In this document: in pieces, positions 1 through 41,822 of the stretch | Layout of the letters: each line of letters opens with the position of its first letter | How positions within the stretch are numbered: the first letter of the stretch is position 1 | Translations under genes and position numbers: made by a program | The notes under the pieces: model-generated | Database searches by the model: none | The model's input: only the letters and a program-made list of their open reading frames with translations | What the model was told of the DNA's origin: nothing | Source: a virus | Strand: one strand, 5' to 3' | Virus genome (UHGV): UHGV-0104471 | Length of the DNA: 41,822 nucleotides

Positions 1-14
1 CGGGTAATGTTAAC

Positions 15-1019
15 TTAAGATACAACCCCTGTCTGGAAATAAGGGGGCAAGAACAGCTGGATCTGCTGCCCTATCTGTGAGGTATAACCCGTAAAAACTT
101 TTAATTTGATCCGGGCATAAACAGGTACATCACTGGAACGCGAGAACTTGATTACATGGGGATTGCCGTATTTATCCGGAACCATAACGGATGTTGTACC
201 GTGAGTGGCTGTCCCCTGACCTTTATTCCCTCTGATAGCCTGAGCAATATCCGTCACATCACCGCCATCCACAATTACAGCAACAGAGTGTGGTGGTAAC
301 CCGTTACCGTCCTCCGAACCAGTATCGTTTTCATAGAGTTTGTGGCGGGTTACACCGGTAACATTAGAAACAGCACCATCCAGTGCTTCAAATGGGGTTA
401 TTGATGGCAACGCAACACTTTGCGACTGACGGATACGTAACTCCGCGTCAGTTTCTGCCGGAGTGCCCACAGTAGCCGCAGCAGGATTAGTTACCGAAAC
501 CCAGCCACGGGTTGGCGTATTAATTTCAGTGATAGTTCCAGCCAGCGCCGCCACTGCACCACTGACGGAACATGTTGCGGTCGCCATCACTGTACCATCC
601 ACGCCGACCACTACTGAAGCAGGCAAACGCCATATCACATTATTACTGTCTTTCACGCTGCCATTAATGATGGTTGTTCCGGCAGTTCCTGTAAGAAGCA
701 AATCAACCGTAGAGTTCGTCGCGCCTTTACGTGAAATACCATTTATTTTCACGTTACTGGTCAGTGCAGCCCCATAGCCGGTTGCCGGTGAAAAACAGTT
801 GTAGACAGTTATCGCCATATTATTGGCATCATGAATCGCCAGCGCCATCAGAGCCACCATCTGGCCGTCTTTGCTGTCCGGTTCGAGGTAGGCATCACTG
901 CCATAAATCTGCTGAAAATAGCTAATCAGGGTGCTGAGTATCGTCTGATAATCAGGCGCACTGATCCCCTCCGCGGTTACCTTTGCAGATAAACCGAGAG
1001 AATCAAGGTTCAGAGCCAT
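15..1019 (-). CDS. baseplate wedge protein (gpJ / Baseplate_J-like), 334 aa
   Basis: Track ORF; in-frame stop at 15-17 so it is complete inside the window; last gene of a hub/spike/gp25-like/J-like baseplate series; start overlaps upstream stop. Confidence 0.5.
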   Translation of the reverse strand: MALNLDSLGLSAKVTAEGISAPDYQTILSTLISYFQQIYGSDAYLEPDSKDGQMVALMALAIHDANNMAITVYNCFSPATGYGAALTSNVKINGISRKGATNSTVDLLLTGTAGTTIINGSVKDSNNVIWRLPASVVVGVDGTVMATATCSVSGAVAALAGTITEINTPTRGWVSVTNPAAATVGTPAETDAELRIRQSQSVALPSITPFEALDGAVSNVTGVTRHKLYENDTGSEDGNGLPPHSVAVIVDGGDVTDIAQAIRGNKGQGTATHGTTSVMVPDKYGNPHVIKFSRSSDVPVYARIKLKVFTGYTSQIGQQIQLFLPPYFQTGVVS

Positions 1020-1372
1020 TACGCCTCCGATGTAACAGTCGTTATTCCATAAAGAGTGTCGATTTCAGCGGAAAACATGACACGTCGGGTCGTGGTATCC
1101 ACCGTCGTATTGAAAGAGAGGATTGATTTAACGCCCCGCGTTTCGAGGATGCGCTTACGGATCGCCAGGTTGTAGGTTTCCGGCTTCTGCTTACCGAGTA
1201 CGGACTGGATCCACGGAGTCCCCTCGGTGGTGTCGAGAAACCATTGCCCATACCACAATTCGAATCGCGTTTTTACCGCCTGCGCCACGGCCTCCGGTGA
1301 GTTAATCAGCCAGGTATCATCGCCGCTGCCAAAGGTGTAATCACAGTCGGCGTCTTCGCGTCTGTATCGCAT
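1019..1372 (-). CDS. small baseplate protein (gpW / gp25-like), 117 aa
   Basis: Track ORF; size and position between spike-like and J-like genes; overlapping start/stop coupling at both ends. Confidence 0.45.
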   Translation of the reverse strand: MRYRREDADCDYTFGSGDDTWLINSPEAVAQAVKTRFELWYGQWFLDTTEGTPWIQSVLGKQKPETYNLAIRKRILETRGVKSILSFNTTVDTTTRRVMFSAEIDTLYGITTVTSEA

Positions 1373-2124
1373 CAGTTCACCCCGTCTGTGTTGCTTCCGC
1401 CTCGCTGAACCCCGCCGTGCGTGTGCGTATCATCAATTGACTTGCCGTTAGCCTTAACGCTCCCCAAGAACTCAACAGCACCAGTGATTTTTGAAGCCAC
1501 ACCAGAAACAACAGACCCCACCATGCCCCCCATCCAGGTTAACAGGCCATGAATGGTTACTTTCTCAGAAAAATCAGCCAGAGGGGCAACCACATCAAGA
1601 CCACCCGGAGCGACAATTTTAATTTTCCTGGTGTCAGGATTAAGCTCAAAATAGGTGCTGCCGTCGTCACTACGCAACTGTGTGGCACTGGTATTAATAC
1701 CGCTAATCTTCCTCGCCTGCGACTGGGGACCGACAATACAAAACGCATCCGATAAATCATGCATTCTGTCATCGACCGGCTCCTGTATCCCGCCACTCTG
1801 CCACCAGAAATCAATACAACGATCGGCAAAAACGACAAGACACTCATCCCCGGCTTTTACCGGAAAAGTCAACGTGCAGCCTCCGCCGCGCGGGAATACC
1901 ACTGGCACATCCACCAGCAGGGGTAATGTCGTCGACTGGTTGATTCCATTTGAGTCCGGCTCATAGCCTTTAATCGCAGGTTGAACAACTACCGTTACCG
2001 TGTCCGGATCAAATGACTGGACAATTCCGGGCAGAGAAACACGCAGTGCCGACATGACAGAACCAGCAAGTCTTACATCGGCCTGTTCTTTGCTACCAAG
2101 TTGAGCGCTTAAAGAAACGGGCAT
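1372..2124 (-). CDS. baseplate spike / assembly protein V-like, 250 aa
   Basis: Track ORF; Gly-rich C-terminus (HTHGGVQRGGSNTDG) typical of spike proteins; SD GGAGA 7 nt upstream of ATG at 2124. Confidence 0.45.
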   Translation of the reverse strand: MPVSLSAQLGSKEQADVRLAGSVMSALRVSLPGIVQSFDPDTVTVVVQPAIKGYEPDSNGINQSTTLPLLVDVPVVFPRGGGCTLTFPVKAGDECLVVFADRCIDFWWQSGGIQEPVDDRMHDLSDAFCIVGPQSQARKISGINTSATQLRSDDGSTYFELNPDTRKIKIVAPGGLDVVAPLADFSEKVTIHGLLTWMGGMVGSVVSGVASKITGAVEFLGSVKANGKSIDDTHTHGGVQRGGSNTDGVN

Positions 2125-2143
2125 TCATATGTCTCCAGAAAGT

Positions 2144-2171
2144 AAAAAACCCAGCCAAAGCTGGGTTTTTT
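2144..2171. terminator. bidirectional Rho-independent terminator (A6-stem-loop-T6)
   Basis: aaaaaaCCCAGCcaaaGCTGGGtttttt between ant stop (2185) and spike gene start (2124). Confidence 0.6.
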
Positions 2172-2184
2172 AAGTTGTCAATTG

Positions 2185-3099
2185 TCAGTAACGATGCAGT
2201 GAAGGCGGCAACTCTTTGTTCTTAAGTCTTACCCATGCGGAAAGATTCGTTGGTCCGTCTGGCTCATTGATATCAACATCTCGTGTGTGGTTGATTAAAA
2301 CGTCTCTCGCCATTCCGATAACATACGAAAACTCATGACCGTAGTCGTAGCATCTTCCGGAATAGTTCGATTGAATTTGTTTTAATGCCGGATACAGTTC
2401 GCGGAATAATGCCTGTGATCGGTTAGCATAATCCCACAACCATACAAGGCTGTTTGCTTCTTTTGCAGAAAGCTCGTTGGTGCTCTTCTCTTGTTTGCCA
2501 ATGAACTCACCTTCAAGTGGAACTCGAGCTGCAAGTGACAGTGCTTCGGTAAACTGCTCCTCACTGATTTCTTTGTACGAACAGCCAAAATGAGATTTCA
2601 GTGACGACCACATGGTGATCATCGCCTTCGCCTGTTTTTCTTTTGGCAGAGACTGACCGCGACTCATGACGAGTTGTTTAATAGCTTCCTGCTGTTCAGT
2701 GGTGATTTTACCCGGCAACGCCTTTTTAGCTTTCGGTGTATTTCCGTAAGACCCCGTTTTACGAATGGATGGCAAAACTTCAGCTGTCACCCATTTGCGG
2801 AATTTGTGCGGGACTGAACCTTTATTGACGGCATCACGGCAGCGCAGAACCAATGTATACATACCTGATTCGCTCACAATGCTTAAATTCTGCTCACCAC
2901 CAAGGGTGTAACTTAAAGTTACTCCCTTCTCATCGTCATCAAGTGCAGTAAGCGCCTTGCGTGAGTTAGTCAGAGTTAAAGCATCACAAACATCTTTTGC
3001 TACAAACCACGGCTCACCGCACCTGTTGATGACGCGGATTTCACTGTCGCCGAATTTGAAGATGGTGAAATCGTTTTGTGCCTTTGCTATACTTTTCAT
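2185..3099 (-). CDS. ant: antirepressor Ant (Bro-N domain protein), 304 aa
   Basis: N-terminus [32 protein letters not shown] matches Bro-N/antirepressor signature; lies downstream of an arc-like gene and divergent from an mnt-like gene, as in P22 immI. Confidence 0.7.
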
Positions 3100-3170
3100 G
3101 TCAATATTTCCCGATCAGATTTGTTGATGTAGAAGCCTCGCCAGTTCCCGCTGTCGGGGCTTCGTTATTT

Positions 3171-3332
3171 TTAGAGAGCATTCCGCATTTTCTCCCGGTA
3201 CTTCAACCACCAAGCTAATCCTTGAACCAACACTGAGTTTTCTGACATTCCCTCTTCCTCTGCAATGCGCTTAACTTCTTCCTTAAAGCGGTACGGGTAG
3301 CGAAGAGTTGTCTTTACTTCATTCTTTTCCAT
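3171..3332 (-). CDS. arc: Arc-like ribbon-helix-helix repressor, 53 aa (below ORF-track size cutoff)
   Basis: Hand translation MEKNEVKTTLRYPYRFKEEVKRIAEEEGMSENSVLVQGLAWWLKYREKMRNAL; resembles P22 Arc (recalled ...LRWPREVLDLVRKVAEENGRSVNSEIYQRV...); SD AAGGAG 5 nt upstream of ATG at 3332. Confidence 0.6.
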   Translation of the reverse strand: MEKNEVKTTLRYPYRFKEEVKRIAEEEGMSENSVLVQGLAWWLKYREKMRNAL

Positions 3333-3354
3333 GCTGTCTCCTTATTTCACAATG

Positions 3355-3369
3355 AAGGCAAATTGCCTT
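3355..3369. promoter_or_regulatory. 15-bp perfect palindrome AAGGCAAaTTGCCTT, candidate operator in the arc/mnt divergent promoter region
   Basis: Seen in the 107-bp intergenic region between arc start (3332) and mnt start (3440); a partial second copy of the TTGCCT half-site lies near 3401-3412. Confidence 0.4.
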
Positions 3370-3439
3370 TAGAGTCAATTTACCATGATTGCACATGAAG
3401 TCAAGTTGCCTCTACAATGATTTTTATTTGAGGTGAGTT

Positions 3440-3763
3440 ATGTCAGAAAAATTTCCCAGCCAAATGCAAGACAAGTTCACCGTGAGGTTTCCTGACGGAT
3501 TGCGCGATGCTATAGCTGAACGAGCTAAACGTAATGGCAGATCAATGAACTCAGAGATTGTGCAGATACTGGAAGATGCCTTGAATGCAGAAAATACTCT
3601 TGGGGAAATAGCAGATAAAATTAACAGCGTCTCGGTTCCGCTAAATGTTGATGCGCTAGTTCAACTTCAAGCCCAAGTTATCGCCATGCAAAAAGAAATA
3701 CAGGAAAAGTTCAGAGAGCAGAACGAAAAGTTGAGAGAACTGCTAAACAAAAAACCCACCTGA
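3440..3763 (+). CDS. mnt: Mnt-like ribbon-helix-helix repressor, 107 aa
   Basis: N-terminus FTVRFPDGLRDAIAERAKRNGRSMNSEIVQILEDAL is an Arc/Mnt-family RHH motif; SD GAGGTGAG upstream; divergent from arc-ant. Confidence 0.65.
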   Translation: MSEKFPSQMQDKFTVRFPDGLRDAIAERAKRNGRSMNSEIVQILEDALNAENTLGEIADKINSVSVPLNVDALVQLQAQVIAMQKEIQEKFREQNEKLRELLNKKPT

Positions 3764-3770
3764 CGGTGGG
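3747..3770 (-). terminator. Rho-independent terminator for the - strand transcript
   Basis: CCCACCtgacGGTGGG stem-loop with T-run on the - strand (plus-strand a-run 3747-3754), 18 nt after the stop of the 3788-4123 gene; the mnt stop codon lies in the loop. Confidence 0.5.
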
Positions 3771-3787
3771 TTACGGAGAGGGCAAGA

Positions 3788-4123
3788 TCATTTAACCTTC
3801 CGGCAATCATACGTCCAGAACTCCCGAGGCTCGTCCATATTTTTGCGGATAACTTCAACGTTGAGGATCGCTTTTTTGTTTCGTTTGATGTAGTCCATAC
3901 CTAACCAACGTCCAGTATTAGGATCAGGTAACATCCATTGCATCATGACATTATCGAAATCGTCTTTTTGTTTCAAAAAGGTCATTTTTTGTGTTTCTGG
4001 CTTTTGACCATTGATGTGCATGAGGCCATCATTACCAGCATCAAAGCGGAATGGTCCGCACTGCGTTGCCGCCGAAACGGTTAACGGCAGGGCCAAGAAT
4101 AAACAAAAAAATACTTTTTTCAC
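3788..4123 (-). CDS. small secreted protein with signal peptide, 111 aa, unknown function
   Basis: N-terminus MKKVFFCLFLALPLTVSA|ATQC is a typical SPase I signal peptide; two Cys in the mature part (near N- and C-terminus); GTG start overlaps the hub gene stop (GTGA). Confidence 0.55.
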   Translation of the reverse strand: MKKVFFCLFLALPLTVSAATQCGPFRFDAGNDGLMHINGQKPETQKMTFLKQKDDFDNVMMQWMLPDPNTGRWLGMDYIKRNKKAILNVEVIRKNMDEPREFWTYDCRKVK

Positions 4124-5154
4124 TCTACATCTCCGACTTTGTCCAAAGTGCCTTTTGCCAATAGTTCTTTGCCACCTTTAGCCAGGCAAAGCAGGTCCAT
4201 ATACCACGCCTGCCCTCGGGTGTCGCCAGTATAATCAATGCTGCCCACAATGTAATCACCGTCAGTATTAATGCTGGCAGGCTGTGACATGCCTGGCAGA
4301 CCGTTAACGTAGAGATTACCGTCGCTTTCAGACTCATCCAGTCGTGCTGGCGATTTCGCTACCTGGTCATTACTCAAAGAGGCACGGTATACAGATGCCT
4401 GATCCAGACGAATAAGCCCACCGAGCTTAATATTTGGATTAATCAGACATCTGACATTTACGCCAGCTCCCATCGTCTGCTGTGGCATACCGATAAGCCC
4501 GGTGTTAGCATTCAACACCGTAGCAACACCAATATATTTATCTTCAGGAACAATATTTACCAGATTATTTTCATACCACCAGTTAGCTTTACACTGCCCT
4601 GCGATATGATTCATCAACCTTGATGTGTTTTGATAAACAACGCGACCCCGGGGAAATACCGTTTCGGGCATGTCAGGAACTGCGCCGGATTCGATGCCAT
4701 ATGGTTCGAATGATTTCATACCCAGACTGAAAAGATCGCTGTACTTCCAGCCAGCAGCCACTGTGGTTTTCACACTTGCGTTCAGGTGACCTTCCCAGCT
4801 GTCAATACACTGCAACATGATCCAACTGTCTGTGGCATTATCTTTACCAGTGACAGTAAAACGGATATCTCCATTGAATATCATGCCAACGTTTTCATCA
4901 GGATAATTACCCGCTGCATCCGGTTGCCCCTTGTATCCGGCAATAACCTGTATACGCGAAAACTCCTTCTGCATAATCCGGTTCTGAGTGGTAGGAGACA
5001 GGTTATAAACCTTAAAATTCCCAACGAATCCATTAAATATGGTCGCAGGCATTTTCTGAATATTGAAAGTGACTTTAAGCTCAGAAATTTTTATCCCGTC
5101 GCCCTTATCATCAACAAGCAATAATTCAAAGTGACGCATCCAGTTTTTCGACAT
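4120..5154 (-). CDS. baseplate hub protein (gpD / late-control-D-like), 344 aa
   Basis: Track ORF; size and position after tape measure and two small tail genes; call is by synteny. Confidence 0.45.
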   Translation of the reverse strand: MSKNWMRHFELLLVDDKGDGIKISELKVTFNIQKMPATIFNGFVGNFKVYNLSPTTQNRIMQKEFSRIQVIAGYKGQPDAAGNYPDENVGMIFNGDIRFTVTGKDNATDSWIMLQCIDSWEGHLNASVKTTVAAGWKYSDLFSLGMKSFEPYGIESGAVPDMPETVFPRGRVVYQNTSRLMNHIAGQCKANWWYENNLVNIVPEDKYIGVATVLNANTGLIGMPQQTMGAGVNVRCLINPNIKLGGLIRLDQASVYRASLSNDQVAKSPARLDESESDGNLYVNGLPGMSQPASINTDGDYIVGSIDYTGDTRGQAWYMDLLCLAKGGKELLAKGTLDKVGDVE

Positions 5155-5156
5155 TG

Positions 5157-5459
5157 TTACTCCGTGAAAACATAGAGGTGTGAGAGCGTTCCAAGATCGA
5201 ATTGCGTCGGGTTTTCCTGCCCTGCCACGTCGCAGAGTACCACCAGCGAAAACCCGAGATTCATATATCGATACTGCGCCAACAGGTCAGCACCCGTAAT
5301 CATCGGAATGCCTGAGATAATGGCGGAACCATTGCTGTCAGCAAGATCCAGAACCCAGTACTCTCCGCGCCAGATGACAGACAGTTGATAAACCGTACCG
5401 TTAATTGTGGTGGCAAAAGTCTGATTGTCAGCAACCAGTGGGATTTCTACGGCCTCCAT
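5157..5459 (-). CDS. hypothetical tail/baseplate protein, 100 aa
   Basis: Track ORF packed between a tail protein gene and the hub gene. Confidence 0.45.
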   Translation of the reverse strand: MEAVEIPLVADNQTFATTINGTVYQLSVIWRGEYWVLDLADSNGSAIISGIPMITGADLLAQYRYMNLGFSLVVLCDVAGQENPTQFDLGTLSHLYVFTE

Positions 5460-5462
5460 GAA

Positions 5463-6113
5463 TCACCTTCCCAGAAATAAATTGCTCAGATACCCATCAA
5501 CAGTGGTGACACCTTTTTGCGCTATCTGTGGCAGCGATTTCAGAATGGAATTATTCGGCGGCACCGTTGTTTTGGTGCCTGTATTCTGCACAGCAGACGT
5601 TCCGACTCCCTCGGTCATATTGTTTTTCGTGGCTACCCTGACTGACTGCGTGGAGGTAATAATTACTTCCCTGAGGGTAAGTGTCGCCAGAAGCACATTT
5701 TCACTACTCTTATCGGTCGTGACCTCCAGCGTTTTTATCAACATATTGTTGTAAATACGCTTGCCGGTTGTCACATCGAAAGGAATACGATTCCGCTGCA
5801 GGTTAAGCAGTTCCTGATACAGTTCTTTCGGGCTCAGCCCCAGTAAACTGGTAGCCGTCAGGTTACTGGCAAAATCAAGCAGCGATCCGCCTCCGGAAAA
5901 ACCGGTTTCCATCACAACCTCAGAAGGGCGCCTGAATGCGTGTTCTGATATGTAACCAGCGCCCTCACCACTGGCGCCAGCATTCGTGGGCTGTTCAACC
6001 GGATGTTCCGTAATTTCCAGGGCGTCAGTGTGCTTTTCGGTAATAACCACATCAGGAATAATGATTCCTATTGAGCGGGTTCGCTGCTGCAGTAAAACAG
6101 ATAAAAAGTCCAT
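5463..6113 (-). CDS. tail protein, 216 aa, immediately downstream of tape measure
   Basis: Track ORF; start overlaps the tape measure stop; function by synteny only. Confidence 0.4.
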   Translation of the reverse strand: MDFLSVLLQQRTRSIGIIIPDVVITEKHTDALEITEHPVEQPTNAGASGEGAGYISEHAFRRPSEVVMETGFSGGGSLLDFASNLTATSLLGLSPKELYQELLNLQRNRIPFDVTTGKRIYNNMLIKTLEVTTDKSSENVLLATLTLREVIITSTQSVRVATKNNMTEGVGTSAVQNTGTKTTVPPNNSILKSLPQIAQKGVTTVDGYLSNLFLGR

Positions 6114-8065
6114 TACGCAGGTCCTTTCAATTGCTGTACCGCCCTGGCATTTACAGCCCCCTGCTTGTCAGCGATCAGATTAGCCGCCTCCTGAGGGTTG
6201 TTAACTCCATGAACATTTATAACAGTCTGCTGGTTAAGGCTGCCAGCGGCGGCCTGATACGCCAGCGGGCTGTTCCAGTTTGAATAACCTTCTTTGCGCG
6301 CCATCGACTGCATCAATGCTCCCATAGTACGGGGATCTGTAAGATTCAATATTGCATTCGGTGATACTCCCATCCATTTCGCAACATCCTGTGCATACTT
6401 TTTCGGATCGTTGTTATCACCTGCCGGGGCCCAGGTACTGACAATATCCTGAATAGTCTGTAATGCCCGTCCGGTTGTTTTCCCGGTAAAGTAACGCATG
6501 AGCTGGTTTTTCATCGCCTCCCAGCCCTCAAGAGCTGATTCGAAAAACCGGAACCCTTTACCGCTCACCGGGCGAATATTCCCTGGATTGTTATTCCGAT
6601 CGGCTAAAGTACGCTTCGTAGCCTGTGCATGTTGTTCCGGCTCAGCACCTGGAATATCTGACTGAATATTTGCGCCTTTTACGGTATGAGGATTACGACC
6701 AAAATCGGTATCAATGCCAAGCCAGCGCAATGAATCTCCAATATTTTGTTTCGTGTAATCCCAGGATGACTTCGCACTGGTACCAATATTTTCGCGATCG
6801 GAGTACAAATAAGCAGCATAAGCCATCCAGCCTTTTAACCATGGCGGTACCGGCAAACCAGATATTTTCCCGAAAGCCCCCAGGACCTTGGATACCCAGA
6901 CACCCGCGATGAATGTACCGAGGATTTCCAATGATTTTTGCCAGCCGCCAACACCATCTTTTAGTTCCAGAAGGTGATCACGAAGCCAGGTGATCGCATC
7001 CTTCGCTTTATCTATTGCCGGTTGCCATTTTTCCCAGTCGATAAGACTGTTACCGCCTTCTTTCCATGTTTTGTAGTCTTCCCACAAGAGACTGAGAGCC
7101 ACGATCAGACCGGTAATCAGCCCTATAGGTGACATCCAGAAAGTAGAGTTAAGTATCCGCATGGCGACAACCAGACCGCCGATAACCTCTATCAGGGTTT
7201 TCGTTTCGGCATCCAGTTTTCCCCACCACTCGATGATATCTCCGACACCATCGACTATCCGAAATGCAACCCGCCCGACTATCTCACCCAGCCAGAGGAT
7301 CCCCTTTATGACCTTTGTGATGGTGACTTCAATTTTGGGAAAATTTTCAATTATCTTTTTGCGCAGGTTATCAATCTGCCCCGCCAGTCCGTCCGCAAGA
7401 TTCGATCCGATTTTGTCCCGCGCCATCCCGGCCATTTCACCGAGCGATTTCAGCGAGGTCATAAACCGGTTTGACGATAAGGCAGCCTGATCGGCATTAA
7501 ATCCGATAGCTTTCGCCATTGCGCTGTACTGCCCGGAGAACCCCCCCACACCCCGGCGCATCGCCATAAGGGTATTTTCGTCAATGCCCAGCATCTGCGC
7601 ATACTGGTTAGCCCGGTAATACGGCATGCTGCTGAGCTTCTGGCCGACGCCCGTAAAGATAGCGGCCATGTCGCGCATGTTACCGCTGGCGTCACGGGTC
7701 TGTACCCCCAGACGATTCAGAAATCCCTCCGCCCCGGGATTATTACGAATAAACCGGGAGAGGTTTTCCAGAGAAGATCGCGCAGCGTCCACGCTGCCGC
7801 CAACCTGCGAAACCGCATAGCCAATAGACTGAATCCCCTGAACCGTCGCGCCGGTGCGCTGTGACGCCCAGTAGAGATTATCCAGACCGGAGGCGATCTT
7901 AGCCGTGAAGGCCACCACGGACAGCGCAGCTCCTTCAACAGCCAGCCCCATTTTGATGACATTTGCAGTTGTACCGGCGAGGACAGAACCGAACTTTTTC
8001 GCTCCTGCATCATCCACACTGAAGCCAAGCGAGACGAGGAAATCTTTAATAGTTTCAGCGTTCAT
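6113..8065 (-). CDS. tail tape measure protein
   Basis: Long ORF with hydrophobic central segments; follows the chaperone/frameshift pair; track start is TTG at 8086, preferred start is ATG at 8065 (MNAETIKDF...) with SD GGAGAGAGGA. Confidence 0.7.
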   Translation of the reverse strand: MNAETIKDFLVSLGFSVDDAGAKKFGSVLAGTTANVIKMGLAVEGAALSVVAFTAKIASGLDNLYWASQRTGATVQGIQSIGYAVSQVGGSVDAARSSLENLSRFIRNNPGAEGFLNRLGVQTRDASGNMRDMAAIFTGVGQKLSSMPYYRANQYAQMLGIDENTLMAMRRGVGGFSGQYSAMAKAIGFNADQAALSSNRFMTSLKSLGEMAGMARDKIGSNLADGLAGQIDNLRKKIIENFPKIEVTITKVIKGILWLGEIVGRVAFRIVDGVGDIIEWWGKLDAETKTLIEVIGGLVVAMRILNSTFWMSPIGLITGLIVALSLLWEDYKTWKEGGNSLIDWEKWQPAIDKAKDAITWLRDHLLELKDGVGGWQKSLEILGTFIAGVWVSKVLGAFGKISGLPVPPWLKGWMAYAAYLYSDRENIGTSAKSSWDYTKQNIGDSLRWLGIDTDFGRNPHTVKGANIQSDIPGAEPEQHAQATKRTLADRNNNPGNIRPVSGKGFRFFESALEGWEAMKNQLMRYFTGKTTGRALQTIQDIVSTWAPAGDNNDPKKYAQDVAKWMGVSPNAILNLTDPRTMGALMQSMARKEGYSNWNSPLAYQAAAGSLNQQTVINVHGVNNPQEAANLIADKQGAVNARAVQQLKGPA

Positions 8066-8242
8066 TATCCTCTCTCCATTTCTCAATGCGCCGCTGGTTA
8101 TCCGCTTTTACCGCCAGATGGTCATTCAAGAGAGCAATGTCGTACAAATCGACAGAGCCATCTTTAAGTGCTGTATAAGGAATTAACCCGGCGTCAACCG
8201 GATTGAGAAGGTAAGACAGCCCGTCCGGCAGGCTGTTAAACG

Positions 8243-8695
8243 TCAGCCCTGTTGCAGGCTCTGCGTCGTGCTGGTAAGGGGTGTAGGCAAAAAATTTCCC
8301 AGCGAATCGGCGACCACCCGCGCCACCAGATGCAGCATGACCAGCAAGTCAATATCATCAAACATCAGTTCGCCCTGGGTAAATACCGGAACCCATCCGT
8401 CCATATGACGCCGCGATACCACCGCAAGACAGGGATGAATAATCGCACTGGTGTCATCTTCGGTCAGGGAAGACAGTTCCTCAGCGATACGCGGGAGCAT
8501 GGTTTCAAACACCGGTTTTAACTGCTCGAATTTCACGGTGTCGATTTTGCCATCAGCAGGCAAACGGGAGCGAATGCTCCCGAAATCTGACATCATTCCT
8601 GCCAGCACCGGCAGAAGTTTGCGGGTCACTTTCAGCTGATCAAAAACGCTGAGTTTTGCCGCGCGATATTTCACGCCTTTGATTTCGAATTCCAT
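8243..8695 (-). CDS. tail assembly chaperone, 150 aa
   Basis: Small ORF between tail tube and tape measure genes; a -1 frame stays open from a slippery site near its 3' end to the tape measure start. Confidence 0.55.
   Translation of the reverse strand: MEFEIKGVKYRAAKLSVFDQLKVTRKLLPVLAGMMSDFGSIRSRLPADGKIDTVKFEQLKPVFETMLPRIAEELSSLTEDDTSAIIHPCLAVVSRRHMDGWVPVFTQGELMFDDIDLLVMLHLVARVVADSLGNFLPTPLTSTTQSLQQG
8291..8297 (-). other. candidate -1 programmed ribosomal frameshift site, slippery heptamer A_AAU_UUU
   Basis: Zero-frame codons GGA AAT TTT; the -1 frame continues 78 codons with no stop through the 156-nt gap to a TGA at 8055-8057 overlapping the tape measure start. Confidence 0.45.
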
Positions 8696-8698
8696 GTA

Positions 8699-9139
8699 TT
8701 AAAACTCCCCGAGAACCTGGTCAATCTTGCCGCAGTCAAACACCCACGGCATCTTATTACCGGTTTTAGCGTTGGCATTATCCGGTTGTTTCTGGAACGC
8801 AACACTACGTGCCGTGATGATGTCGCCGCTGACCTTGTTTCGGATCACAATAACGTTATTCCCCCATGTGGCAGAAGACTGGCTCTGTGCGTTATACGCC
8901 AGCGACAATTTTTTATTTGTCGGTGATGTCATCAGAAGGTTAACGGTAATCGTCCCGCTTTTATCTGCATGGAGACTGTGCATCACTTCGCCATCAGCAC
9001 CGATGGTCATGGTGTTTTTAGGACCGCCCATCGCAACCACAATCCCCTCTTCAGAACTTGCAGAACCGTACCCGAGGTCAATCGAACCGGTCGGCCCGGT
9101 CAGCGTCGCAGTGACATCCATAAAAGAATAGGTAGACAT
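8699..9139 (-). CDS. tail tube protein, 146 aa
   Basis: Size and position between sheath-like and chaperone genes. Confidence 0.5.
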   Translation of the reverse strand: MSTYSFMDVTATLTGPTGSIDLGYGSASSEEGIVVAMGGPKNTMTIGADGEVMHSLHADKSGTITVNLLMTSPTNKKLSLAYNAQSQSSATWGNNVIVIRNKVSGDIITARSVAFQKQPDNANAKTGNKMPWVFDCGKIDQVLGEF

Positions 9140-9149
9140 TCACTTCCCC

Positions 9150-10295
9150 TTAGCGAACAACGTTAATCTGTACGTCAGCGTAATGAACCGCGCCAGCCAG
9201 CTTACAGGCCACCTGGATTAACGGTGCTTTGCGCGCTTCGCGGTCGGCCTGCGCCTGTTCGGACAGCGGTTGCGCATACACGTAATAGCCTTTGGTCAGC
9301 GTATCGCCGGAATTCAGCTGTCCGATAGGGCCACCATTCCACACGCCAGTAGCTACCAGACCGTTCGTGACGGACTGATCCATGGATTGTTCAACGTTGG
9401 AAAGCAGACGGGTCACACCGGCATCAGTCTGCGGAATTTTGGTGGTGCTGGTGTAAAGCAGGTTATAGAGGTTGGTCTGAACGTAGTTCTGCAACCAATC
9501 GAGCCCGTGGCGCTCGTCGAAGAAGTCACCGTTCGCCATGACACCCTGTTGCAGGATCGCCGTGTCGTTGGCGTAGTACACGAACACATTGCAGTTTTTT
9601 GCATCAAGTGCCGATGCCTGGCTGACTGTCAGTGTTTCATACCCGACACCCGGCTCCTGCTTAAACTTGAGCGTAATCGCGGTATTACTGCCATTGAAAT
9701 TAACCGTGAATGCCCGGCCAAATGCAGATAACGCAGCGTATTTACTACCCGATGAATATTGAATAAAACTGCGTGAATATCCGGCGGTTTTCAGTTTTGA
9801 TGCCAAATCATCGCTGGATGCAGTCTGCAGGCATTTCTCATCGCTTGTCGTAATCGCCAGAATACGGCTTACAGAAGAGGATTCGATCGCCGCAGCCACT
9901 TTCAGCCAGTCTGCATCCGGAATATCTTCATCGTCTGCAATCCCCAGCCCATACCATGAAGTATAATCGAGCATGGCATTCACAGCCTGCTCCAGCGTCT
10001 CAGGCGTGGCCTGTTCGCTGTCTCCCTTCGTTTTCACCCAACGACCAACAAAAACCTCCTGAGGTTTCGGTGATTGTGAGAAAAACACCTGCGCAGCCTT
10101 ATATTCTGGTGATTCCACGCCAAAATCTTTTCCAATATCTTCCGCGGCAGAATAACGGCGAATGCGCTCACTTACCGGAATGATTGTGGACGGGCCGAGA
10201 ATGAGTAATGCACCAAAATTTCGCCCTGATGCTGCACGCGGCGACATGATCACATCAACATTAACAACGTTTGATACAGGCAAGCCCTGTGCCAT
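9150..10295 (-). CDS. tail sheath protein, 381 aa
   Basis: Size and position upstream of tube, chaperone and tape measure genes (contractile tail order). Confidence 0.5.
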
Positions 10296-10298
10296 AGC

Positions 10299-10907
10299 TT
10301 AATCTCCGAAAAAGATGACTGGTGCTTCCACCAGCGATTTAATACCGTACTCGCGCACAACCTTCCGGCGCAGACGCACCGTCATATCGTAGCGGCGGAC
10401 CCATTGCTGATTAATAAGTTCAGGGAAGGGAGTCAGACCTGTGTAATCGCCAAGAGACAGCCCCAGCGCATTCAGTGCTGCGTTGTTCTGCGGTACAGAT
10501 ATACCGTCACGAAACCGTGACGCATACACCATCCCCGCTGGTCCATAAAACGAAGCCATACACTCAATCGTTTCATGCCGCCAGAGCTGAGAGCCATCAT
10601 CGGTCTGTCTGGTGAATGCCGGACTGTCATCACCTGACCATCCGATAACCCCAAACGCACACCAGTTCGTTTCAACCGGTAGCAGTGGCGGCTGCTCTTT
10701 CTGCCAGCGCGGGCGAACCATCCCGGCAGACAGGCCGGAAACGTTACGCATCCACTGGCTTAACAGCCTGTCGAGCGCTTCGTCATAATCCGGATCGCCA
10801 CTGGTTGGTATTAACCATCCGCGCTCTGTGCTGGTGTTATTGCTCAACCGGAATTCCCCCATCAAACGGCAGCAACTCACAATGCGCCTGAACGAATCCG
10901 GCACCAT
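10299..10907 (-). CDS. hypothetical head-tail joining / tail completion protein
   Basis: Track ORF; start uncertain (ATG at 10907 or 10862, neither with a clear SD). Confidence 0.35.
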   Translation of the reverse strand: MVPDSFRRIVSCCRLMGEFRLSNNTSTERGWLIPTSGDPDYDEALDRLLSQWMRNVSGLSAGMVRPRWQKEQPPLLPVETNWCAFGVIGWSGDDSPAFTRQTDDGSQLWRHETIECMASFYGPAGMVYASRFRDGISVPQNNAALNALGLSLGDYTGLTPFPELINQQWVRRYDMTVRLRRKVVREYGIKSLVEAPVIFFGD

Positions 10908-11226
10908 ACGCTGTATACGGGTCGACGAAAGTCACACGATAATCACGGCCCTGATACGTCACGATATCGGCATCACGGCCAGTCTGCCCCTGTGTCAGCC
11001 GCTCAGTTGTCACGATAAGAATCGCGCCACTGATAACTTGCCCGGACTGCATACGGCGGTTTTCCAGAGAGCGATCAACAGTTACGACTCCGGCAAACTG
11101 CTTTTTAACTTCGCTGTCGCTGCCGATCCCATCCTCATCCACCGTTTGCACACGGCGTGTTACCCACAAATTGAAGTCGCAAAAATCGGGGTCAAAAAGC
11201 ACATCTGTTACATCAAGAGTCGGCAT
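10837..11226 (-). CDS. hypothetical head-tail protein, 129 aa
   Basis: Track ORF in the head-tail connector region. Confidence 0.4.
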   Translation of the reverse strand: MPTLDVTDVLFDPDFCDFNLWVTRRVQTVDEDGIGSDSEVKKQFAGVVTVDRSLENRRMQSGQVISGAILIVTTERLTQGQTGRDADIVTYQGRDYRVTFVDPYTAYGAGFVQAHCELLPFDGGIPVEQ

Positions 11227-11767
11227 CTTTATCCCTCACAACATGGGTAATAGCTCTGCGATATTGCCCGGTGTCAATTAATGGTTTCGCCAGATCGGTT
11301 CCGGGAGATTCGCCAGCAACACGCCGGGCAAGTTCCAGTGTTGCCCCCTTGCGCCCCCGACGAGCCCGGGCTTCAACGGTGCTATCAGCAAGCGGCGTAA
11401 AGCCGGTAATGGTCATGTAACGCCTGACGCCATTAACGGCCAGCGTTCCGGCACGGTTGAGTGCGCTTTCTGCTCCCGCAGCATTACCATCAAGTGCAGC
11501 CTGCGCCGCGGCTTTGAGTTGCGGCACCGTCTGCTCTTCTGCCGATTTAACGCCGGGGACCAGGTGAGGTCGTGGCGGGATGTTCTGCTCTGGTGAGCCG
11601 TATTCGTTGAGGTAACCGATGCCCGCATTACCAAACGGAACATCATCCCGCTCGCTGTCTTCCGAAGGGATGCCGACCAGCACATCTTTTTTGGTTAACG
11701 ACCTGAGCGCATCCAGAATGGCCTTAGCGTTATCCACCCTCGTTGTTACACCGCTTTTGAAACTCAT
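11213..11767 (-). CDS. hypothetical head completion / virion morphogenesis protein, 184 aa
   Basis: Track ORF; synteny. Confidence 0.4.
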
Positions 11768-12171
11768 AGCTGGCGACCACCTGCACCGAACATCGTGATC
11801 AACTGATAAAATTCAGCGCCATATCGGGTGTTATTCCAGAAACCTGCATCAGGATTCAGCGTCGCGCTGGTGTCATAGCTGACGCTTACCTTGTCAATGG
11901 ACTTAGAGGACTGAACACCATTGGTTGAACCGCCCGGGCCGCCAACCAGCATCGCCCGACTATCTGCCGCCCAGAGCGTCATGTAGTGCGCAACGAACAA
12001 TCCGGCAAAGTACGGAAACAACTTTTTGCCGGTGACGTTTTCACTCAGCAGTTCATCGGCCAGATTCAGACGAAACTGGATTTGCGCTTCGGGATATTTG
12101 GCAGGGTCAGCAAACTGCGGGAAGTCGCGGCGAAAATCACTTACCGCTGGCAGACTTTGATTCTTTGGCAT
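11764..12171 (-). CDS. hypothetical head-tail connector protein, 135 aa
   Basis: Track ORF; ATGA coupling with the downstream gene. Confidence 0.4.
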
Positions 12172-12358
12172 TTTTTACCTCGTTACGCGCGTCTGTGGCT
12201 TTGCCAACGGATACTTCCGCGTGCGCACGAGTGAACCAGTGCGTGGCAACGTCTTCCTCCACAGCATGACGGCCTTTAACAAACTCGCGCCGTGAACAGT
12301 CGGGAAGCGTGAGCACAAACGGGGTATGTACGTGTATTACTGCATTATTTTTTGCCAT
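12137..12358 (-). CDS. small hypothetical protein, 73 aa
   Basis: Track ORF between capsid and connector genes. Confidence 0.3.
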
Positions 12359-12399
12359 CGGGTCATCCTTAATGGCCCCGCCAAGGGGCCATGTGGCTG

Positions 12400-13341
12400 T
12401 TAAATGCCATCAACGTACGAAATGGTTTCTTTGTACACTGGCTCGACTGCACCCAGCTTGCCGTAGTAAGTGACGATCTGATACAGACCGCGATACTGCA
12501 CCGGCACGCTCTGAAGCGGAACCAGCGGGTAGCGGACGTATTTTTTATCGTTGGTGTACGCAACCATGCGATCCTTATTCCCCACACCACGGCCTTTCAG
12601 CCATTTAACCGCGCGGATATTCAGCGGAACACCGTTCTGGTGATAGCTGATGGTGTTGGTCTGAAGGTACGTCAACAGGGACTGGTTACCCGCAGATGAA
12701 ACGATGATGCTGGACAACAGAGCAAACTGCTCAGGCGGGATCAGCAAATCACGCGGAACCACAGAGTAACCGGAAGCGGCCCACGCATCAGACAGCACCT
12801 GGTTAATGCTTGCGCGGATTTCGTCCGGTGTTGAGGTTGCCCACGTTTTGGCAGCGTTGTTGACAGGAACACCGTTCAGGGTAACAAGGCCTTTCAGGTT
12901 TAATGCGGAATCACCAACATACACCTGTTCATCGTTATCCATCTGCCATTTCAGTTGCATCCCGTCATACTTCTGCGTATCAATCGGGCGTCCGACCTGC
13001 TGAGCAGCCTGCAATTCTATGACCGTCCAGCCCAGTTCCATCCCCCACAGGTTCAGCGGGTTACCGGATTTGCCGATATCCACGTTCACGCCAGCAATAG
13101 CGGTTGAGTCTTTGCCTACCCAGTTTTTGCCATTCGGATTTGCGCCAGTACCCGCAGCGGCGAAGCTGGTATTCGTCCAGCTGGAAATGTCATCTGCGAT
13201 GGAGACATCTTCACGCAACTGAATATCGCGGGTCCAGGTGTACCCCACCAGTGGCAGGTTCAGCGTCTGGTCGAGTCGCTCCAGCTCCCCGATGAGAAAG
13301 GCACCAGAGCTGTCAACGGTTGCCTGATCAAAAGTAATCAT
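12400..13341 (-). CDS. major capsid protein (putative), 313 aa
   Basis: Size and position after the protease/scaffold-like and small structural genes. Confidence 0.55.
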   Translation of the reverse strand: MITFDQATVDSSGAFLIGELERLDQTLNLPLVGYTWTRDIQLREDVSIADDISSWTNTSFAAAGTGANPNGKNWVGKDSTAIAGVNVDIGKSGNPLNLWGMELGWTVIELQAAQQVGRPIDTQKYDGMQLKWQMDNDEQVYVGDSALNLKGLVTLNGVPVNNAAKTWATSTPDEIRASINQVLSDAWAASGYSVVPRDLLIPPEQFALLSSIIVSSAGNQSLLTYLQTNTISYHQNGVPLNIRAVKWLKGRGVGNKDRMVAYTNDKKYVRYPLVPLQSVPVQYRGLYQIVTYYGKLGAVEPVYKETISYVDGI

Positions 13342-13352
13342 TCGTCTGTTCC

Positions 13353-13856
13353 TTAAATCTTCCAGGAAATTTCTGCATTGCCGTTAGCATCACCGGCACC
13401 TGTGAATTCAGCGTTGGTCAGCACCACATTTTTGCCACTGACTGACGTGGACATGAATCCACCCAGCGGCACTTTGATGGATTCATCAGTGGAGACGACA
13501 ACGTATACCGGGTCGCCTTTTTTGATGGTGCTGGCATCAAAATCAGAACCGAGATTAACGGTCACGTAGCCACGCTTCATGGCGTCGCCCGGGAAGTTCT
13601 TGCCACTCCCCACCTGGAGAACCATGTCCGGCTGCGACGTGGTCGGATAAGGGCGCACATAGATCCCCTTCACCTTGTCTGCGGTATCACCATCTGCCAG
13701 CGGTACGAAAAAACCGTCAGCATCGTATTTACCAGCCAGCCCATAGGCAGCAAAGGCGTTATCGGATTTAAGGACCACCGGTTCGACGGTTAAGTCCTGC
13801 GGGCGAGAGATAGCCCCGGCAATGCCAACAGGCATCCGGTACAGATATGCAGTCAT
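13353..13856 (-). CDS. head structural / decoration-like protein, 167 aa
   Basis: Position between scaffold-like gene and major capsid gene. Confidence 0.4.
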   Translation of the reverse strand: MTAYLYRMPVGIAGAISRPQDLTVEPVVLKSDNAFAAYGLAGKYDADGFFVPLADGDTADKVKGIYVRPYPTTSQPDMVLQVGSGKNFPGDAMKRGYVTVNLGSDFDASTIKKGDPVYVVVSTDESIKVPLGGFMSTSVSGKNVVLTNAEFTGAGDANGNAEISWKI

Positions 13857-13860
13857 TGGA

Positions 13861-15093
13861 TTATCCTTTGCGGTTAGACCAGAATTCGGCGTTTTGTTTG
13901 TTCAGGGAAGCGATGCTGGTCATGCCCATATTTTGGCGTTGTGCATCGCCCATGGTGGTACGGGTGTTTCGCCCTTTGGCAATCTCTGACACGGCATTAA
14001 ACGCCATGTTGACCGATTGCTTGGGCAATTTGCGGATATCCGCATCACCGACAACCTGGCGAACCAGTGTTTTGTCAGCGGCAGCCAGCACATCACGTTT
14101 GAACGCGGTCGGTTTCACCTTACGGCTCAGATCGATACCCGGGACGATAACCTCGGCACGATAGGCAGAGTCACCGGTAATCGTGGTTTCCTCTTCGTCG
14201 TCCTCGCCATCGCCGGTCGGATCTTTTTTGTCTTTTTCGTCAGGCTTATTGTCGTTATCGCACGTCGCATTTCCTTCCAGCTTAGCCAGCAGGGCTTTGA
14301 GCAAGGTTTTGATATCGTCCTCGCCGTCGCCGGTTGGACCTCCGCACATCTCTGGTGCTTTGTCCGGTAGCGGTTGCTGCGGGGACAGGTTGATGTTGAG
14401 ATTAACGCCCTGCGGCAAATCCCCCTCATCTCCTGTAACCGATGCGGGAGCCGACTCCACCAGTTCGTTCATGGTGTCAGCGTCACCCGTTTTGATGGCC
14501 GTGCGCATGCGGGTCCACCAGCTTTTCTTTTGATTTGCCATTGTGTCTCTGTCTCCAATTGCACAACGATTTCCGGCTCTGCCTTTAGGGACAAGAGCCA
14601 CATGGTTTCCGGTAATATCGACCTGCTCAGCTTTACCTAGCTCGGTCTGCTCGTACTCCGCGTCATAGCCGCACGACACTTCGCGCAGGCCATCTTCGAT
14701 AAGCTGAATGGCGTTTTCGTCTTTGACGATAAGGTCAGCCAGCATCAAATCAGACTGCTTACCCGTCCCGCGCCGGACATTCTGGAGGTGCCCGACAGCA
14801 AGCTCTTTCCAGTTCTCGGGATTTACCAGCCGCACATTCCCGTTTTCATCTTCAGGATGCAGAATCGTGATGCTCATCCCTTCGAATGAGGCAAGCGTGG
14901 CCGGATGGAATACCTGCTCAGGAGAACGCGTGACGACTATTTCACCGAACTTATCGGGTTTCAGTTTTGGCAGGTCATCAGCACCATAGAGCTGCTTACC
15001 TGTTCGTCCTATCGGCACGTCTCTGCACAGCAACGAGCCGTCAGCCAGCTGATAGCGGGTTTCCCCCAGCCGGGTATTGAAAAAATATTTCAT
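13861..15093 (-). CDS. prohead protease / scaffolding-like protein, 410 aa
   Basis: Position after the MuF-like gene; acidic C-terminal half with a direct repeat encoding PTGDGEDD twice. Confidence 0.4.
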   Translation of the reverse strand: MKYFFNTRLGETRYQLADGSLLCRDVPIGRTGKQLYGADDLPKLKPDKFGEIVVTRSPEQVFHPATLASFEGMSITILHPEDENGNVRLVNPENWKELAVGHLQNVRRGTGKQSDLMLADLIVKDENAIQLIEDGLREVSCGYDAEYEQTELGKAEQVDITGNHVALVPKGRAGNRCAIGDRDTMANQKKSWWTRMRTAIKTGDADTMNELVESAPASVTGDEGDLPQGVNLNINLSPQQPLPDKAPEMCGGPTGDGEDDIKTLLKALLAKLEGNATCDNDNKPDEKDKKDPTGDGEDDEEETTITGDSAYRAEVIVPGIDLSRKVKPTAFKRDVLAAADKTLVRQVVGDADIRKLPKQSVNMAFNAVSEIAKGRNTRTTMGDAQRQNMGMTSIASLNKQNAEFWSNRKG

Positions 15094-15107
15094 GTGTTAC
15101 CTGCGAT

Positions 15108-15881
15108 TCAGGCGGGATAAGATTGGGAGGTGGGAAAAACGATTTCTTTATAACAGCGACAATTCGGGAGCTCGCCAGCGTGGCCTGTCATGCCGTCAAG
15201 CGTTGGAGGTTTGCCCCATTCGACAAATTTACCTTCCATTTCCCGATGAGAATGCCTGACGTCACCATCTTCGGCTGTACGCCAGATATAACCATTCGAA
15301 CCAATTGACAGCGCACGCGCCTGATCCAGCGCGCCGGTTGCACGTCCAAGTTCAGTACGGGCAATCAGGTCAGCTCTGGACTTTGCTATATCACCCGATG
15401 CGGCTATTTCTTTAGCAAAATATTCTGCTCTCCCACCGGTCACAACAGCTTCTGTCGCCCGATTCTGGATGTCGTACACCCTGTCAGCCGCCTCGAGGGG
15501 GAGCGATTTGATGTACTTGACCTGTTCGGCGATGATGGATTGCATCACCTGGCCCACAGGAGCGCTTTCCACAAGATTGCGGAGCTCGCGACTGATGTTC
15601 TTGCTGTGTTGCCGCCAAACTTTCTCGTTCTGCCGGGTTAGGTCCGCAGTAAAGTTTTCCGCGACCTTTGTCGCCCAGGGGGTGATGATTTCACTGTAGC
15701 GTTCCAGCGCCTCAATAATTTCCGTGATACTGTCATTTGAACCATCGTAGCGACCATTTACGATGTCTCCGACCGCCCGCGCTATCTGCCGTAGGCTCGT
15801 TCGATATCGGATCTCCGCCTGGCGGCTCTGGCGGTTTGTCGTCAAGTTCGCCGATGCCTGGCGGCGCTTCGTCTTCGGCAT
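15108..15881 (-). CDS. minor head protein, Mu F-like (SPP1 gp7 family)
   Basis: C-terminal motif NGYIWRT...DGDVRHSH...PNCRCY; true start may be downstream of the track ATG, which would reduce the overlap with portal. Confidence 0.65.
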   Translation of the reverse strand: MPKTKRRQASANLTTNRQSRQAEIRYRTSLRQIARAVGDIVNGRYDGSNDSITEIIEALERYSEIITPWATKVAENFTADLTRQNEKVWRQHSKNISRELRNLVESAPVGQVMQSIIAEQVKYIKSLPLEAADRVYDIQNRATEAVVTGGRAEYFAKEIAASGDIAKSRADLIARTELGRATGALDQARALSIGSNGYIWRTAEDGDVRHSHREMEGKFVEWGKPPTLDGMTGHAGELPNCRCYKEIVFPTSQSYPA

Positions 15882-17199
15882 TCTCGATATCCTCGTCGGT
15901 AATAGATGCCCCGATGCCGGTTACGTCAGAATTTTCGCGCAAATCAGTCATAGCGGCTTTCAGTGTCATCAGACCATCACCCAGCGCCGTACTGATTGCG
16001 TTGGTAGTGTTTAACGCCACCGTTGAGCGATCGACATCAGACATTTGCCAGAGCGGGTTAAACTCAAACGTGAAATCGTCCGGCAGCGGCTTGCCAAGCT
16101 CCGAACGATGCATGATGTCCAGTATCCGCCGCACCGGAAGACGTAAACGCCTCTCCTGTAACGAGCTTACCCGGTCGTAATAGTTGGCAAGGTCTGCATC
16201 GCCGGTAGAAAATCCTTTCGGGGACTGTCCGAACAACCGCACCAGTGGGATACCAACAGCGCCACTAATCTGCTCAGCGAACTGCGAAAGGATGTCATCC
16301 AGACCACTGAAGCTGTACTGATGGGTTTCAAACTTATCCCGCGAGTCCATGAGCGTCATGCCTTCATTGCTCTGGAACTGTCGAATCAGGTCGATATTCT
16401 TCAGCAACGCTTCATACGCAGGACCACCAAGTGCGATAAGCTCGCGTAGCTTCTCCACGCTGTAGGTACGCAAATGCGCCTTGTAGACCAGCTGCGCCGC
16501 GCCGACAGTAGCGCTGTCGAACGCGGTAAGACGATCCCAGATACGCTCTACAACCGACATTCCCCATTCGTTCTCGGTCATCTTCTGCTGGAATGGCAGC
16601 GTGACGCCATCAAAGCGAATCAGACGACTGTGATGAATGCGCCAGGCAGGAATTCCCGTTGCTGTGGTCACCACATCGTAAAACTCAGGTTTACCCAGGT
16701 CCGGCCCCATATCTTTAATGCGGCGGGTCAGCACTGGGTTAATCATCCAGCGGTCGAGCGGGAGAATGCCCTTAAACTTGCCTTCTCCAATGGTTTCGGG
16801 TCGCAGCGGGGTCATTGGTGCCTGCCCCTCAATCATGATGAAACCCACCGCGCCGCCGTAGAGACGCGACCATTTCAGCACGTCGTTCAGCGCATCCCAG
16901 ATTTGCAACTCATCCAGTTGTGATTCGAGAATGCCGCGATCTTTTGCATCAATTTCCGAAGTGATGCGAATGCCTTTGCGGGTCATATCATCCGGGATAG
17001 CATCGACCGCTTCGCCGATGATCCAGGACGAACGATAGGACCATTCCACCAGCATGCGGTTGCGACTGGTGAAGTTAGCCCGGTAGGTCGATGCTGAGTG
17101 CTGGTTAGGCGTCTGCATTCCCACGCGGGCGACAAAGTTCTCATAGCCATCAGCGGTGGCCTGCGCAGTTCTCCGCAGGGCTTGTTTGTTTCGTGCCAT
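15733..17199 (-). CDS. portal protein, 488 aa
   Basis: Size and position directly downstream of terminase large subunit (ATGA coupling at 17199); acidic C-terminus. Confidence 0.65.
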   Translation of the reverse strand: MARNKQALRRTAQATADGYENFVARVGMQTPNQHSASTYRANFTSRNRMLVEWSYRSSWIIGEAVDAIPDDMTRKGIRITSEIDAKDRGILESQLDELQIWDALNDVLKWSRLYGGAVGFIMIEGQAPMTPLRPETIGEGKFKGILPLDRWMINPVLTRRIKDMGPDLGKPEFYDVVTTATGIPAWRIHHSRLIRFDGVTLPFQQKMTENEWGMSVVERIWDRLTAFDSATVGAAQLVYKAHLRTYSVEKLRELIALGGPAYEALLKNIDLIRQFQSNEGMTLMDSRDKFETHQYSFSGLDDILSQFAEQISGAVGIPLVRLFGQSPKGFSTGDADLANYYDRVSSLQERRLRLPVRRILDIMHRSELGKPLPDDFTFEFNPLWQMSDVDRSTVALNTTNAISTALGDGLMTLKAAMTDLRENSDVTGIGASITDEDIENAEDEAPPGIGELDDKPPEPPGGDPISNEPTADSAGGRRHRKWSLRWFK

Positions 17200-18821
17200 C
17201 AGGCCTGTCTCCCTAGCAGCTCCCAGATGTTCAGGGCTGAATTCATTGGCGCGTAGCTGATCATCACCGAGTCGGCAAGGTTTGGCGACCGGGTTCCATC
17301 AGGCTGTTTATCAATAACGATTTTTCCCACACCATTAATGGAATAGGTCGGCTGCGAAAGCTCGATGATGAGTTTATCTTTGAGTGCCATGCCACTGCTG
17401 ATTGAGATGATTTCGTCCGGGTTGTAAGCCATACCTTCAATCACGGCGCGCCAGGTATTCTGAAAAAGTTTACGTAACCGCCACCAGCTCTGGGCTTTGG
17501 CGTTAGCGAAGAAGTCCTTGTTCAGACGTGCGGCTTGCCCGTTGTCACCGCGCACCGCTTCGTCGTCCGGATCAAACACCGCGCCGCTACCGCGAAACGG
17601 TGTAGCGAGTATTGACGGTCGACGCGCAGCGTTACGCTGTTCGTTGATAGCGCGTGCATCGCCGCGAACGCCAGCGCCCAGCCCGTCCTCATCAAAGCGA
17701 AACTCTTCGAGGTTGTCCTGTTCGCAAAAACCGAAGACCTTCTCGACGGACTGATAAATGTCGCTGCCCACACCGGACCATTCCCGCACATTCTCCAGGA
17801 GGAAGCCATGACGGGTGGAAAAGGCATTTTTGTCCCTGCCTTCGTCGGCGACATCCATCGCGCCAAGTCGTTTGCCTGTTGGCTGGATCCCCAGTTTGAT
17901 ATGTGCATCAACGGCAGCCTGTACCCATTCGGATGGAATCAGGACGCCTTCCGCTGATGCGCTGTAGTTCAGGTCAAGTTCCTGTGCCACCACCACCGGA
18001 TTATCGATTTTCTCGCATTCCCTGCGATACCACTCTTCATCCTTGCGAGGATCATCCCGCCAGTGGAATGTGAATACCGGTATCTTCCCGCCATGACGCT
18101 TCTGAGCGAACGGGTTCGCCATGCCGTTAACTGAACTCAGGTCGATACGGCAACGCGTCGTTTGTGACAACGCCGCATCAATCAGCAAAGGACGCTGAAG
18201 GAATGCAGCCTCATCAACCAGATAAAGCGTGGTACGGTCACCACGACCAATATTATCGCCAGCCTCGCCTTTGATAACGGCACCAGTTTCAGGAAACTCA
18301 ACACGCATATATGGCGCGTGCTTCTTCTCGCTCCACGAACCGCGAAACTCTACAGGTAGCGTTTCCACGAACTTGCGCGCCTTCCAGAACAACGCTTTCG
18401 GGTCACCAGTGCTGTCGACGTATTCCTCTTTACGGGAGCCGAAACCGATAACCATTTCTTTGTTGAAGAGACAAAGCGAGCAGGCCAGTCCGATCGCGGT
18501 CCAACTGAGCCCCATTTCACGGGATTTTTCGGTAATACCATTCTCCCGATTACCCCAGCGTTCCATAATCCAGTGGATCCACTCCTCCTGCTTAGGGAAG
18601 AGTAAAAACGGAATGGTCACCGGCAGGCCATAATCAATATTACGCGGGTCCGTTGTCATGCCCCAGTCGATGATGAACTGAGCCGGGTTGGTCCGGTAAA
18701 ACTGCTTCAATACGGGCAATATTTCAGGATTCTGGCGAATGCGCTGTAGGCGTTCCATCCGCCATTCAAAAACTATCTGGTAATCAGGATGTTTAAAATC
18801 GAAGGGGAATGGTAACGGCAT
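17199..18821 (-). CDS. terminase large subunit, 540 aa
   Basis: Size, position after the small subunit, Walker-B-like [10 protein letters not shown]. Confidence 0.8.
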
Positions 18822-18823
18822 AC

Positions 18824-19375
18824 TTAGCCCATCATTTTTCTATACGCCTCTGCAGCCTGCTCCGGAGTTAAGTTGGTAATTTCTGTTCTGACTGGTCCTC
18901 CATCAGCGCCAGTCACTTCATTTTTGACGTTGTCTTTAAACGCCTGAACAGAAACATGACGCCCAAGCAACTCAAGGTTTTTAACCTTATCAGGCCATTT
19001 GATTTTCTTCAGGAGTGCGGCGCTATCTGCGGATACCATCTCCACGACATCCATTCCCGATAACGTTGTGCGCCATACCTTAGGCCAGTCTTTAATGGGT
19101 TTTAGCTCACCGTTTTGCAGGAGAATGTCAAGCACATCCATCTGGTCGATTTCAATAAGGCGATTAAGTACATATTCTGCATTAATACCAACAAGATCAT
19201 TGCGTTGCGCTTTCAGTTCGGCGATTCTTAACTTGATGTCAGGTTTTGACAGGTTTTCGGATGCGGTACGGTTAGCTGTCTTTGCGCTGTACCCCGCCCG
19301 AATAGCCGCTTGCGTGGCGTTTAAATCGATGAGGTACTCGCGACAGAACATTTCTTGCTTGTCGGTGAGTGCCAT
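18824..19375 (-). CDS. terminase small subunit, 183 aa
   Basis: N-terminus [30 protein letters not shown] matches the Terminase_2-type small subunit signature; directly upstream of TerL. Confidence 0.65.
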
Positions 19376-19399
19376 AGTTTTCTCTAGAGGGTTTCTTTA

Positions 19400-19636
19400 A
19401 TGAACTCAAAGCAAATTTTTTACCGAAATACAGGTCATGATAATGAAACTTATATATTCCTGGACAAATTGGACAATGGCTCCTACCAAGTCAGGGTTGG
19501 TCATTCGTCGCCTGTGAGCCATTTTGAATGGGAGGGTGATGAAACCATTCAGACAGTGGAAGAGTTTCTAGGTTCTAACCCATCATATACTGAACGTGTT
19601 CATCAACTAATTTCTGAGTTTGAAGCAGAATCGTAA
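19400..19636 (+). CDS. hypothetical protein, 78 aa, opposite strand to the late operon
   Basis: Track ORF between terminase and the Rha gene; AT-rich on inspection. Confidence 0.4.
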   Translation: MNSKQIFYRNTGHDNETYIFLDKLDNGSYQVRVGHSSPVSHFEWEGDETIQTVEEFLGSNPSYTERVHQLISEFEAES

Positions 19637-19931
19637 TCACCACCCAAGCGACTCAACTGATATCTAGTTCATCATTACTAGGACTAAAAGTAGATTCCTG
19701 ACATTGAGGGACCTCTTTATCCGCTTGTGGGGATATCAGTTAAGTTATCCCGTGTAGGGTATAAGCCATTGTCGAGACCACTCATTGAATGGTCTCTGCA
19801 ATAACCGATGTCTTTCCATCAGTCCGCCACCACAAAGAATCTTTTTTGCCATAATGCAGGAGGTTCATCTTTCAGTGGCTGCCAGTGTTATTTCCCCACT
19901 TACTGGCTTGGGTTGTTTCGCTGTACTGCCG

Positions 19932-20474
19932 TTAATTAGTGAGTCCGGGGATTACGGTTTGCCCGTGCTGTTCAAGGCGTTCAATTCTCGCCAGTAGCTG
20001 AGGCTTCTTAATTTTTCCCCAGCGATTAAGCAGGCGCCCTGACATGCTGGCAACATCCTTCTCTTTCATGTACTCCAGCATTACGGCATTTCTCTCTTCT
20101 TCAAATTGACGATGACCAACCTGAAGCATGGCGTACATCCAGTTAAATGCGTTGATGTAAGCAATTTTGATACGCATTGCTTCTTTTTTGGTGTAGGACA
20201 TAACCAAAAGCATCAACCCATCCTTGCGGAGACGGTAGAATTTTTGCGGCTTACCATTCTGTAACTCATTGTTTTTATAGCAAAGCTCAAAGTTGAGCTT
20301 TGTATCAAACTCAGGAGGGCAAGCTTCTATGGTTCGTTCAATGTCACGAACCACGTTCTTCGGCAGCTTTCCAAATGCTTTTGCCACCATAAAAGAATCT
20401 GTAACCGGATCGTTGTTTGCTACAAAAATTAGGTCTCTGAAATCTATATCGTTAACAACGGTTGGGTAGTTCAT
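19932..20474 (-). CDS. rha: Rha-family phage regulatory protein, 180 aa
   Basis: N-terminal Phage_pRha-like motif VTDSFMVAKAFGKLPKNVVRDIERTIEACPPEF. Confidence 0.6.
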   Translation of the reverse strand: MNYPTVVNDIDFRDLIFVANNDPVTDSFMVAKAFGKLPKNVVRDIERTIEACPPEFDTKLNFELCYKNNELQNGKPQKFYRLRKDGLMLLVMSYTKKEAMRIKIAYINAFNWMYAMLQVGHRQFEEERNAVMLEYMKEKDVASMSGRLLNRWGKIKKPQLLARIERLEQHGQTVIPGLTN

Positions 20475-20620
20475 TGCGTCTTTACCTTTTAGAAAGATGA
20501 GCCTGTTCGCACAGAAAAGCCGTCCCCGAGATGGTCGCCACCATATACGGCAATTCTCAGGCTCAGCTTTCTGAAAGACTCGGGATTGTTACGCGCTGCG
20601 ATGCGCGGTTTACTGCAGAT

Positions 20621-20646
20621 GCAAAAAAGCCCCGCAAATGCGAGGC
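20621..20646 (-). terminator. Rho-independent terminator downstream of the lysis cassette (- strand)
   Basis: On - strand RNA: GCCUCGC-auuu-GCGGGGC (7 bp including one U-G pair) followed by U6. Confidence 0.45.
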
Positions 20647-20820
20647 TAAATCCTGGTATTTGTAATGACTGGCTCTTATCTCAACGCAGCCCCTTACCGC
20701 GCGCCAGATGCTCAATATCAAGCATCAGCAATGAGATGTTTAATCTGGATTCACTCCAGAAGTGATCATCACCCTGTCTACAGAGCCAGATGTGAAGGAT
20801 GATGAGTAAAATTATCGCTA

Positions 20821-21288
20821 TCATCGAAGGCATTGCGTCCTAATGTATTCCTGAAGCGTTCTCAGTGCTGTTTGGTCGCGGATAATTCCGTCCCGGATAT
20901 CGAGAACGTTTCGTCCAGCAACTGGAGAGAGTTCGACGGTGGCATCATTGCCCATGCCGGAGGCGCTGGAGGTTTCGGCAGAGGATGGCACAGGGCATTT
21001 TCCTTTGACGAGCACCCTGCCACCATTATCAAGCTTCCGCAGAAGAGCATCATTTTCAGCTTTCGCATCAGCTAACTCCTTCGTGTATTTAGCATCGAGT
21101 GCATCAGCATCACGCTGGCGCTGCTGCATGTCAGTAATGGTGGCGTTCGCCTTCTCCAGTTCACTGGCCTTGTTATCGCGCTGCTCTTTGTAGGCGATTG
21201 CGTTATCACGGTAATGATTAACAGCCCATGACAGGCAGACGATGATGCAGATAACCAGAGCGGAGATAATCGCAGTTACTCTGCTCAT
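20821..21288 (-). CDS. Rz: i-spanin Rz
   Basis: N-terminal TM segment then coiled-coil-like region; follows the endolysin gene; start moved to ATG at 21288 (ATGA coupling with endolysin stop). Confidence 0.65.
20862..21068 (-). CDS. Rz1: o-spanin Rz1 (lipoprotein), embedded in Rz in another frame
   Basis: Lipobox LIMVAGC followed by Pro-rich [11 protein letters not shown]; entirely inside the Rz reading frame; exact start uncertain. Confidence 0.55.
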
Positions 21289-21782
21289 TGCTGCCCCCAC
21301 AAACAGACTTCACGCTCAATCTCACGGCGAGTCATCAGCCCTTTCCATTGCTTACCGCCAGCATATGTCCAGCGACGTAGCTGATCACATGCGCCTTTGA
21401 TATCGCCCTGGTTTATTTTGCGAAGAAGCGTCGATGTTCTGAAATTGCCAGCACCCACGTTGTAAACGAATGAGTAAAGAGCGCCGCGCGTTGTTTCCGG
21501 TATATCGACTTTGATGTACGGGTTAATTTGTCTGGCGACAGTGGCAAGATCTTTATTCAGGAGGGCTTTGCATTCTGCTTCGGTATACGTTTTACCGAGC
21601 ATGATGTCTTTTCCGGTGTGTCCGTGACATACAGTCCATACGCCAACGATATCTTTGTATGGTATGTAGCTGACACCTTCCAGGCCATCGTCACCACTCG
21701 GACCAGTGATGAGCACAGACGCTATGGCAACAGCCCCACCACCAATAGCAGCAGCAACAGCCTTGCGTAATGATGGCGACAT
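21285..21782 (-). CDS. R: SAR endolysin (lysozyme), phage 21 R-type
   Basis: Near-identical to recalled phi21 R / DLP12 RrrD sequence; N-terminal signal-anchor-release segment [20 protein letters not shown]. Confidence 0.85.
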
Positions 21783-21997
21783 TATTCACCTCTCGCAGCC
21801 TTACGCTTGTCTTCTCTGATTTTGAAATACAGATTTGTCAGATAAGTGAGAAAACCCAACACAAGGCTTCCAAGCACTCCAATCGCAGCCCACTGTGACG
21901 GACTGACCTGATCCAACCACTGCAAAAACCAGTATCCTGCACTACCAGCAGATGTTCCGTAGGCAATGCCAGTTGAGATTTTGTCCATTGATTTCAT
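21782..21997 (-). CDS. S: pinholin, phage 21 S-type (dual start MKSM...)
   Basis: Matches recalled S21 / DLP12 EssD sequence [33 protein letters not shown]...; two TM segments. Confidence 0.85.
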
Positions 21998-22115
21998 AGC
22001 AACGCCTCCGCCAGTAACGGATTGCGTAGTTCTTATATTGGGAAGGGAGAAAAAGAAGGCCGTAGCATAACTATCACTGATGAGTTCAGGATAGCCAGTG
22101 GCTACGGCTCAGTTT

Positions 22116-22191
22116 TGGTGCTGGTTAACGGACTTGACCCGCTACCAATTCGCTTACAAGGCGACCGCTCTACCATTGGAGCTAAACCAGC
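22116..22191 (-). tRNA. tRNA-Thr(UGU)-like gene, 76 nt
   Basis: Hand fold: acceptor GCUGGUU/AACCAGC, D-arm GCUC/GAGC, anticodon loop CUUGUAA, T-arm AGCGG/CCGUU (one G-U), 3' ACCA encoded; T-loop has G at position 54. Confidence 0.5.
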
Positions 22192-22196
22192 ATGTT

Positions 22197-22271
22197 TGGC
22201 GGGACAGCGTGGACTCGAACCACGATAAGAAGGTTAACAGCCTTCCGTAATGACCTTTATACGACTGACCC
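22197..22271 (-). tRNA. tRNA-Asn(GUU)-like gene, 75 nt, imperfect acceptor and D stems
   Basis: Hand fold: anticodon arm GAAGG-CUGUUAA-CCUUC, T-arm CGUGG-UUCGAGU-CCACG, 3' GCCA; acceptor stem has one U-U mismatch; resembles E. coli tRNA-Asn around the anticodon and T arm. Confidence 0.4.
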
Positions 22272-22275
22272 AAAT

Positions 22276-22318
22276 AAAAAAAAGCCACCGTTGCAACTTA
22301 AGAGTCACTAACGGCAGC
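22276..22318 (-). terminator. candidate terminator (tR'-like) between Q and the tRNA-like genes
   Basis: On - strand: GCUGCCG...CGGUGGC stem (two G-U pairs, long loop) followed by U8; weak. Confidence 0.3.
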
Positions 22319-22335
22319 TTACCTTCTAATTATGG

Positions 22336-22854
22336 CTAAATGGATAATTGCATGTCAAGGCTTTTAACAGCAACATGCTTAACTTTCTCAACACGTTTAC
22401 GCATTTTGAAAGCATTTTGCATTGGCTGGTACAAAACAAATAACGACGCTTTCAGGATGTCGTCAATTTCGTTTCTACAGGTTGCCAGTGAAGGTTTTCT
22501 CCATCCCTCGCCACCACGTCCACACATCTTGCGTGGCTTTGCAGTCGCGTGATAGTAGGATGCAATTGCTCGCTTAGATGAACCATGAGCGTAGTAGCTG
22601 AGGAGGATGCCAAAGGCTTTCTTGTCAATGTACATGACGGAATCGACGACCTGAGAAATCAACATTCCATCATCATCATTACACATTGGCCTTGTCATAA
22701 CTCTTCCCGGCTCTACGCTCTCCATGAACTTCGCTATTACGCTGCTCATGCGCTTTTCCAGACGACCTGAATAAACCCATGCGCCCCACAGTTCAAGCCA
22801 GCCATTCAGCCACTCGTGCTGCTCTTTGGTGAGGTTTAGTTCTCTTATGCTCAT
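22336..22854 (-). CDS. Q: late-gene antiterminator Q (Phage_antitermQ family, DLP12 QuuD-like)
   Basis: Position between ninH and the lysis cassette; shares recalled QuuD motifs (LELWGAW, CNDDDGM). Confidence 0.6.
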   Translation of the reverse strand: MSIRELNLTKEQHEWLNGWLELWGAWVYSGRLEKRMSSVIAKFMESVEPGRVMTRPMCNDDDGMLISQVVDSVMYIDKKAFGILLSYYAHGSSKRAIASYYHATAKPRKMCGRGGEGWRKPSLATCRNEIDDILKASLFVLYQPMQNAFKMRKRVEKVKHVAVKSLDMQLSI

Positions 22855-23039
22855 CGTCTTCCTCTCTTGCCCTGTTTGACCATCAGGACGCCGTTAACTA
22901 TTACGTGACGCTCGCCTTTGCTGTCTCGGTTGTACTTGAGCACTGTTCCTCTTGCACAGGAAAGCATCCTCGCCACTTCGGTCTGATTGCCTCGTGTCTG
23001 GATAAGAAGCTCTGGTATCGTTTGAATTGTGGCGTTCAT
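22851..23039 (-). CDS. ninH: NinH-like DNA-binding protein
   Basis: TIPELLIQTRGNQTEVARMLSCARGTVLKY resembles lambda NinH (recalled); position upstream of Q. Confidence 0.65.
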   Translation of the reverse strand: MNATIQTIPELLIQTRGNQTEVARMLSCARGTVLKYNRDSKGERHVIVNGVLMVKQGKRGRR

Positions 23040-23398
23040 ACGTTCTCCAGTTCGGTGATTTTTATTCCAAGCCTTCCGCCTGGTACTTTCACACCACGAA
23101 TTACGCGAATGTCATCGAATTGCTCGTCGTCTTCCGCAAATCCGGCGTGGATAAGGGAGTCGAGTAAACCTTTCAGGATGTTGTCGAGGTCGCGGCGGCG
23201 GGAGTCTGGAACGTCTGCGATGACTTTGATGCGGAGTCGTGATTTGGTGAAAATGTCTAACTTAAGTTGGCGGATGATTTGCTGAACGTCTTTTCGGTAT
23301 TTCTGGCCTTTATCGCTTATGTAATATTGGCTTCCCCGTCTTCGCCAGTAGGTATTCACCGACAGCGGGTATGGAAGCACAAACTGATATTCGTTCAT
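23036..23398 (-). CDS. rusA: Holliday junction resolvase RusA
   Basis: Motifs SxNxYW, DxxNxxK and C-terminal GGRLxIxIxE match RusA; ATGA coupling. Confidence 0.85.
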   Translation of the reverse strand: MNEYQFVLPYPLSVNTYWRRRGSQYYISDKGQKYRKDVQQIIRQLKLDIFTKSRLRIKVIADVPDSRRRDLDNILKGLLDSLIHAGFAEDDEQFDDIRVIRGVKVPGGRLGIKITELENV

Positions 23399-23685
23399 GA
23401 CTTAATCTTCCCCTCCTTCAGCAGTATCGCCTGCGTCCTGATTACGCCTTCGAGGTGGTAAAGTCTGGCGTCTTTGTTGTCGAGATTATGGGTGCGTCGG
23501 TCGATTTCATCGTGGCAGTCACTACAAGCCCATGCGCCGATCAGGTCGTCAGGTTTCATTCCCGTTCCGCAAATTCCAGCCATCCGGTAATGTGCCAGAA
23601 CTGTAGTTTCAGGATTACCATTGCATACGCCGTAAATACGTACCTGGCATTCTCTGCCGCGTGCTTCTTTGCGTAGGTTAGCCAT
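23395..23685 (-). CDS. YbcO-like protein (DUF1364, putative nuclease)
   Basis: ARGRECQVRI...CNGNPETTVLAH...CSDCHDEIDRRTH matches recalled DLP12 YbcO; four-Cys motif. Confidence 0.7.
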   Translation of the reverse strand: MANLRKEARGRECQVRIYGVCNGNPETTVLAHYRMAGICGTGMKPDDLIGAWACSDCHDEIDRRTHNLDNKDARLYHLEGVIRTQAILLKEGKIKS

Positions 23686-24407
23686 TAAGCAGCCTCCCCG
23701 GTTACTTTCAGCATCCCGTTATCGAGCAGCTTTCTGGTCAGCCACTGTTGACCACGCCCGGTGATTTTTGTGGTGAACGATATCTGTATTCCGTGATTTG
23801 TGTTGACCGCTGTTTCTTTCACTGTGAAATAGCCGCGATCCATATATTCCTGCATTGGCACATTGCGCCGGGAACCTGAAGCAATTAGGATTTTGTGATC
23901 GCGCATCCACGCAAACAGCTTGTTCGGACCAATACCGACAACCTTTGCAAAGTTTCCAATCAAAATTCCGCTGGCCTCGCCAACGCGATCGGCAAACTCA
24001 ACTTTAGGTGCGGCAATTGCGAGCTGGTTTTCCAGTTGCATTTTCTGCTCAGCAAGATCAGCAGCAAGGCGCAACGCTTCCGGTAGCGTTTTGGGGATAT
24101 TAACCGCAGCTTCTTCAAGCTCTCGCCAGCGGTCAACAAGGCGAGCGGTGAACTCTGGCGACAACTGGGCGACAACGACAATACTGTCTCGCTTACCTTG
24201 TTCGCCCTCGAAGACGTAATGCTCGTACTGAACATTGAACCCTAAGTTATTGATTCTTTCGGAAACCTCAATTTGAGGAAGCCGGATAACACCATTTTTA
24301 GCCAGCGTTTCGATGGTACGTTTCACATTGTCATGACGCTTACCCACCAACTCAGCGATTTCAATGCTTGTCATTTTGATGGCATTGCCATTTATTAACT
24401 CATTCAT
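23685..24407 (-). CDS. antirepressor-type regulator: Rha N-terminal domain + KilAC/ANT-like C-terminal domain, 240 aa
   Basis: N-terminus MTSIEIAELVGKRHDNVKRTIETL is a Phage_pRha signature; C-terminal half resembles antirepressor KilAC domains. Confidence 0.6.
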   Translation of the reverse strand: MNELINGNAIKMTSIEIAELVGKRHDNVKRTIETLAKNGVIRLPQIEVSERINNLGFNVQYEHYVFEGEQGKRDSIVVVAQLSPEFTARLVDRWRELEEAAVNIPKTLPEALRLAADLAEQKMQLENQLAIAAPKVEFADRVGEASGILIGNFAKVVGIGPNKLFAWMRDHKILIASGSRRNVPMQEYMDRGYFTVKETAVNTNHGIQISFTTKITGRGQQWLTRKLLDNGMLKVTGEAA

Positions 24408-24576
24408 CGTCTTCTTCCTCGTACATTGAGCTATTCGGATCGCTCATCAGTTCTGTACAGCACGCTTCACATACATGAACTTCCAGCACATGCAGCTTCT
24501 GACCGCAGTTAGCGCACGTTAAAGCCCGCTCGACGCTTTCTTTCTGGTATTGGAGGGATTGGGATGGGATAAGCAT
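24400..24576 (-). CDS. ninF: NinF-like zinc-binding protein, 58 aa
   Basis: [50 protein letters not shown] nearly matches recalled lambda NinF; track start was TTG at 24633, moved to ATG at 24576. Confidence 0.7.
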   Translation of the reverse strand: MLIPSQSLQYQKESVERALTCANCGQKLHVLEVHVCEACCTELMSDPNSSMYEEEDDE

Positions 24577-24976
24577 GGCTTTCACCATTAAAAAGTCGCT
24601 TGTAAGCATCAATGTCTCGTTTTGCTTCACCAAGCTTTCGTCTTAATTCCATGTTTTCTGATTCAAGCTTTTCCATGTCTTGCTGGTATCGATCGCGGTG
24701 TTCTTTCCATGCTTTTTGATACGCCTTCATGTATGTCATGTTGGCCTTTCTCTTTGCCTGACGAACTGCGTGGTGGTTTTTAACAAACCAGTCAGGGTCG
24801 TTAAATGCTGCTCTGGCGCATGTATACCAATAATTTGTTGCCTCCCTGTTTAGCCAATAAATACTGATAAATGGCAACCGGATAGACACCATTTTTCGTT
24901 GTGACTCTTTCTCGCCAAACATGTGCCCTTTTTTGATGCTAAGGCCAAATCCAGGTTGAATTAAAAGCATTGTCAT
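24509..24976 (-). CDS. hypothetical nin-region protein, about 155 aa, coiled-coil C-terminus
   Basis: Track ORF; start moved to ATG at 24976 (ATGA coupling with ninE stop); 3' end overlaps the ninF start. Confidence 0.45.
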
Positions 24977-25149
24977 TTCCTCGCACGATGTCTTAGCCAC
25001 CGGATATCCCACAGGTGAGCCGTGTAGTTGAAGGTTTTTACGTCAGATTCTTTTGGGATTGGCTTGCGTTTATTTCTGGAGCGCTTCGTTGGAAGGTATT
25101 TGCAGTTTTCGCAGATGATGTCGGTGATACTTCGTCGCTGTCGTCTCAT
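24973..25149 (-). CDS. ninE: NinE-like protein
   Basis: [58 protein letters not shown] matches recalled lambda NinE; start moved to internal ATG at 25149 (ATGA coupling). Confidence 0.7.
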
Positions 25150-25673
25150 GCTGCCCTCCTGACGCCCTGCCCGATCGCCATCAATGCCGCTTTGGATACG
25201 GTAGTAAACATCCGTCGAGGACTGATGAACGGTCGCCAAATCAGCAGCATGGAACCTTTGCTGTTTCCCTTCTTCTCCAGCCCTGTCGATGGTTCGATAA
25301 AATTAATCCGTCCATCAGTGATGATGCGAACTTCGTCAACACTCTCCAGAGCCTTGCTGAACCATCCGACTGACATATCCTCTGGCACAAGCATAACTAC
25401 CGTCTGTCGCTGTTGTATGCACTGCTCAGCGGCTTTTTCCACCCACGGCCTGATATTGCTGTACGGTGGGTTATTCCAGATTGCACCGTGGCTTATCCAC
25501 TCAGAATTTAGCGCGTCGTCGGCCTCAGTTAACCAGTGAGCGCACAGAGCATTTTTGTCGCTCGCTGCCGAATCCAGCCAGAATCCAAACTCAATATCCA
25601 GTGCATCAAAAAGCCAAAGCGGCGTTTGCCAGCAGTCCTTGTCGTGTGCTGGCGTATTTGATTTGATAGTCAT
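25146..25673 (-). CDS. DNA N6-adenine methyltransferase (phage Dam-like)
   Basis: NPPY catalytic motif ([10 protein letters not shown]); start moved to ATG at 25673 (ATGA coupling with ninB). Confidence 0.65.
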
Positions 25674-26110
25674 GCAGCCCGATCTCCCCATCGCGCTTTC
25701 CATTCGAGAGCTAGTCGCGCTTCGTCTGACCACTTAACGCCACGCTCTGTACCGAATGCCTGTATAAGCTCTAATAGCTCCGCAAATTCGCTTACACGCA
25801 TCCTGCTGGTTGACTGGCCTATTACCACAAAGCCATTCCCGGCAAGGTTAGGAACAACGTCCTGCTGCTTTAATGCTGCGGTAAACACACACTTCCAGCT
25901 TTCTGCATCCAGCCAGCGACCATGCCATTCAACCTGACGAGAGACGTCACCAAGGCAAGCCCAAAGCTTTCGATTCTGGTCTAAGCTGCGGTTGCGTTCC
26001 TGAATGGTTACTACGATTGGTTTGGTTGGGTCTGGAAGAATTTGCTGTACTGCGTGAATAGCGTTTTGCTGATGTGCTGGAGATCGAATTTCAAAGGTTA
26101 GTTTTTTCAT
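25670..26110 (-). CDS. ninB: NinB (Orf) recombination mediator
   Basis: MKKLTFEIRSPAHQQNAIHAVQQILPDPTKPIVVTIQERNRSLDQNRKLWACLGDVSRQVEWHGRWLD matches recalled lambda NinB; start at internal ATG 26110. Confidence 0.8.
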   Translation of the reverse strand: MKKLTFEIRSPAHQQNAIHAVQQILPDPTKPIVVTIQERNRSLDQNRKLWACLGDVSRQVEWHGRWLDAESWKCVFTAALKQQDVVPNLAGNGFVVIGQSTSRMRVSEFAELLELIQAFGTERGVKWSDEARLALEWKARWGDRAA

Positions 26111-26186
26111 GACTTCCCTCTCCCCCAAATAAAAAGGCCTGCGATTACCAGCAGGCCTGTTATTAGCTCAGTGATGTAGATGGTCA

Positions 26187-27623
26187 TCAGAATCCTCCTT
26201 TCTTCTTGGATTGCGGTTCCTCGCGTTCACGGCGGCGCATTTCAGCAGACTGTTGGTCTGTGTCATAAATAGCGCCATTTGCCTGAATGCAATACACCGT
26301 GCCGGTATTGCCATGACGATTGAGACGAAGGATTAGTTCGGTTTCACCAGGTGGAACACTGTCATCAAAAGCACCTTCACGATGGATCCCCACCCAATAA
26401 TCGCAATCCTGTTCAATCTGCCCTGTATCTCGTGAGTCACTTGGTAATGGGCGTTTATTGGTTCGGCTTTCCAGTGCGCGGTTAAGCTGTGTCAGAAGCA
26501 CAACAACGCAATCAAGCTCTTTGGCAAGGTTCTTCAGTCCTTTGGTGATCATGCCGTAAGCAAGGTCGTTGCGATCGGCCTTCTCAGCGGTCATTAGTGT
26601 CAGGTAATCGACCAGAATCATGCCAACACATCCTTTTTCTCGCTTGATTCGACGGCTTTCGCTGACGATTTGAGCCAGAGATAATCCCGGCGTGTCGTCG
26701 ATGTAAAGCATGTCGATTTCACTCAAGCGATTGGCTGTTTCGATCGCCCTGTTGAAGTCACCATCGTAATCACCCTGATAGCCGTCATCGGCGTCATTTG
26801 TCGCCGGAAGGTAAAAAATATTCGGGTTAACACCTGACTTCTGTCCTACCAGCTTTTCCAGTATCTGGTCGCCAGGCATTTCAAGACTGAACATCAGAGC
26901 GGGCTTTTTCTCATGCACTGCGCAGTTGATTGCCATCTGGCTGTATAGCGTCGTTTTCCCCATCTTAGGGCGAGCGCCAATGACGAACAGAGAGCCTTTC
27001 ACCAGACCTTTCGGTGACAGCATCCTGTCCAGAGATGGGATCCCTGTGCTCATTCCTCGTTGTTCGCCTGACGGGTCAAATCGCTTCTCAAGGTCGCTAA
27101 CCCAGTCTTCCATGACCTCACCAAATGAGCGAAGGCCGCGACGCGATCCGGTTTTTGCATGGTCTGTCAGTTGCGTGAAAATCGCCTGAATAGCTTCGTA
27201 CTTCTGCGTCGCAGTCATTCCGTTGCGGGAATAGAGCAATTCCGTCGCTTCAGTCATGCGGTTGATGGCGTAGCGTTCCATTGCGGTTTCGCGAACCTGC
27301 ATTGCATAGGCAACGATGTTTGCGGCGCTTGCCGTGTTCTTTGCGATCTCAGCGATATAAGCAAAACCGCCAACAGACGCCGTTAACGATTTACGCTCCA
27401 GTTCACCGAAAAGCGTCAGGCCATCTACTGGCTTTTGCTCCCGGTGCATTCTGGTTATTTCTTCGAAAAGGATTTTGTGTGGTCGGCTGTAAAATGAATC
27501 AGGCTTCAGCATCGCCAGAACTTTCTGGACGCGCTCACTGCTGTCATCATCCAGAAGCAATCCACCAATCACCGCCTGCTCTGCCTCGATGCTATGGGGC
27601 GGCGCATAAAAATTATCGGTCAT
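26187..27623 (-). CDS. replicative DNA helicase, DnaB family (P22 gp12-like)
   Basis: DnaB-like N-terminus (HSIEAEQAVIGGLLLD), Walker A GARPKMGKTT, Walker B ILVDYLTLM; start ATG 27623 with SD GAGGG (track start was GTG 27638). Confidence 0.85.
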   Translation of the reverse strand: MTDNFYAPPHSIEAEQAVIGGLLLDDDSSERVQKVLAMLKPDSFYSRPHKILFEEITRMHREQKPVDGLTLFGELERKSLTASVGGFAYIAEIAKNTASAANIVAYAMQVRETAMERYAINRMTEATELLYSRNGMTATQKYEAIQAIFTQLTDHAKTGSRRGLRSFGEVMEDWVSDLEKRFDPSGEQRGMSTGIPSLDRMLSPKGLVKGSLFVIGARPKMGKTTLYSQMAINCAVHEKKPALMFSLEMPGDQILEKLVGQKSGVNPNIFYLPATNDADDGYQGDYDGDFNRAIETANRLSEIDMLYIDDTPGLSLAQIVSESRRIKREKGCVGMILVDYLTLMTAEKADRNDLAYGMITKGLKNLAKELDCVVVLLTQLNRALESRTNKRPLPSDSRDTGQIEQDCDYWVGIHREGAFDDSVPPGETELILRLNRHGNTGTVYCIQANGAIYDTDQQSAEMRRREREEPQSKKKGGF

Positions 27624-28512
27624 CGTGTTCACCCTCACGAACTTTCAGGTAGGTATTATCGTTAAGCAGGAAATCAAATCCCTTTTTGTGCCAGACGGTT
27701 CCGCGCTGATGGTTTTGGCGCTCTTCGAACATCCATCGGCAATTTTCGCCTACGTAGCTCAAATAATTTCTCCAGTCCTGCATCGTGAACCCATGCCCGT
27801 CAAGCTGGCGGGTTATCACTCCGGCTTTGCGCCAGAACGTTCGGATCTGGTTTTTACGCTTGTCATTCAGTGCGCGGATTTTTGGCGCTTCAGGAAGGAT
27901 TTCGTGGTAAGCATCGACAACATCCTGACAGCTAACGGAAGGTTTTTTCTTGTCAGACTTTTTGTCTGCTGCGGTACTCTCTAATACGTCAGTATTAGAG
28001 ATAATATTATTATATTCTTTATCTGTGGTAATTTGCTGGTAATCTGCTGGTACAGTATTGCTTGCAGGCATTGGTATTGCTGGCTTTGAGGTGGTAATTT
28101 GCTGGTAATCTGCTGGTACAAAATTTGACTGATAATCGTCATATTTCTCTACCGAGAAAACTGAGAATTTACCGTGTGAAACCCAGTCAATCATGCCGAG
28201 TTTTTTGAACTTTCTAAGCAGGTACTGAACGCGATCTGGTTTGAGTCCTGTTTCAAACGCCAGAGAGTTTCTACCGCCAAGTAGCTTCCCTCTGCCTACC
28301 AGAATTTCTCCTGCGTCAGTCATTACATACTCAGGCGTATGCTTTGCTTTGAGGATTAAGTGAACCCACAGATGCGCAGCTTCTGCGTCCTTGTAAAACG
28401 GCACATCCATAATTTTACGGTGCAGCAAGGCATACCCCTTACCGCTGCTTTGATGCGGTTGTTGTAGCCTTCTGGCCTCTCTGGCTTCGGCTAGATTAGA
28501 TATGTTACTCAT
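27613..28512 (-). CDS. replication initiator, O-like (replisome organizer), carries internal iterons
   Basis: Position between cII and the helicase; internal peptide repeat [10 protein letters not shown] x2 encoded by DNA iterons; not similar to recalled lambda O. Confidence 0.6.
28025..28120. repeat. iteron array (candidate origin of replication) inside the O-like gene
   Basis: 30-bp unit gtggtaatttgctggtaatctgctggtaca at 28025-28054 and 28091-28120, each holding two GGTAATYTGCTGG sub-repeats, plus a related ggtattgctgg between; adjacent AT-rich stretch 27981-28024. Confidence 0.5.
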
Positions 28513-28651
28513 GACCTTTCTCCTTCTGCATCAGCTTCACTTTTTCCAACTCAGCCCGGAATCGACCAGGCTGCTTGAAGCTGGACAGGAAGCGATCACG
28601 TAGTATGTGTTTGTGAATTTTGTCCTGGTAAGGACTGAGTTGTTTTGTCAT
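28505..28651 (-). CDS. small hypothetical protein, 48 aa, between cII and O (below ORF-track size cutoff)
   Basis: Hand translation [48 protein letters not shown]; SD GGAG 6 nt upstream; 3' end overlaps the O-like start. Confidence 0.35.
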
Positions 28652-28685
28652 AATGACTCCTGTGGATTGATCCAGTCTTTCTACA

Positions 28686-28964
28686 TCAGGCCTCGAAGAA
28701 TTCGCCGTTCTTCGGGGCTTTTTCTTTTGTCAGCATTCTGGCTACTTGCTTAGCCAGTTCCGCCAACTCCTCGTCTTCAACACCCCATTCCAGCACAGCC
28801 AGAAGCATGGCCATCTTTGGGATAAAGCTGTCTTTCCATCGCGAAATTTGCGATTCATTAATCCCTAACGCGTCGGCAACCTTTCGCTGACCACGTACAG
28901 CAATTCGATTCAGGATGTTGCTTGTAATTGCATTCGCTTTCTTGCGAGTACTTGTAAGTTGCAT
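28686..28964 (-). CDS. cII: CII-like transcriptional activator, 92 aa
   Basis: Motif [29 protein letters not shown] corresponds to lambda CII ([29 protein letters not shown], recalled); RBS region TAAGGAAATACTTACATATG as in lambda; track start extended upstream is rejected. Confidence 0.7.
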
Positions 28965-29043
28965 ATGTAAGTATTTCCTTAGATAACAATTGATTGAATG
29001 TATGCAAATAAATGCATACACCATAGGTGTGGTTTAATTTGAT

Positions 29044-29075
29044 GCCCTTTTTCAGGGCTGGAATGTGTAAGAGCG
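29044..29075 (-). promoter_or_regulatory. nutR (boxA CGCTCTTAC and boxB GCCCTGAAAAAGGGC on the - strand)
   Basis: Plus strand shows gccctttttcagggc (29044-29058) and gtaagagcg (29067-29075) between cro and cII. Confidence 0.7.
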
Positions 29076-29082
29076 TGGTTAT

Positions 29083-29292
<210 letters not shown>

Positions 29293-29309
29293 TTAGTACA
29301 TGCAACCAT

Positions 29310-30097
<788 letters not shown>

Positions 30098-30247
30098 TGG
30101 GCAAGGTGTTCTGGTCGGCGCATAGCTGGTGAAAAAATTATTTAATGCGGTGTATTGGCTGATTGTAACCCCATGTAACATCTTGCCGTCACCATTTCGG
30201 TGGTTAGATTTTTAATAAAAAAAAACAAATGTATAGCAAGGTTTTTT

Positions 30248-30727
30248 ATGGATAAAATTAATTACCCACCCCTGTTTGAGCCAGGGTTCCATGACATGGA
30301 TGAAGCTGGATTAAAATCGTATTGTGTCGATTGCTTTCCTTCATCATCCAGGCGAGGCATGCTATACTGTAATTTTATACAGCTACTCGAATCTATTCGA
30401 GAATTATCTGCTCAATATGGCTGTTTTACAGAAATATGGGTTGATGGTTCATACACCACGTCTAAACCAGAGCCTGATGATATTGATATTTTGTTGGTAT
30501 GTGACTATAGCAATATAAACTCAATACCTGTCATGCTTCGGGGCCGCGTCGATAATTTGCTTGACCGAAACTACATCAAACAAAACTACAAAATTGATGT
30601 CCTACTACTCATGAAGAATTTAGATGACCCTAACTATGATTATGAGTACTGGCGTAGTTACTGGCGCGGTTGGTTTGGTTTTGATCGCAGTGAAAACCCG
30701 AAAGGGTTAGTGAGGATTTTTTTATGA
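30248..30727 (+). CDS. predicted minimal nucleotidyltransferase-fold protein, 159 aa, in the rexA position
   Basis: Motif WVDGSYTTSKPEPDDIDILLV fits the GS-x(9-13)-DhDh signature of Pol-beta-superfamily NTases; ATG at 30248 preferred over track GTG at 30200; no similarity to recalled RexA. Confidence 0.5.
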   Translation: MDKINYPPLFEPGFHDMDEAGLKSYCVDCFPSSSRRGMLYCNFIQLLESIRELSAQYGCFTEIWVDGSYTTSKPEPDDIDILLVCDYSNINSIPVMLRGRVDNLLDRNYIKQNYKIDVLLLMKNLDDPNYDYEYWRSYWRGWFGFDRSENPKGLVRIFL

Positions 30728-31656
30728 ATGATAAATCAATGTTTAAAAATTGCGATAAACGCATTGATTTCATTCAAAAAGAAGTCGATGCAATGAAGCA
30801 AAACAAAACCAGGTCCTTTGCTGACATGCTTCTTTATCGCTCCATGGATTCTCATCTGAGCGATTTGAAGGCCGAAAAATTAAAGCAAGATAGTCGGCAC
30901 CCACTTATCGATTTTTTTGAGCTGCGGCTGAAAGGCTCTGAGGTTGACTTTGGCTCTATTCCTTTAGAGCTGCTTGGGGCTATTTCAACAAATCTTGCAG
31001 CGCTAATACAAAGAGCAACACACAAAATTGCCTCAGGCAAGGACTCAAAAAAAGTTCCCTACGACGTGAAAAGCTCCTTAAACCTCAGGCTGGCTGATTT
31101 ATCCCCTGGGTCTACAAAATTGGGCGTCACCTTCTCTACAGGAATAGCAGAATTAGTAGAAACAGTACCCAGCAAGGCTGTAAAAGGCATATTCGATTTG
31201 TTGTTAAGCGATGACGACAACAACTTCATGAATCACGTCGCTGAAATTGGATACAATTCCACTGTAAGCCTTAAGAGAATCGTAGAGGAATGCGATAAAC
31301 ACAACTTAACATTTGATGCAAGTTGGACCGGTCCATTTAGTAATGGCACCAAGGTGGCAACTATTGACTCCAATAAAATTAAGTACTTGGTGAGTAGACT
31401 TACATCAACCATTTCATCCCCTCCCATTACTGAAACGGTTACAGGCGAACTGGTCGTTCTATCCAAATATGGGAAGCTGGAGCTTGATGTTGGTGGTGAA
31501 CATTTAAAGGCTTCCTATCCGATTGAAATGCTAGATTTAATACAAAAAAAACACAAGGTCGGACAGATTGTTTCTCTTTTAGTGGAGACTACTGAGATTC
31601 ACAATGATCGCATAGGTCTGTACCGTAAAAACCATCTTGTTAAATCGGTTCTTTAA
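30724..31656 (+). CDS. hypothetical protein, 310 aa, partner of the NTase-like gene, in the rexB position
   Basis: ATGA overlap with the upstream gene; SD GAGGA; no motif recognised apart from a weak R-x4-H (RSMDSH); not hydrophobic, unlike RexB. Confidence 0.5.
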   Translation: MNDKSMFKNCDKRIDFIQKEVDAMKQNKTRSFADMLLYRSMDSHLSDLKAEKLKQDSRHPLIDFFELRLKGSEVDFGSIPLELLGAISTNLAALIQRATHKIASGKDSKKVPYDVKSSLNLRLADLSPGSTKLGVTFSTGIAELVETVPSKAVKGIFDLLLSDDDNNFMNHVAEIGYNSTVSLKRIVEECDKHNLTFDASWTGPFSNGTKVATIDSNKIKYLVSRLTSTISSPPITETVTGELVVLSKYGKLELDVGGEHLKASYPIEMLDLIQKKHKVGQIVSLLVETTEIHNDRIGLYRKNHLVKSVL

Positions 31657-31664
31657 TATCTCAC

Positions 31665-31690
31665 CCGGCCACCGCGCCGGGTTTTCTTTG
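31665..31690 (+). terminator. Rho-independent terminator (lambda t_imm-like) after the cassette
   Basis: CCCGGC-caccgc-GCCGGG followed by TTTTCTTT, 9 nt after the stop at 31656. Confidence 0.65.
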
Positions 31691-31841
31691 CCTCACGATC
31701 TCCCCACCTAAAAAAACATAACTCATTGTATTTATTGAAAAATAAATAGATACAACTCACTAAACATAGCAATTCAGATCTCTCACCTACCAAACAATGC
31801 CCCCCTGCAAAAAATAAATTCATATAAAAAACATACAGATA

Positions 31842-31910
31842 ACCATCTGCGGTGATAAATTATCTCTGGCGGTGTTGACATAAATACCACTGGCGGTGAT
31901 ACTGAGCACA
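31842..31910 (+). promoter_or_regulatory. OL3-OL2-OL1 operators and PL promoter (lambda-type)
   Basis: Matches recalled lambda pL: ...atctgcggtgataaattatctctggcggtgTTGACAtaaataccactggcggtGATACTgagcacatcag; -35 at 31875-31880, -10 at 31898-31903. Confidence 0.85.
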
Positions 31911-31941
31911 TCAGCAGGACGCACTGACCACCATGAAGGTG

Positions 31942-31972
31942 ACGCTCTTAAAAATTAAGCCCTGAAGAAGGG
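31942..31972 (+). promoter_or_regulatory. nutL (boxA CGCTCTTAA, boxB GCCCTGAAGAAGGGC)
   Basis: boxA at 31942-31950 and boxB hairpin at 31958-31972, matching recalled lambda nutL. Confidence 0.8.
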
Positions 31973-32145
31973 CAGCATTCAAAGCAGAAGGCTTTGGGGT
32001 GTGGTGAAGGGTTCATGGATGGGAATATGTCGCACGTAAAGCGGCGAGGCCTGCGGAACTATTGCCGAATTGAAGTCGGCCGAAGCAGGTCGAAATGGGT
32101 CTCCCACCTACCACACCACCAAAGCTAACTGACAGGAGAATCAAG

Positions 32146-32472
32146 ATGGATGCACAAACACGCCGCCGCGAACGTCGCGCAGAGAAACAGGCTCAATGGA
32201 AAGCAGCAAATCCCCTGTTGGTTGGGGTAAGCGCAAAACCAGTTAACCGCCCTATTCTCTCGCTGAATCGCAAACCGAAATCACGAGTAGAAAGCGCACT
32301 GAATCCGATAGACCTTACGGTGCTGGCTGAATACCACGAACAGATTGAAAGCAACCTGCAACGTATTGAGCGCAAGAATCAGCGCACATGGTACAGCAAG
32401 CCACGCAGTGAAATGGGTGTGACTTGTGTTGGTCGCCAGAAAATGAAATTAGGCAGCAAACCACTTATTTGA
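32146..32472 (+). CDS. N: antitermination protein N (lambda-type)
   Basis: MDAQTRRRERRAEKQAQWKAANPLLVGVSAKPVNRPILSLNRKPKSRVESALNPIDLTVLAEY... matches recalled lambda N; RBS ACAGGAGAATC; track ORF N-terminal extension is rejected. Confidence 0.9.
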   Translation: MDAQTRRRERRAEKQAQWKAANPLLVGVSAKPVNRPILSLNRKPKSRVESALNPIDLTVLAEYHEQIESNLQRIERKNQRTWYSKPRSEMGVTCVGRQKMKLGSKPLI

Positions 32473-32480
32473 GGTGAGAT

Positions 32481-32951
32481 ATGACAAAATCATGGAGTGT
32501 ACCTTTTCCTGAATCAGAAACTGAACATGATGGAATGCCTGTTTTCTGGAGATTCCAGGCGACAGTTGAAGAAGATGGAATCAAAATATTCGCACTTCAA
32601 TATATAGCTTTTCATCAGACAGAGCATTATGCATGGTTGGTTCCTGCGCATTGGATTGTTAATTTTAAACCAGCACCAAATCAGTGGTTACAGGAATGGA
32701 AACAAAAGAGAAATAGATATGCAATTAAGAAAGTAGCAAAAAATGCAGAAAGATCTTTTGCATTCCCAACGAAGAAACTTGCCATTGAAAGTTTATTGCG
32801 CCGGAAGAAATACCATTTAATGAGAATCAAACAAGATTTGGCTGTTGCATCAACTCTTGTTGATGGGATGAAGAATATTGATACATCAACACCAGATATT
32901 GAATATAACTTTGGACACAACCAAGAAACAGAAAATTGGGTATTTTATTAG
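32481..32951 (+). CDS. hypothetical protein, 156 aa, first gene after N in the PL operon
   Basis: Track ORF with strong SD GAGGTGAG; no recognisable motif; no predicted TM segment. Confidence 0.5.
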   Translation: MTKSWSVPFPESETEHDGMPVFWRFQATVEEDGIKIFALQYIAFHQTEHYAWLVPAHWIVNFKPAPNQWLQEWKQKRNRYAIKKVAKNAERSFAFPTKKLAIESLLRRKKYHLMRIKQDLAVASTLVDGMKNIDTSTPDIEYNFGHNQETENWVFY

Positions 32952-33094
32952 TACAAATAAGCACTGTGTATTCATTCCAACGAGTGAATACACGGAGCAA
33001 TGTCGCTCGTAACTAAACAGGAGCCGACTTGTTCTGATTATTGGAAATCTTCTTTGCCCTCCAGTGTGAGGGCAATTTTTTTAACGGGGGAAAT

Positions 33095-34063
33095 ATGAGT
33101 GAAGTAACAGATTTAGTTGTTATTGAAAAAGCAAATGCAATGACTGTATTTCAGTCTGCCGATCAGATTGAAGAAATCCTTCAAAAGGTTGAACGTGAAG
33201 TTATGTCCTTTGTGCCTGATATCACAACGGCAAAGGGAAGAAAGGAGATCGCTTCTCTGGCGTATAAAGTTGCGCAGACGAAAACATATCTCGATGGTCT
33301 TGGCAAAGACCTTGTTGCTGAACTGAAGGAAATTCCAAAGCTAATTGATGCTAACCGCAAGACAGTGCGTGATCGCCTTGATGAGCTGAAAGCCAAGGCA
33401 CGCCAGCCTCTTACTGATTATGAGGAAGAACAGGCGCGGATTAAAGCCGAAGAAGAAGCTAAGGCAGCAGCTGAAGCTCTCGCAAAGCAAATTGAGTCTG
33501 ACCATGAAATAGCGATTTTGATGGATCGCGAATTTGACCGCCAAAGAGAAGAGGCAAGACTCAAAGCGGAGCAGGAAAAGCGAGAGCATGAAGAACGCTT
33601 AAAAAGAGAAGCTGAAGAGAAAGCCAGAGCTGAAGCCGAAGCAAAGGCAAAAGCCGAAATTGAAGCAGCAGCAAGGCGAGAAGCAGAAGCTAAGGCCGCA
33701 GCGGAACGTGCAGAGCGTGAACGCATTGAAGCCGAGCAACGAGCACAGCGCGAAGCAAAAGAGGCAGCAGAACGAGCTGAAAGAGAAAAGCAGGCAGCAA
33801 TTGAAGCAGAACGCCGAAAAGCACAGGAGGAGGCAGAACGAATCCGGCGCGAGGCTGAAGCAAAAGAGCAAGCCAGAATAGCAGAAGAAAAAAGAATCAA
33901 GGACGAAGAAGAGCGTAGAGCAAAGGATAAAGCTCACCGGAGAGAAGTAAATAACAAAATACTTGCTGACCTTATCAAGGTTGGCGCATCAGAAGATGTT
34001 GCTAAAAATATCATAATAGCCATCGCAAAAGGCGAAGTATTCGCAACAAAAATAACCTACTAA
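33095..34063 (+). CDS. hypothetical protein with a long E/A/R/K-rich coiled-coil or single-alpha-helix region, 322 aa
   Basis: Track ORF started at internal ATG 33095 with SD GGGGGA; central roughly 180 aa is low-complexity AEAKAKAEIEAAARREAEAK... Confidence 0.5.
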   Translation: MSEVTDLVVIEKANAMTVFQSADQIEEILQKVEREVMSFVPDITTAKGRKEIASLAYKVAQTKTYLDGLGKDLVAELKEIPKLIDANRKTVRDRLDELKAKARQPLTDYEEEQARIKAEEEAKAAAEALAKQIESDHEIAILMDREFDRQREEARLKAEQEKREHEERLKREAEEKARAEAEAKAKAEIEAAARREAEAKAAAERAERERIEAEQRAQREAKEAAERAEREKQAAIEAERRKAQEEAERIRREAEAKEQARIAEEKRIKDEEERRAKDKAHRREVNNKILADLIKVGASEDVAKNIIIAIAKGEVFATKITY

Positions 34064-34087
34064 TAAAACCAACATAAGGAACCACCC

Positions 34088-34258
34088 ATGATTTACGCAA
34101 TCGCGGGAGGCGCTCGCATGGGTGCCTTCCAACTAAATGAATCTTTACTTGAACGAATCACCCGTAAATTACGTGACGGATGGAAACGCCTTATCGACAT
34201 ACTTAATCAGCCAGGAGTCCCAAAAAATGGATCAAGCACTTATGGCTATCCAGACTAA
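34088..34258 (+). CDS. cIII: CIII (lambda-type), 56 aa, below ORF-track size cutoff
   Basis: Hand translation MIYAIAGGARMGAFQLNESLLERITRKLRDGWKRLIDILNQPGVPKNGSSTYGYPD matches recalled lambda CIII. Confidence 0.7.
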   Translation: MIYAIAGGARMGAFQLNESLLERITRKLRDGWKRLIDILNQPGVPKNGSSTYGYPD

Positions 34259-34340
34259 ATTCACTATCGCCACTTTTATTGGCGATGAAAAGATGTTTCG
34301 TGAGGCCGTAGAAGCCTACAGAAAATGGAGGTCAAAATGA
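34227..34340 (+). CDS. kil: Kil-like protein (lambda-type), start inside cIII in another frame
   Basis: MDQALMAIQTKFTIATFIGDEKMFREAVEAYRKW matches the recalled lambda Kil N-terminus; SD AGGAG; track ORF upstream extension is rejected. Confidence 0.6.
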   Translation: MDQALMAIQTKFTIATFIGDEKMFREAVEAYRKWRSK

Positions 34341-34525
34341 TTCCGGTAGAACTGGCGAAAACTCCAGAGTTAAGTCGATTAAAAAGAGAATATCACATTG
34401 CTGAGGCTCGTTACTGGCGTAAAGCGGGAGATAAATCAAAGAAACAACTTTGTTTATGGCAGGCGCAAAGAGAGCGCATGAATGAGCGCGAATTTCTTTC
34501 CTCCCCATCCGAATTACCATTCTGA
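34325..34525 (+). CDS. hypothetical protein, 66 aa
   Basis: Track ORF between kil and the Sak4-like gene; start uncertain. Confidence 0.35.
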   Translation: MEVKMIPVELAKTPELSRLKREYHIAEARYWRKAGDKSKKQLCLWQAQRERMNEREFLSSPSELPF

Positions 34526-34533
34526 GGTGAATT

Positions 34534-35214
34534 ATGGGAACTGCGACATTAATACTCGGTGAATCTGGCACCGGAAAATCAACCAGCATGAGAAATATCA
34601 ATCCAGAGGAAGCAATACTTATAAAACCAATAGGCAAGCCGCTTCCATTTAAATCAAAAGACTGGCTGGCATGGGATGCCAGAGCAAAAAAAGGAACCGT
34701 AGTTACCACTGACAAATGGGACGTAATAGTTGCCGTAATTAAGCGTGCTCACGAATACGGGAAAAGAATCGTTATTGTTGATGACTTCCAGTATGTGATG
34801 AGCAATGAGTTTATGCGCCGCTCAGAAGAAAAGTCGTTTGATAAATTCACTGAGATAGGCCGTCACGCATGGGAGGTCATTAAGGCTGCACAGGATGCGC
34901 CTGATGACCTGAGAGTCTATTTTCTTGCGCACACCGAAGAAACTCCTATGGGGCGTGTGAAAATGAAGACTATCGGCAAAATGCTGGACGAGAAAATCAC
35001 TGTCGAAGGCATGTTTACTATAGTTCTTCGCACCCTTACCCGTGATGACCAGTTCTTTTTCACCACAAAAAACAACGGTGCAGACACTGTTAAATCCCCA
35101 ATGGGAATGTTTGACTCCAATGAGATTGATAACGATCTCTCTTTCGTCGATACCACTATTTGTGATTACTACGGCATCAATAATGATCATCAAATTAAGG
35201 AAAACGCCGCATGA
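34534..35214 (+). CDS. Sak4-like / AAA_24 family ATPase (RecA-fold recombination protein)
   Basis: Walker A GESGTGKST near the N-terminus, Walker B IVIVDDF; about 226 aa; followed by an SSB-like gene. Confidence 0.65.
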   Translation: MGTATLILGESGTGKSTSMRNINPEEAILIKPIGKPLPFKSKDWLAWDARAKKGTVVTTDKWDVIVAVIKRAHEYGKRIVIVDDFQYVMSNEFMRRSEEKSFDKFTEIGRHAWEVIKAAQDAPDDLRVYFLAHTEETPMGRVKMKTIGKMLDEKITVEGMFTIVLRTLTRDDQFFFTTKNNGADTVKSPMGMFDSNEIDNDLSFVDTTICDYYGINNDHQIKENAA

Positions 35215-35798
35215 GCAACGTGATTTTTACTTATAACGAAGAAGCAGCACTGACCGCAGGGCAAGGTGGTTTTATTAACGAAACTGGCGCTCATATCATT
35301 ACCATTACTGAAGCAGAACTAAAGCAATCAGAAAAAGGAGCCAAATTTATTGAGTTTTCTGGCGAATCCGACGACGGACGTAAAATCCAATATCTTAGCG
35401 TCTGTGTTCAGAAAAATGACGGAACGGAAAACAAATTTGGCGCAAATGTCGTTCACGCCATGATGGGGTGTGCCGGGATTGGACAATTAACGCAGCATAT
35501 GGTTTCCGCCAGTAAATTTGTTGCTCCTGAGTTTCACGGAAAGAAAATCGGGTTAGTGCTACAGAAAGTATTAACCACAAACAAAAAGACTGGTGCAGAC
35601 AGTTACCAGATGGAAATACGCATCCCGTTTATTGCACAAACAGGTCAAACACTTAAAGAAAAGGCGGAAGGCAAGCAACCAGAAACTATCGCCAACATGG
35701 TTGCCAGCCTCAAAGATAAAGACAATCGCTCTAAAAACGTAAGCCAGAATCATGCAGATGATTATGGTTACAGCCAGAACGATTACCCTCCTTTCTGA
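35211..35798 (+). CDS. SSB-like protein with acidic aromatic C-terminal tail (...DDYGYSQNDYPPF)
   Basis: ATGA coupling with the Sak4-like gene; C-terminal acidic tail ending in PF as in SSB proteins; OB fold not verified. Confidence 0.5.
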   Translation: MSNVIFTYNEEAALTAGQGGFINETGAHIITITEAELKQSEKGAKFIEFSGESDDGRKIQYLSVCVQKNDGTENKFGANVVHAMMGCAGIGQLTQHMVSASKFVAPEFHGKKIGLVLQKVLTTNKKTGADSYQMEIRIPFIAQTGQTLKEKAEGKQPETIANMVASLKDKDNRSKNVSQNHADDYGYSQNDYPPF

Positions 35799-35821
35799 TT
35801 ACTGAAAATAAGGCTCCCATT

Positions 35822-36118
35822 ATGCCAGCGCCTCTGTATGGTGCGGATGACGCTCGCCGCTGTTCCGGCAATTCCATATCGGAGGTGCTGGAAAATATCA
35901 AGAATAATCTCGACGCGTTTCTTGCTCTGCCACCAGAAACAAAAGAAGAACGGAAGTACCGACGCGATATACAACTCGCAGAAAAACAGGAAAAAGACAG
36001 AATAAACGAAACATCAATCCGACCATTCCGCAAATTCACATATACCCACTTCCCTGAATATATCGACCCGCGCCTGCGTAATTACCGCTCACGCTATGGC
36101 GCTATCAGTAATGACTGA
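35822..36118 (+). CDS. hypothetical protein, 98 aa
   Basis: Track ORF. Confidence 0.4.
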
Positions 36119-36296
36119 GGAATTTACCATGAGAGGACTTGCATACAATCCCGGCATTCTTCCGGCAGAAATGATTATTCACCAACGCGTAAAGCCAATG
36201 CCATCGAGAGAAGAATTGCTTAAGAGAAATAGTTTCGGTTCTGTTAATGACAACAAATATCTGAATGCGATGCGGCGCAAAGGAGGCAACCAGTGA
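36096..36296 (+). CDS. hypothetical protein, 66 aa
   Basis: Track ORF; ends in the repeated junction cgcaaaggaggcaaccagtgag. Confidence 0.35.
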
Positions 36297-37018
36297 GCGA
36301 AATTAACTATAAAGAACTGCGCGAGGCGGCGAAACAGGCAACGCAAGATGAATGGGTAGCATATATTTTGCCGGGTCATAACGGCATTTATCCTGCGCGC
36401 ACGTCTGAGGGTAGGCATTGCGGATACTTTATTGACTGGCCTAGCGTCTGTCAGGGGCGGGAGAGCATCAACATGAGCATCAGAACCTACGCAGTGAATT
36501 GCAATGACGCATGGCTAAACACCGAAGGTGATGACATCTCCGGCTCATACGTTAAGTACAAAGACCATCAGGAAGTGGTTGCCGCTCTTGAGGCCAAGTG
36601 CGCGGCGCTGGCGGCGGAGAATGAGCTGGCTCGTAAGGCAGTTCAGGCATTCTGCGATGTTGTTGGCGACAACACCGAGGTTATCGCTGAGGAGGTTGGG
36701 CGAGATGGCGTTCTGGTTATTTTGGGGGCCATGAAGGCAACAGGAAATATTTCAGCCACCGATGCTTTTCTGGCTGAAATTCGTGCGGAAGCACGCAACG
36801 AGGGGATTAACTATACCGCCAGCCGTCTTGCTGCTGCGTTCAATCACGGATTTATCAATAAATCTTTGCGTGAAGTTTTCGACGTTACACGCATGATTTT
36901 GTCAGCGAAAGAAGAGTTGGCTAATGAACCGCATCCGATTGATGGCCTGTCCGGTGAATATGCGGAGAAATCCCTTGAAGAATGGGCGGAACAGATTCGC
37001 AAAGGAGGCAAGCAGTGA
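36293..37018 (+). CDS. Ea22-like family protein (paralog), 241 aa, GTG start
   Basis: N-terminus [21 protein letters not shown] parallels the downstream Ea22-like N-terminus; alanine-rich coiled-coil centre. Confidence 0.5.
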
Positions 37019-37314
37019 GTGTATATCTTATTGATAAACGTCGACGTGGGCAACAAATACCACCTGTAGGAATTCCGAATCACACATGGTTTTGCGTACT
37101 TGATATCGATGGTATGGATGCGTTGGTTGACACTCGTCATTACTGCGATACCGCAACAGCTACTCCGGCGAAAGCAAAGAAAATGGCTGCTCTGATAGAA
37201 AACTGGACTCCACCTGATGGTTGGTGCAATGGGAATGATCGAGATTGGCATGAAAAAATGAAGGGCTATATCTGCGATTTCTTACGTAAATGCAACGGAT
37301 TCAGGGTGATGTGA
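37015..37314 (+). CDS. hypothetical Cys-rich protein, 99 aa, GTG start
   Basis: Track ORF 36982-37314 restarted at GTG 37015, by analogy with the identical junction at 36293. Confidence 0.4.
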   Translation: MSVYLIDKRRRGQQIPPVGIPNHTWFCVLDIDGMDALVDTRHYCDTATATPAKAKKMAALIENWTPPDGWCNGNDRDWHEKMKGYICDFLRKCNGFRVM

Positions 37315-37315
37315 C

Positions 37316-37873
37316 ATGAACAAGATTGACTATCAGGCACTGCGTGAGGCGGCAGAGAAGGCAACGTGGGGAGACTGGGACTCATATAAACCACACCGTG
37401 GCGCACGTGGTTATGAGGTCCGACTAAGTAGTCAGGCCATTGCGCAACACGTTCTGAAAAACAACGCTGAATTTATTGCTGCCTTTAATCCAAAGATTGC
37501 TTTGGCACTACTGGATGAACGGGAAAGGAACCAGCAATACATCAAATCCCGCGACCAGGAGAACGAGGATATTGCACTAACGGTAGGGAAGTTGCGCGTT
37601 GAGCTGGAAGCAGCAAAATCAAAACTCAACGAGCAGCGTGAGTATTACGAAGGTGTTATCTCTGATGGGAGTAAGCGCATAGCAGAGTTAGAAAGTGGTT
37701 CTCAGGCACAAAAGTTAGTTGAAGCAATCATTGTTGCGATAGAAAACGAACAGGAACGTCTTTTTGATGAAGATTACCTAATGGATTCGAAAGAATGCAT
37801 TGACGTAATTCGTGAAGAAGTAAAGCGATGGGATGATTCCCGCGCCGCTGGCATTGGCATCAAAGGAGAGTGA
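37316..37873 (+). CDS. ea22: Ea22-like protein
   Basis: Central segment LLDERERNQQYIKSRDQENEDIALTVGKLRVELEAAKSKLNEQREYYEGVISDGSKRIAELES matches recalled lambda Ea22. Confidence 0.7.
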   Translation: MNKIDYQALREAAEKATWGDWDSYKPHRGARGYEVRLSSQAIAQHVLKNNAEFIAAFNPKIALALLDERERNQQYIKSRDQENEDIALTVGKLRVELEAAKSKLNEQREYYEGVISDGSKRIAELESGSQAQKLVEAIIVAIENEQERLFDEDYLMDSKECIDVIREEVKRWDDSRAAGIGIKGE

Positions 37874-37874
37874 T

Positions 37875-38138
37875 ATGGCAACTTTGACAAAAAAAGAACA
37901 AGCATGGTTGAGCGAATTACAGGACGTTCTTGATCGCTGCCCATCACCGAAAAAAATTGGTTTTTACACCATTGGCGATAAAAGCATTTACCTGTATGAC
38001 CTGCGCCGCATGGATGAAATCATGGAGGCTCTTGATAATCGTTCGTCAATGGATTGGTGTGTTGCTGTTCATGATATGAATGCCGGATTTGATGAAAAGA
38101 TTTTATTCCCCTCATCAGTTGAAAGTACAGCAGGATAA
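37875..38138 (+). CDS. hypothetical protein, 87 aa
   Basis: Track ORF started at ATG 37875 with SD AAAGGAGAG, overlapping the ea22 stop. Confidence 0.45.
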   Translation: MATLTKKEQAWLSELQDVLDRCPSPKKIGFYTIGDKSIYLYDLRRMDEIMEALDNRSSMDWCVAVHDMNAGFDEKILFPSSVESTAG

Positions 38139-38148
38139 GGACTAACAC

Positions 38149-39033
38149 ATGACCACTATTACCAAAGAGCGACTGCTGACAATCAGGCAGTGGCGCGAAA
38201 CATACGGACCTGGTAGCAACGTTGTACTGCCAGCAGAAGAAGCGGAAGAACTGGCACGAATTGCTCTGGCATCGCTGGAGCAGAATGTACTATCGGGCAA
38301 CTCTCCGCTTATTCCTGGTGAAGTGTTGTCCGCAATCCGGGAGGTTGCCAGGATTCGTGCCGATTTCGATGATTTTGACGGTGACAGGCGAGGTATCGGT
38401 GATTGTCTGGATGAGGCTGAGCAAGAGCTTATCGTTACCATTAACAAATATGCCAGTCAGTTGGCAGCAGAACCGATAGCGACTAATGACGTTCGAGAGC
38501 AAACAGCCGTTCCGCCAATACAGGCTGATGTCGCGCAAGCAATTGAAAATCTCAAGCAGAAGTTAGTGGAATGCAATCGCTATAACTACTGCGCAGATGC
38601 AGTGAAGAACGTAGAGGATGCCTGCCGTGCTGTTAGCTATAGCCAAGCCGACAATCAGCCAGCATCTGGCAACCAGGCTGCCGAATCCAATCGCGGTAAT
38701 GAGTGGACTGGCAATCCTGATATTGATAACGCCATCATCATGCTCGACCGCATAGATACGCTGGAAAATTGCGATGATGACCGTATTGAGGCTGTTAAGG
38801 CTGTTTTGCGTAGACTGGCTGGCAACTCTCCGGTAACTCCGGATAGTTGGATAAGCTGTAGTGAGCGAATGCCCGCTCAAGATGATTGGATTTTAATTTA
38901 TTCAAAGCACGGCGAGTATATGGCAGGACAGGTACAAGGGGAATACGTGGAGTTGAGCGACGGCACTTTATCGTGGTTAGGGAACGCCTTGTACTGGATG
39001 CCGCTACCAGAACCGCCGCAGGAGGCGAAATGA
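38149..39033 (+). CDS. DUF551-domain phage protein, 294 aa
   Basis: C-terminus WISCSERMP...ALYWMPLPEPPQE is the DUF551 hallmark. Confidence 0.6.
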   Translation: MTTITKERLLTIRQWRETYGPGSNVVLPAEEAEELARIALASLEQNVLSGNSPLIPGEVLSAIREVARIRADFDDFDGDRRGIGDCLDEAEQELIVTINKYASQLAAEPIATNDVREQTAVPPIQADVAQAIENLKQKLVECNRYNYCADAVKNVEDACRAVSYSQADNQPASGNQAAESNRGNEWTGNPDIDNAIIMLDRIDTLENCDDDRIEAVKAVLRRLAGNSPVTPDSWISCSERMPAQDDWILIYSKHGEYMAGQVQGEYVELSDGTLSWLGNALYWMPLPEPPQEAK

Positions 39034-39290
39034 TGGATGTAAAAGAGAAGGTTTTGCAGGTGATGCGTTCCCGGGCTGCCCTGCAAGATAAAGCTCTCGG
39101 CGGGGAATATCCATTCAGGATGGCAACCTGGAATCTGTGGTTGGCAATGGAGAAGGAATTTCCTGATGAAGAATGGCGTTCGGCAGATTTGCGCAAAATT
39201 CTTATGGAGATTGCTAAAGACGGAACAGTATCTAAAGATAAACATGCCAGCCGGATTGGTCAGGCAGTATGGAGACTGGAGGAGCGGTAA
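39030..39290 (+). CDS. hypothetical protein, 86 aa
   Basis: Track ORF restarted at ATG 39030 (SD GGAGG; overlaps the upstream stop). Confidence 0.45.
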   Translation: MMDVKEKVLQVMRSRAALQDKALGGEYPFRMATWNLWLAMEKEFPDEEWRSADLRKILMEIAKDGTVSKDKHASRIGQAVWRLEER

Positions 39291-39574
39291 TGGCTAACCT
39301 GCAACTTGCCGTCAAAGGTGAATACTTCGATGCCATGATTCGCGGAGAGAAAACGGAAGAGTATCGCCTGTGTAATGACTACTGGAATAAGCGAATTATG
39401 TTCCGGGAGTATGACCGCCTGATTATCACAAAGGGATATCCGAAGCGCGACGATTCCAGCCGTAGAATTGATGTTCCGTATGACGGATATGAAATCAAGA
39501 CAATCACACATCCGCACTTCGGCGATAAACCGGTAAAGGTGTTCGCGATAAAGGTGAATATCGGCAATGAATAA
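39290..39574 (+). CDS. hypothetical protein, 94 aa
   Basis: Track ORF restarted at ATG 39290, overlapping the upstream stop. Confidence 0.45.
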   Translation: MANLQLAVKGEYFDAMIRGEKTEEYRLCNDYWNKRIMFREYDRLIITKGYPKRDDSSRRIDVPYDGYEIKTITHPHFGDKPVKVFAIKVNIGNE

Positions 39575-39646
39575 CAATCCTCGCACTCGCGGGGATTTCT
39601 TTTATCTGAACTCGCTACGGCGGGTTTTGTTTTATGGAGATGATAA

Positions 39647-39814
39647 ATGCACTTCCGGGTCACAGGTGAATGGAATGGAGAGCCATTCGACAGGGTTATC
39701 GAAGCAGAGGACATCAACGACTGCTATAACCACTGGATGATATGGGCGCAGATAGCACATGCAGACGTAACCAATATTCGAATTGAAGAACTGAAAGAAC
39801 ACCAAACCGCCTGA
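39647..39814 (+). CDS. small hypothetical protein, 55 aa (below ORF-track size cutoff)
   Basis: Hand translation MHFRVTGEWNGEPFDRVIEAEDINDCYNHWMIWAQIAHADVTNIRIEELKEHQTA; SD GGAGA; stop lies in the terminator loop. Confidence 0.4.
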   Translation: MHFRVTGEWNGEPFDRVIEAEDINDCYNHWMIWAQIAHADVTNIRIEELKEHQTA

Positions 39815-39830
39815 TGGCGGTTTTTTCTTG
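39803..39830 (+). terminator. Rho-independent terminator upstream of xis
   Basis: AACCGCC-tgat-GGCGGTT followed by TTTTCTT. Confidence 0.55.
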
Positions 39831-39853
39831 CGTGTAATTGCGGAGACTTTGCG

Positions 39854-40072
39854 ATGTACTTGACACTTCAGGAGTGGAACGCTCGCCAGCGACGCCCAAG
39901 AAGCCTTGAAACAGTTCGTCGATGGGTACGCGAGTGCAGGATATTCCCTCCTCCGGTTAAGGATGGAAGAGAGTATCTGTTCCACGAATCAGCGGTAAAG
40001 GTTGACTTAAATCGACCAGTAACAGGTAGCCTTTTGAAGAGGATCAGAAATGGGAAGAAGGCGAAGTCATGA
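39854..40072 (+). CDS. xis: excisionase Xis (lambda-type)
   Basis: MYLTLQEWNARQRRPRSLETVRRWVRECRIFPPPVKDGREYLFHESAVKVDLNRP... matches recalled lambda Xis. Confidence 0.9.
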   Translation: MYLTLQEWNARQRRPRSLETVRRWVRECRIFPPPVKDGREYLFHESAVKVDLNRPVTGSLLKRIRNGKKAKS

Positions 40073-41123
40073 GCGCCGGGATTTACCCCCTAATCTTTAT
40101 ATAAGAAACAATGGATATTACTGCTACAGGGACCCAAGGACGGGTAAAGAGTTCGGATTAGGCCGAGACAGACGCATAGCAATCACTGAAGCTATACAGG
40201 CCAATATTGAGTTGCTATCAGACAACGGGCGCGAATCACTGATAGACAGAATCAAAGGCGCTGACGTAATCACTCTTCATACGTGGCTTGACCGATATGA
40301 AACAATCCTCAGCGAGAGGGGTATCAGACCGAAAACTCTACTCGACTACGCCAGCAAAATCAGGGCAATCCGAAGAAAATTGCCGGACAAACCGCTCACT
40401 GACATATCAACGAAAGAAGTGGCAGCAATGCTAAACACCTACGTAGCAGAAGGTAAAGCAGCTTCCGCAAAATTAATCAGGTCAACCCTTGTTGACGTTT
40501 TTCGTGAAGCAATAGCCGAGGGGCATGTGGCAACGAATCCGGTAACAGCAACCCGTACAGCAAAGTCAGAAGTAAGGCGCTCAAGGCTGACAGCTAATGA
40601 GTATGTCGAGATTTACCATGCAGCCGAACCTCTCCCTATCTGGCTAAGGCTGGCGATGGATTTGGCCGTCGTTACAGGGCAGAGAGTCGGCGATTTGTGC
40701 AGAATGAAATGGTCAGACATAAACGACAACCATCTTCACATTGAACAGAGTAAAACAGGGGCTAAACTCGCCATTCCGCTAACGCTAACGATTGACGCGC
40801 TCAATATCTCATTGGCTGATACACTACAGAAATGCAGGGAGGCCAGCAGCAGTGAAACTATAATCGCATCAAAGCATCACGATCCGCTTTCCCCGAAAAC
40901 AGTATCAAAGTATTTTACAAAGGCGAGAAATGCATCTGGACTCTCATTTGATGGAAACCCGCCAACATTCCATGAACTGCGTAGCCTGTCAGCGAGGCTA
41001 TACCGGAACCAGATTGGCGATAAGTTTGCTCAACGTCTTCTCGGGCATAAATCAGATTCAATGGCGGCGCGGTATAGGGACAGCCGTGGACGGGAATGGG
41101 ACAAAATTGAAATCGACAAATGA
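40050..41123 (+). CDS. int: tyrosine integrase (lambda Int family; N-terminal arm-binding domain lambda-identical, core and catalytic domains divergent)
   Basis: First ~55 aa match recalled lambda Int; catalytic motifs present (R...HELRS...LLGH...Y); overlaps xis as in lambda. Confidence 0.9.
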   Translation: MGRRRSHERRDLPPNLYIRNNGYYCYRDPRTGKEFGLGRDRRIAITEAIQANIELLSDNGRESLIDRIKGADVITLHTWLDRYETILSERGIRPKTLLDYASKIRAIRRKLPDKPLTDISTKEVAAMLNTYVAEGKAASAKLIRSTLVDVFREAIAEGHVATNPVTATRTAKSEVRRSRLTANEYVEIYHAAEPLPIWLRLAMDLAVVTGQRVGDLCRMKWSDINDNHLHIEQSKTGAKLAIPLTLTIDALNISLADTLQKCREASSSETIIASKHHDPLSPKTVSKYFTKARNASGLSFDGNPPTFHELRSLSARLYRNQIGDKFAQRLLGHKSDSMAARYRDSRGREWDKIEIDK

Positions 41124-41125
41124 TT

Positions 41126-41217
41126 TTATTTTGACTAATAATGACCTATTCACATTAATTCATTGATAATAAAAGAGATTTTAAATATACAACTTATTCA
41201 CCTAAAGTGCACCGACC
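41126..41217. other. prophage-host junction region (att core expected here), AT-rich
   Basis: 92-bp AT-rich spacer between the int stop and the host torS start; exact core cannot be placed without the other prophage end. Confidence 0.35.
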
Positions 41218-41822
41218 GTGAATTTAACCCTGACCCGAAGACTCTGGATGGGCTTTGCCCTGATGGCGCTGTTAACCCTGACCAGTACCCTGGTGGGATG
41301 GTACAACCTGCGCTTTATCAGCCAGGTGGAAAAAGACAACACTCAGGCATTGATTCCTACCATGAATATGGCGCGCCAGTTGAGCGAAGCCAGCGCCTGG
41401 GAACTTTTCGCCGCGCAGAACCTGACCAGTGCCGATAACGAAAAGATGTGGCAGGCGCAGGGGCGAATGCTCACCGCACAAAGCCTGAAGATTAATGCGT
41501 TGCTGCAAGCGTTACGGGAACAAGGTTTTGATACCACCGCTATTGAACAACAGGAGCAGGAGATCTCCCGTTCGTTACGTCAGCAAGGGGAACTGGTGGG
41601 GCAGCGTTTGCAACTGCGCCAGCAACAACAGCAACTCAGTCAGCAGATAGTCGCTGCCGCCGATGAGATCGCACGCCTGGCGCAAGGTCAGGCGAATAAT
41701 GCGACAACTTCCGCTGGAGCGACCCAGGCCGGGATTTACGATTTGATCGAACAAGATCAGCGTCAGGCTGCTGAAAGTGCACTCGATCGGCTGATTGATA
41801 TCGATCTTGAGTATGTTAACCA
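41218..41822 (+). CDS. torS: host sensor kinase TorS, 5' part (runs off the window end)
   Basis: Translation from GTG 41218: [47 protein letters not shown]... matches recalled E. coli TorS N-terminus; missing from the ORF track because it has no stop in the window. Confidence 0.8.

Follow-up and report, generated by a model that had tools for sequence, protein, structure and literature searches.

Positions ~2144-3773 of the window (the whole stretch of 41,822 nucleotides analysed, UHGV virus genome UHGV-0104471) hold a 1.6-kb unit with two small repressors, an antisense RNA and an antirepressor. The unit occupies a slot in the baseplate operon of a lambdoid myovirus, between the spike gene and a 111-aa ORF that follows the hub gene. 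The features of the unit and the context genes that bear on it are the following.

1372-2124, minus strand: baseplate spike gene (Pfam PF18352 N-terminal domain, 1.6e-44, plus the GpV Apex motif)
2144-2171, minus strand: ant terminator, a hairpin (AAAAAACCCAGC-caaa-GCTGGGTTTTTT) with the shape of a terminator on either strand; it marks the left cassette end
2185-3099, minus strand: ant, encoding a 304-aa antirepressor-family protein with a Bro-N N-domain and a P22_AR_C C-domain
3065-3093, plus strand: candidate promoter Psar from a promoter scan (GTGAAA, 17-nt spacer, extended -10 TGcTATACT), inside the start of ant
3100-3172, plus strand: sar-like RNA, cis-antisense to the ribosome-binding region of ant, with its end at the arc stop codon
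3171-3332, minus strand: arc-like gene, encoding a 53-aa ribbon-helix-helix (RHH) protein; first gene of the arc-ant operon
3355-3369: O1 (s1), palindrome AAGGCAAATTGCCTT, perfect with a 7-1-7 layout, which covers about +1 to +15 of the predicted Pant
3372-3386: s2, a weak, degenerate third site GAGTCAATTTACCAT (inverted repeat I1) that overlaps the predicted Pant -10
3382-3377, minus strand: predicted Pant -10, TAAATT
3398-3412: O2 (s3), imperfect palindrome AAGTCAAGTTGCCTC, over the predicted Pant -35 and abutting the predicted Pmnt -10
3404-3399, minus strand: predicted Pant -35, TTGACT
3413-3418, plus strand: predicted Pmnt -10, TACAAT
3440-3763, plus strand: mnt-like gene, encoding a 107-aa protein with an N-terminal RHH domain and an exchangeable C-terminal domain
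3743-3772, minus strand: right-end hairpin, AACCCACC-gtca-GGTGGGTT, with a U-tail on the minus strand and the mnt stop codon in its loop
3788-4123, minus strand: 111-aa backbone ORF outside the cassette, with a signal peptide and a secreted-looking product; overlaps the hub gene stop by 4 nt
22336-22854, minus strand: Q-like late antiterminator gene (PHROG 943, 1.8e-93), upstream of the lysis, head and tail genes and in the same orientation
29384-30097, plus strand: cI/C2-type repressor gene with an S24 C-terminal domain (PHROG 4, 2.8e-61), the presumed target of Ant

The initial annotation of this DNA gave the three open reading frames of the unit with exact coordinates (2185-3099, minus strand, 304 aa; 3171-3332, minus strand, 53 aa; 3440-3763, plus strand, 107 aa) and read them as a P22 immI-like mnt/arc/ant set. 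BLASTP bears this out, with all three proteins being homologous to their P22 counterparts (Ant over its C-terminal half, Arc and Mnt). The list of parts was right for the three genes but missed the sar-like antisense RNA at 3100-3172 on the plus strand. Likewise, the placement between the hub and the spike genes holds on the spike side, but the unit does not directly adjoin the hub gene, since the 111-aa backbone ORF (PHROG 3443, unknown function, 7.4e-48; conserved in cassette-free relatives) intervenes. Gene content and homologies are established, and a confident annotation of the region, comprising mnt, arc, sar, ant, operators and terminators, is possible.

The product of 2185-3099, described before as a Bro-N antirepressor, indeed combines a Bro-N domain (Pfam, 6.6e-20) with a P22_AR_C domain (1.2e-29) and belongs to PHROG 245 'anti-repressor Ant' (2.3e-111). 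Its last 190 aa are 63% identical to P22 Ant (BLASTP, E 1e-81), and the last ~115 residues nearly 90%. Homology to P22 Ant over both domains (P22_AR_N plus P22_AR_C) fails at the N-domain, where Bro-N is unrelated to the P22_AR_N of P22 Ant, and is confined to the C-domain; the protein is therefore a domain-swapped relative of P22 Ant. Bro-N is described as a DNA-binding domain, and given this N-domain the repressor target could differ from that of P22 Ant. A sequence search of the PDB with Ant gave zero matches.

The 107-aa protein is clearly a member of the Arc/Mnt family of RHH proteins, as had been proposed; its gene is oriented opposite to arc-ant. It matches Pfam Arc (1.5e-18), shares 51% identity with P22 Mnt over 37 aa of the RHH domain (BLASTP, E 1e-11) and finds AmrZ (3e-9) and Mnt (1mnt, 2.7e-6) in the PDB. 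The C-terminal 50 aa, in the place of the Mnt tetramerisation domain, showed no similarity to P22 Mnt in the BLASTP comparison, and in other contigs four different C-terminal domains were found on the same Mnt N-domain. The 53-aa protein is supported as an Arc-like RHH protein, less strongly than its 107-aa neighbour. Its match to Pfam Arc just misses the cut-off (0.0011, 19.2 bits; cut-off 20.4 bits), and despite this the earlier assignment stands on PHROG 582 'Arc-like repressor' (3.8e-10), on a family profile that matches solved Arc repressors in the PDB (7e-6 to 3e-5) and on 41% identity to P22 Arc over 29 aa (BLASTP, E 8e-6). An AlphaFold2 model (pLDDT 80) has both RHH helices (16-27 and 31-52), and its best superpositions in Foldseek were RHH proteins, none of them significant (E about 0.8). 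With Arc of Edwardsiella phage GF-2 the protein shares 98% of its amino acids at only 84% nucleotide identity, which points to purifying selection on arc.

The antisense RNA at 3100-3172 is positionally homologous to sar of P22, to judge from the features that the two loci share. It is antisense to the ant ribosome-binding region, it has a candidate promoter in the start of ant, and its second hairpin forms a terminator at the arc stop codon; the P22 record annotates sar, the sar promoter and the sar terminator at matching places. The TTGCTATACT block of Psar is conserved with P22, whose record places the sar promoter there too. The RNA is predicted to fold at -26.4 kcal/mol (z -4.9) into a two-hairpin shape like that of P22 sar, and pairing in the terminator stem is kept through changes in five phages, two pairs being changed on both sides. 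In a permissive scan, Rfam sar (RF00262) gave a full-length match at 3101-3167 with 28.5 bits (E 0.005), short of the gathering score of 43; at the gathering threshold the Rfam scan returned two tRNAs only.

Both ends of the unit carry hairpins, and the terminators claimed for them (bidirectional on the left, minus strand on the right) are confirmed by folding. The 2144-2171 hairpin is stable on both strands (-18.7 kcal/mol, z -6.2, on the minus strand; -17.9 kcal/mol, z -5.3, on the plus strand), its region is 86% identical in DNA to that of P22, and in the P22 record the corresponding position bears a terminator annotation. A promoter/terminator consensus scan missed this hairpin, probably as its A/T runs went into the stem, and folding was used instead. 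On the right, 3753-3772 folds at -14.0 kcal/mol (z -4.3) with a U-tail on the minus strand only, facing transcription from the hub and 111-aa genes; this hairpin matches the P22 mnt 3' end at 92.6%. In the best 80 of >534 other contigs, a hairpin of the 2144-2171 type ends the cassette in 17, and the A-run with CCCACC-TGAx-GGTGGG is found at the mnt end in 42. The conservation of sar and of the hairpins is established. In relatives with other cargo, too, the spike gene is closely preceded by a hairpin, so that a hairpin at the left junction is common to all relatives aligned.

We found the borders of the unit by comparison with related prophages, which are collinear with the window up to 2168 and again from 3788 and carry other cargo in between, as expected from the earlier claim of an insert. 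OkiPb01695, for instance, is collinear over 56-2168 and 3788-6200 with two other genes between, and other relatives have a DUF4282 gene, two hypothetical genes or a 170-aa gene in the slot; no Pfam match was found for these alternative cargo genes. The left hairpin is the crossover point, with backbone homology reaching to 2168 and cassette homology starting from 2144/2145. With a GC content of 0.42-0.46 the cassette lies below its flanks, which are mostly at 0.47-0.54. Could the genes nevertheless be an integral, conserved part of the tail module, or an RHH-based toxin-antitoxin pair, with no cassette inserted at all? RHH proteins are common as antitoxins, and the Mnt-like protein has secondary Pfam matches to FitA-like RHH (8.3e-09, above the family cut-off) and HicB (0.0038). 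However, relatives with 92-97% identical flanks lack the cassette genes, the spike-ant junction occurs in only 5 of 5426 complete E. coli genomes (this spike allele in 45), a toxin-like partner is absent, and the best matches are all to Arc, Mnt and Ant. This explanation has next to no probability left and was dropped, being ruled out by the comparison with relatives.

The cassette itself is, on the sequence comparisons, portable and mosaic, and its mosaic make-up is established along with its borders. The same ends and parts recur in P22 (ahead of gene 9), in GF-2 (behind the tape measure gene) and in Stx phage 2851 (where L-like and K-like tail genes flank them). Stx siphoviruses, as well as myoviruses like GF-2 and podoviruses like P22, have cassettes with these end hairpins between their tail genes. 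Among the best 80 of >534 contigs, cassettes occupy no fewer than 8 different tail-gene junctions, and in all but three of these 80 the flanking tail genes are co-directional with ant. In the window, too, the late genes all run in the direction of ant. So many tail junctions may have been colonised because only Q-antiterminated operons tolerate inserts with terminators at both ends.

The 107-bp spacer between arc and mnt (3333-3439) contains the perfect 15-bp palindrome AAGGCAAATTGCCTT at 3355-3369 exactly as first reported. What had been taken for a partial second half-site is real as a second site, but it is a full, imperfect 15-bp palindrome (AAGTCAAGTTGCCTC, 3398-3412) rather than a half-site, and it sits in a 30-nt direct repeat at 43 bp spacing from the first copy. 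With at most two mismatches the palindrome pattern occurs twice in the 41.8-kb window, both times inside this spacer, where 0.28 occurrences are expected; two or more matches were seen in 2 of 100 shuffles. O1 occupies the same position as Omnt of P22. Both O1 and O2 are invariant in 6 other contigs with the same regulatory core and the DNA between them varies; of s2 the left half is conserved and the right half is not in one of these comparisons (contig L103). An exact 15-mer scan of viral contigs gave 107 matches, all but 6 of which were rejected as operators, being chance matches without Arc or Mnt nearby. The predicted promoters match the consensus at only 9 of 12 positions and the scan found 7 such matches for 5.8 expected by chance, i.e. 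the promoter/terminator consensus scan showed no enrichment over shuffles.

The palindromic sites are most likely Mnt operators, since their inner bases change symmetrically with residue 14 in the β-strand of Mnt: GGCAA-A-TTGCC is found with Thr, GGCAT-T-ATGCC with Val and GGCCATAATGCC with Asn, while Arc is unchanged. This covariation of operator and Mnt is established as an observation, and the Thr/Val/Asn series with its matching operator changes forms a compact natural series for DNA recognition by RHH proteins. In a wider set, the half-sites partly track whichever gene adjoins, and physical linkage therefore confounds the operator-protein signal. No Arc-specific site was found, all candidate sites being of one sequence type; an attempt to derive an operator for Arc from modules that share Arc and differ in Mnt (the window type, the L126 type and the GF-2 type) failed, as these have only GGC...GCC in common. 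The reading residues of Arc are identical (Lys-Thr-Arg), and Arc may use the putative Mnt sites jointly with Mnt or in competition with it. A single operator family at +1, -10 and -35 of Pant, the specificity of which would be set by one Mnt β-strand residue, may set the switch of this lineage apart from the P22 paradigm.

Taken together, we consider it probable (roughly 80%) that ~2144-3773 is a portable, self-regulated antirepressor cassette of the immI type (an 'ant moron') in a hypervariable cargo slot of the baseplate operon. By homology to P22, it would function as an immI unit. In a lysogen, Mnt made from Pmnt would bind O1 at the Pant start and O2 at the Pant -35 and keep Pant shut, while the two end hairpins would insulate the cassette from stray transcription. 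Upon infection of a Mnt-free cell, Pant would fire to give Arc and Ant, after which Arc would close the promoter region. The sar RNA, made from the promoter in the ant start, would pair with the ant ribosome-binding region and so limit translation of Ant, also from late read-through transcripts. We infer that during lytic growth Q-modified polymerase would read through the hairpins into the spike, gp25-like and J-like genes, and that Ant would bind cI/C2-type repressors without cleavage, which could de-repress the phage itself or co-resident prophages. Such breadth is known for P22 Ant, which is active against the repressors of P22, L, lambda and 21 (PMC3121763, citing Susskind and Botstein 1975). 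In a lysogen of the related phage Kapi1, mnt transcripts were not detected (PMC12922286), so that P22-like behaviour cannot be assumed; the role of Ant is unclear even in P22 (PMC3121763).

What Ant acts on, and what the cassette does for its carrier, may be read differently. Ant could act on the repressors of other prophages, or as a DNA-binding regulator or anti-defence factor, instead of on the repressor of its own phage; in that case the cassette would serve as a weapon or signal against other elements and not as a second immunity system of the phage. The swapped N-domain, the description of Bro-N as DNA-binding and the presence of two further Rha/KilAC-type 'antirepressor' genes in the phage favour this. 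Moreover, action across heteroimmune prophages is known for antirepressors, and P22 Ant is dispensable for the P22 cycle (PMC3121763). We nevertheless regard it as unlikely, because the C-terminal ~115 residues of Ant are so close to those of P22 Ant, the C-terminal 128 aa of the phage's own repressor are 47% identical to P22 C2, and the regulation by mnt, arc and sar is typical of an immI unit.

Still less probable is that the cassette mainly throttles late transcripts to the spike, gp25-like and J-like genes through its two terminators and promoter-bound repressors, with Ant as incidental cargo. The spike gene starts 19 nt beyond the ant terminator, too near for a separate promoter to fit in behind the hairpin, every relative examined has the pre-spike hairpin whatever its cargo, and for P22 an influence of the ant moron on the frequency with which late transcripts extend to the tailspike gene has been proposed (PMC2629481). 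Against this stand the cassette genes, which are all intact, with arc under purifying selection, and the conserved operators and sar, which a mere attenuator would not need. An effect on tail gene dosage and a role in immunity are not mutually exclusive.

Cassettes of this kind are known from other phages. Under the name 'ant moron' one has been reported from P22-like phages (Villafane et al. 2008, PMC2629481), and ImmI genes were noted in the GF-2-like Edwardsiella myoviruses GF-2 and Edno5 (PMC6372524). The kind has thus already been published and the location of the present copy is new; such an arrangement is not unusual, a point on which the initial annotation was overstated. With P22 immI the cassette shares the order and the directions of the genes (mnt and arc-ant diverge, and ant runs with the late genes), Arc/Mnt-family RHH repressors, a sar RNA between arc and ant that has the same promoter block, a homologous ant terminator and mnt-end hairpin, and a late-operon site just upstream of the gene for a host-contacting tail protein (the tailspike in P22, the baseplate spike here) that is hypervariable among relatives. 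It differs in its host (a myovirus with a lambdoid early region, whereas P22 is a podovirus), in the N-domain of Ant (Bro-N versus P22_AR_N), in the unrelated C-terminal domain of Mnt, in operators that resemble neither Omnt nor Oarc in sequence (one palindrome type, present two to three times, versus two unlike operators) and in the absence of the companions sieA, hkcC and orf59a.

Stx-converting lambdoid phages such as 2851, YYZ-2008 and 1717 show ~93% DNA identity over the 3' half of ant and most of mnt, the same end hairpins and a position between tail genes in the same orientation. In contrast, their Arc and operators are different, their Mnt has Asn instead of Thr in the β-strand, the N-domain of their Ant is P22_AR_N, and the slot lies between the L-like and K-like genes of a siphovirus tail. 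Two contigs (L140 and L143) carry the 2851-type regulatory core (Arc type and intergenic sequence) in the very slot of the window. The Edwardsiella phages GF-2 and Edno5 have a related contractile tail module with mnt/arc/ant inside the tail operon and the 98% identical Arc protein; they differ in the slot (after the tape measure gene versus hub-spike here), in the Mnt type and operators, and in an Ant that has Bro-N only and lacks P22_AR_C. GF-2 itself looks recombinant, with a junction at the arc start codon.

From these comparisons one may tentatively, and with more doubt than confidence, draw a joint picture in which immI cassettes form one terminator-bounded portable family that settles in the orientation of the late genes in many podo-, sipho- and myovirus tail junctions, here possibly with one operator family, specificity by one Mnt residue and sites perhaps shared with or competed for by Arc. 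Nothing in the current understanding is overturned by the cassette. In cassette form, the P22 circuit for second immunity moves between enterobacterial phages with all three types of tail, and, since antirepressors can induce heteroimmune prophages, including Stx phages with near-identical cassettes, their spread bears on prophage crosstalk and on the induction of toxin phages.

The ant, arc-like and mnt-like genes lie exactly where the initial annotation had placed them, and its immI-like reading is supported by homology to P22 and by the insert status and borders of the unit. The cassette and its surroundings are arranged as follows (positions in the window; the promoters Pant and Pmnt are predicted from consensus matches only, the number of which is no higher than chance):

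1372-2124, - strand: baseplate spike gene
2144-2171: left hairpin, the ant terminator
2185-3099, - strand: ant
3171-3332, - strand: arc-like gene
3355-3369: O1, palindrome
3372-3386: middle site, degenerate
3382-3377, - strand: -10 of predicted Pant, TAAATT
3404-3399, - strand: -35 of predicted Pant, TTGACT
3398-3412: O2, imperfect palindrome
3413-3418, + strand: -10 of predicted Pmnt, TACAAT
3440-3763, + strand: mnt-like gene
3753-3772: right hairpin, at the mnt stop
3788-4123, - strand: backbone 111-aa ORF

The 304-aa Ant protein contains the Pfam domains Bro-N (6.6e-20) and P22_AR_C (1.2e-29) and across its last 190 residues shows 63% identity with P22 Ant (E 1e-81), rising to about 90%, as judged by eye from the alignment, over the final ~115; the N-terminus is Bro-N in the window, whereas it is P22_AR_N in P22. 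The 107-aa Mnt-like protein matches Pfam Arc (1.5e-18) and P22 Mnt (51% over 37 aa, E 1e-11). The 53-aa Arc-like protein slightly misses the Pfam Arc cut-off (0.0011, 19.2 bits against 20.4) and matches P22 Arc (41% over 29 aa, E 8e-6) and PHROG 582 ('Arc-like repressor', 3.8e-10); a family profile built from its 8 nearest homologues matched solved Arc repressors at 7e-6 to 3e-5. Its AlphaFold2 model (pLDDT 80) has an extended N-terminus followed by two RHH helices, and the top Foldseek superpositions of this model were RHH proteins (Arc, CopG, AmrZ), none of them a significant match. At the DNA level, 2144-2517, with the ant terminator in it, shows 86% identity to P22, and P22 also has a match to the hairpin at the mnt stop codon. 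In three Salmonella Arc-like homologues (P0003, P0005 and P0007), RHH helix A contains in-frame tandem duplications of 8 or 16 residues (EEVKRIAE).

Comparison with related prophages showed collinear flanks with other genes between them, which makes the cassette an insert. E. coli OkiPb01695 is collinear over 56-2168 and 3788-6200 (92-96% identity) and has two unrelated genes in between; the same slot holds a 79-aa DUF4282 gene in S163-2 and Z1323CEC0011, two hypothetical genes in E2348/69 and a 170-aa gene in phage vB_EcoM-606R2, and no empty slot was seen among the relatives examined. The interval from the backbone 111-aa ORF (3788-4123) to the spike gene is a cargo hotspot. The proposed position of the unit between the hub and spike genes holds on the spike side; on the hub side this ORF intervenes. 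The ORF encodes a signal peptide at its N-terminus, has a 4-nt overlap with the hub gene stop, belongs to PHROG 3443 and is kept in relatives without the ant cassette. Alternative cargo on the compared contigs encodes hypothetical proteins of 266 and 126 aa (L002 3895-5066) and of 170 aa (L003 6886-7398), these three without a Pfam match, and a 79-aa DUF4282 protein (L116 4013-4252).

The borders of the insert are sharp: similarity of the cassette to other phages begins at 2144/2145 and stops at 3770-3773, with the crossover to the backbone within the AAAAAACCC run of the left hairpin. The GC content of the cassette is 0.42-0.46, that of the flanks mostly 0.47-0.54. Of 5426 complete E. coli genomes, only 5 have the spike-ant junction, while 45 have the window's spike allele and 294 a related one. 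Two different regulatory cores were found in the window's slot: the window type in L119 (the same contig as L018), where the backbone spike is only 65% identical, and an Arc and intergenic region of Stx-2851 type in L140 and L143. This occupancy by two cores suggests that cassettes were exchanged, or inserted more than once, at the junction of the 111-aa ORF and the spike gene.

The cassette itself is mosaic and portable, its parts having different nearest relatives:

3' half of ant, with most of mnt: 2851 and other Stx phages, ~93% DNA identity
ant 5' half and sar: P22-like coliphage Kapi1, ~92% DNA identity
arc: Edwardsiella myovirus GF-2, 84% DNA and 98% protein identity

It lies between lambda L-like and K-like tail genes in phage 2851, after the tape measure gene in GF-2, and between genes 16/sieA and 9 in P22. 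Close relatives of the Mnt N-domain are encoded in more than 534 viral contigs; flanking tail genes were sought in the best 80, with the following junctions:

window's slot (111-aa ORF, then spike): 3 contigs, two of them with a 2851-type regulatory core
spike, then wedge, in GF-2-like tails: 11 contigs
tape measure, then orf24-like: 6 contigs
lambda-like L, then K: 6-7 contigs
lambda-like K, then I: 2 contigs
tape measure, then L: 3 contigs
directly upstream of a tape-measure-like gene: 15-16 contigs
P22 position: 10 contigs

In these 80 contigs arc-ant is co-directional with the flanking tail genes, with three exceptions; the mnt-end hairpin is present in 42 and the ant-side hairpin CCCAGCCGAAGCTGGG in 17, across contexts. 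Three P22-like contigs (L039, L060 and L094) have ant morons with two mnt-like genes, one of window type and one of P22 type, and with two ant-like genes in tandem.

The perfect palindrome reported initially, AAGGCAAATTGCCTT, was found at 3355-3369, and the supposed partial second half-site turned out to be a full imperfect palindrome, AAGTCAAGTTGCCTC, at 3398-3412, which forms part of a 30-nt direct repeat and is spaced 43 bp from the first copy. With up to two mismatches allowed, 41.8 kb contains two matches to the pattern (0.28 expected), both of them inside the 107-bp divergent spacer. O1 covers about +1 to +15 of the predicted Pant and lies 30 bp from the arc start, compared with 28 bp for Omnt of P22; the middle site overlaps the predicted Pant -10, and O2 overlaps its -35 and adjoins the predicted Pmnt -10. 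Both O1 and O2 are unchanged in all six other contigs with the same regulatory core, including the most diverged (L103), whose substitutions affect the arc leader, the DNA between the sites and the vicinity of the mnt ribosome-binding site. Among modules with the window's Arc, Mnt and palindrome both vary:

Mnt β-strand KF-T-VRFP, palindrome GGCAA-A-TTGCC: window's type
Mnt β-strand KF-V-VRFP, palindrome GGCAT-T-ATGCC: 7 contigs
Mnt β-strand KF-N-VRFP, palindrome GGCCATAATGCC: GF-2 and L198

The change in the palindrome tracks Mnt rather than Arc, and both half-sites change symmetrically, the signature of a binding site for a dimeric protein. A second independent Thr-type lineage (L157, L160 and L164) likewise has GGC(A/T)A half-sites, and 2851-type and GF-2-type modules have the Mnt type and two sites in common and different Arc proteins. 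Because of this symmetric covariation with Mnt and not with Arc, we assign O1 and O2 with moderate confidence as putative Mnt sites; no Arc-specific site was identified. In the alignment, the window's Arc and Mnt have identical Lys, Thr and Arg at the three β-strand positions through which Arc contacts bases in the Arc-operator structure. Since these residues are common to both, the two proteins might conceivably read related half-sites. In GF-2 (L007 5051-5312), an Arc 98% identical to that of the window is combined with operators and Mnt of 2851 type, and DNA similarity to the window ends precisely at the arc start codon (GTG in GF-2). If an Arc site lies in the spacer, the GF-2 Arc may be mismatched to the GF-2 operators.

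The 71-nt arc-ant spacer, overlooked in the initial annotation, is predicted to encode a sar-like antisense RNA. A permissive scan with the Rfam sar model (RF00262) gave a full-length match at 3101-3167 on the + strand (28.5 bits, E 0.005), short of the gathering score, which is 43. The predicted 3100-3172 transcript (-26.4 kcal/mol, z -4.9) folds into two hairpins with the shape of P22 sar, and its 5' end would be the base adjoining the ant start codon. The extended -10 block TTGCTATACT is kept in the alignment with P22, the record of which annotates sar with its promoter and terminator. Pairing in the sar terminator stem is maintained in five phages despite one-sided and two-sided changes.

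Folding of the two flanking hairpins far exceeds that of shuffled sequence (z -6.2 and -4.3), in agreement with their earlier description as terminators. The hairpin at 3753-3772 has a U-tail on the - strand only and so faces transcription from the hub side. Only 19 nt separate the ant terminator from the spike start codon, so that, as claimed, transcription of the spike, gp25-like and J-like genes has to pass the hairpins. A Q-modified polymerase would be the obvious means of read-through. A hairpin at the left position is present in relatives with other cargo too, which indicates that the backbone relies on read-through irrespective of cargo. The control region is lambdoid: it encodes a cI/C2-type repressor with an S24 domain, whose C-terminal 128 aa share 47% identity with P22 C2, and has a cII-like gene. 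It also includes the gene for a Q-like antiterminator (22336-22854), which precedes the tRNA, lysis, head and tail genes; all of these are on the - strand. Two tRNA genes (22119-22271, - strand) lie between the Q-like and lysis genes, as in Stx-type lambdoid phages. Two further antirepressor-family genes, one with Rha and KilAC/ANT domains in a nin-like region (23685-24407, - strand) and one with Rha and ORF11CD3 domains directly after the lysis genes (19932-20474, - strand), bring the Ant/Rha-type regulators of this phage to three, counting ant.

The 'ant moron' of P22-like phages has been described as a hypervariable, independently expressed insert directly upstream of the tailspike gene, which frequently contains mnt, arc, sar and ant and may alter the amount of late transcription arriving at the tailspike gene (Villafane et al., PMC2629481). 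ImmI genes (Ant, Mnt, Arc) were also reported in the GF-2-like myovirus Edno5 (Katharios et al., PMC6372524). No mnt expression was detected in a Kapi1 lysogen (PMC12922286), which cautions against presuming P22-like behaviour. Of more interest are two by-products of the comparison of the best 80 contigs: in this sample, many tail-operon junctions, in phages of all three tail types, accommodate immI cassettes, the orientation of which is fixed and the hairpin ends of which are conserved, and the covariation of Mnt residue and operator forms a natural series. Judged from its sequence, the unit in the window is of a known kind, an ant moron, and its slot, where hub and spike genes meet in the baseplate operon of a myovirus, is new; it differs from the P22 unit in its domain-swapped Ant and its operator family.

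Follow-up and report, generated by a model that had tools for sequence, protein, structure and literature searches.

A small gene lying between the baseplate hub and spike genes of the virus genome UHGV-0104471 is read here, tentatively and with slightly less than even confidence, as a moron-type accessory gene that has become fixed at the 3' end of the hub gene in SEN34-like phages and whose predicted periplasmic product would protect against superinfection. The gene occupies positions 3788..4123 on the minus strand of the window, by which is meant the whole stretch of 41,822 nucleotides that was analysed. A first-pass annotation made from the letters alone had proposed that the gene is a moron carried by the late operon, with a product that is exported and non-structural. 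This proposal is now strengthened by a promoter-like element embedded in the hub gene, by the terminators that bound the locus, by the independent exchange of alleles at this position and by the existence of homologous baseplates that lack the gene.

The window comes from a temperate myovirus of the SEN34-like (Brunovirus) type, a phage of Enterobacterales whose early genes, Q among them, are lambdoid. SEN34 itself has been shown to be a myovirus with λ-like early genes, and the paper describing it reports no virion proteomics (PMC5261728). A near-identical prophage in E. coli 5CRE51 adjoins a tRNA-Arg gene and intS; the lambdoid Q antiterminator is present both in the window and in this matching prophage, and a complete lysis cassette is located elsewhere in the prophage. 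Upstream of the small gene, the order is tape-measure, Dit-like tube initiator, plug (Pam3_gp18 family) and hub, the last three being arranged as in gp17-gp19 of Pam3. Downstream, beyond an insert, come the spike, a sheath-initiator-like W gene and baseplate J. The 344-aa product of the upstream neighbor (4120..5154, minus strand) matches PHROG 196 'baseplate hub' with an E-value of 3e-80 and Pfam E217_GP41 with an E-value of 1.4e-7, in agreement with its earlier identification as the baseplate hub. The gpV-like spike gene (1372..2124, minus strand, with its ATG at 2124) encodes an N-terminal spike domain (Pfam, 1.6e-44) and an Apex motif. In relatives, the C-terminal domain of the tape-measure protein (6113..8086 in the window) is annotated as a lytic transglycosylase, and it is a conceivable periplasmic target of an inhibitor.

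The small gene is a 111-aa ORF with a GTG start, as originally described, and its translation opens with MKKVFFCLFLALPLTVSAATQCG. The GTG (4123..4121) overlaps the TGA stop of the hub gene (4122..4120) as GTGA, an arrangement that can be read directly from the sequence, as can a Shine-Dalgarno motif, GGAG (4131..4134, minus strand), 7 nt upstream of the start. The start codon and an 18-residue Sec-type signal peptide, MKKVFFCLFLALPLTVSA, span 4070..4123, and the mature domain of 93 aa together with its TGA stop (3790..3788) spans 3788..4069. This close association with the hub gene is conserved: the start falls between -8 and +3 nt from the hub stop in 67 of 69 viral loci, 41 of those 67 having a 4-nt ATGA or GTGA overlap. 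Since translational coupling to the hub is maintained so widely, late expression of the small gene is also to be expected. With a G+C content of 42.3%, the gene falls below the hub at 45.3%, the remaining tail genes at 49-53% and the 48.6% of the whole window, though not sharply. In the deposited annotations of SEN34 (SEN34_20, locus L004) and of locus L002 (QBP27692.1), the products are 78 aa in length and have lost the signal peptide because the start was placed at an internal Met; a TTG or ATG adjoining the hub stop gives the full 113-aa pre-protein in both.

The encoded protein has the hallmarks of an exported one. Its N-terminus has the layout of a Sec-type signal peptide without a lipobox, as had been claimed, with a basic n-region bearing K2 and K3 (MKK), a hydrophobic core (VFFCLFLALPL) and a cleavage site (TVSA followed by A) whose position is uncertain by one residue, processing being predicted between VSA and A or between SAA and T. 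By a simple heuristic, the combination of basic n-region, hydrophobic core and small-x-small site is kept in 99 of 102 full-length homologues, while the sequence of the signal peptide drifts, with a dN/dS of about 0.7. The two cysteines noted earlier near the mature N- and C-termini, Cys22 and Cys107, are invariant in an alignment of 50 sequences; a third, C7, sits inside the signal peptide and is not conserved. The window protein carries the UniRef label 'Lipoprotein', which is not supported, as the residues before Cys22 are A-T-Q and the Q at -1 is disallowed by the lipobox pattern [LVI][ASTVI][GAS]C. The mature protein of 11.1 kDa has a pI of 9.0, a GRAVY score of -0.91 and 31% charged residues. 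AlphaFold2 models it with a mean pLDDT of 88, exceeding 90 in the mature part, as an eight-stranded up-and-down beta-barrel with Cys22 on the first strand and Cys107 on the last. In view of its hydrophilic composition, the barrel would be soluble rather than a membrane barrel. Taken together, export by the Sec pathway, a disulfide bond and a periplasmic location can be inferred from the sequence.

A homology and structure search, suggested in the first-pass annotation, was fruitful in part: it uncovered a catalogued family and neither a functional family nor a close solved structure. The protein is a full-length member of PHROG 3443 (phrog_3443, E 7.4e-48, residues 2-111 against profile positions 2-114 of 115). 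A protein at the syntenic position with 99% identity, WP_000755137.1, bears the PGAP name 'STY1065/STY2022 family phage-derived protein' in some RefSeq genomes; since no HMM in NCBIfam release 20.0 matches the small protein, this name probably derives from another kind of rule. No Pfam family matched, nor did any PADLOC defence model at E-values up to 0.01, and a literature search for STY1065/STY2022, WP_000755137 and phrog_3443 returned no relevant paper. When a close solved structural relative was sought, only generic small barrels were matched, and PDB sequences searched with a profile yielded nothing but spurious nanobody matches at E-values of about 0.1.

A word-indexed search returned 134 homologues, all from Enterobacterales, and the mature part evolves with a dN/dS of 0.12-0.13, in comparison to 0.06 for the hub, about 0.1 for W and 0.22 for the plug. 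The small ORF is therefore a real gene under purifying selection and not a chance reading frame. The family is small and narrow, as only 55 relatives came out of an exhaustive profile search that covered 1.84 billion cluster representatives. The exact protein sequence occurs on at least 1000 assembled contigs, and 338 of 5426 complete E. coli genomes contain a match to a 601-nt stretch surrounding the gene. Among the genera with relatives are Salmonella (including Typhi, as STY1065/STY2022), Klebsiella, Pantoea and Pectobacterium. All the relatives that were examined have the gene directly after the hub, as in Klebsiella phage ST340-VIM1phi10.1 (76% identity), vB_EcoM-683R1 (33%) and SEN34 (29%). 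When the family was used as the query, the hub gene ended immediately upstream in 80 of 80 loci, at hub identities from 47% to 100%, and the family is thus confined to this position. It is not a sporadic moron: being found at one position only is unusual for a freely mobile moron. Three relatives, P0126, P0136 and the product of locus L069, are lipoproteins with true lipoboxes and the barrel domain at the C-terminus; they are the sole lipobox versions, and they again indicate the envelope. An unassigned N-terminal domain, of about 190 aa in P0126 and P0136, precedes the beta-barrel in these fusions, and the fusion gene in L069 (5048..5749) directly follows the hub. One further candidate, the 632-aa repeat protein P0157 with six profile matches, was discarded as a spurious low-complexity match.

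Upstream of the gene, within hub codons D300-T309, lies a promoter-like element (4228..4256, minus strand) comprising a -35 hexamer, ATTACA (4256..4251), a 17-nt spacer and a -10 hexamer, TATACT (4233..4228). The element is about 105 nt before the GTG, and transcription is predicted to start near 4221, about 98 nt upstream of it. ATTACA-17-TATACT agrees with the consensus at 9 of 12 positions, and no other sequence upstream on the coding strand resembles a sigma-70 promoter well; a promoter scan of the region was not enriched over shuffled sequences. Essentially every related locus has this element at the corresponding position, even where a substitute protein follows the hub. Its conservation at synonymous sites was assessed with a codon alignment of 77 distinct hub sequences. 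The codons that make up the hexamers are nearly fixed (GAT 0.99, TAC 0.97, TAT 0.99 and the four-fold degenerate ACT 1.00), against a background in which only 5.7% of 227 conserved degenerate columns use one codon in at least 95% of sequences. Most codons of the spacer vary, as exemplified by GTC (0.45), ATT (0.69) and GAT (0.50). In the most diverged hubs, where the T is replaced by H or N, the -10 becomes TATCAT or TATAAT, such that TAnnnT is kept despite the amino-acid change. One spacer codon, G304 (GGC, 4240..4242 in the window), is also near-invariant at 0.99 and is left unexplained by the promoter model. The conservation of the hexamer codons points to selection at the nucleotide level as expected for a promoter, the activity of which is predicted. 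It would be a weak sigma-70 promoter, inferred to be active in the lysogen.

The locus is also bounded by intrinsic terminators. After the small gene, the first-pass annotation had placed a terminator at a distance of 18 nt; a hairpin with a T-run is indeed present, and the spacing from the stop codon is 15 nt instead. This terminator, T1 (3745..3772, minus strand), has the arrangement AACCCACC-GTCA-GGTGGGTT, an 8-bp G+C-rich hairpin at 3772..3753, followed by the T-run TTTTTTGTTT, and a folding energy of -16.8 kcal/mol (z -3.2). Its loop holds the stop codon of a convergent gene on the plus strand that belongs to the insert, a P22 immI-like module (2185..3763, both strands) recognized by its Pfam matches and forming a second cargo between hub and spike. 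The module consists of the convergent Mnt-like RHH gene of 107 aa (3440..3763, plus strand), a divergent Arc-like gene of 53 aa (3171..3332, minus strand) and a BRO-N/P22AR antirepressor (Ant) gene (2185..3099, minus strand) that matches P22_AR_C at 1e-29 and Bro-N at 7e-20; the Pfam Arc values for the two RHH genes are 1.5e-18 and 1e-3, one for each gene. In most related loci the module is missing, and homology to the window then ends exactly at the stop codon of the small gene. The T1 hairpin is also found after the small gene in other loci with an Arc/Ant insert. A second terminator, T2 (2145..2170, minus strand; dG -18.7, z -4.5), lies about 20 nt upstream of the spike ATG at 2124. More broadly, 75 of 80 loci have a strong terminator in the 140 nt ahead of the spike gene, and terminators are denser in the gap (1.05 per kb) than among the tail genes upstream of it (0.10 per kb). 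Five loci have no gene but the small gene in the gap, and in all five a strong terminator sits within the 61-76 nt before the spike. Since a Q antiterminator is present, late read-through of T1 and T2 would be explained by analogy with lambdoid biology.

The position after the hub behaves as a site of exchange. An initial impression of co-evolution with the hub cassette came from vB_EcoM-683R1, where Dit, plug, hub and small protein diverge jointly; it was overturned by a wider table of loci, in which swaps of the small gene do not track the alleles of hub, plug, Dit or spike. Small-protein alleles that share only 60-65% identity follow hubs whose N-terminal halves are 99-100% identical (L020-L029), and hubs at the same level of identity are also followed by a non-homologous 80-aa protein with a signal peptide (L022, L024, L026, L038). 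Conversely, a hub with 76% identity in its N-terminal half and 85% in its C-terminal half (L039) carries an identical small protein. In vB_EcoM-683R1, the backbone is approximately 95% identical to the window outside one divergent region, which covers the tape-measure C-terminus and continues across Dit, plug, hub and small gene into the N-terminal portion of the spike. The hub of this partial genome (L003 3937..5001) is annotated as two CDS, 3937..4575 and 4582..5001, which possibly reflects a frameshift or sequencing error.

Across 78 loci, the first gene after the hub encodes a member of the PHROG 3443 family in 69, the Cys-rich 80-aa protein in eight and a lipoprotein with the family domain in one, so that a predicted exported protein occupies the first position in 78 of 78. 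The 80-aa protein (for example, L024 5034..5276) has a signal peptide, Cys-rich repeats of the 'TNTGTTYC' type and no family match; it is also encoded at L022, L026, L035, L037, L038, L058, L066 and L072, and its gene overlaps or immediately follows the hub stop. In many loci, the current stop codon is followed by an out-of-frame relic of the last ~30 codons of a SEN34-type allele (ending in VQLLQNSMDAPKIIGSFPCKKIVD and its stop), as at L006 5349..5453, and this relic looks like the scar of a cassette replacement. The window has none because its immI insert begins at the stop codon. Further cargo in the gap includes DUF4282, Arc/Ant modules, membrane proteins, toxin-antitoxin-like pairs and an HExxH protein. 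Among these genes (L013 5595..6745, L028 5427..6265, L074 7661..8251, L002 5617..6183 and others) are pairs without signal peptides, in sizes of 243-273 aa plus 126-140 aa or 143 plus 135 aa, a possible HicA/HicB-like pair and an HExxH protein of 188 aa. This later cargo may be of a toxin-antitoxin or defence type; PADLOC gave no matches to it except a weak PDC-S05 for one BRO-like protein.

Related baseplates are built without the small protein. In the cyanophage Pam3, tube initiator gp17, plug gp18, hub gp19 and spike gp20 are encoded consecutively, and the solved baseplate has six components, none of which is equivalent to the small protein (PMC9942802). In AbTJ (Acinetobacter), ZX7 (Proteus) and BP63, a lytic Salmonella phage, hub homologues of 25-27% identity are followed directly by spike homologues of 37-39%, and the family profile found no match in any of these three phages. 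The Burkholderia phage vB_PL1 (L167 3445..3816) has an unrelated 123-aa protein with a predicted signal peptide (MKKLLLTAALLAPLAAVA followed by DD...) encoded on the opposite strand between hub and spike, a second, independent use of the hub-spike junction for an exported protein. A parallel was also considered in E217 gp42, which lies between hub gp41 and tip gp43; it was rejected, having neither a signal peptide nor similarity, and it is not named among the virion proteins in the main text of the E217 paper.

The function favored, purely by analogy with HK97 gp15, T5 Llp, Cor, Ltp and T4 Sp as small envelope proteins whose genes lie among or next to tail genes, is superinfection exclusion at the level of the envelope. 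In the lysogen, the gene would be transcribed from the weak sigma-70 promoter in hub codons 300-309 as far as the terminator that follows it, while in the lytic phase the late, Q-antiterminated transcript would supply it, with translation coupled to the hub through GTGA. The pre-protein would be exported by Sec and cleaved after VSA or SAA, yielding a basic, soluble, eight-stranded beta-barrel of 11 kDa with a Cys22-Cys107 disulfide that resides in the periplasm and is not part of the virion. There, it may bind an envelope target, such as a host envelope or periplasmic component used in tail penetration and DNA delivery, or alternatively a tail-tip component of the incoming phage, and this binding would protect the lysogen or infected cell from superinfection. 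The strong purifying selection on many polar residues suggests that the target is conserved and possibly of host origin, and because the small-protein allele varies without regard to those of hub, plug, Dit and spike, a self-specific interaction with the phage's own tail tip is disfavored. The conserved coupling to the hub, for its part, suggests a role in the lytic cycle that exclusion does not require.

Were this coupling the key to function, the product might act as a helper of the lytic cycle, made late with the tail tip and working in the periplasm of the producing cell, where it would block receptors or entry sites, sparing progeny from loss to infected cells or debris in the way of T5 Llp, or modulate the envelope before lysis. 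The start overlaps or abuts the hub stop in the 67 of 69 loci counted above, with loci that carry the non-homologous substitute among them; the gene sits inside a Q-dependent late operon, and the position is always filled in this temperate lineage. A purely late gene, however, has no need of a conserved embedded promoter and a dedicated terminator, the lytic relative BP63 has the same baseplate without any such gene, and the prophage already holds a complete lysis cassette elsewhere, leaving this explanation unlikely. Position and coupling to the hub could also be taken to mean that the protein forms part of the tail tip or assists in its assembly, its N-terminal hydrophobic segment serving for membrane insertion or as a lumen segment in place of a cleaved signal peptide, and all members of the enterobacterial lineage that were examined have the protein. 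Yet the same hub works with alleles of 60-65% identity or with an unrelated protein, and the homologous baseplates of Pam3, AbTJ, ZX7 and BP63 lack the protein altogether. The conserved A-x-A site and cysteine pair are typical of periplasmic proteins, a terminator separates the gene from the spike, and lipoprotein versions exist. A structural role is therefore very improbable.

The product might also be a lysogenic-conversion factor of benefit to the host, namely a periplasmic binder or inhibitor that shields the bacterium from a threat other than phage, such as lysozyme, lytic transglycosylases, antimicrobial peptides or a toxic ligand in the manner of PliC/MliC, Ivy or λ Bor. There is no Pfam match to MliC/PliC, however, and the similarity in fold is weak and generic, with avidins scoring higher. 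Morons that benefit the host usually spread among unrelated phages, whereas this gene is confined to the hub-spike junction of one phage lineage, and lysogenic conversion would not call for a conserved link to a late gene. Such a factor is accordingly given a low probability. Envelope-level exclusion remains the favored reading, and it can be carried one step further, though the result is rather doubtful: the hub-spike junction may be a dedicated 'envelope-immunity slot', in which the hub-embedded promoter drives first-position exported proteins that form a new periplasmic class of superinfection exclusion directed against tail penetration and DNA delivery. The occupants of such a slot are taken to be the beta-barrel family, the Cys-rich repeat protein and the lipoprotein fusions.

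Some of this picture is already known, as the family is catalogued and a moron encoding an exported protein is a well-known kind of element. As far as searches of the literature show, both the embedded, synonymously conserved promoter and the first position reserved for exported proteins are undescribed. If envelope exclusion is true, the family would represent a widespread, unrecognised barrier to therapeutic or typing phages in clinical Enterobacterales, as well as a new periplasmic mechanism. Whatever the function, the locus offers a clean example of a promoter within a structural gene, seen through synonymous-site conservation, and of a cargo slot whose first position takes only exported proteins.

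Among known systems, bor and lom of bacteriophage λ offer one parallel: they are genes of the late or tail region that encode exported envelope proteins, each equipped with a promoter and a terminator of its own and active in the prophage. The likeness is one of gene organisation and not of kinship. The predicted promoter of the small gene lies inside the preceding structural gene and not in an intergenic gap. Bor is a lipoprotein and Lom an outer-membrane barrel of the Ail/OmpX type, whereas the small protein has no lipobox, is hydrophilic and soluble, and shows no sequence or family match to either. A specific comparison with Lom/Ail/OmpX was negative, with no Pfam match, predicted strands of only 3-10 residues, a C-terminus ending in CRKVK in place of the expected aromatic residue, and the GRAVY score and charged fraction already given.

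Turning to other systems, HK97 gp15 is reportedly a small accessory gene in the tail cluster that blocks DNA entry at the envelope, a finding attributed to Cumby et al. in 2012; it encodes an inner-membrane protein with no homology to the small protein. The Spackle (Sp) protein of T4 is small and periplasmic, carries a signal peptide and binds the gp5 lysozyme at the tail tip of the superinfecting phage. It differs in being helical, in belonging to a lytic phage and in not being encoded beside a hub gene, and it has no similarity to the predicted beta-barrel described here. The lysozyme inhibitors PliC/MliC are likewise periplasmic eight-stranded beta-barrels of about 100 aa. Lastly, T5 Llp, the Cor proteins of phi80 and N15, and Ltp of TP-J34 are envelope-targeted exclusion lipoproteins whose genes adjoin tail or receptor-binding genes, each next to the tail component that its function concerns. 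They block a receptor or the tape-measure protein and have no homology to the small protein, which lacks a lipobox; a further likeness is that lipoprotein versions of the small-protein domain do exist.

Follow-up and report, generated by a model that had tools for sequence, protein, structure and literature searches.

Phages 21, Sf6, SfI, BTP1, HK446, and mEp506 carry a pair of tRNA genes, tRNA-Asn(GUU) and then tRNA-Thr(UGU), that are separated by 5 nt and lie between the terminator tR' and the holin gene. This cassette, which occurs in many lambdoid and P22-like phages, has been known since phage 21 and Sf6 were sequenced: it is annotated in GenBank, it has been described in papers, and 369 of 5,426 complete E. 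coli genomes (about 7%) have the pair in their PGAP annotation. The 933W-type Shiga-toxin phages have a similar arrangement, with the tRNA genes ileZ-argN-argO, which decode codons that start with A, between Q and stx. These are also tRNA genes between Q and the late or lysis genes of a lambdoid phage, but they are Ile and Arg species and have no sequence relationship to the pair that we discuss here. Stx phages that have a 21-type pR' and tR' (i.e., Nil2 and 2851) have the leader without the Asn/Thr cassette. Finally, the same two anticodons occur in the same order in P1, N4-like, and Cyrano-like phages. In P1 (with a 2-nt spacer) and in Cyrano the two genes are adjacent, while in the N4-like phage a tRNA-Ser lies between them.

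Host tRNAs with these anticodons are the targets of bacterial defense nucleases. The PARIS nuclease AriB cleaves tRNA-Lys(UUU) of E. coli as well as its tRNA-Thr(UGU) and its tRNA-Asn(GUU) between nucleotides 40 and 41; its motif is U36AAU39, and the substitution U39A abolishes cleavage (PMC12409363). The Lys, Thr, and Asn variants of phage T5 rescue from PARIS, and Lys is always needed to escape the PARIS system of strain B185 (PMC12409363). The OLD nuclease of P2 depletes tRNA-Thr(UGU), which is cut after nucleotides 27-29; its further targets are Gly(UCC), fMet, Val, and Pro, and Asn(GUU) is outside the target list (bioRxiv 10.64898/2026.07.10.737580). Expressing the HK446 tRNA-Thr(UGU) restores the plating of OLD-sensitive phages, while E. 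coli tRNA-Thr(UGU) does not, although direct resistance to cleavage was demonstrated for the tRNA of Bas32 and not for that of HK446 (same preprint). OLD is reported to be triggered by RecBCD inhibitors and by proteins of the phage recombination locus that carries Abc2, and, given that HK446 has a protein inhibitor (Oad2) too, the authors of the preprint suggest that the HK446 tRNA may be an adaptation to a temperate lifestyle (bioRxiv 10.64898/2026.07.10.737580).

We analyzed 41,822 nucleotides of the virus genome UHGV-0104471, and we refer to this whole stretch as the window. The original prediction was that the window contains two tandem tRNA-like elements of 75-76 nt on the minus strand, 5 nt apart and each with an encoded CCA, and it proposed checking them with ARAGORN and covariance models and against the host's tRNA genes. 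ARAGORN, Rfam, and our reading of the sequence all agree with this description (Table 1). ARAGORN reports exactly two tRNAs, and both match the Rfam model RF00005 over its full length (1-71), with E values of 3e-9 for tRNA-Thr and 2e-9 for tRNA-Asn and with scores that can be compared with the model's gathering score of 29 bits. At a permissive Rfam threshold, the window contains no further tRNA-like element. Because the scores are so far above the threshold, and because the paired positions of the cloverleaf covary (see below), we take both elements to be more than chance matches; judged by their sequences, they are genuine phage tRNA genes for Asn(GUU) and Thr(UGU). "tRNA-like" was too weak a label, as these are the named and already annotated tRNA-Asn/tRNA-Thr cassette.

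Table 1. Features of the tRNA locus and its surroundings, in window coordinates
Feature	Position	Strand	Details
Late promoter pR'	22329..22358	-	-35 TTGACA at 22358-22353; -10 CATAAT at 22334-22329; 11/12 matches in promoter scan
Q antiterminator gene (phage 21/L/Sf6 type)	22336..22854	-	ORF; PF06530, E 1.1e-25
tR', intrinsic terminator of the short pR' leader	22272..22320	-	Hairpin 22320-22282; U8 tract to 22272
Mobile tRNA cassette (mosaic module, ~218 bp)	22054..22271	-	Homology breakpoints among loci with near-identical Q
tRNA-Asn(GUU)	22197..22271	-	75 nt; encoded CCA; discriminator G73; ARAGORN and Rfam (55.3 bits)
Inter-tRNA spacer	22192..22196	-	5 nt, AACAU on the minus strand; read from sequence
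tRNA-Thr(UGU)	22116..22191	-	76 nt; encoded CCA; G1-C72, C2-G71, A73; ARAGORN and Rfam (54.7 bits)
S21-type pinholin gene, first late gene 3' of the cassette	21782..21997	-	PF04971 "Bacteriophage P21 holin S", E 1.3e-35

The details of the two cloverleafs are also as predicted. In tRNA-Thr, the acceptor stem and the D stem are fully paired and indeed all of the stems are intact, but the T loop reads GUCAAGU, which places a G at position 54. Of its tertiary nucleotides, U8, GG, U33, and A58 are present and C14 and G54 deviate; C14 is a trait of the whole family, while G54 is specific to this allele. tRNA-Asn has all of the tertiary nucleotides that we checked (U8, A14, GG, U33, and UUCGA) and the expected E. 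coli-like anticodon and T arms: its anticodon loop (CUGUUAA) is identical to that of E. coli asnT, and its T arm matches asnT exactly over 13 nt (TGGTTCGAGTCCA). Its acceptor and D stems, which had been described as weakened, contain the mismatches U4.U69 and U13.U22. In E. coli, AsnRS recognizes G34, U35, U36, and G73, and ThrRS recognizes G1-C72, C2-G71, G35, and U36; by sequence comparison, the window's tRNAs carry all of these identity elements.

The cassette is 96-98% identical to the annotated pairs of BTP1, Sf6, phage 21, SfI, and HK446. Relative to the phage 21/Sf6-type pair, tRNA-Asn is 100% identical and tRNA-Thr is identical at 73 of 76 nt; the 5-nt spacer is also kept in phage 21 and Sf6 and differs by one base in HK446. 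The region around Q, pR', and the Q-binding element is of the Sf6/L type. Unlike phage 21 and Sf6, the window's phage is a myovirus-type lambdoid phage, with structural genes like those of vB_EcoM-689R2 and SEN34. The pairs in P1, N4-like, and Cyrano-like phages are less similar. P1's tRNA-Thr is 78% identical to ours and also has G39, but the Asn genes of these phages belong to another lineage (with a GATGGTG... acceptor), and that of P1 keeps U39. Furthermore, their tRNAs have canonical scores of 73-75 bits, versus 55-61 bits for the lambdoid family, and they lie in a different genomic context. Because the identity between the window's genes and those of E. coli is just 68% for Thr and 62% for Asn, it is unlikely that they were captured from the host. 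The D arm, variable loop, and T loop of tRNA-Asn match the tRNA-Asn of a T4-like Mosigvirus.

The location of the pair between Q and the lysis genes was predicted correctly. The window's Q has 597 relatives in IMG/VR and is labelled Q in related phages; the holin is homologous to S21-71/68 of phage 21, and the endolysin and then Rz lie beyond it. The region of pR' is identical to the promoter region of Sf6. It includes a putative Q-binding element (AATTATCC/ATTTAGCC at 22349-22334), which we assigned by following a proposal for phage L (PMC8022706), and by analogy to the annotation of phage 21, transcription probably starts near 22322. pR' is the sole strong promoter-like site upstream of the tRNAs, as the other hit on this strand matches at 9/12 positions and is inside Q. 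The hairpin of tR' has a folding energy of -20.2 kcal/mol (z = -4.7; none of 200 shuffles was as stable), and its U8 tract directly abuts the first nucleotide of tRNA-Asn. A simple terminator scan found 0 sites and missed tR', which was recovered by RNA folding; it is homologous to the annotated terminator of phage 21 (PMID 1704887) and to tR' of Sf6. Because the cassette appears to lack its own promoter and lies directly behind the Q-controlled terminator, it would form the first ~160 nt of the late operon's transcript. Q would allow RNA polymerase to continue past tR' into the tRNAs and the late genes, and RNase P and 3' processing enzymes would then excise both tRNAs from the transcript. 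The phage L paper leaves undecided whether the late mRNA is cut to release the tRNAs (PMC8022706).

The cassette is a mobile, mosaic module. We compared 80 loci whose Q is at least 98% identical: 45 of these have no tRNAs. About half of the phages with the same Q lack the cassette. The upstream junction is where the U tract of tR' meets the first nucleotide of tRNA-Asn, and 32 of the tRNA-less loci lose homology there, at 22271-22278. The downstream junction is about 62 nt past the 3' end of tRNA-Thr, at 22054, where 28 loci that do have the pair lose homology. HK446, whose Q and pR' are of the lambda type, has the same cassette, and there too it starts within the U tract of the terminator. 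A scan of GTDB species representatives found only six loci. Four are from an Escherichia sp., E. albertii, Phytobacter, and Shimwellia, and the other two are on small contigs of metagenome-assembled genomes that are assigned to Segatella and Collinsella. The latter two are probably mis-binned, and the scan shows a range within the Enterobacteriaceae. As a feature of a genome the cassette is ordinary, but presence/absence polymorphism with such clean junctions provides natural isogenic comparisons.

Across the alleles of this family, there are compensatory changes at 9 of 21 base pairs in tRNA-Thr, with 94% of cells paired, and at 8 of 21 pairs in tRNA-Asn. None of 500 shuffles reached the observed covariation for either tRNA, and in slid controls the paired fraction fell to 22-55%. 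This covariation shows that the cloverleaf is under selection in the family. The original prediction had left it open whether the tRNAs are functional or decaying. The mismatches in tRNA-Asn are real, but they should not be read as decay: 20 of 22 Asn alleles keep U4.U69 while adjacent pairs change with compensation, so U4.U69 and U13.U22 are conserved traits of the family. In fact, the window's Asn allele is the commonest one and is identical to 106 copies in the loci that we fetched, including those of Sf6, phage 21, HK446, and ST64T.

The window's tRNA-Thr is more unusual. Relative to the allele of phage 21, Sf6, and HK446, it has A26G, which is a common variant, G45U, which is rare, and U54G. 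Position 54 is T in 62 of 63 other tRNAs that we sampled, and we found the G54 allele in just one other IMG/VR contig, which has a different phage background and whose tRNA additionally carries the acceptor-stem mismatch A5.C68. There is no identical copy of the Thr gene in the 5,426 complete E. coli genomes (the best match is 98.2%). Judging from these alleles, G54 is a rare derived allele and not a trait of the family, so "possibly decaying" fits the window's Thr copy only. The Rfam score falls by 7 bits (54.7 versus 61.5 for the Sf6 allele), and in the predicted fold G54 pairs with U60, which shrinks the T loop to 5 nt. With U54G and G45U, this tRNA may be less stable, less active, or impaired, and the rare allele offers a naturally occurring way to gauge the T-loop damage that a tRNA of this kind can withstand.

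What are these tRNAs for? We lean, if only slightly, towards the view that this is a genuine pair of the phage 21/Sf6 type, expressed in a Q-dependent manner, that replaces host tRNAs that have been cut by defense nucleases, with a modest supply of ACA decoding as a secondary benefit. Replacement of cut tRNAs has better recent support than does codon supply. Under this mechanism, the phage copies would keep the anticodon loop and rebuild the anticodon stem, which would remove the nuclease's determinants. The window's anticodons are those of the host tRNAs that the nucleases target, as is the case for the T5 tRNAs that act against PARIS and for the tRNA-Thr of T4, T5-like phages, and HK446 that act against OLD; the HK446 tRNA-Thr that was tested is the major allele of our Thr family. 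Two independent nucleases, AriB and OLD, cut the matching host tRNAs, and the phage copies differ from the host's where these nucleases act. The anticodon stem is GUCGC/GCGAA in the window's tRNA-Thr versus ACUGA/UCAGU in the host's, and GAAGG/CCUUC in tRNA-Asn versus GCGGA/UCCGU. The host's A31-U39 pair is replaced by C31-G39 in Thr and by G31-C39 in Asn, so that both lack the host's U39 determinant, and position 41 is altered as well (positions 39-41 are GCG versus UCA in Thr and CCU versus UCC in Asn). At positions 27-31, where OLD acts, tRNA-Thr differs from the host's at four of five sites. Like nuclease-resistant viral tRNAs, then, the pair has an unchanged loop and a stem that is rebuilt at the positions that are relevant to cutting by AriB (39 and 41) and by OLD (27-31). 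U39 is replaced in six of the seven coliphage lineages of Thr(UGU) that we examined and in six of seven for Asn(GUU). The window also encodes an anti-RecBCD protein of the P22 Abc2 type. That the window's own alleles would resist cleavage, and that tRNA-Asn would have any part in this, we infer from these similarities.

Some observations do not fit so well with the replacement of cut tRNAs. P1's tRNA-Asn and T4's tRNA-Thr retain U39. By ARAGORN and Rfam, the window contains no tRNA-Lys(UUU), Gly(UCC), fMet, Val, or Pro; because tRNA-Lys(UUU) was always needed in the published work, the pair alone cannot defeat the PARIS system of B185. Unlike the T5-type arrays of virulent phages, this is a set of two tRNAs in a temperate phage, and it covers AriB's targets incompletely. 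We also count against this role that about half of the phages with the same Q lack the cassette, that Asn(GUU) is not a target of OLD, that the authors of the OLD preprint themselves suggest a temperate-lifestyle adaptation for the HK446 tRNA, and that the window's Thr allele may be impaired.

The Asn+Thr duo recurs in P1, N4-like, and Cyrano-like phages, which raises a more specific idea: the pair could be a dedicated two-tRNA module for counter-defense. [quoted passage not shown] Shared targets would account for the pair's recurrence in lambdoid, P22-like, P1, N4-like, and Cyrano-like phages, and the site behind tR' would time the supply of resistant tRNAs to bulk late protein synthesis. The conserved oddities of these tRNAs (Thr's C14 and, for Asn, U4.U69, C9, and a variable loop of 4 nt) would then be determinants of evasion and not defects. 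We find this plausible, but we would sooner bet against it than for it, and we found no paper that ties PARIS-type nucleases to the lambdoid tRNA-Asn or to the two tRNAs as a unit. The cassette does offer a concrete case in which one can test why temperate phages have tRNA-Asn and tRNA-Thr in particular. The idea that the tRNAs provide immunity to a tRNase of the phage's own is not supported: in a PADLOC scan of 34 non-structural ORFs, we found no OLD, PARIS, or HEPN nuclease, and the only matches were a candidate PDC-M63A/B pair, whose activity is unassigned, and an orphan methylase.

The original prediction suggested that the tRNAs might supply codons for the late genes, and that codon usage should be compared to the host's. 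The phage would raise its supply of decoders for codons that it favors (ACA and AAY) and so speed late protein synthesis, with no involvement of defense. Our comparison to 42 genes of E. coli K-12 lends this weak support. ACA accounts for 10.6 of 1,000 codons in late ORFs and 15.2 in other ORFs, versus 5.4 in the K-12 genes (ACA is enriched about twofold), and Asn codons account for 47-50 per 1,000 in the window versus 37.6. But ACA makes up just 1 of 21 Thr codons in the gene for the major capsid protein, and its enrichment is higher in early genes, whose translation comes before the tRNAs would appear. Also, AGA, AGG, and AUA are 3- to 13-fold enriched, and the phage has no matching tRNAs for these. 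E. coli already has four genes for tRNA-Asn. According to the SfI paper, ACA is biased in the same way there (17.3 versus 7.1), but its authors saw no bias for Asn. In the capsid gene of phage L, 24 of 25 Asn codons are AAC (PMC8022706); in the window's capsid gene, 15 are AAC and 5 are AAT. Finally, when OLD is active, overexpression of E. coli tRNA-Thr(UGU) gives no rescue while phage alleles do (bioRxiv 10.64898/2026.07.10.737580), so the sequence of the tRNA matters and not its amount alone. Overall, we think it rather unlikely that codon supply is the main role of the pair.

It is more doubtful still that the cassette in this phage is a relic under relaxed selection, with at least the Thr copy no longer a working tRNA. 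As we have described, U54G affects a near-invariant base of the T loop, G45U affects another position of tertiary contact, the T loop is predicted to shrink, and the G54 allele is rare, with an additional mismatch in the sole other copy. In other lineages, the second tRNA has been lost or remodelled: that of ST64T/L scores 42 bits and is not called by ARAGORN, two loci have tRNA-Asn only, and there are the tRNA-less loci. On the other hand, the window's tRNA-Asn is the major allele, and the stems, identity elements, and anticodon loop of its tRNA-Thr are unaltered, with an Rfam score 25 bits over the threshold. Because two different phage backgrounds carry G54, that allele has persisted. And selection on structure is clear for the family overall.

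It is very improbable that the phage tRNAs make up for a host tRNA gene that is disrupted by integration, an idea raised for HK446 in the preprint on OLD (bioRxiv 10.64898/2026.07.10.737580). Many lambdoid and P22-like phages do integrate into tRNA genes, such as thrW. But thrW encodes tRNA-Thr(CGU), not UGU, and integration rebuilds it (PMC8022706). We rejected this idea because the attP core of P22/thrW has no match in the window even with up to three mismatches, because outside of the tRNAs the window shares no stretch of more than 11-13 nt with thrU or asnT, and because Rfam finds no other tRNA-like element; also, the cassette is behind a lytic-phase terminator and not under a lysogenic promoter. 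The least credible idea of all is that the tRNAs serve mainly as sites for RNase P and RNase Z, which would detach the terminator leader and define the 5' end of the late mRNA, with decoding incidental: although the cassette starts exactly where the U tract of tR' ends, at the extreme 5' end of the late transcript, and although published work leaves undecided whether the tRNAs are excised, a signal for cleavage alone would have no need of the constant anticodons, loops, discriminators, and synthetase identity pairs that accompany covarying stems in these alleles, about half of the phages that share this Q, pR', and tR' lack the cassette, and the HK446 allele works in trans from a plasmid (bioRxiv 10.64898/2026.07.10.737580).

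A plus-strand ORF of 68 amino acids (22022-22228) overlaps the tRNAs, and it was suspected from the beginning to be non-coding. We agree: it has no PHROG family, and in 21 of the 95 distinct relatives the part of it that lies outside of the tRNAs is interrupted by early stops. A nested ORF of 50 amino acids is wholly inside the tRNA genes and matches only one PHROG, also of 50 amino acids and with no assigned function. We rejected both as genes; the plus-strand ORFs at this locus, and the 50-amino-acid PHROG family that was built from one of them, are annotation artifacts.

The window encodes two tRNA genes between Q and the lysis genes, as had been predicted from the sequence: ARAGORN finds exactly two in the 41.8 kb, and the Rfam tRNA model aligns to both along its full length, with scores above its gathering score of 29 (see table). 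The genes are 75 nt (Asn) and 76 nt (Thr) long, they lie in tandem with a 5-nt spacer, and both encode the 3' CCA. The finer details of the original prediction were also correct. In the covariance-model alignment, tRNA-Thr has perfect acceptor and D stems and the T loop GUCAAGU, which places a G at position 54, and tRNA-Asn has mismatches in the acceptor stem (U4.U69) and in the D stem (U13.U22). tRNA-Asn has the anticodon loop of E. coli asnT and also shares with that gene an exact 13-nt match in the T arm. The identity set of E. coli AsnRS is the GUU anticodon and G73, and that of ThrRS is G1-C72, C2-G71, G35, and U36; all of these are found in the window's Asn and Thr sequences.

Features of the window near the tRNA genes, and others that bear on their function
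Feature	Position	Strand	Evidence
Major capsid gene	12400-13341		PF09950
S21-type pinholin	21782-21997	-	
Endolysin, lysozyme family	after pinholin	-	Pfam Phage_lysozyme; matches phage 21 SAR endolysin region
Rz	after endolysin	-	
tRNA-Thr (anticodon TGT)	22116-22191	-	ARAGORN; Rfam tRNA model, 54.7 bits
tRNA-Asn (anticodon GTT)	22197-22271	-	ARAGORN; Rfam tRNA model, 55.3 bits
50-aa ORF	22098-22250	+	phrog_34205 (50 aa), E 9e-35
tR' hairpin, then eight U	22320-22282	-	fold -20.2 kcal/mol, z -4.7
pR', near consensus	TTGACA 22358-22353, CATAAT 22334-22329	-	promoter scan
Q antiterminator gene	22336-22854	-	PF06530
S24-type repressor gene	29384-30094		
175-aa ORF	within 30200-31653	+	M63A, E 2.4e-41; Pfam DUF6932
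310-aa ORF	within 30200-31653	+	M63B, E 7.5e-45
N	32095-32469		

On the minus strand, the order is Q, the late promoter pR', the hairpin and U8 tract of tR' (the Q-controlled terminator of the late-operon leader), tRNA-Asn, tRNA-Thr, pinholin, endolysin, and Rz, and the first base of tRNA-Asn is immediately 3' of the U-tract. We identified pR', the Q-binding element, tR', and the late-operon leader by alignment with phage 21 and Sf6 and from the GenBank annotation of both. Because the sole other promoter-like site on this strand from Q to the holin is weak (a 9/12 match within Q, by promoter scan), the tRNAs should be made upon read-through of tR': Q would take RNA polymerase past the terminator and both tRNAs would be transcribed.

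The cassette is already a known and annotated feature. In a comparison with 50,697 phage records (megablast and blastn), it matches at 96-98% identity in phage 21, Sf6, SfI, BTP1, mEp506, and many Salmonella and Escherichia phages, usually with annotation as tRNA-Asn and tRNA-Thr. According to the SfI paper, Asn(GUU) and Thr(UGU) genes in tandem also follow Q in Sf6, ST64T, PS3, and phage 21 (PMC3636060). HK446 carries the pair (locus L004, 811-966; ARAGORN), although its GenBank record leaves it unannotated and a preprint on OLD gives this phage just one tRNA, Thr(UGU) (bioRxiv 10.64898/2026.07.10.737580). The pair is annotated in 369 of 5426 complete E. coli genomes, and among GTDB species representatives it is limited to a few Enterobacteriaceae. 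Enterobacterial phage tRNA-Asn also turned up in GTDB on contigs of 3.9 and 6.9 kb (L215 and L219) that are binned as Segatella copri and Collinsella sp.; these contigs in Bacteroidota and Actinomycetota MAGs are most likely mis-binned phage contigs. Another tRNA-Asn, from the T4-like Mosigvirus vB_EcoM_WFK (L220, 1494-1565), shares with the lambdoid one an unusual D arm (CGTATAAAGGT.ATTACGG), the 4-nt variable loop TTAT, and the T loop, so this lineage circulates between virulent and temperate coliphages. What our analysis adds is covariation evidence of selection on the cloverleaf, the exact boundaries of the cassette, the rarity and likely cost of U54G in the window's copy, and a link from both anticodons to published tRNase targets.

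We gathered the alleles of 200 loci and reduced them to an alignment of distinct sequences. Two-sided changes are seen at 9 of the 21 cloverleaf pairs of tRNA-Thr (for example, U3-A70 and U6-A67 both change to C-G), with 94% of cells paired, and at 8 of 21 for tRNA-Asn. None of 500 shuffles attained the values of either tRNA, and sliding the partners collapses the pairing. Judging from this alignment, several apparent "defects" are conserved family traits: the U4.U69 mismatch of tRNA-Asn is retained in 20 of 22 alleles, even as the neighboring pairs 6-67 and 7-66 vary with compensation, and the G27.A43 mismatch and C14 of tRNA-Thr are family traits as well. One very divergent Asn allele has the same acceptor stem, with the other three arms all rebuilt. 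The original prediction had allowed for either functional tRNAs or decaying pseudo-tRNAs. Given the covariation, the conserved traits, and the identity elements, we argue that the family comprises working tRNA genes and not relics, and that decay is possible for the window's Thr copy alone. One IMG/VR locus (among L093-L212) has a chimeric tRNA-Thr(UGU) that combines the phage family's 5' acceptor strand and D arm with a remainder, from position 26 onward, identical to E. coli thrU; this suggests recombination between phage and host tRNA genes, or else an assembly chimera.

The window's tRNA-Asn is the commonest allele in the fetched loci (106 copies). Its tRNA-Thr differs from the commonest Thr allele (89 copies; found in phage 21, Sf6, and HK446) at three positions: A26G is a common variant (23 copies), G45U is rare, and G54 was found in one other contig when 2.9 million viral contigs were searched for exact matches. 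This second contig comes from another phage, and its allele carries an A5.C68 mismatch in addition. Complete E. coli genomes contain no identical copy of the window's tRNA-Thr (the top match is 98.2%), and position 54 is T in 62 of 63 other tRNAs from the fetched loci. The U54G substitution costs about 7 bits (54.7 versus 61.5 with Rfam), and in the predicted fold, G54 pairs with U60 and the T loop shrinks. Since positions 45 and 54 make tertiary contacts in canonical tRNA, the window's copy may be a hypomorph or at an early stage of decay. The cassette's second tRNA has been remodelled in ST64T (L009, 948-1016) and phage L: it retains the Thr acceptor stem but has a rebuilt, shorter anticodon arm and a variable region that is 4 nt shorter. 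It scores 42.1 bits with Rfam and is not called by ARAGORN; the phage L paper gives it as Leu(UAA), by tRNAscan-SE (PMC8022706). It may be decayed or repurposed.

In IMG/VR, we looked at 80 loci with a Q protein that shares 98% or more identity with that of the window: 33 have the pair, 2 have tRNA-Asn alone, and 45 have neither. In 32 of the tRNA-less loci, homology to the window ends at 22271-22278, where the tR' U-tract meets the first base of tRNA-Asn, and in 28 of the pair-bearing loci it ends at 22054. The same cassette, starting within the terminator U-tract, is found in HK446 even though the Q, pR', and tR' of that phage are unrelated and of the lambda type. Given these sharp edges and the unrelated Q of HK446, the cassette is a module that spans about 218 bp (22054-22271) and recombines independently of Q type and of holin type.

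As to why phages keep this module, we lean towards counter-defence as the main benefit, ahead of codon supply; the two are not mutually exclusive. The window's tRNAs would stand in for the host's Thr(UGU) and Asn(GUU) when these are targeted by defence tRNases. AriB, the nuclease of PARIS, cuts E. coli tRNA-Lys(UUU), Thr(UGU), and Asn(GUU) between nt 40 and 41, beside a shared U36-A-A-U39 motif; in tRNA-Lys, U39A abolishes cleavage and A41C lowers it; and Lys, Thr, and Asn variants from T5 jointly neutralise PARIS (PMC12409363). The tRNase OLD of P2 cuts after nt 27-29 and thereby depletes Thr(UGU), Gly(UCC), fMet, Val(UAC), and Pro(UGG); it is reported to be triggered by RecBCD inhibitors and by proteins from the phage recombination locus in which Abc2 is encoded, and expression of HK446 tRNA-Thr(UGU), unlike that of E. 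coli Thr(UGU), lets OLD-sensitive phages plate again (bioRxiv 10.64898/2026.07.10.737580). Thr tRNAs are cut by HepS of Gifsy-1 too (PMC13043305). By sequence comparison, the tRNA-Thr gene of HK446 is the major allele of the lambdoid cassette family, and the window's early region encodes a P22 Abc2-type anti-RecBCD protein (PF11043, E 2.8e-42). The anticodon loops of the window's tRNAs are those of the host, with rebuilt anticodon stems (27-31 / 39-43): GUCGC / GCGAA for Thr (host, ACUGA / UCAGU) and GAAGG / CCUUC for Asn (host, GCGGA / UCCGU). Thus, U39 is lost and position 41 is changed in both. Of the 7 coliphage lineages compared for each tRNA, 6 have replaced U39; the exceptions are T4 Thr, where position 40 is changed instead, and P1 Asn. 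Asn and Thr occur together again in P1, N4-like, and Cyrano-like phages, and variants of the cassette carry an extra tRNA for Gly(UCC), Met(CAU), Arg(UCU), or Phe. On the other hand, PARIS escape as studied always needed tRNA-Lys, which the cassette lacks; Asn is outside the target set of OLD; and HK446 has, in addition, a protein that inhibits OLD. Because the anticodons are those of published tRNase targets, a counter-defence role can be tested experimentally.

It is possible, but we are doubtful, that the main benefit is simply to serve codons that are enriched in the phage, as had been proposed for the late genes. Relative to 42 E. coli K-12 genes, the window's ORFs (which are rough calls) are rich in ACA (10.6 per 1000 in late ORFs and 15.2 in other ORFs, versus 5.4) and in Asn codons (AAC and AAT combined; 50.0 and 46.6, versus 37.6), in agreement with the SfI report (PMC3636060). 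However, the enrichment of ACA is greater in early genes, the major capsid gene uses ACA for just 1 of its 21 Thr codons, and no phage tRNA matches AGA, AGG, or AUA, whose enrichment is 3- to 13-fold. Codon supply may contribute, but it leaves the choice of Asn and Thr unexplained. A pure RNA-processing signal would not account for the conservation of anticodons and identity elements or for the action of the HK446 allele in trans, so we reject it. Compensation for integration is rejected as well, as the window contains neither a thrW attP core nor fragments of host thrU or asnT. With Rfam at a permissive threshold, there are no other tRNA-like elements in the 22.8 kb at 19000-41822.

We found no support for plus-strand coding ORFs over the tRNAs. 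The 68-aa ORF that overlaps them, already suspected to be non-coding, has no match among PHROG families, and outside the tRNAs its reading frame is interrupted in 21 of 95 relatives. Antisense to both tRNAs is the 50-aa ORF, whose PHROG match falls entirely within the tRNA genes; this PHROG family appears to have been built from spurious ORF calls over the cassette. Finally, two adjacent ORFs elsewhere in the window match the PADLOC candidate defence system PDC-M63, and they lie between the repressor gene and N, which is the location of rexAB in lambda.

What the first reader, a model, noticed from the sequence alone, without database searches (positions are those of the whole stretch)
32481..32951. 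Unrecognised 156-aa gene immediately downstream of N in the PL operon
Seen in sequence: N is lambda-like, but the first gene after it (strong SD GAGGTGAG, start 9 nt after the N stop) encodes a soluble 156-aa protein I cannot match to lambda ral, sieB or any other early-left gene. Established knowledge: this position in lambdoid phages typically carries host-takeover, anti-restriction or exclusion functions expressed immediately on infection or induction. Inference: candidate anti-defence or host-modulation factor.
Basis: inference. Interest (0 to 1): 0.5.

Follow-up and report, generated by a model that had tools for sequence, protein, structure and literature searches.

The report
Uncharacterised early phage gene after N
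The 156-aa gene right after N is real and conserved. It is the already catalogued but never characterised HK97 gp45 / 933W L0079 protein, a small basic phage protein whose predicted fold matches no solved structure, and its role (possibly counter-defence) remains untested.

Summary
Observation confirmed. Window 32481..32951 (+) is a 156-aa ORF that starts 9 nt after the N stop, behind a GAGGTGAG Shine-Dalgarno.

It is not unrecognised. It is 98-99% identical to HK97 gp45, 933W L0079, phi24B vb_24B_11c and an unannotated H-19B ORF. It matches PHROG 1636 ("unknown function") at E 3e-111. The cassette is in 591 of 5426 complete E. coli genomes, always annotated as hypothetical.

The gene sits on a 558-bp AT-rich cassette (ORF 35.7% GC; window 48.6%). 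This cassette replaces lambda's sieB-orf28-ral segment. A linker of about 60 bp precedes it, and the lambda ral-ea10 intrinsic terminator follows it. It should therefore be co-transcribed with N before any predicted intrinsic terminator.

The protein is soluble, basic (pI 9; residues 63-120 pI 10.9), under purifying selection, and has no conserved partner gene.

Function is unknown. My best guess (about 0.3) is an immediate-early binder of nucleic acid or another phosphate-bearing ligand, with a counter-defence role. It is a reasonable experimental target, not a discovery.

The parts
31875..31903 (+). PL promoter (TTGACA-17 nt-GATACT), the only sigma-70-like site on the + strand upstream of the ORF
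   Evidence: It lies in a segment 96.8% identical to lambda PL/OL (31663-32007).
31959..31973 (+). nutL boxB hairpin GCCCTGAAGAAGGGC
   Evidence: Sequence; the hairpin was picked up. Identified as boxB from knowledge of lambda nutL and from its position in the lambda-identical segment.
32146..32472 (+). N antiterminator gene, 107 aa. The 5' 257 nt are lambda-type. The last ~23 codons come from the shared linker.
32419..32480 (+). Conserved ~60-bp linker (N 3' end, stop, SD GAGGTGAG at 32471-32478). It is shared by HK97, 933W and prophages with a different downstream cassette, so it is probably a recombination joint.
   Evidence: Alignment; 1370 of 5426 genomes match some part of the cassette query, but only 591 carry at least 80% of it.
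32403..32960 (+). 558-bp AT-rich cassette that replaces lambda 34046-35103 (N 3' end, sieB, orf28, ral)
   Evidence: blastn breakpoints; lambda annotation; ORF 35.7% GC against 48.6% for the window
32481..32951 (+). The 156-aa ORF (HK97 gp45 / 933W L0079 / PHROG 1636 family)
32966..32993 (+). Perfect 12-bp stem-loop just after the stop codon, inside the segment 99% identical to lambda 33925-34045
   Evidence: region folds with z = -5.4
33054..33082 (+). Intrinsic terminator (8-bp G+C-rich stem, then T7). It is the first predicted terminator downstream of PL and is identical to the lambda ral-ea10 intergenic terminator and the HK97 'putative terminator' after gene 45.

Best explanation
Shown: the ORF is a genuine, non-essential accessory gene of the early-left (PL) operon and belongs to the HK97 gp45 / 933W L0079 family. 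It sits on a mobile AT-rich cassette directly behind N and upstream of the first predicted intrinsic terminator.

Inferred from that layout: it should be transcribed together with N within the first minutes of infection or induction, without needing N-mediated antitermination, and it should be silent in the repressed prophage.

Shown: the product is a compact, soluble, single-domain alpha/beta protein. It has three long antiparallel strands (residues 19-55), short helices, a fourth strand (83-86) and a 33-residue amphipathic helix (98-130). No solved structure resembles it. Its central third is strongly basic (17 Lys/Arg in residues 63-120, pI 10.9). The family-wide conserved polar positions are an aromatic-basic pair (W23-R24), G33, [E/Q]46-T47, K83, K87 and K109.

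Inferred mechanism: the protein acts alone, as a stoichiometric binder of a phosphate-rich ligand found in very different hosts. The ligand is most likely DNA or RNA, less likely a nucleotide. In doing so it shields the incoming or replicating phage genome from a nucleic-acid-directed host function, or blocks that function. That would make it a counter-defence or anti-nuclease accessory factor. Ligand, target and phenotype are all untested. The confidence given (0.3) is for the inferred mechanism; that the ORF is a real early accessory gene of the gp45 family is about 0.95.
For: Identity and family: PHROG 1636 at E 3e-111. 98-99% identity to HK97 gp45, 933W L0079 and others in 80 phage records. 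87 cluster representatives at E<=1e-3 in a profile search of 1.84 billion proteins. A reciprocal tblastn from distant member P0075 returns to the Stx-phage ORF.

Real coding gene: dN/dS 0.09-0.19; shuffle test.

Immediate-early layout: PL at 31875-31903; no predicted terminator before 33054-33082; 9-nt spacing from N with a strong SD.

Accessory and mobile: the cassette replaces lambda's sieB-ral segment. ORF GC is 35.7% against 48.6% for the window. An alternative cassette follows the same linker elsewhere. Lambda and N4 lack the gene, while the N4-like phage phiAxp-3 has it.

Basic character and conserved residues: (family median pI 8.9).

Acts alone: no conserved neighbour family in 18 contexts; no informative domain fusions.

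Context: a DNA methyltransferase lies in the same operon within about 5 kb in 6 of 17 homologue contexts, and a Lar-like gene lies two genes upstream in one.
Against: No test here bears directly on ligand or target. A basic surface and conserved Lys/Arg are weak predictors.

Strong purifying selection and near-identity across hundreds of E. coli prophages are unlike the fast-evolving direct inhibitors of host immune proteins.

Methyltransferases are common in early-left operons anyway, and I had no background rate, so the association is not quantified.

The gene's place in the operon is not fixed. It is N-proximal in E. coli and Cronobacter but next to xis-int in Pectobacterium and Brenneria. 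Immediate-early timing is therefore not a family-wide property.

Rho-dependent terminators cannot be predicted with these tools.
Confidence: 0.3

Rival explanations
1. Host-physiology or lysis-lysogeny modulator. Like Kil, CIII, Ea8.5 or the exo-xis ORFs of lambdoid phages, the protein would bind a conserved host protein and tune cell division, proteolysis, the cell cycle or SOS. This would benefit phage development rather than counter an immune system.
For: It lies in the same operon as kil, cIII-type genes, recombination genes and xis/int in every temperate context. It is non-essential and swappable. Purifying selection fits a conserved host target.
Against: Homologues occur in virulent phages that make no lysogeny decision (N4-like phiAxp-3, Vi01-like phiEa2809, LIET2). 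They also occur in phages of Bacteroidota and Alpha-, Beta- and Gammaproteobacteria. A host protein target would have to be nearly universal. No similarity to any known modulator.
Confidence: 0.2
2. Regulator of the phage's own gene expression or DNA metabolism. The protein would be a small DNA- or RNA-binding factor acting on phage promoters, transcripts or replication and recombination intermediates.
For: Basic central segment and conserved Lys/Arg. Early position, and first or second gene of divergent early operons in Bas81 and Vibrio phage PvVp04. Neighbours are often recombination or replication genes.
Against: The nearly identical protein is linked to at least three different N alleles and immunity regions (lambda-type here, HK97-type, 933W-type). 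A sequence-specific regulator would be expected to co-vary with its sites. No HTH, Arc/MetJ, AP2 or other DNA-binding signature was found. It is dispensable in close relatives that lack it.
Confidence: 0.2
3. Sponge or enzyme for an immune signalling nucleotide, working like Tad1, Tad2, Acb1 or Acb2. The conserved [E/Q]T, Lys and Arg residues would form a small-molecule pocket.
For: Small, stand-alone and early, and spread across phages of many phyla, as the known sponges are. A cluster of conserved polar residues.
Against: No structural similarity to any solved sponge or anti-signalling enzyme. Oligomerisation was not predicted or tested. The conserved Glu is Gln in the E. coli subfamily.
Confidence: 0.08
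4. Superinfection-exclusion or defence gene that benefits the lysogen, as sieB does in the corresponding lambda segment.
For: It occupies the slot where lambda carries sieB. The window carries another candidate defence pair (PDC-M63) in the rex position.
Against: No promoter of its own was predicted, and it lies on the repressed PL transcript. It is soluble with no membrane segment, unlike SieB. No PADLOC match. It is also present in virulent phages.
Confidence: 0.07

Closest known systems
HK97 gp45 / 933W L0079 / phi24B vb_24B_11c (PHROG 1636, function unknown)
   Same: 98-99% amino-acid identity over all 156 residues. Same place directly downstream of N, same linker and same downstream terminator.
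   Different: Here the cassette is joined to a lambda-type N, so the N reading frame runs through the linker and ends 9 nt before the ORF. In HK97 and 933W, N ends 58 nt upstream. No member has a described function.
Lambda ral / sieB segment (N-proximal accessory slot of the PL operon)
   Same: Same chromosomal slot between N and the ral-ea10 terminator. Ral is likewise an early, non-essential gene on the PL transcript.
   Different: No sequence or profile similarity to Ral. Not a membrane protein like SieB. sieB is encoded on the opposite strand from N in lambda, whereas this ORF is on the PL strand.
Small stand-alone phage anti-defence proteins (Ocr, ArdA, KlcA/ArdB, Tad1, Tad2, Acb2, Gad1 and others)
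   Same: Size, early expression, accessory and mosaic distribution, wide spread across phages.
Tudor / PWWP / chromo-barrel and AP2-type small beta-sheet-plus-helix domains

Membership tests
HK97 gp45 / PHROG 1636 | Full-length match to the family profile | tested here: met
   E 3.2e-111, residues 1-156 against profile positions 1-156 of 156
HK97 gp45 / PHROG 1636 | High identity to the named members (HK97 gp45, 933W L0079) | tested here: met
   98.1% to HK97 gp45 and 98.7% to 933W L0079 over 156 aa
HK97 gp45 / PHROG 1636 | Location in the early-left operon downstream of N | tested here: met
   More distant members are elsewhere in the same operon.
Ral (restriction alleviation) | Sequence or profile similarity to lambda Ral | tested here: not met
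   hhalign probability 0.1%; no PHROG or Pfam Ral/Lar hit
SieB-type superinfection exclusion | Membrane protein with hydrophobic segments | tested here: not met
   Maximum Kyte-Doolittle(19) 0.56; the AF2 model is a compact soluble alpha/beta domain
SieB-type superinfection exclusion | Expressed in the lysogen from its own promoter | tested here: inconclusive
   Between PL and the ORF start, the consensus scan finds no + strand promoter other than PL. A consensus scan cannot exclude weak promoters.
Known anti-phage defence proteins (PADLOC-DB) | Match to a defence-protein profile | tested here: not met
   0 families at E<=0.01
Known anti-defence proteins with solved structures (Ocr, ArdA, KlcA, Tad1/2, Acb1/2, Gad1 and others) | Fold similarity to a solved member | tested here: not met
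Known anti-defence proteins (AntiDefenseFinder / dbAPIS profiles) | Match to a curated anti-defence profile | not testable with these tools
   These libraries are not available here. Indirect evidence: a DefenseFinder anti-defence scan of Stx phages, several of which are among the carriers, listed only methyltransferases, Ral and Gam (PMC12502783).
AP2 / integrase arm-type DNA-binding domain | Profile match (PF00847 / PF09003) or significant fold match | tested here: not met
Anti-restriction / anti-defence function in general | Relief of restriction or of a defence system in vivo | not testable with these tools
   Needs plating assays

The most novel reading that the evidence does not exclude
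The protein would be the E. coli representative of a phage-wide family with a fold absent from solved structures. It would be made immediately on infection or induction and would neutralise a widely conserved nucleic-acid-directed host defence or repair function by binding DNA, RNA or a nucleotide ligand. That would be a new class of counter-defence protein. It is carried by about one in nine sequenced E. coli genomes and by many Shiga-toxin phages.
Probability: 0.25. Interest if true: 0.65.

Novelty: already known. Interest (0 to 1): 0.35.

Why it matters
This gene is one of the most common unknowns in E. coli prophages. The cassette is in 591 of 5426 complete genomes, and the gene is in 86 phage records, mostly Stx1- and Stx2-converting phages, plus HK97.

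In these E. coli phages it is the first gene after N and lies ahead of the first predicted terminator. It is therefore probably among the first phage proteins made when a Shiga-toxin prophage is induced.

It now has a high-confidence structural model with no solved counterpart. It also has a defined set of conserved residues to mutate. Relatives exist in virulent and temperate phages of several phyla.

If it proves to be a counter-defence or host-takeover factor, it would add a new fold to that repertoire and could bear on Stx-phage host range and induction biology. If it has no such phenotype, it stays an ordinary accessory ORFan. The computational evidence cannot decide between these outcomes.

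Tried and rejected
- Pfam, NCBIfam and PADLOC scans of the protein, and Pfam on all 74 aligned family members, gave nothing above noise.
- All matching PHROGs (1636, 13631, 25384, 18686, 37429, 28215) are 'unknown function'.
- PDB sequence searches with two profiles gave only E>0.5 noise.
- The first AF2 run, on a shallow alignment of 21 sequences, gave pLDDT 66 and was set aside. The 74-sequence alignment gave 95.8.
- hhalign against lambda Ral and the Int arm-binding domain found no relation.
- I searched for a conserved partner gene in 18 genomic contexts. None was found; only methyltransferase and integrase recur.
- I searched for domain fusions. The two long hits (P0062, P0081) are repeat or low-complexity artefacts.
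- I tested whether the N4-like homologues might correspond to N4 gp2, which I recall as an ssDNA-binding cofactor. Rejected: the phiAxp-3 homologue is at 11978..12340, not at the gp2 position, and the first 30 kb of N4 hold no homologue.
- A plasmid search looked for a leading-region (anti-defence island) location. It found 11 records, all predicted non-mobilizable.
- Literature searches for L0079, HK97 gp45, vb_24B_11c, phrog_1636, and lambdoid/anti-defence found nothing on this gene. It is absent from the held supplements of the Silas et al. accessory-gene screen.
- The search for related loci failed with the broad alignment (too divergent) and yielded little with single distant members.

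Full report
**1. Observation**

The window carries a lambdoid immunity and early-left region on the + strand.
- cI lies at 29384..30097.
- PL is at 31875-31903 (TTGACA-17-GATACT).
- The nutL boxB hairpin is at 31959-31973.
- N is at 32146..32472.
- The reported ORF is at 32481..32951.

The N stop codon is at 32470-32472. GAGGTGAG spans 32471-32478, and the ATG is at 32481.

The ORF is not a chance open frame.
- Only 5 of 5000 shuffles of the cassette reach 156 codons in any frame.
- dN/dS against four relatives (HK97, 933W, Huey, Rosenbergiella) is 0.09-0.19. More distant pairs have saturated dS with dN of only 0.2-0.39.
- The N-terminal residues are conserved in relatives down to 55% identity, which fixes the start codon.

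**2. What the gene is**

It is not unrecognised in the databases.
- It matches PHROG 1636 ("unknown function") end to end at E 3e-111.
- tblastn finds it in 86 phage records, 80 of them at 95% identity or more. These include HK97 (gp45), 933W (L0079), phi24B (vb_24B_11c), BP-4795, Min27, many Stx1a and Stx2a phages, H-19B (unannotated there), and the BASEL temperate phages Huey and Dewey.
- The exact sequence was seen on 189 contigs. It sits in a 90%-identity cluster of 639 member sequences, and a second cluster of near-identical proteins holds 798 more. Every source calls it "hypothetical" or "prophage protein".
- The cassette covers at least 80% of its length in 591 of 5426 complete E. coli genomes.
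- Full-text searches for L0079, HK97 gp45, vb_24B_11c and phrog_1636 found no functional work.

**3. Anatomy of the locus**

blastn against lambda shows identity through the 5' part of N (window 32112-32402). There is then a break, and identity resumes at 32961-33081. That second segment corresponds to lambda 33925-34045, the ral-ea10 intergenic region.

So the 558 bp at 32403-32960 replace lambda 34046-35103. That lambda segment holds the N 3' end, sieB, orf28 and ral.

Identity to HK97 runs from 32419 to 33081. The first ~60 bp of that stretch are a linker (N 3' end, stop, SD). The same linker is found in HK97 and 933W, where N stops 58 nt upstream. It is also found in prophages that carry a different 83-aa acidic ORF (PHROG 2471, unknown function) at the same spot. 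This looks like the boundary-sequence recombination joints typical of lambdoid mosaicism.

The ORF is 35.7% G+C against 48.6% for the window.

Downstream, the intergenic RNA folds far better than shuffles (z = -5.4). It forms a 12-bp hairpin (32966-32993) and a classic intrinsic terminator (33054-33075 followed by U7). HK97 annotates the same element as a putative terminator.

No other terminator is predicted between PL and this point, and no other + strand promoter is predicted between PL and the ORF. I infer that the ORF is on the N-independent immediate-early PL transcript and is silent in the repressed prophage. Rho-dependent termination cannot be assessed here.

**4. The wider family**

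A word-indexed search found only Enterobacterales relatives at 55% identity or more.

A full HMMER profile search of 1.84 billion cluster representatives found 87 proteins at E<=1e-3. Most are 130-160 aa and 20-28% identical to the query. A reciprocal tblastn from one of them (P0075) returns to the Stx-phage ORF.

Foldseek against predicted viral structures adds uncharacterised proteins from phages of Erwinia, Achromobacter, Delftia, Rhizobium, Sinorhizobium, Tenacibaculum and Cellulophaga. A local hmmsearch confirms the phiAxp-3 member at 11978..12340 (E 6.5e-10). No homologue is found in the first 30 kb of N4.

The family is therefore phage-wide, accessory, and present in both temperate and virulent phages.

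Position in the operon varies among temperate relatives.
- In Cronobacter the gene lies downstream of N, about 750 nt after it.
- In Pectobacterium and Brenneria it lies next to xis-int.
- In marine gammaproteobacterial prophages it lies among small accessory ORFs between the recombination genes and int.

No neighbour family is conserved across 18 contexts. The only recurring neighbours are integrase and DNA methyltransferases. A methyltransferase is within about 5 kb in 6 of 17 contexts. A Lar-like gene lies two genes upstream in one.

The gene was found on only 11 plasmid records, all predicted non-mobilizable.

**5. The protein**

With the 74-sequence alignment, AlphaFold2 gives pLDDT 95.8 and pTM 0.83. 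A 21-sequence alignment gave only 66. The model has:
- strands at 19-30, 33-46 and 50-55;
- short helices at 56-61 and 66-74;
- a strand at 83-86;
- a helix at 98-130;
- an ordered C-terminal tail.

The protein is soluble and basic overall (pI 9.05). It has an acidic N-terminal third, a very basic middle (residues 63-120: 17 K/R, pI 10.9) and an acidic tail. The family median pI is 8.9.

Family-wide conserved positions are:
- an aromatic-basic pair (W23-R24);
- G33;
- [E/Q]46-T47;
- K83, K87 and K109;
- A101 (invariant);
- the hydrophobic face of the long helix;
- a C-terminal aromatic residue (F155).

**6. How it most likely works**

Shown: it is an early-operon accessory gene. It stands alone, is soluble and basic, has a predicted fold with no solved counterpart, is under purifying selection, and occurs in phages of very different hosts.

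Inferred: the same small domain serves phages of Bacteroidota and Proteobacteria without a partner. Its target is therefore probably universal. The conserved Lys/Arg cluster points to a phosphate-rich ligand, most likely nucleic acid.

I also weigh the slot it occupies (ral and sieB in lambda) and the recurring methyltransferase and Lar neighbours. On that basis I commit to a counter-defence or anti-nuclease role exerted by nucleic-acid (or nucleotide) binding, at about 0.3.

Rivals are:
- host-physiology or lysogeny modulation (0.2);
- regulation of the phage's own expression or DNA metabolism (0.2);
- a nucleotide sponge or enzyme (0.08);
- superinfection exclusion (0.07).

The remaining probability is for something not listed. 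None of these can be separated with the tools available.

**7. Comparison with the known, and novelty**

As an object, the gene is already known. It is HK97 gp45 / 933W L0079, a catalogued ORFan.

It is not a member of Ral, SieB, any PADLOC defence family, any solved anti-defence fold, or the AP2 or arm-type DNA-binding families. Each of these was tested and not met.

This analysis adds five things:
- the exact cassette boundaries and the shared linker;
- the inference of N-independent expression;
- the wide phage family;
- a confident structural model with no solved counterpart;
- a short list of conserved residues.

**8. Verdict**

Interest is moderate (0.35). It is a good candidate for a deletion and expression screen, particularly in Stx phages, but it is not in itself a surprising finding.

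Noticed in passing
window 30200..30727 and 30724..31656 (+): The slot between cI and PL, which holds rexA/rexB in lambda, carries two overlapping genes (175 and 310 aa; 38-40% GC) instead. They match the PADLOC candidate defence pair PDC-M63A (E 2e-41) and PDC-M63B (E 8e-45), and PHROGs 9194 and 6603 (unknown function). This is probably a prophage-encoded defence system expressed with cI.
   Followed up: partly
window 32419..32480 (+): A linker of about 60 bp (N 3' end, stop, SD) is shared by phages with different N alleles (lambda-type, HK97, 933W) and by prophages carrying an alternative 83-aa acidic ORF (WP_000394299, PHROG 2471) in the same slot. In HK97 and 933W it is non-coding and looks like a remnant of a lambda-type N 3' end. 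It is probably a recombination joint for cassette exchange.
   Followed up: partly
window 33095..34063 (+): The first gene after the terminator encodes a 322-aa protein with a long Lys/Ala/Glu-rich, probably coiled-coil, middle part. It matches PHROG 1376/21365 (unknown function) and is annotated 'TolA protein' in some records, presumably because of composition. The same gene follows the homologue in a Rosenbergiella prophage (L027).
   Followed up: partly
window 34534..36118 (+): The recombination module is not lambda Red. It consists of a Sak4-like ATPase/annealase (226 aa), an SSB-like protein (195 aa) and an Abc2 anti-RecBCD homologue (98 aa), preceded by kil (34137..34340).
   Followed up: partly
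window 22116..22271 (-): Two adjacent phage-borne tRNA genes, tRNA-Thr(TGT) and tRNA-Asn(GTT).
   Followed up: no
window 32966..32993 (+): A perfect 12-bp stem-loop lies immediately after the ORF stop, within the segment 99% identical to lambda 33925-34045. It is separate from the terminator hairpin. Its function is unknown; it could be an RNA-processing or stability element.
   Followed up: no
window 32942..32970 (-): A weak sigma-70-like site (TACACA-17-TAAAAT, 9 of 12) points antisense into the 3' end of the ORF. It is not above chance expectation (2 sites found, 3.4 expected).
   Followed up: no
L014 3800..5447 (metagenomic phage contig SRR7986306_1328): A distant homologue is preceded by a Lar-like restriction-alleviation gene and by a 302-aa unknown ORF whose stop overlaps the homologue's start by 8 nt. 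The same 8-nt overlap with unrelated upstream ORFs occurs in L015, L016, L017 and L019, which suggests translational coupling.
   Followed up: partly
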